Shown: positions 1 through 32,000, counted from the stretch's first letter. The stretch is DNA of 32,000 bases from Candidatus Saccharimonadota bacterium (GCF_900128735.1 NZ_LT667503.1:300001-332000), one strand, 5' to 3'. The notes: generated by a model from the sequence alone, not told the origin. Made by a program: numbers and translations.

Positions 1-565
1 TAAAAATTTTTACTTTTACAAAGATATTATAAATCTTTTTTATATATTGATTAAAATCTCCTCCTTGAAAAAGCTTAATTATAAAGTATCCTTTCCTTGA
101 TAAAAAACGATCTGCGATATAAATTGCTGAATCACTTAAATCAAATGCTTTCGAATTATCAATAATTGAGCAACCGCTAATATTTGGCGACATATCAGAT
201 ACAATTGCATTCCAATGATATTGTTTCGAAATAGAAACAATTTTTTTTAATATCACCGAATCAGCAATATCTCCTTTTAAAAATATTACCCTCTTCAACG
301 GTCTCATAGGTAAAAGATCGCAGGCTAAAATATGACCGGAGAATCCAATTTTTTTTTGTAAATATTCAGACCATCCGCCAGGAGAGGAACCTAAATCGAT
401 TACATTCATTCCTATTTGAAATATATTATATTTATCATCAATTTCTTTAATCTTAAACCAAGATCGTGCTCTTAAATTTTTAGAATTTCTTTCTTTAATA
501 TATGGGTCACGAAAATTTCTAGATAACCAATTTCTTGAACTATTAGTACGACGTTTTATATTCAT
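1..565 (-). CDS. rlmE: 23S rRNA 2'-O-ribose U2552 methyltransferase RlmE (FtsJ/RrmJ); C-terminus cut by the window edge
   Basis: Not in the ORF track because it runs off the left edge. Hand translation of the minus strand from the ATG at 565-563 gives MNIKRRTNSSRNWLSRNFRDPYIKERNSKNLRARSWFKIKEIDDKYNIFQIGMNVIDLGSSPGGWSEYL...VSDMSPNISG...FIIKLFQGGDF. This is colinear with E. coli RlmE, including the DLGxxPGGW SAM-binding motif. The frame stays open to position 1. Confidence 0.9.
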   Translation of the reverse strand, partial: MNIKRRTNSSRNWLSRNFRDPYIKERNSKNLRARSWFKIKEIDDKYNIFQIGMNVIDLGSSPGGWSEYLQKKIGFSGHILACDLLPMRPLKRVIFLKGDIADSVILKKIVSISKQYHWNAIVSDMSPNISGCSIIDNSKAFDLSDSAIYIADRFLSRKGYFIIKLFQGGDFNQYIKKIYNIFVKVKIF

Positions 566-818
566 TGGTATATTTTTATTAAAAATATATAATTAATTTA
601 AAATATTTTTAAAATCTTAAAGGTATATGAATAAATTAAGACATTATTCTAAAAAATAGTTTTAATGAATTTAAATCATTAAAAAATAATTGAAATAAAC
701 ATAAAAATTATTTTTTAAAACAGTTATAAATTTATAATCTGTAAAAAATAGAAAGTTTTTTCTCTTACTAAAATGATAAAAAAGAATTGACATGTATTCA
801 TAAAAAATTTTTTTTGAA

Positions 819-1295
819 TTAAATGTATTCAATTTTTATAATAATATACTTTATTAAACCTGAAGGGGTTTGGATTTCTACCTTATCTCCCCTTTTTTTT
901 CCAATTAAACCTCTAGCCAATGGAGAATAAATAGAAATAGATTTTTTTTTAAAGTTAGCTTCATCATCCCCTACAATAGTATATGTAAAAACATTATCTG
1001 TACAGATTTGCAAAACTGTTATTGTAGAACCAAAAATTACTAAATTACGATATAAAATTTTTTTAATGTTAATAACTTGTGCTTGAGATAATTTTACTTC
1101 AATACATCGAATTCTACTTTCACAAAAACTTTGCTCTTCACGCGCAGCATGATATTCAGCATTCTCTTTAAGATCTCCTAATTTCCGCGCTTCAGAAATT
1201 GCATTAATAATTTGAGGTCTTTTAAAAATTTTTAGCTTCTTTAGTTCTTTTTTTAATTTATTAAAACCTTTTATGGTCATCGGGATATAACTCAC
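819..1295 (-). CDS. greA: Transcription elongation factor GreA
   Basis: The ORF product ...[19 protein letters not shown]...[23 protein letters not shown] matches E. coli GreA (MQAIPMTLRG...[23 protein letters not shown]). The track start at 1322 is a TTG extension. A GTG at 1295-1293 gives [10 protein letters not shown], is 158 aa like E. coli, and has GAGGT about 10 nt upstream. The ATG at 1280 is an alternative start. Confidence 0.9.
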   Translation of the reverse strand: [158 protein letters not shown]

Positions 1296-1770
1296 TAAAT
1301 TTAAACCTCGCTGCAAAAACAATGAAAAACAAAATACAATAGTTAAATAATTTAAAAAAAAATATATATAAATAAAAAATTAATAAATTAATATTAAAAC
1401 AATTCAATTAATTTATCTACTATATATGAGTCTTTTTTAATAAAAAAAAAAAAAATAAAAATATAAACAACTGTTATATATAAATTTTTTTTTATTAATA
1501 CTTTTGATTACTTTACAATAAAATTTGTATACGTGCTATTATAAATATAAGCAATTAAAAAATTTATTTTTAAAAATAAATTCTTTATATATAGCAATTA
1601 TATTATAATCAAAATATAATTTTATGTATAATATAATTATTTAAAAAGAATATAAAAGATAGATAAAAACGTAAAAAATTCTTAGTGTTAATAGAAAATA
1701 TGTAATAAAAATATTTTTATCAAATAAAAAATTAAAAATTGATATATTAAATTAAGAAGATCATTATCAC

Positions 1771-2031
1771 ATGAACTATAAAGAAATTTCAGATTTACTA
1801 AAAAAAAAATTAAAATTATATAAAATATTTATTCAGGGAATAGAAAAAAATATTGAGATCACCGCAATAGGAAATATCTTTCAAAATAAAAAAACTATTA
1901 TTAAACAACAATTAATATATCAACCACTCATGCCTTATTTTGAAAAAAAAATAATCCATGCGGTAAAAATTAAAACATATTCTATTCTAGAATGGAAAAA
2001 AAATTTGAATAAATTTACTCACTATAAATGA
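1771..2031 (+). CDS. ibaG: BolA-family acid-stress/transcriptional regulator-like protein IbaG (YrbA)
   Basis: MNYKEISDLL...IEITAIGNIFQNKKTIIKQQLIYQPLMPYFEKKIIHAVKIKTYSILEW aligns along its whole length with E. coli IbaG (...[48 protein letters not shown]). It ends in TGA. Confidence 0.85.
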   Translation: MNYKEISDLLKKKLKLYKIFIQGIEKNIEITAIGNIFQNKKTIIKQQLIYQPLMPYFEKKIIHAVKIKTYSILEWKKNLNKFTHYK

Positions 2032-2815
2032 TTTGATTAAAAAAAACCTCAAAAATATATAATATAGATATCCCATGCAATAAAAAAAATTAATCTTTCT
2101 GTAAAAAAAATGAAAAATTGAATTTTTTTAGTACTAAAAAAGAGTGAATTTAATTGAAAAAAATTATTTTTATGATATAAAAAATATTTAAAAATCATTA
2201 ATATATATAATATCTTAATAAATCATGAAAAAAAAGTGATATAATTCTATTAATTTTTTTAATCATGTTCATATAAAAATTTTTTTAAAAAAAAAATTTA
2301 TGAAAATAAATTAATCATATTAATAGAAGTATTAATTTTCAAGAAAAAATTATACATAAAAAAAATAAAAAGACATAACTACCCAAAATAATTCAAATAA
2401 TTTCTATCTTATAATAAAAAATTATAAATTACTCATAAATAAAAGAAATCATTAATTCATTTAACAACCTTAAACATAATATTATATAATCAATATTAAA
2501 AAATAATTTTAATATATTTTAAAATACATCATTACCAAAAAAACCTTTATATTAACTATTATTTAAAATTTTAGAAATAAAAAAATAAAATTAATATGAT
2601 AACTATAATTTTATTAAATAAACGATAAATATAATATATAGTTTTATTATGCAAGATTCTTAAAAAAAGTTATATTTTTTTAAAAAAAAAGAATAACTTT
2701 TTAAATATTTATAAAAATATACAATAAAAGAGAAATATCACATATAAATGATAAAAATCAGATATCTTGTATTCGATATTTTTTAATAACAATAATTATC
2801 TTGGAATATATTATG

Positions 2816-3130
2816 ATGTACGCAATATTAATAGATAGAAATAAACAATACAAAATAAAATGTGGTGAAATAGTTAGATTAGAAAAAATTCAAAAAGAAA
2901 AAGGAAAGAAAATAATATTTAATGAGGTAATTTTATTCTCAAAAAATGGAAAAACTCAAATAGGAAAACCTATTTTAAGTAATATAATTATTGAAGGTCG
3001 TATAATTAATCATGGAAGAGAAAAAAAAATAAAAATTATTAAATTTAATCGTCGAAAACATTATAAAAAAACTCAAGGACATAGACAATATTATACTGAT
3101 ATATCAATAGAAAAAATTATTTTAAACTAA
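2816..3130 (+). CDS. rplU: 50S ribosomal protein L21
   Basis: [25 protein letters not shown]...[31 protein letters not shown] matches E. coli L21 (MYAVFQSGGKQHRV...VRLEKL...[21 protein letters not shown]). The track start at 2801 is a TTG extension. ATGs occur at 2813 and 2816, and 2816 matches the E. coli N-terminus. Confidence 0.93.
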
Positions 3131-3141
3131 AAGGAAAAAAA

Positions 3142-3393
3142 ATGGCGCATAAAAAAGCGGGTGGTTCTTCTCGAAATGGAAGGGATTCAAAATCTAAAAG
3201 ATTAGGAATAAAAAAATATTCTGGAGAATTTGTATTATCTGGAAATATAATCGTTAAACAAAGAGGAACAAAATTTCATCCTGGAAAAAATGTAAAATGT
3301 GGAAAAGACCACACATTGTTTTCTATTTCAAGTGGGTTTATAAAATTTGAAAAAAAAGGAAAAATAAAAAAAACATATGTGCATGTCTTATAA
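3142..3393 (+). CDS. rpmA: 50S ribosomal protein L27
   Basis: [25 protein letters not shown]...[11 protein letters not shown] is the canonical L27 N-terminus. An AAGGA Shine-Dalgarno lies upstream, and the gene directly follows rplU as in the rplU-rpmA operon. Confidence 0.97.
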
Positions 3394-3463
3394 ACTAAAA
3401 ACTTTATAAAATTAATTAAATAAAAAAAATATACTAATAAAAAAAATTAAATATTACTTATAA

Positions 3464-4501
<1,038 letters not shown>

Positions 4502-4661
4502 TTAAAAAAGAGAAAAAGAATCCTGCATAGTTTTTAAGGAAATAAAAAAAAATTATTTTTTATAAAAATATAATGTATTAATGTATAAAAATATTTTAAT
4601 ATAATAAATATTATTTATTGATAAATAATTAAGCTTAGTTAAATATGTATCTATTATAAAA

Positions 4662-4688
4662 AACCCGGAGTATTTTTTGTCCCGGGTT
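4662..4688 (-). terminator. Rho-independent-terminator-like hairpin downstream of rpsI
   Basis: AACCCGG (4662-4668) pairs with CCGGGTT (4682-4688), giving a 7 bp stem and a 13 nt loop. This is one of the few GC-rich islands in intergenic DNA. On the minus strand it lies 24 nt after the rpsI stop and is followed by TTTTTATAA. Confidence 0.55.
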
Positions 4689-4711
4689 CTAATTATTTAA
4701 TAAATTTCAAA

Positions 4712-5104
4712 TTATCGTTTAGAAAATTGAGGTTTTTTACGAGCTTTGCGTAATCCAAATTTCTTTCTTTCAACTTGACGAGAATCTCGTGTTACAAAAC
4801 CAGCCTCTCTGAGATTAGCTCTTAATGTATCGTTATATTTAATTAACACACGAGTTATACCTTGACGGATTGCTCCTGCTTGCCCAGATGTTCCGCCTCC
4901 CTTTACAGTAATATAAAAATCAAATTTGTTTAACATGCCAACTAATTCTAATGGCTGTTTAACTATCATACAAGCGGTTTTTCTACTAAAATATCTCTCT
5001 AAAGACCTTTTATTAATTAAAATATTTCCTTTTCCTATACGTAAAAAAATACGCGCTGAAGAACATTTACGACGACCTGTTCCATAATGTATAATTTGTG
5101 ACAT
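4712..5104 (-). CDS. rpsI: 30S ribosomal protein S9
   Basis: The 130 aa product ends ...[12 protein letters not shown] and contains [19 protein letters not shown], the S9 signature. It is in the rplM-rpsI operon arrangement. Confidence 0.97.
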
Positions 5105-5132
5105 AGTTTTTTTAGAAATCCTTATAAGATAT

Positions 5133-5561
5133 TTATATATCTAAAAATATTGGTTTTTGTGCAATATGAGTATGTTGATTTAAAGAAAAAACTTTCATTT
5201 TTTTAAACATTAACTTTCCCAGAGTACCTTTAGGTAACATCCCTTTAACTGCTTTTTCTATAACACGTTCCGGATTATTAGCCATCATATATTTAAAATT
5301 AAACTGTTTTAAGCCTCCCACAAACCCTGTATGATGATAATATTTTTTATTAACTTCTTTTTTTCCAGTAACAATAATTTTTGAGGCATTAAGAACTATG
5401 ATATAATCTCCAGTATCTACATGCGGCGTATATTCCGGTTTATGTTTTCCGCGCAAACGTTTTGCAATTTCTGTAGCAAATCGTCCTAAAATTTTATTAG
5501 TTCCATCTACATAATACCAGTATCTTTTAACGTTTTTAATAGTTATTGAAAAGCTTTTCAT
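5133..5561 (-). CDS. rplM: 50S ribosomal protein L13
   Basis: The 142 aa product contains [45 protein letters not shown], which matches L13 (E. coli [45 protein letters not shown]). Confidence 0.97.
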
Positions 5562-5906
5562 AAAATATCACCTAAAATAAAAAAATTTATATTAAAATAT
5601 AAAAAATAATTTATTTACATTAAAAAAAATAAATAATATTTTAAATATTATAAAAGAAAAATATATTTAAATTACTAAAAATATTTATATAAACCTACCT
5701 AGAAAAATTTTTTTTAATAAATATATTTACACATAAATCTTACCCTTAAAAAGGATATATTTGTTTTAATATCTAAATAAAATACCTATTAATTATTTTC
5801 TATTTCATAGTAATATTATGTAATATAATAAACATACATCATATATATATTTAAAAATAAATTAGCTATTAATAATAATAGCGTATTAAAATGAGATATC
5901 CCATAA

Positions 5907-7067
5907 ATGAATAAAAAAAATATCTTAGACTTGTTACGAAATAAAATTAATTATATTGACCAAAAAATTATTACACTTTTGAGTCAAAGACAATCCTTAT
6001 CTATTGATATAATAAATAAAAAAATTAATTATGGATTAAAAATCCGCGATTCTATTCGTGAAAATATATTATTTAAAAAATTATATACACTCTGTTTAAA
6101 AAAAAATATTGATTATCAATATATTACAAAAATCTTTAAGACTATTATTAATAATTCAGTTCAAATACAAGAAGAATGGAATCAAAAAGTTAAAAAATTA
6201 GATATAGATAAAAAAAAAATAAATTGCGCAGTATTAGGTCCTCAAGGATCATATTCTAACCTACTTTTTAATATTTTATTAAAAGAAAAAAAATTTTTTC
6301 TGAAAGAGTATGAATGTTTAACGTTTGAATCTATTATTAAAAGTTTACATAATAATACCTGTCAATTTGCTTTATTACCTATTAAAAATAGTATTGCAGG
6401 TATAATTCCTGAAACTTATAAAATACTACAAAAACAAAAGTTATATATTATTCAAGAAATTTATGTAAAAATTAAACATAGTCTTCTAGCCGTCAAGGGA
6501 ACTTATTTTTCTCAAATAAATAATATATACAGTCACATACAACCTATACAACAATGCAGTATATTTATAAAAAATTTTTCACATTGGAAAATTAATTACA
6601 CAAATAGTACCGCAAAAGCCATGCAAACTATTTTTTTAAAAAACGATCATCATGTAGCAGTCATCGGCAATAAAAAAGGTGGAAAACTATATAATTTAAA
6701 AACACTTGCAAAAAATTTATCCAATAAACCAAACAATATTACTCGATTTATTCTATTATCAAAAAAGAAAAAAAAAATAATTCCAAACAAATCTCAAAAA
6801 ACTACATTTTTTATAAATTTTATAAATAATAATTTCAATATAAAAAATATCATAAATGTTTTCAGAGAAAAAAACTTAAATCTTGAAAATATCATAAAAT
6901 ACCCTGATATTAAAAATAACGATCAAGAAACATATTATTTTGATGTTGATTCAGTTATTAATATCTCTATACTAAAAAATTATTTAAAAATTTTTAAAAA
7001 AGAAATAAATAAAATAGATACGCTAGGGTCTTACGAAACTGTAAAAAAAGTAATAGATATTGAATAA
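5907..7067 (+). CDS. pheA: Bifunctional chorismate mutase / prephenate dehydratase (P-protein)
   Basis: The 386 aa product has an N-terminal chorismate mutase helix region (LLRNKINYIDQKIITLLSQRQSLSIDI) and a prephenate dehydratase core (CAVLGPQGSYSN ... NITRFILL). It also has a C-terminal ACT-like domain that aligns with E. coli PheA but has diverged motifs (see findings). Confidence 0.93.
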   Translation: MNKKNILDLLRNKINYIDQKIITLLSQRQSLSIDIINKKINYGLKIRDSIRENILFKKLYTLCLKKNIDYQYITKIFKTIINNSVQIQEEWNQKVKKLDIDKKKINCAVLGPQGSYSNLLFNILLKEKKFFLKEYECLTFESIIKSLHNNTCQFALLPIKNSIAGIIPETYKILQKQKLYIIQEIYVKIKHSLLAVKGTYFSQINNIYSHIQPIQQCSIFIKNFSHWKINYTNSTAKAMQTIFLKNDHHVAVIGNKKGGKLYNLKTLAKNLSNKPNNITRFILLSKKKKKIIPNKSQKTTFFINFINNNFNIKNIINVFREKNLNLENIIKYPDIKNNDQETYYFDVDSVINISILKNYLKIFKKEINKIDTLGSYETVKKVIDIE

Positions 7068-7213
7068 ACCAGTCAAAAAATCTTTTTAAAAAAAAATCAA
7101 GAAAAAATATTTTTTAAAAAAGAAATTATCAAAAATAAAGAATTTTTTAATTTTTATTAAAAAATTTTTATTGCAACTAAATTAATAAAAAAAAAATAAT
7201 ACCAAGGATTACT

Positions 7214-8560
7214 ATGTTTGAAAAACTAACAAAAAAAATTAAAAATATTTTTAAAAATATCACGCATCAAGGAATTTTAACTAAAAAAAATATCAAAAAT
7301 GCATTATATAAAGTACGTTGCGCACTCATTGAAGCCGATGTAGCATTAATTGTAATTGACTCTTTTTGTCAATCAATAAAAAAAAAAGCATTAGGAAAAA
7401 AAATAAATGAAAACTTAACTCCCGGTCAAACTTTAGTAAAAATCGTATTTAACGAATTAGTACAAATTATAGGAAAAAAACATGAAAAATTTCAATTTTC
7501 TAATAAAAAAATATCCATTGGTATGGTAATAGGTTTACCGGGCACCGGAAAAACAACAAATCTTGCCAAATTAGCTTATTATTTTAGTAAAAAAAATAAA
7601 AAAAAAATTTTAGTTACTTCAATTGATATCTATAGGCCTGCAGCTTTAAAACAATTAGACATGTTAATTAAAAAAACTGAAGCTCATTTTTTTTCTACTT
7701 CAAATACAGAAACGCCCCTGAAAATCGTTAAGAAAGCAATAAAATACGCAAATCAAAATTCATATGATATATTACTAATCGATACTCCAGGTACATTACA
7801 TACAGAAAAAAGAAAAATACAAGAATTACAAATGGTACATCATTATACCAAACCCACAGAAACATTATTAGTTGTTGATTCTATGACTGGACAAGATGCT
7901 ATTCATTCTATAAAAAAATTTAATGAATATTTCTCTTTATCCGGGTTAATTCTAACCAAATTAGATAGCGATACACGAGGAGGCGTCGCTTTATCAATAA
8001 AATTTTTAACCCAAAAATCTATTAAATATATAGGAAACGGAGAAAAAATTTATGACCTACAAAAATTTTATCCAGAAAGAATTGCAAAAAGAATTTTAGG
8101 AATGGGAGATATACTCTCAATAATTGATAAAATAACTATACAAATAAATGATCAAGACTCGCAAAAATTAAATAAAATAATTCAAAAAAAAGAAGAATTC
8201 AATTTAAACGATTTTTTAACTCATATAAAACAAATGAAAAAAATTAGTGGCTTTACATCATTATTAACTCAACTACCCATACAAAAATTAATAAATAATA
8301 CTTCAGCTTGTGCCTTTGATAAAAAATCATTAATTAAAATGGAAGCTATGATTAATTCCATGACAAAAAAAGAAAAAAAAAATCCTTATATTATCAAAAG
8401 TTCACAAAAAAAAAGAATATCCTTGGGATCCGGAGTAACAAGACAAGAAATTAATATTTATTTAAATCAATTTGAAACTCTTAAAAAAGTTATGAAAACA
8501 ATAAAACAACAAGGTTCTAAAAAAATATTCCAAAGAATAAAAAATTATTTAATAAAATAA
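7214..8560 (+). CDS. ffh: Signal recognition particle protein Ffh
   Basis: The 448 aa product has an SRP54-type GTPase with GLPGTGKTTN, DTPG and TKLDSDTRGG motifs, followed by a C-terminal M domain. An AAGGA Shine-Dalgarno lies upstream. Confidence 0.96.
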   Translation: MFEKLTKKIKNIFKNITHQGILTKKNIKNALYKVRCALIEADVALIVIDSFCQSIKKKALGKKINENLTPGQTLVKIVFNELVQIIGKKHEKFQFSNKKISIGMVIGLPGTGKTTNLAKLAYYFSKKNKKKILVTSIDIYRPAALKQLDMLIKKTEAHFFSTSNTETPLKIVKKAIKYANQNSYDILLIDTPGTLHTEKRKIQELQMVHHYTKPTETLLVVDSMTGQDAIHSIKKFNEYFSLSGLILTKLDSDTRGGVALSIKFLTQKSIKYIGNGEKIYDLQKFYPERIAKRILGMGDILSIIDKITIQINDQDSQKLNKIIQKKEEFNLNDFLTHIKQMKKISGFTSLLTQLPIQKLINNTSACAFDKKSLIKMEAMINSMTKKEKKNPYIIKSSQKKRISLGSGVTRQEINIYLNQFETLKKVMKTIKQQGSKKIFQRIKNYLIK

Positions 8561-8659
8561 AAAATTTATTTATTTTTGTTGATGTTATTTAAAATACTGT
8601 TGAAAATTATCTTCTTAGTATATTATACTATAATATAATAAAAATTATTGGAAAAAAAA

Positions 8660-8926
8660 ATGATTAAAATAAGACTAGCAAGACACGGATCAAAAAAAAA
8701 ACCATTTTATCAAATCATAGTAACAGATATACGTTCAGCACGTAACGGAAAATTTATTGAGCGACTTGGTTTTTTTAATCCTTTTGAAAAAAATGAAGAT
8801 AGAAAAGTAAAATTGATAAACAAAAGAATAAGTTATTGGTTAAAAAATGGAGCAAAAAAATCTAATAGAGTAAAAAATTTACTAAAAAAATATAATAAAA
8901 AAAAATCTTATAACAAAGATGAATAA
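8660..8926 (+). CDS. rpsP: 30S ribosomal protein S16
   Basis: MIKIRLARHGSKKKPFYQIIVTDIRSARNGKFIERLGFFNP matches E. coli S16 ([41 protein letters not shown]). The track start at 8648 is a TTG extension and the ATG is at 8660. Confidence 0.95.
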   Translation: MIKIRLARHGSKKKPFYQIIVTDIRSARNGKFIERLGFFNPFEKNEDRKVKLINKRISYWLKNGAKKSNRVKNLLKKYNKKKSYNKDE

Positions 8927-9434
8927 AAAAAACATTATTATAGGAAGAATTCATAAACCATACGGAATTTTTGGATGGTTACATATTATATCTTTTACAG
9001 AAATTAAAAAAAATATTTTTAATTATTTTCCGTGGAAGTTTCATACCTCAAAAGACATATATCAAAAAAAAGATGTGATATCTTGGAAAAAACACATAAA
9101 AGATTTTATTATTCTTTTTAAAAATGTAGAAAATCGTACTAATGCTTTTAAAATTTCTAAACAAAATATTATCATTCCAGCTAAGACGCTTCCTATTTTA
9201 AAAAAAAACGAATACTACTGGAATGATATCTTATCATGTCATGTGTATGATATTAACTCGCAATATTTAGGAGTTATTTTTAAAATTATTAATAATCATT
9301 TTTATGATTTATTAATGGTTAAAATAAACAAAGAAAGAAAAAAAAAAATAATATATATACCATTTATCATACCTAATATTATTAAAAAAATTGACCTGAT
9401 AAAAAAAATCATTATTGCACAATGGATAATATAA
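8919..9434 (+). CDS. rimM: Ribosome maturation factor RimM
   Basis: The 171 aa product begins IIGRIHKPYGIFGWLHIISFTE, which matches the RimM N-terminus (E. coli [21 protein letters not shown]). It overlaps the rpsP stop by 8 nt and sits in the rpsP-rimM-trmD-rplS operon order. Confidence 0.9.
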   Translation: MNKKNIIIGRIHKPYGIFGWLHIISFTEIKKNIFNYFPWKFHTSKDIYQKKDVISWKKHIKDFIILFKNVENRTNAFKISKQNIIIPAKTLPILKKNEYYWNDILSCHVYDINSQYLGVIFKIINNHFYDLLMVKINKERKKKIIYIPFIIPNIIKKIDLIKKIIIAQWII

Positions 9435-9460
9435 AATCTATTTATTATTAAGAATAAAAT

Positions 9461-10204
9461 ATGATGGAATTTAGTATTATTACAATTTTTCCAAAAATGT
9501 TTGATGCTATTTTAAATTATGGTATAACAAAACGCGCCATACAAAAAAATAAAATAAAAATAAATTTATGGAACCCCCGTGATTATAGTATCTATAAAAA
9601 TAAAAAAGTGGATCATAAAATATATGGCGGTGGACCAGGAATGTTAATGATGTTTTTACCGTTATTTAAAGCTTTAAAAGATGCAAAAAAAAAATCAAAA
9701 AAAAAAAATTTCGTTATCTATTTAACTCCACAAGGAAAAAAGTTACATCAAAATGCTTTAAAAAATTTTTATAAAAAAAAACATCTTATTTTTATTTGTG
9801 GACGCTACGAAGGTATTGATGAAAGGTTTATAGATAATCAAGTCGATGAAGAATGGTCGATCGGAGATTACATCTTAACTGGCGGAGAATTGCCAGCTAT
9901 GATTTTTATAGATGCTATTACAAGAACCTTACCCGGGGTATTAAATTCACCCACCTCTTTATTAGAAGAATCTTTTTACTCAGGATTGTTAGATTATTCA
10001 CATTATACAAGACCAAAAATAATCAATAATTTATCAGTACCTGCTGTATTATTATCTGGAAACCATAAAAATATAAAAAAATGGAGAATTGAAAGTTCAT
10101 TAAAAAACACTTTCTTAAAAAAACCGGAATTAATTAAAAAAAAAAAATTAACTGTACTCGAAAAAAAAATACTAAAAAAATACCAAAAAACATTAAAAAA
10201 ATAA
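9461..10204 (+). CDS. trmD: tRNA (guanine37-N1)-methyltransferase TrmD
   Basis: The product contains FSIITIFPKMFDAILNYGITKRA...YGGGPGMLMM...ICGRYEGIDERFID..EEWSIGDYILTGGELPAMIFIDAITR..PGVL, which covers the TrmD SPOUT-knot motifs. It contains in-frame A10, A12 and A12 runs. Confidence 0.96.
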   Translation: MMEFSIITIFPKMFDAILNYGITKRAIQKNKIKINLWNPRDYSIYKNKKVDHKIYGGGPGMLMMFLPLFKALKDAKKKSKKKNFVIYLTPQGKKLHQNALKNFYKKKHLIFICGRYEGIDERFIDNQVDEEWSIGDYILTGGELPAMIFIDAITRTLPGVLNSPTSLLEESFYSGLLDYSHYTRPKIINNLSVPAVLLSGNHKNIKKWRIESSLKNTFLKKPELIKKKKLTVLEKKILKKYQKTLKK

Positions 10205-10257
10205 AAAAATGATTTTGTTTTTTATGTATAAAAAATTATATAGGATATAATATTACA

Positions 10258-10605
10258 ATGAATAATATTATTAAAAAAATTGAGTCGGCATATATAAAAA
10301 AAAATATTACTTTTTTTTATCCAGGAGACTCAATACAAGTAAAAATTTGGGTGATTGAAGGAAAAAAAAAAAGAATACAAGCTTTTGAAGGAATTGTAAT
10401 TGCTAAACGAAATAGATTTTTAAACTCATCTTTTACTGTTCGTAAAATTTCAAATAATGAAGGTGTAGAAAGAGTTTTTAAAATTCACTCACCGAATATA
10501 CATGCAATAAAAATTATTAAAAAAGGACTAGTCCGTAGAGCTAAATTATACTATTTACGAAAACGTATAGGAAAATCTGCTCGTATTAAGGAACGTTTAT
10601 ATTAG
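10258..10605 (+). CDS. rplS: 50S ribosomal protein L19
   Basis: The 115 aa product contains [34 protein letters not shown]...[19 protein letters not shown], which matches L19. Confidence 0.96.
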
Positions 10606-10664
10606 AAAAATTTAAAAGAAAAATTTTAATATCAACTATTTTTATATTAAAAATTCATGTATTA

Positions 10665-10694
10665 TGCAGTCAGAATATTATTAATTTGACTGCA
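10665..10694. terminator. Hairpin between convergent rplS and tldD (possible bidirectional terminator)
   Basis: TGCAGTCA (10665-10672) pairs with TGACTGCA (10687-10694), a perfect 8 bp stem with a 14 nt loop. It lies 60 nt after the rplS stop and 16 nt after the tldD stop. The flanking U-tracts are weak. Confidence 0.45.
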
Positions 10695-10709
10695 CGATAT
10701 AAAAATATA

Positions 10710-12161
10710 CTATGTAAAAGTTCCACCAACTGTTAATGAATCAATTTTAATAGTCGGCTGACCCACACTAACAGGAACATTTTGACCTTCTTTACCGCAA
10801 CAACCCATACCATCATCCATTTTTAAATTATTTCCTACCATTGAAATAGAATTCATAACCTTTATACCAGATCCTATTAATGTGACTCCTTTAATAGGAT
10901 ACATAATTTTTCCGTTTTTAATAATATAAGATTCTGAAGCAGAAAAAACAAAATTTCCCGATGTAATATCAACTTGACCACCACTAAAATTAACTGCATA
11001 TATCCCATTTTGAACACTTTCAATAATATCTTCATGACTCATACAACCTGGCATTAAATAAGTATTAGTCATTCTCGGCATAGGTAAATGAGCATATGAT
11101 TCACGACGACCATTACCAGTATATTTAGTATTCATTAATAATGCATTTAATTTATCTTGTAAAAATAATTTTAAAATACCATTTTCTATTAAAATATTTT
11201 TTTGACTAGGTATACCCTCATCATCAATATTGATTGATCCTCGTAAATTCTTTAAAGTTCCATTATCAATAATTGTACATAATTCTGATGCTACTTTTTG
11301 ACCTTTTCTTTTGGTAAAAACAGAAGTTTTTTTTCTTATAAAATCACCTTCTAAACCATGTCCAACAGCTTCATGAAATAAAATACCCGGCCAACCAGCA
11401 CCTAAAACAACAGTAAAGGAACCAGCGGGCGCTGCTTTTGAACAAAGAGATACCAGAGCTATTCGAACTGCTTCTTTAGTCCAATATTCTACTCTTAAAT
11501 CACCACTTTGATGTTTCTCAAAAAAATAATTAAATTCTGATCGACCACCACCACCACTATATCCTTTTTCACGTAGACCATTGGATTCCACTACCACGCT
11601 TATAGAGATATAAATTAAAGGACGAATATCTGCAGATAAATGTGAACAATCTGTTGAGGCTACTAGGACATTTTCATATTCATGATATAAAACCGCGTTC
11701 ACATCAACTACACGAGAGTCTTGTTTTCGAGCAATTTTATCAATCATATGTAAAAGATTAATTTTTTTATTTATTTTAATAGTATCAACAGGGTTAATTT
11801 TTGTATAATAAGTATCATTATCTACATTAGATTCTTTTTTTACTATTATCTTTTTAGAAATAGGAAGCATTTCGCAAACACGATTAACAACTTTTTTAAT
11901 ATTTTTTAAAGTAATAGCATTAGAATAAGAAAAGGCTGTCGAACTATTACTAAAAACACGAATACCAAAACCTTCATTTATACAAAAAATACCTTTTTTG
12001 ATAATTTTATTTTCTAAAATCCATGATTCATGTTTTTTACATTGAAAATAAATATCACCAAAATCTATCTTTTTGCATAAAATTTGATCTAAAGTTAAAA
12101 AAATATCTTTTTCATAAATGTTATTAGGATACAATAAAATATCACTGACTAATTTTAACAT
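10710..12161 (-). CDS. tldD: Metalloprotease TldD
   Basis: The 483 aa product carries the HEAVGHGLEGD zinc-binding motif and shows full-length colinearity with E. coli TldD (481 aa). Confidence 0.94.
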   Translation of the reverse strand: MLKLVSDILLYPNNIYEKDIFLTLDQILCKKIDFGDIYFQCKKHESWILENKIIKKGIFCINEGFGIRVFSNSSTAFSYSNAITLKNIKKVVNRVCEMLPISKKIIVKKESNVDNDTYYTKINPVDTIKINKKINLLHMIDKIARKQDSRVVDVNAVLYHEYENVLVASTDCSHLSADIRPLIYISISVVVESNGLREKGYSGGGGRSEFNYFFEKHQSGDLRVEYWTKEAVRIALVSLCSKAAPAGSFTVVLGAGWPGILFHEAVGHGLEGDFIRKKTSVFTKRKGQKVASELCTIIDNGTLKNLRGSINIDDEGIPSQKNILIENGILKLFLQDKLNALLMNTKYTGNGRRESYAHLPMPRMTNTYLMPGCMSHEDIIESVQNGIYAVNFSGGQVDITSGNFVFSASESYIIKNGKIMYPIKGVTLIGSGIKVMNSISMVGNNLKMDDGMGCCGKEGQNVPVSVGQPTIKIDSLTVGGTFT

Positions 12162-12512
12162 AAGTTACTCTCTTAAAAAAAATTCCATTATTTTTTTATA
12201 AATATCTAATAAATTGTATTCATAAAAAATAAATAAAAAATTTTTATAAAATTAATATGAATATTATAAATATTTTAATTTTTTTTTAATTAATAATGTA
12301 TTAAAACAAAAATAAATAGCTACACATTTTTCTTTTCTAGTGTTAGCATATAAAAAAAACAATAAAAAAATAATAATTAATATTTTTTTTACGTCTTGAT
12401 TTTTTATAAAATATAACGATTCCTAAAAATAAAAATTTCTACTAATTTTTAAAAAAATGAATACTAAAAAATAATATATTAATTTACAGTATATAAAGAA
12501 TCAGGAAAAAAA

Positions 12513-12992
12513 ATGAAAAAAAATAATGTAATTTTATTATTAAACGGACCTAATTTAAATTTGTTAGGAACTCGTGAACCTAAAATATATGGAAAAATTA
12601 CTTTATCAGAATTAACTAATAAATTAATAAAAATATCAAAAAAAAAAAATACCATACTTTATCATTTTCAATCAAATGCCGAACATGAATTAATTGATAA
12701 AATACATAAAAGTAAAAAAATGGATATCGAATATATTTTAATAAACCCCGGAGCTTTTGCGCATACTAGTATTGCATTACGTGATGCATTACTAGCTATC
12801 AATGTTCCTTTTTTTGAAATACACATATCTAATATTTTTTCACGTGAAAAGTTTCGTTCACATTCTTGGATATCAGATATATCTCATGGTATTATTTCAG
12901 GATTTGGAATTGACGGATATATTTGGGCATTAAAAACCGCCATTAATATTCTAACAAATAAAAAAAATAGTAAATTGTTAAAAAAAATATAA
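12513..12992 (+). CDS. aroQ: 3-dehydroquinate dehydratase, type II
   Basis: The product contains LLLNGPNLNLLGTREPKIYG...INPGAFAHTSIALRDAL....PFFEIHISNIFSRE.FR.HS, the type II DHQase signature. It contains an in-frame A12 run at 12638-12649. Confidence 0.95.
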   Translation: MKKNNVILLLNGPNLNLLGTREPKIYGKITLSELTNKLIKISKKKNTILYHFQSNAEHELIDKIHKSKKMDIEYILINPGAFAHTSIALRDALLAINVPFFEIHISNIFSREKFRSHSWISDISHGIISGFGIDGYIWALKTAINILTNKKNSKLLKKI

Positions 12993-13286
12993 AAAATAAA
13001 ATAATTATTTATACTTAAAGCAATATGTGAGTACTTATTTATTAAAAAGCACTAAAATAAAATAATCTTTTGAAACTCTATTTCTACACAAATAATTTGA
13101 TTATAACTTTTATTTTTTTTTAAAAAAATTTAATTCTTTTATTTTAACTTTTTTTATAAATTATTTATATTGTAAAAAATTTATTTAAAAAAAATATTAA
13201 GTTATAAAAAATGTTAATATATTCTGAATATATTATTGCATATAATAACAAAACATTTTAAAAATTATAAAAATATTTATAACTAT

Positions 13287-14252
13287 TTAAATAAAACCAA
13301 AAAAATAAAAATGATGAAGCAGCGAAATTAAATCATCTGGCGGAGAAACTTCCCAATTTTTCAAAATATTTTTGAAAGGATCTTGAAAACATAATCGACT
13401 AGAATGTAAGGCTGGTCTTGAAAAATTTTGAATAATATTAGATAATTTAGTTGGATAGCCATTAATATTAGATTGAATACCATTAGAATATACTTTGTCA
13501 CCTACTATTGGATGTAATATAGCTGATAAATGCACTCGAATTTGATGTGTCCTACCGGTTTTTAATCGAATACGTAAATGAGTATGATTACGAAAGATAG
13601 CAATCACTTTATAATGTGTTATAGCTTCTTTTCCTCCAATACCAGTCATCATTTTCGTTCGACAATGCCAATGTCGTTTAATAGGTAGTTCAATTAACCC
13701 ATCATATTGAATTTGACCCATCACAATAACATCATATTCTTTAATAACCTTTCGTAATTTCAACAAATTGGTTAAATAATGATATGAAAAAAAATTTTTT
13801 GCTACCATAAGTAAACCGGTAGTATGACGATCTAATCTATGTACAATACCAGCTCGAGGTAATTTTTTATTTTTTTTAAAATGATATAAAATTCCATTAA
13901 ATAACGTTCCTGATAAATGCCCAGGACCTGGATGAATCACAAGATTTTTTGGTTTATTAATAATAATTAATTCACTATCCTCATAAATAATATCCAAAAA
14001 AATATTTTCTTTTTTATTTTTTTTAACCTTTAAATTTAATAAAGAAAAAACATCAATACGATCATTAAAAAATATTTTTTTTTTCGGATATAACGTAACA
14101 ATATTATTTACCATTACTTTTCCATATATAATTAATTTTTTTATATATGAACGAGAATATTTTTTGATTAATTTTACTAAAATAACATCTAATCTAAATG
14201 ATTTTGTATGTAATTTGGGTACTATAAAAGTTATTTTTTTTATATTAGACAT
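13287..14252 (-). CDS. rluD: 23S rRNA pseudouridine(1911/1915/1917) synthase RluD
   Basis: The product contains DIIYEDSELIIINKPKNLVIHPG...RAGIVHRLDRHTTGLLMVAKN...TGRTHQIRVHL..I.HPIVGD, which covers the RluA-family motifs including the catalytic HRLD. The track start at 14324 adds a hydrophobic junk extension. The ATG at 14252 gives 321 aa, compared with 326 aa in E. coli. Confidence 0.92.
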   Translation of the reverse strand: MSNIKKITFIVPKLHTKSFRLDVILVKLIKKYSRSYIKKLIIYGKVMVNNIVTLYPKKKIFFNDRIDVFSLLNLKVKKNKKENIFLDIIYEDSELIIINKPKNLVIHPGPGHLSGTLFNGILYHFKKNKKLPRAGIVHRLDRHTTGLLMVAKNFFSYHYLTNLLKLRKVIKEYDVIVMGQIQYDGLIELPIKRHWHCRTKMMTGIGGKEAITHYKVIAIFRNHTHLRIRLKTGRTHQIRVHLSAILHPIVGDKVYSNGIQSNINGYPTKLSNIIQNFSRPALHSSRLCFQDPFKNILKNWEVSPPDDLISLLHHFYFFGFI

Positions 14253-14456
14253 ATATAGATTCGTTTTTGTTAAAATAAAAAACTTATAAAAAAATGAATA
14301 AAAAAAATTGTATGACACTAACATACAAAAAACATATATTCGATATAATAGAATGCACTTTTAAAATAAATTTTACAATATATAAATATATTATCTTGAT
14401 AAAAAAATATATAATTTAATATAAAATATTAAATATTTATTAAGGTTTTCAAAACT

Positions 14457-17102
14457 ATGAAGATGAATAAAATCAGAAAAATGTTTTTAGATTTTTTTCA
14501 AAAAAAAGATCATATGCTTATCAAAAGCAGTTCTTTAATACCAGAAAACGATGAGACTTTATTATTTACAAATGCAGGCATGAATCAATTTAAAGATATA
14601 TTTTTAGGAAAAATTATACCTAATCAAAAATCACTAATTAGTACACAATACTGTATCCGAACAGGAGGAAAACATAACGATTTTAAAAAAGTTGGTTATA
14701 CAAACTATCATCAAACATTATTTGAAATGCTTGGAAATTTCAGTTTTGGAAGTTATTTTAAAAAAGAAGCTATCTTATATGCATGGGAATTTTTAACATC
14801 TAAAAAATGGCTAAATATCTCAAAAAAAAAATTATGGATAACATATTATTATCAAGATCTAGAAACGTGTAATATTTGGTCTGAAATCGTCAATAAAAAA
14901 AATCTTATTCCTATTTATAATAAAAATAATGTTCAATATAACTCTGATAATTTTTGGAAAATGGGGGAAACAGGATTATGCGGACCATGTACAGAAATTT
15001 TTTATGATCAAGGAAAAGAGATCATTGGTAATTTACCAGGTTCTATTAAAAAAAATGGAGAACGTTTTATTGAAATTTGGAATATTGTATTCATGCAATT
15101 TAACCAAACAAAAAAAAATACGTTAATTAAACTTCCAATTCCATCAGTAGATACCGGTCTGGGTATTGAACGACTTTCAGCTGTATTACAAAAATCTAAT
15201 TCAATTTATAATATAAATGGATTTAAAGAATTAATAAAAAAAATAAAAAAAAAATTACTTCTTAAACACTCAGAACATAATCAATTTTCTCTTCGTATTA
15301 TTGCTGATCACCTACGAACATCTTCATGTTTAATTTCAGAAAATATTATCCCTGGTAATGAAGGTAGAAATTATGTTCTCAGAAGAATTATACGTAGAGC
15401 ATTAAGTCATGGTTATTTATTAGGTATTCGAAAACCGTTTTTATATCAATTACCAAAATTATTGATTAAATTTATGCCTGAACTATCTAATTTTTTTAAA
15501 TTTCCAGAAAAAATTTCTAAAATTATAAATATATTGTATGGAGAAGAAAAACAATTTTATTCAATACTTAAAAAAAGCATGGATCTTCTTTTAAAAGAAA
15601 TAGAAAAAAATAAAAACAAAAATATTTGTTCTAAAAAAATATTTTATTTATATGAAACTTATGGTTTACCTATAGAAATTTCTCAAGATATTTGTAAAAA
15701 AAAAAATACTGACATAGATCTGATTAAATTAAAAAAAATCATCAAAAAAAATAAAGAAAAACAGAACAAAAAAAAAAATAATAGTAAGAATGAAATTCAT
15801 CCAGAACTTATGTATATTACTAAAAAATCTATTTTTCATGGTTATAATAAAAGTAAAATAAAATCAAAAATTATTCAAATAATTCATAATAATAAATCAA
15901 CTACAGCAGTATCAAAAGAAGATCAATGTATAATAGTTTTAGACATTACCCCATTTTATAGTGAATCAGGAGGACAAGTTAGTGATTCAGGAAAAATTAC
16001 CACTGCATCAGCTATATTTTCTGTTGAAAAAACAATAAAATATGGAAATTATATAGGACATATCGGTAACGTAAAACATGGAAAACTTTATATCAATAAT
16101 ACTGTAATATCTAAAATTGATTTAAAAAAAAGAATTTCAATTCAGTCCAACCATACAGCGACACATTTATTACATGCTGCATTAAAAAAAACACTAGGTA
16201 AAAATATTCAACAAAAAGGATCTTTCATTAATGAAAAATATTTAAGATTTGATTTTTCATATAATAATAAAATTAAAAAAAAAGATATTTATGCTCTTGA
16301 ATTATTAATTAATAAAAAAATTCAAGAAAATCTTCCCATCACATCTATCATCAGTTCTATAAAAAAAGCAAAAAAATATCAAGCGGTCGCTCAATTTACT
16401 AAAAAATATAAAAATACTGTACGTATGATTCAAATTGACAATTTTTCTTTAGAATTATGCGGAGGAACACATCATTTATATACTGGAAACATAGGATATT
16501 TTAAAATTTTAAATGTCAATAATACTGGCTATGCAATTAAAAGAATAATAGCTATCACTGGAAAAAAAGCAGTACAATACATACAAAAAAAAGAAGAAAA
16601 AGAAAAAGAAATACAGAATCTTTTAAATACTGATAATAGTAATACTCATGAAAAAATAAAAAAAATTCTTAATTCTATTCATAAATTAAAAAAAGAAAAT
16701 AAAATTTTTAAAAAAAATGAAATAATAAAACTTACTAAAAAAATATTAAAAAACGCTTACTTATTAAATAATATATATTTTATTACATATATTATATCTT
16801 ATAATTATAAAAATATATTACATACTCTTGTAGAAATAATTAATCAAAAATTAAAATCAGCTATTATTATATTAATTAACAATTATAATTCAAGTATTAT
16901 TTTCCATATTAGCATAACAAAAAATATAAAAAAAAAAATAAAAGCTATAGAAATAATGAATAATATGTTTATAAATATGAAAGGAATCGGCGGAGGAAAT
17001 TCAATAGTAGCAAAAGGGAAAATAAAAAACAAAAAAAATATTATATCAAATTTAGAAAAAACAAAATTATGGATTATACAAAAATTATCTAAAAAATTAT
17101 AA
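14457..17102 (+). CDS. alaS: Alanine--tRNA ligase
   Basis: The 881 aa product has [42 protein letters not shown], matching E. coli [42 protein letters not shown]. It also has the editing-domain HTATHLLH and CGGTH motifs and a C-terminal GGGG-containing C-Ala domain. Confidence 0.97.
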   Translation: [881 protein letters not shown]

Positions 17103-17242
17103 AAAAAATAAAAAAAAAATATAAAAATTTTATTTTATAAAAATAATAATTAATATGTATGTTAAGAATAAATTTAATGATTTTAAATCTAAATAATATA
17201 AAAAAATCAAAATTATTTAATTTATAAAAAAGGGAAGAATAA

Positions 17243-17425
17243 ATGCTTATTTTAACTCGTCGAATTGGCGAAACATTAATTATCGGCGATGAAATAACTG
17301 TAACAGTATTAGGAATAAAAGGAAATCAAGTTCGTATTGGAATCAATGCACCAAAAAAAATATCTGTTCATCGTGAAGAAATTTATAAACGTATTCAAGC
17401 TGAAAAAAATAATGTTTCTATATAA
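17243..17425 (+). CDS. csrA: Carbon storage regulator CsrA (RNA-binding translational regulator)
   Basis: [55 protein letters not shown] is nearly identical to E. coli CsrA. It follows alaS as in E. coli. Confidence 0.97.
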
Positions 17426-17440
17426 GTCAATATAAAAAAT

Positions 17441-17473
17441 TTACTGCATTTGATTCTCTTAAGAATGCAGTAA
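17441..17473 (+). terminator. Hairpin downstream of csrA (terminator-like)
   Basis: TTACTGCATT (17441-17450) pairs with AATGCAGTAA (17464-17473), a perfect 10 bp stem with a 13 nt loop. It starts 16 nt after the csrA stop. The downstream sequence is AT-rich but has no clean T-run. Confidence 0.5.
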
Positions 17474-17568
17474 GAAAAATATCTTTTATAATTTTATTTA
17501 ATTTAAAAAAACCTATACTTATTAAATATAATAAGTAAACTTTATGCTATATAAAAATAAAAAAATAT

Positions 17569-17597
17569 TTGACTTATACAGTAAACAAAGTAATATA
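17569..17597 (+). promoter_or_regulatory. Candidate sigma70 promoter for the tRNA-Ser/tRNA-Arg pair
   Basis: TTGACT (17569-17574) is followed after 16 nt by TAATAT (17591-17596), about 70 nt upstream of tRNA-Ser. A near-consensus -35 stands out, but -10-like hexamers are ubiquitous in DNA this AT-rich. Confidence 0.3.
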
Positions 17598-17668
17598 GTG
17601 TACAGTCAAGAAATAAAAAATCAAAGAAAAAAAATATTAAAAAAAAATCATAAAATAAGTCATTTTTA

Positions 17669-17755
17669 GGTGAGATGGCCGAGTGGTTTAAGGCGCTCCC
17701 CTGCTAAGGGAGTATGTATCAACATGCATCGAGGGTTCAAATCCCTCTCTCACCG
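17669..17755 (+). tRNA. serV: tRNA-Ser (anticodon GCU)
   Basis: GGTGAGATGGCCGAGTGGTTTAAGGCGCTCCCCTGCTAAGGGAG...GAGGGTTCAAATCCCTCTCTCACCG closely matches E. coli serV. It has a long variable arm and the anticodon loop CT-GCT-AA. No CCA is encoded, as the next bases are AAT. Confidence 0.95.
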
Positions 17756-17812
17756 AATTATAAAAAATAAATTATTTTTTAAAAAAGAGATCACTTTAAA
17801 AAGCTCAAATAT

Positions 17813-17886
17813 GCATCCGTAGCTCAGTTGGATAGAGCACTCGGCTACGAACCGAGAGGTCGGAGGTTCAAATCCTTCCGGATGCA
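17813..17886 (+). tRNA. argV: tRNA-Arg (anticodon ACG)
   Basis: GCATCCGTAGCTCAGTTGGATAGAGCACTCGGCTACGAACCGAGAGGTCGGAGGTTCAAATCCTTCCGGATGCA is near-identical to E. coli argV. No CCA is encoded, as the next bases are AAC. Confidence 0.95.
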
Positions 17887-17975
17887 AACAATCACACTCT
17901 TTTAAAATTTTTTTACAACTAAACTCATATAGTAAAAATAAATCTATTAAAAAAAATTATAAAATAGTTAATAAG

Positions 17976-18718
17976 ATGAAAGAAAAAAAGAATCCAATAA
18001 ATTTTCCACGCATTTATTACAATGACTTTTTAAAAATTAATAATATAATACTTTTAGAAAAAAAAATAAAACATTATATTATTAATGTATTACGTATGAA
18101 AATGGGAGATATGATTACAATCTTTAATAATACTAATTATATTTATTATTCTAAAATCATTAATGTTCAAAAAAATAAAATAAAAATTCACATCATAAAA
18201 AAAAAAAAGAAAATAACGAATCACCCATCCGTATACACCTCATACAAATAATTTCTAAAAAAGAAAAAATGAATTTTACGATTGAAAAATCTGTGGAACT
18301 AGGGGTTAGCACTATTACACCCATTATCTCTGATCAACCCGTCAAATATTGTTTAAAAAAAAAAATAAAATACTGGAATAATATAATTATTTCTGCATGT
18401 GCACAATCAAAAAGAAATATTATTCCAAAATTATACCAACCAAAAAAACTAAACGAATGGAATAAAACTGTTCCTTCTAAAGCAGTTAAAATTTATTTTC
18501 ATAGAAAGGCTAATAATAAAATTAATCAAATTCAAAATAAAAATTTAAAAAATATATATTTAATAGTCGGACCGGAAAAAGGATTTTCAAAAAATGAAAT
18601 GGAATATATGAATAAGAAGAGTTTTTTATCTATATCTTTAGGTCCTAGAATATTACGTACTGAAACAGCAGCTATTACAGCCATTACAAGCGTACAAATA
18701 TTATTAGGAGATATATAA
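17976..18718 (+). pseudogene. rsmE: 16S rRNA m3U1498 methyltransferase RsmE (YggJ), interrupted by a frameshift in an A12 tract
   Basis: The two track ORFs (17976-18251 and 18269-18718) together align with full-length E. coli RsmE. ORF1 carries FPRIYYNDF...NVLRMKMGDMITIF (E. coli IPRIYHPE...RVLRMGPGQALQLF). ORF2 carries MNFTIEKSVELGVSTITP...LIVGPEKGFS..E......LGPRILRTETAAITAIT. Reading the ORF2 frame upstream from 18209 gives ENNESPIRIHLIQIISKKEKMNFT, matching E. coli [24 protein letters not shown]. The frames therefore switch inside the A run at 18197-18208. Confidence 0.85.
18197..18208 (+). repeat. A12 homopolymer at the rsmE frame switch
   Basis: Counted directly: catcat-AAAAAAAAAAAA-gaaaataacg. 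One extra A, or two fewer, restores a single 247-codon rsmE reading frame. Confidence 0.95.
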
Positions 18719-18750
18719 CATAGTATTATATGTAAAAGGTATAAAAAGGA

Positions 18751-19038
18751 TTATTCAATAATATCATTTAAAATAACATTTAAAATAGAAATTTTTTTTT
18801 CTATTTTAGTGATATATTGCAAATTATTTTTTTTTTCTAATTGTAATTCATAACAAATGTTTAAAGCTGCAATAATAACAAGTTTTTCTATATTGGAAAC
18901 TCCTGTTTTTTCTTTTAATTCCTGTAAGCGATCATTAAAATTATTCACGGAAGATAATAATTCAGATGAATAATTTTTTGGACAATTCACTTTTATAATA
19001 CGACCCAATATTTCGACATCTATAGTTTTAATTGTCAT
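18751..19038 (-). CDS. zapA: Cell division protein ZapA
   Basis: MTIKTIDVEILGRIIKVNCPKNYSSELLSSVNNFNDRLQELKEKTGVSNIEKLVIIAALNICYEL matches E. coli ZapA ([61 protein letters not shown]). Confidence 0.88.
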   Translation of the reverse strand: MTIKTIDVEILGRIIKVNCPKNYSSELLSSVNNFNDRLQELKEKTGVSNIEKLVIIAALNICYELQLEKKNNLQYITKIEKKISILNVILNDIIE

Positions 19039-19087
19039 TTTTTTTCCTATAAATCTATTTTATTAATTTATAATATTTTTTATATTT

Positions 19088-19747
19088 TTATATAATTTTT
19101 CTAACTCCATTAATATCACTAATTAATAGTGTATTTGCTTTACGTATAGCAAATAAACCAACACATACTACTCCAGGTATGTTATTAATATATTTTTCTA
19201 AAAAAACCGGTTGATATATTTGTAAATTAAAAACATCAATAATAAAATTTCCATTATCGGTAACAAAATTTCTTCGAAATTTTGGTATACCTCCTAATTT
19301 TCTTAATTCTTGAGAAACAAATTTTAAAGCCATAGGAATAACTTCAATAGGTAAAGGAAAAGAAATACCTAAAATCTTAACATATTTTGATTCATCAATA
19401 ATACATAAAAACTTTTTTGAAGCTGATGAAATAATTTTTTCACGAGTTAATGCACCTCCTCCACCTTTAATCATTTCTAGATTGTTATTCACTTCATCCG
19501 CGCTATCAATATATATATCAATTACTGAATTTAGGTTATTTAATTCAATGATTGGTATATTTAATTTACGTAAATAATTATACGACTGAATAGAACTGGC
19601 TACCGCACCTATAATCAAAGATCTAATAGATGACAGCGCCTTAATAAAATATTTCATAGTAGAACCGGAACCAATACCGATGATTGAGTTTCTAGAAATA
19701 TACTTGAGAGCAGATAAAGCTACTTTTTTTTTTAAAATATCTATCAT
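19088..19747 (-). CDS. rpiA: Ribose-5-phosphate isomerase A
   Basis: The 219 aa product has IGIGSGSTMKYFI, DSADEV....MIKGGGGALTREKI and a C-terminal GVVCVGLF, which are the RpiA motifs. Confidence 0.95.
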   Translation of the reverse strand: MIDILKKKVALSALKYISRNSIIGIGSGSTMKYFIKALSSIRSLIIGAVASSIQSYNYLRKLNIPIIELNNLNSVIDIYIDSADEVNNNLEMIKGGGGALTREKIISSASKKFLCIIDESKYVKILGISFPLPIEVIPMALKFVSQELRKLGGIPKFRRNFVTDNGNFIIDVFNLQIYQPVFLEKYINNIPGVVCVGLFAIRKANTLLISDINGVRKII

Positions 19748-20066
19748 TCATACTCCTAAATATTTTTATAATTTCATATTAATGCCTTTTAAAAACTAAT
19801 AAAAAAAAATAATCTAACTAGGATTCATAAAAAATATAACTATGATATATGAAATATAACTAAAAAAATTAAAAAATATTTGTAAAAAAGTTATATTATG
19901 TAATATATCTTTACATTTTTTTTCGGAGGTATTAGTTTTTTAAACTGAAAAAAAATATCCTAAAAAAATAGAAGACGTAAATATAAAAAAATATTTTTAA
20001 AATCTTTCAGAAAAATACTTTTTAAAATAAAGAGAAGGGTTGGATACAAAATCAACAAAAAAAAAT

Positions 20067-20138
20067 CTGGGGTACCTGGATTCGAACCAGGGATGCCGGT
20101 ATCAAAAACCGGTGCCTTAACCTCTTGGCTATACCCCA
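20067..20138 (-). tRNA. glnU: tRNA-Gln (anticodon UUG)
   Basis: The reverse complement TGGGGTATAGCCAAGAGGTTAAGGCACCGGTTTTTGATACCGGCATCCCTGGTTCGAATCCAGGTACCCCAG closely matches E. coli tRNA-Gln(UUG). No CCA is encoded. Confidence 0.95.
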
Positions 20139-20191
20139 AAAATAATAGTTTAATTATTACATAAGCATATTTAACTTAGTAAATAATATTA

Positions 20192-20273
20192 TGCGGAAAG
20201 CGAGATTTGAACTCGCAAACCTTACGATGCCAGAACCTAAATCTGGTGCGTCTACCATTTTCGCCATTTCCGC
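20192..20273 (-). tRNA. leuW: tRNA-Leu (anticodon UAG)
   Basis: The reverse complement GCGGAAATGGCGAAAATGGTAGACGCACCAGATTTAGGTTCTGGCATCGTAAGGTTTGCGAGTTCAAATCTCGCTTTCCGCA closely matches E. coli leuW. It has a long variable arm and the anticodon loop TT-TAG-GT. No CCA is encoded. Confidence 0.95.
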
Positions 20274-20303
20274 TTAATTTAATTCTGATTATATATATTT
20301 TTA

Positions 20304-20377
20304 TGGCTACGACGAGATTTGAACCCGTGACCTCAGCGTTATGAGTGCTGCGCTCTAACCAACTGAGCTACGTAGCC
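20304..20377 (-). tRNA. metT: Elongator tRNA-Met (anticodon CAU)
   Basis: The reverse complement GGCTACGTAGCTCAGTTGGTTAGAGCGCAGCACTCATAACGCTGAGGTCACGGGTTCAAATCTCGTCGTAGCCA shares its acceptor, D and T arms with E. coli metT (GGCUACGUAGCUCAGUUGGUUAGAGCACAUCACUCAUAAUGAUGGGGUCACAGGUUCGAAUCCCGUCGUAGCCA). The Met-Leu-Gln order matches the E. coli metT-leuW-glnU operon. No CCA is encoded. Confidence 0.9.
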
Positions 20378-20609
20378 AATATTTTTACTGCTTATTTCGT
20401 ATAATAATATTACATAAATTTTATTAATTTACAACAAGAATTTGTAGAAATAATCAATTTTATCACAAAAATTATTCTTTTTAAGAAGAAGAATACTTTT
20501 ATAAAGTTTTTGAATTATATTTTATAGTATTCAGTAAATTATTATCATGATATAAGTAACTATTATATTATTAGAATAATCAACTAAAAAAATATGAAAG
20601 GCAACAAAT

Positions 20610-22268
20610 ATGTTTACAAAAATACCAGATGGTTTTATTAAAGAATTATTGAAACAGTCAATATCAAAATATCCAGATCGAAAAATATGTACACGATTTC
20701 CACCTGAACCTAATGGTTATTTACATATTGGACATGCTAAATCCATTGTATTAAATTTTAATATCGCAAAAGAATACGGAGGTAATTGTTATTTACGGTT
20801 AGATGATACTAATCCAATTAAGGAAAGTATAGAATTCGTACAATCTATACAGGAAGATATTAAATGGTTAGGTTTTAAATGGAATGCTAACGTCAAATAT
20901 TCATCCGATTATTTTCATATTTTATATCAATATGCTATCACATTAATTAAAAAAAACCTTGCTTATGTAGAACAATTAACTCAAGAAGAGATGAGGTTAT
21001 ATCGAGGCTCTTTAAAAAATCCTGGAAAAAATAGTCCATTTCGAAATCAAACAATAGATGAAAATTTATTTCTTTTTCAAAAAATGAAATCAGGATTAGT
21101 ACAAGAAGGATCTATGTGTTTAAGAGCAAAAATTAATATGTCTGCTGCAAATATTATTATGAGAGACCCTGTTCTTTATCGTATTATTTTTAAAAAACAC
21201 CACCAAACCAATTATGATTGGGTAATTTATCCTATGTATGATTTTACACATTGTATTGCAGATGCATTAGAAGGTATTACCCATTCTTTTTGTACCTTAG
21301 AATTTCAAGATAATAGACAATTATATAAATGGATTTTAAAAAAACTAAATTTTACCACTAATCCACCACAACAATATGAATTTTCAAAATTAAATTTAGA
21401 ACATACAGTTTTATCTAAAAGAAAATTACAAAAATTAATTAATTTAAATATTGTAAAGGGATGGAATGATCCTAGATTATATACATTATCTGGATTAAGA
21501 AATCGCGGATATACTCCTAACTCAATACGAATATTTTGTGAAAAAATTGGTATTACAAAACAACAGAACACAATTCAATTGTCGTTATTAGAATCTTGTA
21601 TCAAAAAAGATTTAGACTATACATCATTTAGACGTATGGCAATAATTAATCCAATAAAAATTATTATTACTAATTTTTCTAATAAAAAAATAAAAAAAAT
21701 TCATGTTCTAAATCATCCAAAAAATCCTGAATTAGGCAGAAGAAAAATAATTTTTTCCAATGAATTATATATTGAAAAAAATGATTTTTCTAAATATAAA
21801 GTTGATAACTTTCAGGGGTTAATTTTAGGAGAAAAAGTACGATTACGTTATTCATATATTATAAAAGCTTATCAAATTATTATAAATAAAAATAACAACA
21901 TAAAATGTATTTTATGTAAATATTATCCTAATACTTTAGGAAAAAAAAACCAAAAAGAAAAAATTAACGGAATAATTCATTGGTTATCTAAAAAGAATTC
22001 TGAGCCAGCAATTTTTAAAATATTTAATAATTTATTTTTATCTAAAAACCCGGAAAAAAATAAAGATATAATAGAAGAAATTAATTTAAAATCCTGTTTA
22101 ATAAAATATGGTTTTGTAGAAAGTATAGTTAAATCAGAAAAAATTAAACATGCATATCAATTTGAAAGAATTGGATATTTTTTTCAAGATAAAAAAGATA
22201 AAGAATTTCAAAATCAAATAATATTTAACCAAATTGTATCTTTAAAAAATAAATATAAAAAAATATAA
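20610..22268 (+). CDS. glnS: Glutamine--tRNA ligase
   Basis: The 552 aa product has TRFPPEPNGYLHIGHAKSI (the class I HIGH motif), VLSKRKL (KMSKS-type) and YPMYDFTHCI.DALEGITHS.CTLEF, as in E. coli GlnRS. Confidence 0.97.
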   Translation: MFTKIPDGFIKELLKQSISKYPDRKICTRFPPEPNGYLHIGHAKSIVLNFNIAKEYGGNCYLRLDDTNPIKESIEFVQSIQEDIKWLGFKWNANVKYSSDYFHILYQYAITLIKKNLAYVEQLTQEEMRLYRGSLKNPGKNSPFRNQTIDENLFLFQKMKSGLVQEGSMCLRAKINMSAANIIMRDPVLYRIIFKKHHQTNYDWVIYPMYDFTHCIADALEGITHSFCTLEFQDNRQLYKWILKKLNFTTNPPQQYEFSKLNLEHTVLSKRKLQKLINLNIVKGWNDPRLYTLSGLRNRGYTPNSIRIFCEKIGITKQQNTIQLSLLESCIKKDLDYTSFRRMAIINPIKIIITNFSNKKIKKIHVLNHPKNPELGRRKIIFSNELYIEKNDFSKYKVDNFQGLILGEKVRLRYSYIIKAYQIIINKNNNIKCILCKYYPNTLGKKNQKEKINGIIHWLSKKNSEPAIFKIFNNLFLSKNPEKNKDIIEEINLKSCLIKYGFVESIVKSEKIKHAYQFERIGYFFQDKKDKEFQNQIIFNQIVSLKNKYKKI

Positions 22269-22451
22269 AATTTATATGAAGAAAATTCATGCATATTGAA
22301 AAAAAAAGAAAATTTTTTAATAATTGATATTTATTTAATAATATACTAAAATTAAATTATATTATATATAATATAAATATATCATCTATCTTATTTAAAA
22401 AAATATAAATAAACTATTCCCTTAATAAAAATTAATACAATAAGGAAAATT

Positions 22452-23771
22452 ATGTCAAAAATAAAAAATGTAAAAGCTAGAGAAATATTAGACTCTAGAG
22501 GATTTCCAACTATTGAAACAGAAGTTTATTTGTATAGTGGATATACAGGGCGTGCTTCATCACCTTCTGGTGCTTCTACGGGATCCAAAGAAGCGTTAGA
22601 ATTAAGAGATAAAGATAAAAAACGCTATTTTGGGAAAGGAGTTCAAAAAGCTATTTCTTATGTTAATAATGAAATCGCTAATTTATTAATAGAAAATATA
22701 AACTCAGAAAATCAAAAGGAAATTGATGAATTAATGATTAAATTAGACGGAACAAATAATAAATCAAAATTTGGAGCCAATGCAATATTATCAGTATCAT
22801 TAGCCATAGCAAAAGCTACAGCATCTGAACAAAATATTCCATTTTATCTATATATTAAAAAGATCAATAATCAAAAAAATGAACTAACCATGCCATTACC
22901 AATGATTAACGTTATAAATGGCGGAGTACACGCTAATAATAACATAGATCTACAAGAATTTATGATTCAACCAATAGGTGCTCAAAATATTAAACAAGCC
23001 ATTCGTATGGGATCAGAAATTTTTCATATCTTAGGTAATATTTTAAAAGATAAAGGTTTTTCTACCTGTGTTGGGGATGAAGGCGGTTATGCACCTAATT
23101 TAAAATCTAACGAAGACGCTTTATCCATGATTTGTTTAGCTATCGAAAAATCAAATTACAAATTAGGAGAAGAAGTAACAATTGCACTTGATTGCGCAGC
23201 ATCAGAATTATACAATAAAAAAACAAAAAAATATCAATTATTTCATGAAAATAAAAAATTTGATTCATCAGAATTTACTGATTATTTAGAAATATTATGT
23301 AAAAAATATCCTATAACATCTATAGAAGACGGACAAGATGAAAATGATTGGGATGGATTTTTAAACCAAACAAATCGTTTAGGACAGAAAATTCAATTAG
23401 TTGGCGATGACTTGTTTGTAACAAATACTAAATTATTAAAATTAGGAATCGAAAAAAAAGTTGCTAATGCAATATTAATTAAATTAAATCAAATCGGTAC
23501 ACTTACAGAAACCTTATCTGCTATTAAAATTGCTAAAAAAAATAAATATAACACAATTATATCACACCGATCCGGTGAAACAGAAGATACTTGTATTGCT
23601 GATTTAGCTGTTGGAACCTCATCTAATCAAATTAAAACAGGATCCATGTGTAGAACTGATCGAACAGCAAAATATAATCGCTTAATTAGAATTGAAGAAT
23701 CCCTAACCAATAAAAATATTCCATTTTATAATAATCCAGCTTTATCTTTTTTTTTAAAAAGATACCAATAA
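22452..23771 (+). CDS. eno: Enolase
   Basis: [27 protein letters not shown]...[17 protein letters not shown] ... [16 protein letters not shown] are the enolase signatures. The product is 439 aa. Confidence 0.97.
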
Positions 23772-23778
23772 TAAAAAA

Positions 23779-23795
23779 GGGGTTTTATAAACCCC
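23779..23795. terminator. Short GC-containing hairpin just after eno
   Basis: GGGGTTT (23779-23785) pairs with AAACCCC (23789-23795) around a 3 nt loop, 8 nt after the eno stop. It is preceded by A6 and followed by GAAATATATT. The T-run therefore lies on the minus-strand side, so its orientation as an eno terminator is imperfect. Confidence 0.4.
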
Positions 23796-23864
23796 GAAAT
23801 ATATTAATTAAAATTTTAAATAGATACTCATAAAATTTACTAATAAAAAAGAAATCTATATATG

Positions 23865-23876
23865 AAAAAAAAAAAA
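23865..23876 (+). repeat. A12 homopolymer between the upstream ATG (23862) and the polA reading frame
   Basis: As written, ATG-A12-TAATACTTATGGATGG encodes MKKKK-stop. With one extra A it reads MKKKKIILMDGHF..., which matches E. coli ...NPLILVDGSS. Confidence 0.9.
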
Positions 23877-23884
23877 TAATACTT

Positions 23885-24793
23885 ATGGATGGTCATTTTT
23901 GTATGTACAAAATATATTTTGCATATCCTCAATTAAAAAATAAATTTGGAGAATCTACTTCTATTTTGTATGGTATTATAAAACTCATAAAATCTATAAT
24001 TATGAAATTTTTGCCAGAAACCATTATATTTATTTTTGATACATCTACTAAAACATTTCGTCATCAGTTATATAAAAAATATAAATCAAATCGATTATCC
24101 GCCCCAAAAAATTTATATTCTCAAATAAAACCATTAAAAAAAATTATTAAATATATGGGGATTCCAATTGTTTCTAGAAAGAACATAGAAGCCGATGATA
24201 TTATAGGAACTTTAAGTCAATTTTTTCAAAAAAAAAATTTTCATAGTATTATTTATAGCGCCGATAAAGATATGACTCAATTAATTAACAAAAATATTTC
24301 CATTAATCCGGGAAATATTAATAAAAAACTTTTAAAAAAAAAAGATGTTCAAAAAATATATGGAGTCAATCCCAAATCAATAGCGGATTTTTTAAGTTTA
24401 GTAGGTGATCCGTCAGATAATATTCCTGGCGTTTCTGGTATTGGAAAAAAAACAGCAATAATTTTAATAAAATATTTTCATTCCATAAAAAAAATTTATA
24501 AAAACATAAAAGAAATAAAAAAATTACCTATCCGAGGCATTACAAAAAAAATAGAATATTTAAAAATCGGTAAAAAAAATGCATTCTTATCCTATCAATT
24601 AACTAAGATTAAAAAAGATTTGAATTTCAACTATAAAAAATTAGATTTAATGTTAAAAAAACCAAACCCAAAAATGTTAATTAAAGAATTTAAATATTAT
24701 CAACTCAATCAATATCTAAAAGAAATATCTAATAACAACTTTATAATTATAAATTGGTATAAAAAAATAAATAATTCTAAAAAAAAAAGATGA
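23885..24793 (+). CDS. polA: PolA N-terminal fragment: 5'-3' exonuclease (FEN-like 5' nuclease), potentially a stand-alone protein
   Basis: The 302 aa product keeps every acidic active-site cluster of the E. coli PolA 5' nuclease: LMDGHF (LVDGSS), FIFDTST (VVFDAKG), NIEADDIIGTL (GVEADDVIGTL), SADKDMTQL (TGDKDMAQL) and GDPSDNIPGVSGIG (GDSSDNIPGVPGVG). It ends at the TGA at 24791-24793. Confidence 0.8.
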   Translation: MDGHFCMYKIYFAYPQLKNKFGESTSILYGIIKLIKSIIMKFLPETIIFIFDTSTKTFRHQLYKKYKSNRLSAPKNLYSQIKPLKKIIKYMGIPIVSRKNIEADDIIGTLSQFFQKKNFHSIIYSADKDMTQLINKNISINPGNINKKLLKKKDVQKIYGVNPKSIADFLSLVGDPSDNIPGVSGIGKKTAIILIKYFHSIKKIYKNIKEIKKLPIRGITKKIEYLKIGKKNAFLSYQLTKIKKDLNFNYKKLDLMLKKPNPKMLIKEFKYYQLNQYLKEISNNNFIIINWYKKINNSKKKR

Positions 24794-24799
24794 AAATCT

Positions 24800-25411
24800 A
24801 TGTATAAAATCATTGATAATGTAATCCAATTAAAAAAATTATGTCTCATGTTAAAAAAAAATACATTTGTAATATCATTACATTTAAAAAATAAAAAATC
24901 GGATAATATTTCAATACGCGGATTAATTTTTTCTACTAAATTTAATAAACATTGGTATTGTACAAATTCTCTTCAATCTACTAGAAATAAAAAACCTTTT
25001 TTCAATATTAAAATCATATTATGTATTTTAAAACCAATACTAGAAAATAATAAATATGTAAAAATTGGTAAAAATATGAAATTTATTTACCATATTTTAA
25101 AAAAATATAATATTACCCTTCAAGGTATTAAATTTGATTCACTTGTTATATATTATTTATTTAATCCTATTGATAAATTTTATATAGAATTAAAAAATTT
25201 AATTCAAAATTATGACGAGAAAGATGAATACTACGACATCAATAAAATTATAAATAATGCGAATTTATCTTACAAAATTTATAAAAAAAGTCAGCATTAT
25301 TTTTTAAAAGAAGATACACAGAGAATACTTTTTGAATCGATAGATATGCCTTTAGTCAGTATACTAGCTGCCATGGAAAACCATGGAATTCTTATAAAAA
25401 AAAAAGACTAA
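24800..25411 (+). pseudogene. polA: PolA middle fragment: degenerate 3'-5' exonuclease domain plus the start of the polymerase thumb
   Basis: It is in the same frame as the N-fragment, beginning 6 nt after the TGA. KIIDNVIQLKKLCLMLKKNTFVISLHLKNKKSDNIS aligns with E. coli TILDEETLKAWIAKLEKAPVFAFDTETDSLDNIS. ...IDMPLVSILAAMENHGILI aligns with E. coli NIEMPLVPVLSRIERNGVKI. It ends at the TAA at 25409-25411, just after the A10 tract. Confidence 0.75.
25396..25405 (+). repeat. A10 homopolymer at the polA frame switch
   Basis: Counted directly: cttat-AAAAAAAAAA-gactaa. The upstream frame stops at 25409. The frame that continues the PolA homology is open from 25336 and needs one extra A to be joined. 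Confidence 0.95.
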
Positions 25412-26544
25412 AAAAACAAAAAAAAAAAATAGCTAAAATAATTACTCAATTAAAAAAAAATATATACTGCATAGTTGGTAAAAAATTTAATATTAATTCT
25501 ACAGTTAAAATACAAGAAATTTTATTTAATAAATATAAATTACCTATAATTAAAAAAACAAAAAACGGAAAATTTTCTACTGATGAACAAGTATTAAAAA
25601 GACTATCTTCTTACCATATCTTACCAAAAGTTCTTTTGAAATATCGAACATTATATAAAATTAATACCACTTACATACTGAAATTACCAAAAAAAATAAA
25701 CATTCTTACTGGACGAATACATACAACTTATAATCAATATTTAACATCTACAGGACGATTATCTTCCAGTAAACCAAATTTACAAAATATACCTATAAGA
25801 ACAAAAATAGGAAAAAAAATAAGAACCGCATTCATAGCAAAAAATAAATGGATTTTATTAACAGCAGATTATTCACAAATAGAATTACGCATTTTAGCTC
25901 ATTATTCTAAAGACAAAAAATTGATCACGGAACTATTTAACAATATTGATTTACACTCTGCTACTGCATCCAATATTTTTCAAAATCAAGAAATCAATAA
26001 AATTGATAAAATACATCGAGAAATAGGAAAAAAAGTAAATTTTTCTATTATTTATGGTATTAGCGCTTTTGGTCTCTCTAGACAATTAAATGTCAGCCTC
26101 TCTACAGCTCGAGAATATATAAAAAAATATTTTAATAAATATGTTGATATAAAAAAATATATTGATCAAACTCACAAAAATACAGAAAAAAAAGAATATA
26201 TAAAAACATTATTTTCAAGAAAAATATATATTCCGAATATTAATTCAACAAATAAAATATTAAAAAACTCTGCAAAAAGATTTTGTATTAATGCTATCAT
26301 ACAAAGCACTGCTTCTGATATAATAAAAAAATCTATGATTAATATTGATTTATTTCTAAAAAATAAAAAAATAGACGCAAAATTAATTATGCAAATACAT
26401 GACGAATTAATCTTTGAAATTCAAGAAGAAAAAAAAAATTCAATCAGTCATAAAATTAAATATTTAATGGAAAACTGTGTTAAATTAAGAGTTCCACTCA
26501 AAGTATCAATTAAAACAGGAAAAAATTGGGGTAATATTATATAA
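25396..26544 (+). pseudogene. polA: PolA C-terminal part: polymerase domain (thumb, palm, fingers) with intact catalytic motifs but no ATG/GTG/TTG start for its first 240 nt
   Basis: Hand translation from about 25396 in the frame of the 25636 ORF gives KKKRLKKQKKKIAKIITQLKKNIYCIVGKKFNINSTVKIQEILFNKYKLPIIKKTKNGKFSTDEQVLKRLSSYHILPKVLLKYRTLYKINTTY. This matches E. coli ...[68 protein letters not shown]. Downstream motifs are retained: TSTGRLSSSKPNLQNIP, motif A LTADYSQIELRILAH, motif B HREIGKKVNFSIIYG and motif C MQIHDELIFE. Confidence 0.8.
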
Positions 26545-26553
26545 AATTAATTA

Positions 26554-27162
26554 TTAATTTTTATAAAAATTCCACCATAAAGATAATTTTTTTTGTAAAG
26601 TTGAAACTCCTATTTTTTTAATAGATGAAAAAATAATGATATCCGCCTTGATTTTTAATTTTTTTAATTCTTTATATACATAACGATATTGTAAAATATT
26701 AAATCGTCTAGAACTTTTATCAGACTTAGTTAATAATAGTATTATAGGTAAAAAACGTTGATTAATAAGATTTAAAATATATAAATCAAGATTTTTCAAA
26801 GGAAAACGAATATCAGAAAGTAAAATAATTCCTTTCAAACACGGTCTATGTTGAAGAAATTTCATAATATTCTTATTTATTATATATTTATATTGATTGC
26901 TTATCTTGGAGTATCCATAACCGGGAAGATCAATAATTCTAAAATCCGGGACAATTTCAAAAAAATTTATTAATCTTGTTCGACCAGGCGACTTACTAAT
27001 ATGCGCTAATTTTTTTTGATTGGTTAATACATTAATAACACTAGATTTTCCAACATTAGAATATCCTAACAATGCCACCTCCATTTTAACACACGTTAAC
27101 CAATCATGAGGATCAAGACCACTTTTTAAAAAAGTAGTTTTACTAAATATTAATTTTTTCAA
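26554..27162 (-). CDS. engB: Ribosome biogenesis GTP-binding protein EngB (YihA/YsxC)
   Basis: [43 protein letters not shown] matches E. coli EngB ([43 protein letters not shown]), and the DLPGYGY and TKSDK motifs are present. Its stop lies only 9 nt from the polA stop. Confidence 0.93.
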   Translation of the reverse strand: [202 protein letters not shown]

Positions 27163-27348
27163 AATTTTTACACCTATTATTATTTTAACAAAATATTAAA
27201 AAAAAATGATATTTTTTAACAAATATTTTATAATATTTAAAAAGATAAAACTATAAAAAATTTAAAAAATATTTTTTCTATAAAAAATTATAAAATTTTT
27301 AAAAAATTTATAAAAAATACTATTACTTATACTATATTCGGGAGTAAT

Positions 27349-29169
27349 ATGAATCAAATGTTACGAAATATTGCAATTATAGCTCATGTAGATCACGGAA
27401 AAACCACATTACTAGATCAATTATTACAACAATCTGGAACCTTTAAGAAGCATGAAGAAAAAATAGACAGAATTATGGATTCTCATGAACTAGAAAAAGA
27501 AAGAGGAATTACAATTTCAGCTAAAAATACCTCAATAGAATGGAAAAAATATCATATCAATATTATTGATACACCTGGGCATGCTGATTTTGGCGGAGAA
27601 GTAGAAAGAATATTATCCATGGTAGATTCTGTATTATTAGTAGTCGATGCTTTTGAAGGGCCTATGCCTCAAACAAGATATGTGACTAAAAAAGCATTTT
27701 CATATCAAATTAAACCTATTGTCATAATAAATAAAATGGATCGACCTAATATTCGACCGGACTGGGTAATTAATCAAATATTTGATTTATTTGTCAATCT
27801 CAATGCTAACGATGAACAATTAGATTTTCCTATAATATATACTTCAGCTCTTCTTGGAATATCAGGTTTCGATCCAGATAAAATGGAAAAAAATATGGAG
27901 CCGTTATTTCAAACTATTATCAAATATACACCGGAACCCCAAAAATACCATTCAAAAAATCTTCAAATGCAAATTTCTCAATTGGATTGGAATAATTATT
28001 TTGGTACAATTGGTATTGGAAAAATTACTCAAGGAATATTAAAAATTAATCAAACTGTATCTATTTTACGAAAAGAAAAAAAAATATATACCGGAAAAAT
28101 CAATAAAATATTAAAATTTTATGGTCTAAAAAAAATTGAAATAAAAAAAGCCATTGCTGGCGATATCATAGCTATAACAGGTTTAAATGATATTAAAATA
28201 TCAGATACAATTTGTGATCCATTACACTTAAATCCATTACCAGCACTAAAAATTGACTCCCCTACAGTAAATATGTTTTTTTGCGTGAACAAATCACCAT
28301 TTTGTGGTAAAGAAGGAAAATATGTAACCTCTCGTCAAATTTTGCAAAGATTAAAAAAAGAAGTAATACATAATGTATCTTTAGAAGTAAAAGAAACAAA
28401 AGACTCAAATATTTTTTCTGTATCTGGAAGAGGTGAATTACATTTATCTATTTTATTAGAACAATTACGTAGAGAAAACTTTGAAATAGAAGTTTCACGG
28501 CCCAAGGTTATCTTAAAATATGAAAATAATCAAAAAACTGAACCTTTTGAGTTAGTTTATTTAGATGTTATGCGTAAACACCAAGGCACTGTTATTAAAA
28601 AAATCGGAGAATTACGCGGTAATATCAAAAATATCATAAGTAATGAAAAAGATAGAGTTCAAATTGAATGTATTTTATCTAGTCGATCGCTAATAGGTTT
28701 TCGTACTGATTTTATGAATATTACTTCTGGCAGTGGTACATTTTTTTCCTCTATTGATCATTATGGACCCATGCAAAATTATACAATTGGACAACGAAAA
28801 AACGGCGTTCTTATCTCTAATGGTACTGGAATTGCCGTTTCCTTTGCTTTATATAATTTACAAAATAGAGGAAAAATTTTTGTTAAACATGCTGAAAAAG
28901 TATATGAAGGACAAATAATCGGTATTCATAATCGTACTAATGATTTAACAGTCAACTGTTTAACAGGAAAAAAATTAACAAATATGAGAGCCTCCGGAAC
29001 AGATGAAGCAATTAATTTAATACCACCTGTTAATATAACATTAGAATATGCATTAAACTTTGTTAATGATGATGAATTAATAGAAATTACACCAAATGCA
29101 ATACGTTTTAGAAAGATCTATTTAACAGAAAGTGAAAGAAAAAAAAATCTACGAAGAAAAATAATTTGA
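27349..29169 (+). CDS. typA: Ribosome-associated translational GTPase TypA/BipA
   Basis: The 606 aa product has [45 protein letters not shown] and INKMDR motifs, and is colinear with E. coli BipA (607 aa). It ends in TGA. Confidence 0.96.
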
Positions 29170-29380
29170 TTAAAATAATTTACAAATTATATCAACTATT
29201 ATGTATATAATAAAAATTAAAAAAAAAAAATATAATATTTAAATATCTCAAAAATTTAAGATGAAAATTCTCTAATATCTATACCTGTAAATTGACGTTA
29301 TAAAATAAAAAAAGAAATGAAAATATTATTAAATTAATAACATATTTTTTAAAAAAATTCAATAAATACTAAAAAAGATA

Positions 29381-29403
29381 AATGCCTTGTAAAAAGAGGC
29401 ATT
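29381..29403 (-). terminator. Rho-independent-terminator-like hairpin downstream of ygfZ
   Basis: AATGCCT (29381-29387) pairs with AGGCATT (29397-29403), a 7 bp stem with a 9 nt loop. It lies 9 nt after the ygfZ stop on the minus strand and is followed there by TATCTTTTTT. Confidence 0.55.
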
Positions 29404-29411
29404 AAAAATAT

Positions 29412-30380
29412 TTATGAAAAAAAAACAAATTTACTACTATATTTTCCAGAAATATAAAAGCTCTTTTTTTCCTTACAAAATATTTTTTTCATGCAAACCT
29501 GTAATAATATTTTATTCTTTAAAAGTTGTACAACTTCTAGAATTATACCAGCGTTGCATATATTTTCAATATTTTCATGATATTCTATCCATGATCCAAT
29601 AATTGGAAAAACCTTTGATTCACCAATTAAAACCTTCATTTTAAATTTATTTATTTTTTGTTTTTCATACCGATATAATATTTCTTGACCATAATAACAG
29701 CCTTTATTAAAACAAAGGGCATTCCAATATTTTAAATTTAGGGATTGCGGTAAAAACCTACCTATCGTAATATTATTAATGATTGGAAAATTAGATTCAA
29801 TATCTAAAGATTTCCATTGTAAATCCGTACTAATAAACATATTTATTGCAATTTTTTTTATAAAGTCATAAGAATATTTATTTTTACAAATTATTAAAAA
29901 TCTTTCACTTGGAAAGCTTAATCGCAAAACAATGATTTTTTTATAATACATAATATTATGATTACTATTTGGTAACTCGGTAAAATATTTTGTTAATATG
30001 TTCAGAATACCAAAACCAGCTACACCAAAAATTTTCCAATTTTTATTTACAAAAATATTAATATCAGAAAAAACAGAATATTTTTTTAATTCTTTCATTT
30101 GTTTTAATGCAATTTCAGTTCGTATAAGATATGCATAAATATTATTATATTTAAAAATTAAAAAAGGACACCACACCTTACCATTATAATTACAGTGAGC
30201 ACCAAATTGATATCTTGTCTTATGAACAGTATTAATATCCAATGTAAATTGCTGATTTAAATATTTGATACTATCCATCCCTATAACATTTATAATACAC
30301 CAATTCTTTAACTGCATAATAGTCGCTGGGAGTTGTTTATTTAAAAATACTGTATTATGATATGTATTTAATACTGTCAT
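29412..30380 (-). CDS. ygfZ: Folate-binding tRNA-modification/Fe-S cluster repair protein YgfZ
   Basis: The 322 aa product aligns with E. coli YgfZ at LPATIMQLKNWCIINVIGMDSIKYLNQQFT.D ([32 protein letters not shown]), GAHCNYNGKVW (AAHCDAKGKMW), ELKKYSVFS (ELKKYAVFS), PSERFLII (PAERFLIV) and FNKGCYYGQE (FKKGCYTGQE). Confidence 0.88.
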   Translation of the reverse strand: MTVLNTYHNTVFLNKQLPATIMQLKNWCIINVIGMDSIKYLNQQFTLDINTVHKTRYQFGAHCNYNGKVWCPFLIFKYNNIYAYLIRTEIALKQMKELKKYSVFSDINIFVNKNWKIFGVAGFGILNILTKYFTELPNSNHNIMYYKKIIVLRLSFPSERFLIICKNKYSYDFIKKIAINMFISTDLQWKSLDIESNFPIINNITIGRFLPQSLNLKYWNALCFNKGCYYGQEILYRYEKQKINKFKMKVLIGESKVFPIIGSWIEYHENIENICNAGIILEVVQLLKNKILLQVCMKKIFCKEKKSFYISGKYSSKFVFFS

Positions 30381-30587
30381 AAAAAATTATCCTATAATAT
30401 TATTAAAAATCAATTTTATTATATATATAAATAAAAATTATAAAAAATTTCATCAAAGTAAATTATATACCATATAAAATTCACATAACAATATTATTAA
30501 AAAAAAATTAATAAATAAAAGTCCATTAATAATATTTTTATACTTTAAAAATCAAAAAAAAATATATTAATATATTCGAGAAATATC

Positions 30588-31686
30588 ATGTTAGAAATTT
30601 CAAATATCAAAAAAAAAATAATAGATTTTAATAATAGAATTCAATATTTAAAGAGGATTCTTTGAATATAAAAGTAAAAAAAAAAAAATCACAGTTATTA
30701 ATAATCAATTAAAATCTTCAGAAATATGGAAAAATATTAAAAAAATCTATACTTTAAAAAAAGAAAAAAAAAAAACAAAAAAATTAATAAAAAAGATAGA
30801 ATATTTAATTAATAATATACAAGATTTAAAAATATGGATGGAAATTTTATTAAAAAATTATGATGTAAATATTTTATCTGAAATTAAAATTATATTTAAA
30901 AAATTAGAAAAAAAAATAAAAAAATTAGAAATATATCAATTATTTTCTCAAAAATATGACTTTAATAATTGTTATATCGATATCCAACCCGGATCAGGAG
31001 GAATAGAAGCTCAAGACTGGGCTAAAAAATTACTACGAATGTATCTTAAATGGGCTGAAATAAAAAATTTTTCTTCTTATATTACAGAAGAATCTCCTGG
31101 TGATAATAATGGTATTAAATCAGCTACCGTTAAAATAAAAGGGAAATATGCATTTGGATGGTGTCGTACAGAATCAGGAATTCATCGATTAGTTCGTAAA
31201 AGTCCTTTTAATACAAATAATAAACGACATACATCATTTTGTTCTATATTTGTATATCCCGAAATAAAAGAAAATAAAAAAATTATTTTAAATTCATCTA
31301 ATTTACGAATTGATGTATATAGAGCATCTGGTGCTGGAGGGCAACATGTGAATTGCACTGAATCGGCAGTAAGAATTACTCATGTTCCTACCGGAATATC
31401 TACTCAATGTCAAAGTAGTCGTTCACAACATAAAAACAAAGATCTCGCATTAAAACAATTAATATCTAAAATTCATATATTAGAAGAACAAAGAATAAAC
31501 TTAAAGAAAAAAATAAAGAACAAAAACAAATTAGATATTGGTTGGGGAAATCAAATTCGTTCATATATATTAGATAATTCTCTTGTTAAAGATTTAAGAA
31601 CAGGGATAGAAATGTATGATACACAATTAATACTAGATGGTCATTTAAGTCAATTTATTGAAAAAAGTTTAAAATTGGGGTTATAA
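30588..31686 (+). CDS. prfB: Peptide chain release factor 2, encoded in two frames joined by a programmed +1 ribosomal frameshift (30588-30662 joined to 30664-31686)
   Basis: Frame 0 reads ATG 30588 ... MLEISNIKKKIIDFNNRIQYLKRIL and then TGA at 30663. The +1 frame is open from 30664 (EYKSKKKKITVINNQL...) into the track ORF 30838-31686. That ORF carries DIQPGSGGIEAQDWA, the RKSPF (SPF) motif and SGAGGQHVN (GGQ). The architecture is the same as in E. coli prfB. Confidence 0.93.
30652..30666 (+). promoter_or_regulatory. prfB autoregulatory +1 frameshift cassette: internal SD-like GAGG, 3 nt spacer, CTT TGA A
   Basis: The sequence is aaGAGGattCTTTGAa. E. coli has aGGGGGuauCUUUGAc, with the same 3 nt spacing between the SD-like element and the CUU slippery codon. 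Confidence 0.85.
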
Positions 31687-31698
31687 AAAATTAATATT

Positions 31699-32000
31699 AT
31701 GTCTAATATAAAAAAAATTTATTTAAATAAAAAAAAAAAAATCTTTATAGAAAAAGAGAACAGAAAAATAAAATTAAAAAAATTATGTAATACTGGTTTT
31801 AATTTTCCAAATTCATTTCATTGTAATAATACAGTAAAAAATATATTATCATTATATAAAAAACATACCAAACAAGAACTGAAAAATATTAATATTAATA
31901 TAAAAATTGCAGGTCGTATAATAAAAAAAAGGGTTATGGGAAAAGCATCTTTTTTTATAATACAAGATTGTGATTACGAAATTCAAATATATATTAAGAG
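31699..32000 (+). CDS. lysS: Lysine--tRNA ligase, N-terminal part (continues beyond the window)
   Basis: Not in the ORF track because there is no stop before the edge. Hand translation from the ATG at 31699 stays open to 32000. It ends ...NINIKIAGRIIKKRVMGKASFFIIQDCDYEIQIYIK, matching E. coli LysS ...[36 protein letters not shown]. It follows prfB as in the E. coli prfB-lysS operon and contains an in-frame A13 run at 31729-31741. Confidence 0.9.
   Translation, partial: MSNIKKIYLNKKKKIFIEKENRKIKLKKLCNTGFNFPNSFHCNNTVKNILSLYKKHTKQELKNININIKIAGRIIKKRVMGKASFFIIQDCDYEIQIYIK

Follow-up and report, generated by a model that had tools for sequence, protein, structure and literature searches.

The locus described here raises the question of whether a DNA polymerase I gene that can no longer be translated as one protein is still in use and, if so, in what form its products would be made. 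It stands in the gene order eno–polA–engB–typA within the window (the whole 32,000-nucleotide stretch of DNA analyzed), and its sequence identifies it as polA of Buchnera aphidicola from the Cinara tujafilina clade. Three pieces, 23885-24793, 24800-25411, and 25405-26544, tile a complete DNA polymerase I and match the NCBIfam model PRK05755 (DNA polymerase I, 889 positions) in three successive spans (Table 1). When the conceptually repaired protein is aligned to Taq Pol I, its best PDB match by sequence, the A10 junction is free of gaps. The colinearity with the whole of PolA asserted in the earlier note is thus borne out, and the three interruptions that it listed all lie where it placed them: A12 follows the ancestral ATG, the TGA at 24791 is in frame, and A10 begins at 25396. 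In place of the single uninterrupted reading frame characteristic of PolA, the locus has one nonsense codon and two frameshifts. Because long runs are common in the 32-kb window (81 runs of A or T of at least 9 nt), A runs alone are unremarkable; those that are out of frame are remarkable.

Alignment with the Taq catalytic residues indicates that the 5' nuclease and polymerase sites are both intact, as had been proposed from the motifs. The 5' nuclease domain (5_3_exonuc_N, PF02739, 3e-44; 5_3_exonuc, PF01367, 1e-25) has the carboxylate motifs MDGH, FDTS, EADD, ADKD, and GDPSDNIPGV, and the equivalents of Taq D18, D67, E117, D119, D120, D142, and D144 are all retained. The polymerase domain matches DNA_pol_A (PF00476) at 4e-138 over profile positions 4-380 of 381. 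An active proofreading site is typical of E. coli-type PolA, although not universal. Here the 3'-5' proofreading motifs, which the earlier note did not mention, are all replaced: the active site (Exo I DxE, Exo II D, Exo III YxxxD) is absent from the window and from all seven aligned Cinara-associated Buchnera. The 3'-5' exonuclease-like domain is still detectable (DNA_pol_A_exo1, PF01612, 5e-08) and is the fastest-evolving part of the gene, with omega of 0.27-0.6 in deeper comparisons, for which only NG86 applies (YN00 failed owing to saturation) and whose dS of 0.7-1.5 should be read as saturated. Judged by its residues, this domain is catalytically dead. The Pol I enzymes of Taq and Bst likewise have all Exo I, II, and III carboxylates replaced and retain the domain as a spacer, but the domain in the window is far more diverged.

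Table 1. Features of the polA locus, in window coordinates.
Feature	Position	Strand	Remarks
ATA codon in the polA frame	23858..23860	+	4 nt upstream of ancestral ATG; ATG in the sister lineage
Ancestral polA start codon ATG	23862..23864	+	Now out of frame with the gene
A12 run	23865..23876	+	T lost from ancestral ATG-AAT-A10
ORF1, 5' nuclease (FEN-like) domain, 302 codons	23885..24793	+	PRK05755 positions 6-285; ends at the TGA
In-frame A10 run	24779..24788	+	2 nt before the TGA
In-frame TGA	24791..24793	+	Linker between 5' nuclease and Klenow-like part
ORF2 up to the shift site	24800..25405	+	Degenerate 3'-5' exonuclease-like domain and first polymerase-domain residues; PRK05755 positions 305-510
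Hairpin CCATGG-AAAA-CCATGG	25371..25386	+	9 nt upstream of the shifted A10
A10 run with frameshift	25396..25405	+	One A short of the in-frame A11 of BCc
Polymerase domain (thumb, palm, fingers), 379 codons and stop	25405..26544	+	Shifted frame; PRK05755 positions 512-887
Motif A, DYSQIELR	25867-25890	+	Aligns with Taq D610
Motif B, R..K...F...YG	26017-26058	+	Aligns with Taq R659/K663/F667/Y671
Motif C, QIHDE	26392-26406	+	Aligns with Taq D785/E786

The age of the lesions can be read from a sister lineage represented by three independent assemblies, L001 (ENA), L007 (ENA), and L008 (Logan), of samples ERZ27237414, ERZ27237428, and DRR198868. Their contigs cover polA outside window positions 24245-25117 and hence do not include the TGA site. 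L001 has the identical A10 run in the identical context, and the A12 run is shared with L007 and L008. The dS between the window and this lineage is 0.34-0.42 (NG86) or 0.5-0.8 (YN00), and both frameshifts, as compared in these sequences, most simply predate the split. Run lengths are hypermutable, and the sharing could in principle reflect parallel losses or flicker into and out of frame. It could also be asked whether errors of sequencing or assembly in the homopolymers have produced frameshifts that the real gene lacks. Both lie in runs of 10-12 A, a classic site of error, and the frameshift close to the 3' end in the published polA record of BCt, a genome presumably read with pyrosequencing, might be such an error. 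However, independent assemblies of other samples have runs of equal length, the TGA is not within a homopolymer, and about 60 other runs of 9-14 A are in frame within intact ORFs of the window, so that this explanation is extremely unlikely.

All three domains have been under purifying selection since before the sister split. The pairwise dN/dS against the sister lineage, which averages over both lineages, is 0.113 (NG86) or 0.044 (YN00) for the 5' nuclease part (120 codons), 0.187 or 0.107 for the 3' exonuclease part (96 codons), and 0.176 or 0.093 for the polymerase domain. The corresponding Fisher tests of pN versus pS give 2.5e-8, 4e-5, and 3e-19. These values resemble those of the intact neighbors (NG86/YN00): engB 0.184/0.127, ygfZ 0.247/0.170, glnS 0.119/0.046, eno 0.075/0.045, and typA 0.048/0.022. 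No new stop was found in the compared parts of polA, against about 6-12 expected under neutrality; random placement of the 123 observed substitutions produces a mean of 5.8 stops, with P(no stop) = 0.002. Nor did the comparison contain any frame-breaking indel, since the only gaps are two of 3 nt in equal-length sequences of 1,427 nt and none in the other 360 nt. The spacers, for comparison, have 27 gap events in about 700 nt.

The hallmark of a pseudogene, a dN/dS near 1 with accumulating stops and indels, was thus not observed. Both frameshifts instead show two features of the poly(A)-frameshift class, a single-base indel in a run of at least 9 A and a lesion conserved between lineages without downstream decay, while the TGA is a separate lesion outside the single-base-indel feature. 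The earlier note had argued for ongoing selection, to be checked by aligning orthologues and computing dN/dS for each domain; that analysis reveals constraint in every domain (0.04-0.19), against a sister that shares A12 and A10. Because selection is ongoing, the best reading is that the gene is expressed as separate polypeptides, from slippage-corrected mRNA, or both. The other possibility raised in that note, a gene caught mid-decay or very recently inactivated, fails for the two frameshifts, which predate the split and are followed by no excess of amino acid changes on the window's own branch (12 vs 22). A plain pseudogene, recently inactivated or with at least its Klenow-like half dead since the TGA arose, would explain why one gene has three lesions. 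It would also accord with the loss of the polymerase half in most Buchnera (PMC6403173) and in the relative L010, and the TGA may be recent. Against it, the two frameshifts are older than a split of dS at least 0.35 with strong constraint since, the window branch has no excess change, and the compared sequence has neither added stops nor frame-breaking indels. We regard this explanation as very unlikely.

We propose that polA is probably a live gene made as two proteins and reliant on slippage at its A runs. The TGA at 24791 cuts the gene at the flexible linker into two cistrons, the first a stand-alone 5' nuclease and the second a Klenow-like polymerase with a dead proofreading site. The second cistron would start at ATG 24800, probably by termination–reinitiation. 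Owing to the two one-base deletions in long A runs, each cistron is partly out of frame, and the frame would be restored at both runs by re-reading one base. Either RNA polymerase could slip backward on the run and add an extra A, or the ribosome could slip by −1 on A_AAA_AAA. Some of the product would then be full length, the nuclease as MKKKKIIL-MDG... and the polymerase as ...ILIKKK-RLKKQ..., and the corrected product would carry the Lys-rich junction NHGILIKKKRLKKQKKKIAK... From the sequence we infer the occurrence of slippage and reinitiation, their level, and the yield of full-length protein.

The first element of this proposal is the stop at the linker. Reading TGA as Trp (genetic code 4) was considered and rejected, because TGA terminates typA and one further ORF and RF2 is intact, its gene prfB having its own programmed CTT TGA site. 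The Trp codons in the listed ORFs are TGG in every case. On these sequence grounds, TGA 24791 is a true stop codon in this genome. The in-frame A10 run just upstream of it, which the earlier note did not mention, was also considered as a means of bypass by slippage and rejected, as both shifted frames stop within 15 codons. Slippage there cannot bypass the TGA because ORF2 shares the frame of ORF1. ATG 24800 is in the frame of the TGA, 6 nt downstream of the stop, and Met is conserved at this position in BCt. As the sister contigs do not span the TGA, the window may recently have stopped translating its Klenow-like cistron, a loss that would so far be traceless.

At the A12 site, L002 and BCt carry ATGAATAAAAAAAAAA, and an in-frame counterpart of ATG 23862 is found in L002, BCt, C. 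strobi, and BCc. The run is one base shorter than the version of these in-frame relatives, that is, a one-base deletion. TAA 23877-23879 follows directly, and homology continues in the frame containing 23861, where the next ATG is 23885 (MDGHF...). One additional A in the mRNA would give MKKKKIILMDG.... Alternatively, the nuclease could start at ATG 23885, which replaces an ancestral ATA. The same ATG precedes the catalytic Asp in L007 and L008, and by this comparison it arose in the ancestor that the window shares with the sister lineage. Initiation there would lose the first β-strand of the nuclease fold and may yield a poor enzyme. The sister lineage differs further upstream: where the window reads ATA TAT GAA A..., L007 and L008 read ATG TAT GAA A.., and the outgroup codons at the 23858 site are GTA (BCt) and AAA (L002). 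By comparison of these codons, the ATG of the sister lineage is a new in-frame start, through which the A12 lesion was later neutralized there.

This new start bears on another explanation, in which the correction lies in the DNA itself. Replication slippage would make the run lengths flicker, and in-frame A13 and A11 would be present in a minor share of the genome copies or during part of the lineage's history, with the assemblies showing just the majority length. Buchnera is highly polyploid, and such flicker would likewise yield purifying selection. Run length does differ among several relatives at both the A12 and A10 sites, and long A runs are classic hot spots of replication slippage (PMC3017870). 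However, the window and the three independent sister assemblies show the same out-of-frame lengths, and a new ATG in the post-A12 frame is sensible only if A12 is stable in the sister lineage. Correction at the DNA level therefore seems improbable to us.

At the second shift, homology moves to the frame of 23863. The old frame closes at TAA 25409-25411; the new one opens at 25336 and runs to TAA 26542-26544. Within the interval bounded by the stop just before the new frame (25333-25335) and the stop of the old frame, A10 is the sole homopolymer. Correction at the downstream A7 or A12 runs was rejected, since the old frame has already stopped at 25409. The break lies about 23 residues inside the polymerase domain, in the part aligned to Taq 424-446. 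The first canonical start in the polymerase frame is TTG 25636, with no ATG, GTG, or TTG earlier, and its first ATG is 26335. The 77 codons from A10 to TTG 25636, reachable only by a frame shift, are also constrained (omega 0.17, p = 5e-4).

These codons weigh against a reading without any recoding, in which the nuclease starts at ATG 23885, ORF2 is translated alone, and the polymerase begins at a downstream or noncanonical start, the fragments acting singly or assembling noncovalently. The derived and shared state of ATG 23885 accords with it, as do the RefSeq models of a 296-aa exonuclease and a 360-aa polymerase. It leaves the constraint upstream of the first possible starts unaccounted for, and the break falls inside the polymerase domain, away from a domain boundary. 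Separate translation of this kind is very doubtful.

Slippage at the runs, as we propose, fits the fact that the same correction is needed at both shifts, each being a 1-nt deletion relative to in-frame relatives. This shared correction favors slippage, because a one-base insertion is the common slippage product. Among insertions made during transcription in Buchnera, 151 of 157 lie in homopolymeric runs, all of those being A or T; 80% add one base, and they become exponentially more frequent as runs lengthen, up to 11 nt (PMC5574713). Against our proposal, Traverse and Ochman observed in Buchnera LSR1 no transcription error that restored a reading frame (PMC5574713). In frameshifted endosymbiont genes, 12-50% (about 30%) of transcripts are corrected, and some of the frameshifts are conserved between species (PMC5009743; PMC3017870).

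The ribosome, and not RNA polymerase, might instead make the correction, through a −1 frameshift on A_AAA_AAA (tRNA-Lys slip) by which unedited mRNA would yield the same proteins. Such a route varies our main explanation without opposing it, and both may contribute. The slippery heptamer (X_XXY_YYZ) is present in the zero frame at both A12 and A10. Both sites need exactly −1, their pure A runs are in the right register, and each run coincides with or is closely followed by a zero-frame stop (TAA 23877; TAA 25409). Frameshifting on A runs has also long been known (PMC5009743). On the other hand, no stimulator is apparent, either as a downstream structure or as a Shine-Dalgarno-like sequence upstream: A10 is followed by nearly pure A+T, no G+C-containing structure lies downstream of either run, and the only nearby structure is the upstream hairpin, in a noncanonical position. 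The published evidence for endosymbiont poly(A) frameshifts, moreover, is heterogeneity at the RNA level (PMC5009743; PMC3017870). We consider it rather unlikely that the ribosome makes the correction.

The hairpin has a predicted stability of −8.7 kcal/mol, and of −8.3 in the sister lineage through a G·U pair; no comparable stem was found in four relatives without the A10 frameshift (0 to −2.6 kcal/mol). It was built by two substitutions that oppose the A+T bias of the genome, and only two hairpins like it occur in the 32 kb. The frameshift and this G+C-rich hairpin were acquired on the same branch, that of the ancestor of the window and the sister lineage. E. coli dnaX uses a −1 frameshift at A_AAA_AAG, and Thermus dnaX uses transcriptional slippage; the slippery run is what polA has in common with such programmed recoding at A/T runs. 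In the Roseiflexus IS630 element (Penno et al. 2015), the hairpin is equal in size (6-bp stem, 4-nt loop), but it abuts the slippery motif and promotes deletion, whereas the polA hairpin is set back from the run and an insertion is needed. That the A10 frameshift is a retained recoding site and not merely a tolerated lesion, with hairpin and run fixing a low ratio of polymerase to 5' nuclease, for example, by RNA polymerase pausing as it enters the run, is a distinctly improbable idea.

The closest precedents are the poly(A)-frameshifted genes of Buchnera and Blochmannia, rescued by slippage as outlined by Tamas et al. (2008), together with conserved endosymbiont frameshifts (Wernegreen et al. 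2010) and dnaX, dnaG, and pth of Blochmannia vafer (PMC3017870; PMC5009743). They share with polA a one-base indel in a run of 10-12 A in an otherwise intact gene, a frameshift common to diverged lineages, rates that are not accelerated, and a role in replication or repair (PMC3017870; PMC5009743). In contrast, polA combines two sites and a nonsense codon in one gene, the sister lineage has disarmed one of these sites through a new start codon, and its slippage is a prediction. We therefore see a broken-yet-used polA as a further example of a known endosymbiont habit and not as a new mechanism.

The two-cistron arrangement has parallels of its own. The 5' nuclease and Klenow fragments of the E. 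coli enzyme are separable and active. Naturally split Pol I (PolA.1 5' nuclease, PolA.2 exonuclease-polymerase) likewise breaks at the linker, each half having an active site, whereas the split in the window is one nonsense codon in a colinear gene. Among relatives, BCc has a full-length polA of 886 aa and BCt a nearly full-length one, called at 865 aa; the gene is also retained in C. piceae, C. curvipes, and C. strobi. In the BCc and BCt copies, the locus and the degenerate proofreading domain are the same, at 57-70% identity. APS and most other strains have a 5' nuclease-only polA of about 290 aa, and this form is the only one in 16 of 18 sequenced Buchnera strains (PMC6403173). The window copy, linker-split and twice frameshifted, is neither intact nor reduced. 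The statement in the earlier note that Buchnera keep only the 5' nuclease consequently holds for most strains but not for the Cinara-associated ones, which retain the whole gene.

Breaks at the linker recur in the clade. L002 has overlapping ORFs at the same linker, and in C. piceae and C. curvipes the linker is interrupted by poly(A) frameshifts, across which the submitters joined proteins of 893 and 892 aa; in L010, the polymerase half is deleted. These repeated breaks and the deletion outline a likely route to the Buchnera that have the 5' nuclease alone. An intermediate toward an exonuclease-only gene, as the window copy had been described, is plausible as a trajectory, but the polymerase half in the window is not decaying. 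Our literature search returned no mention of polA frameshifts in Cinara-associated Buchnera. The locus matters as a clean, datable case of a tiny genome using a gene after its reading frame was broken, in which, according to the sister comparison, the lesions came first and strong selection continued afterward. It also urges caution in endosymbiont annotation, where such genes should not be scored as pseudogenes or as two unrelated short proteins.

Several broader searches accompanied this analysis. An exact-protein look-up returned no record for ORF1, P0001, P0005, or P0006, and a genome-contig scan with overly specific peptide patterns from the polymerase piece matched only a Chlamydiaceae polA. 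A promoter scan of the window gave fewer sites than in shuffled sequence and was uninformative, and an Rfam scan of the window detected five tRNAs and nothing else. A second gene in the window, rsmE, has a similar lesion at an A12 run.

The three interruptions that the earlier note had described in an otherwise colinear polA are all present at the window locus (Table), and anatomy, profile matches and alignment with Taq Pol I confirm that observation. The three pieces tile the 889-position NCBIfam DNA polymerase I profile at 6-285, 305-510 and 512-887, while Pfam matches cover both 5' nuclease domains, the 3'-5' exonuclease domain weakly, and the entire polymerase domain (4e-138). Once conceptually repaired, PolA aligns with Taq Pol I without a gap across the A10 junction. 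The active sites, which had been claimed to be intact, are retained in this repaired protein, both at the residues aligned with the Taq nuclease carboxylates and at polymerase motifs A, B and C. In the window and in 7 of 7 aligned Cinara-associated Buchnera sequences, all three proofreading motifs (Exo I, II and III) have given way to other residues. The PolA middle domain is a spacer, as the 3'-5' exonuclease-like domain of Taq Pol I is.

Features of the polA and rsmE loci in the window, and polA in related Buchnera
Genome and feature	Position	Description
Window, start of polA	23862; 23865-23876; 23885	ATG 23862, then A12, then TAA; polA-homologous frame is that holding 23861, with its first ATG at 23885
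Window, polA linker	24791-24793; 24800	TGA in the polA frame; ATG 24800 next, same frame
Window, polA A10 run	25396-25405; 26542-26544	homology switches to the frame of 23863, which ends at TAA 26542-26544
Window, polA hairpin	25371-25386	CCATGGAAAACCATGG, CCATGG-AAAA-CCATGG; perfect 6-bp stem, -8.7 kcal/mol, 9 nt upstream of the shifted A10
Window, rsmE pieces	17976-18251; 18269-18718	profile positions 3-76 and 92-245
BCc		one ORF, 886 aa
BCt (L005, CP001817.1)	about 6540-6680	fused at the linker; last ~30 residues (...DIKNLMENCVNLKIPLHVSIKTGKNWGNVK) in another frame after A7CA6
L002		nuclease ORF (325 aa) and Klenow-like ORF (593 aa), overlapping at the linker in different frames
C. piceae, C. 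curvipes		poly(A) frameshift at the linker; submitters' joined proteins 893 and 892 aa
C. strobi (L003, LR025085.1)	4746-4787	in-frame TGA and TAA inside the dead exonuclease domain
L010 (Logan SRR33594963)	5001-6644	311-aa 5' nuclease, then engB after 96 nt; whole Klenow-like part deleted

The TGA lies in a short, fast-evolving linker, which reads ...KKR YEF MYKIIDN... in the Buchnera of Cinara tujafilina (BCt) and ...KKKR * KS MYKIIDN... in the window. Since BCt has a Met at the matching position, ATG 24800 is the ancestral methionine. TGA is a stop codon in this genome; it terminates typA and one other ORF, and the Trp codons in the listed ORFs are all TGG. The release factor 2 gene, prfB, is complete (30588-31686) and keeps the SPF and GGQ motifs. 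It has the classical programmed +1 site, in which ATG 30588 is followed by 24 codons and CTT TGA A (30660-30666), with the remainder in the +1 frame; a Shine-Dalgarno-like AGAGGA precedes this site (AGAGGA ... CTT TGA A at 30652-30669). The ORF listing gives only the 282-aa tail of prfB. Bypass of the polA TGA by slippage at an A10 run just before it was rejected, because both shifted frames stop at once and the downstream ORF shares the frame of the nuclease ORF. With a true stop and no slippage bypass, polA is therefore split into two cistrons, one for the 5' nuclease and one for the Klenow-like part, 6 nt separating the stop from ATG 24800. The obvious route to the Klenow-like product would be reinitiation at this ATG.

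Compared with in-frame relatives, the A12 and A10 lesions are both one-base deletions, and at each the frame is restored by re-reading one base. BCt and a further Buchnera relative, L002, have ATG AAT A10 TAATA... in frame; the window has ATG A12 TAATA..., a single T being lost, and the corrected reading is ATG AAA AAA AAA AAA ATA ATA CTT ATG GAT. At the second site, the Cinara-associated Buchnera BCc has ...ATA A9 ATA TTA..., an in-frame A11; the window has A10 GA CTA, one A shorter, with the corrected reading ATA AAA AAA AAA AGA CTA.

Independent assemblies supplied the sister lineage as separate contigs: L001 (ENA), which runs from the 3'exo part of polA to ygfZ, and L007 (ENA) and L008 (Logan), which cover glnS, eno and the start of polA. 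L001 carries the same A10 and flanks, to A10-GACT-A7-C-A12, and the other two carry the same A12 and the same ATG before the catalytic Asp. The window and this lineage differ by a dS of 0.32-0.42 (NG86) or 0.47-0.82 (YN00). The dN/dS ratio, proposed earlier as a domain-by-domain check, is low in all three polA parts (0.044-0.187). The values (NG86/YN00) are 0.113/0.044 for the 5' nuclease part, 0.187/0.107 for the 3'exo part and 0.176/0.093 for the polymerase domain past the frameshift, within the range of the intact neighbors typA (0.048/0.022), eno (0.075/0.045), glnS (0.119/0.046), engB (0.184/0.127) and ygfZ (0.247/0.170). In the same order of polA parts, pN is below pS with Fisher p = 2.5e-8, 4e-5 and 3e-19. 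Random placement of the 123 polymerase-segment substitutions yields a mean of 5.8 stops (P(none) = 0.002), and a mean of 12 would be expected for a neutral amount of change. No frame-breaking indel separates the two polA sequences, which are of equal length, the aligner having placed just two 3-nt gaps; in the ~700 nt of spacer separating these genes there are 27 gap events, among them a 166-nt length difference of the eno-polA spacer (90 nt in the window vs 256 nt in the sister lineage). Polarized with BCt and L002, the Klenow-like part shows 12 amino-acid changes on the window branch vs 22 on the sister branch, with no sign of recent relaxation on the former. On these comparisons, the A12 and A10 lesions appear to be old, and the gene is constrained. 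The notion of mid-decay or very recent inactivation is thus not borne out, given that both runs are common to the sister lineage and dN/dS is low; the low ratios support the companion reading of ongoing selection through separate polypeptides or slippage.

Between the out-of-frame ancestral ATG and ATG 23885 sit the KKKIIL codons; their residues align with Taq RVLLV and form the first strand of the nuclease fold. ATG 23885 stands where L002, BCt and the C. strobi strain have ATA and BCc has ATT, and is common to the sister lineage. In that lineage the ATA found at window 23858-23860 has also become ATG, giving an in-frame MYEKKKIILMDG..., so the A12 lesion is harmless there. Both ATG codons arose by A-to-G change in a 21% G+C genome, which looks like selection keeping the N-terminus translated. 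In the window, the nuclease would have to start in one of three ways: from ATG 23862 with slippage, from ATG 23885 further downstream, or at the ATA by weak initiation. Directly 3' of eno (23779-23795) is a G+C-rich hairpin, GGGGTTTTATAAACCCC, kept in the sister lineage (L007, about 4360-4378); it resembles a terminator, yet in the scan its T tail fell on the minus strand.

The site of the second correction is tightly bounded, because the new frame opens after TGA 25333-25335 and the old one closes at TAA 25409-25411, and A10 is the single homopolymer in this interval. In the polymerase frame the earliest canonical start codon (ATG, GTG or TTG) is at 25636, and the earliest ATG is at 26335. 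The 77 codons upstream of 25636 have an omega of 0.17 between window and sister (p = 5e-4), and this stretch is translatable only by ribosomes entering from the other frame. Perfect 6-bp G+C-rich hairpins number just two in the 32 kb, against a shuffled mean of 0.1: the one upstream of A10 and the one after eno. The former is retained in the sister lineage via a G.U pair (-8.3), and four relatives without the A10 frameshift have no comparable stem at the site (0 to -2.6 kcal/mol). Because a single branch gave rise to both the hairpin and the frameshift, their association carries no statistical weight. A similar-size hairpin adjoining the slippery motif of Roseiflexus IS630 stimulates slippage (PMC5009743), but it abuts the motif and favors deletion, so the geometry does not match that of the window hairpin.

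Frameshifts in long A runs are known in Buchnera and Blochmannia, where corrected transcripts amount to 12-50% (about 30%), and certain of the frameshifts persist across species (PMC5009743, PMC3017870). Of 157 Buchnera transcription insertions, 151 lay in homopolymeric runs, all A or T; 80% of insertions were of a single base, and their frequency climbs exponentially with run length to 11 nt (PMC5574713). A single-base insertion by RNA polymerase slippage would be the event needed at both A12 and A10. No frame-restoring event was seen in Buchnera LSR1 (PMC5574713), which leaves the yield of corrected polA product uncertain. The same proteins would result from a -1 ribosomal slip on A_AAA_AAA, a process inseparable here from RNA polymerase slippage. 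The polA locus is a new, well-dated case of this known endosymbiont phenomenon.

The 16S rRNA m3U1498 methyltransferase gene rsmE (17976-18718) is broken like polA, into two ORFs in different frames. The switch occurs at an A12 run (18197-18208) and takes the same one-base correction; L010, another Buchnera relative, has an uninterrupted 252-aa product. A runs of at least 9 number 71 on the plus strand of the window, and T runs of that length only 10. Long runs occur about once per 400 nt, with a maximum of 14 nt, and the majority of those within ORFs are in frame; besides the frameshifted ones, ~60 runs of 9-14 A lie in frame inside intact ORFs.

Among relatives, RefSeq splits the C. piceae and C. 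curvipes polA into ~315 aa plus 494 or 555 aa. In the C. strobi contig, the two stops and five nearby amino-acid differences cluster within ~15 codons; another assembly of this symbiont has Trp and Tyr at the stop positions and an intact PolA of 884 aa (P0123). The BCt 3' frameshift may be genuine or may reflect a misread homopolymer; the annotated 865-aa PolA in the published record consequently ends early and overlaps the engB call. L010 occupies the basal branch of the window/BCt/L002 clade, and its loss of the Klenow-like part is apparently independent of the same loss in other Buchnera. Only the 5' nuclease is kept in 16 of 18 Buchnera genomes, and polA frameshifts are described as rare, usually separating the two parts (PMC6403173). 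Across relatives and in the literature, polA thus breaks repeatedly at the linker. The polymerase half seems to have been lost more than once, and the window polA represents a "split but still selected" stage.

The public genome already annotates polA as two short proteins, and the locus serves mainly as a worked example and an annotation warning. The polymerase piece matches, at 100% identity, a protein of an NCBI contig whose products RefSeq names Buchnera aphidicola "5'-3' exonuclease" (296 aa) and "DNA polymerase A family protein" (360 aa). The closest named relative of the window is BCt; a TypA+Eno neighbor-joining tree gives ((window, sister), BCt), joined next by L002 and after it by L010; BCc and the C. 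strobi strain fall outside. The window has a G+C content of 20-27% and a compact housekeeping set: greA, rplU, rpmA, obgE, rpsI, rplM, pheA, ffh, rpsP, rimM, trmD, rplS, tldD, aroQ, rluD, alaS, rsmE, zapA, rpiA, glnS, eno, polA, engB, typA, ygfZ and prfB. Between greA and rplU (1771-2801), a TGA-terminated 86-aa ORF (1771-2031) has no NCBIfam match and is followed, before rplU, by ~770 nt without any ORF of at least 80 aa; this region may be a decayed gene or contain a small unrecognized one.
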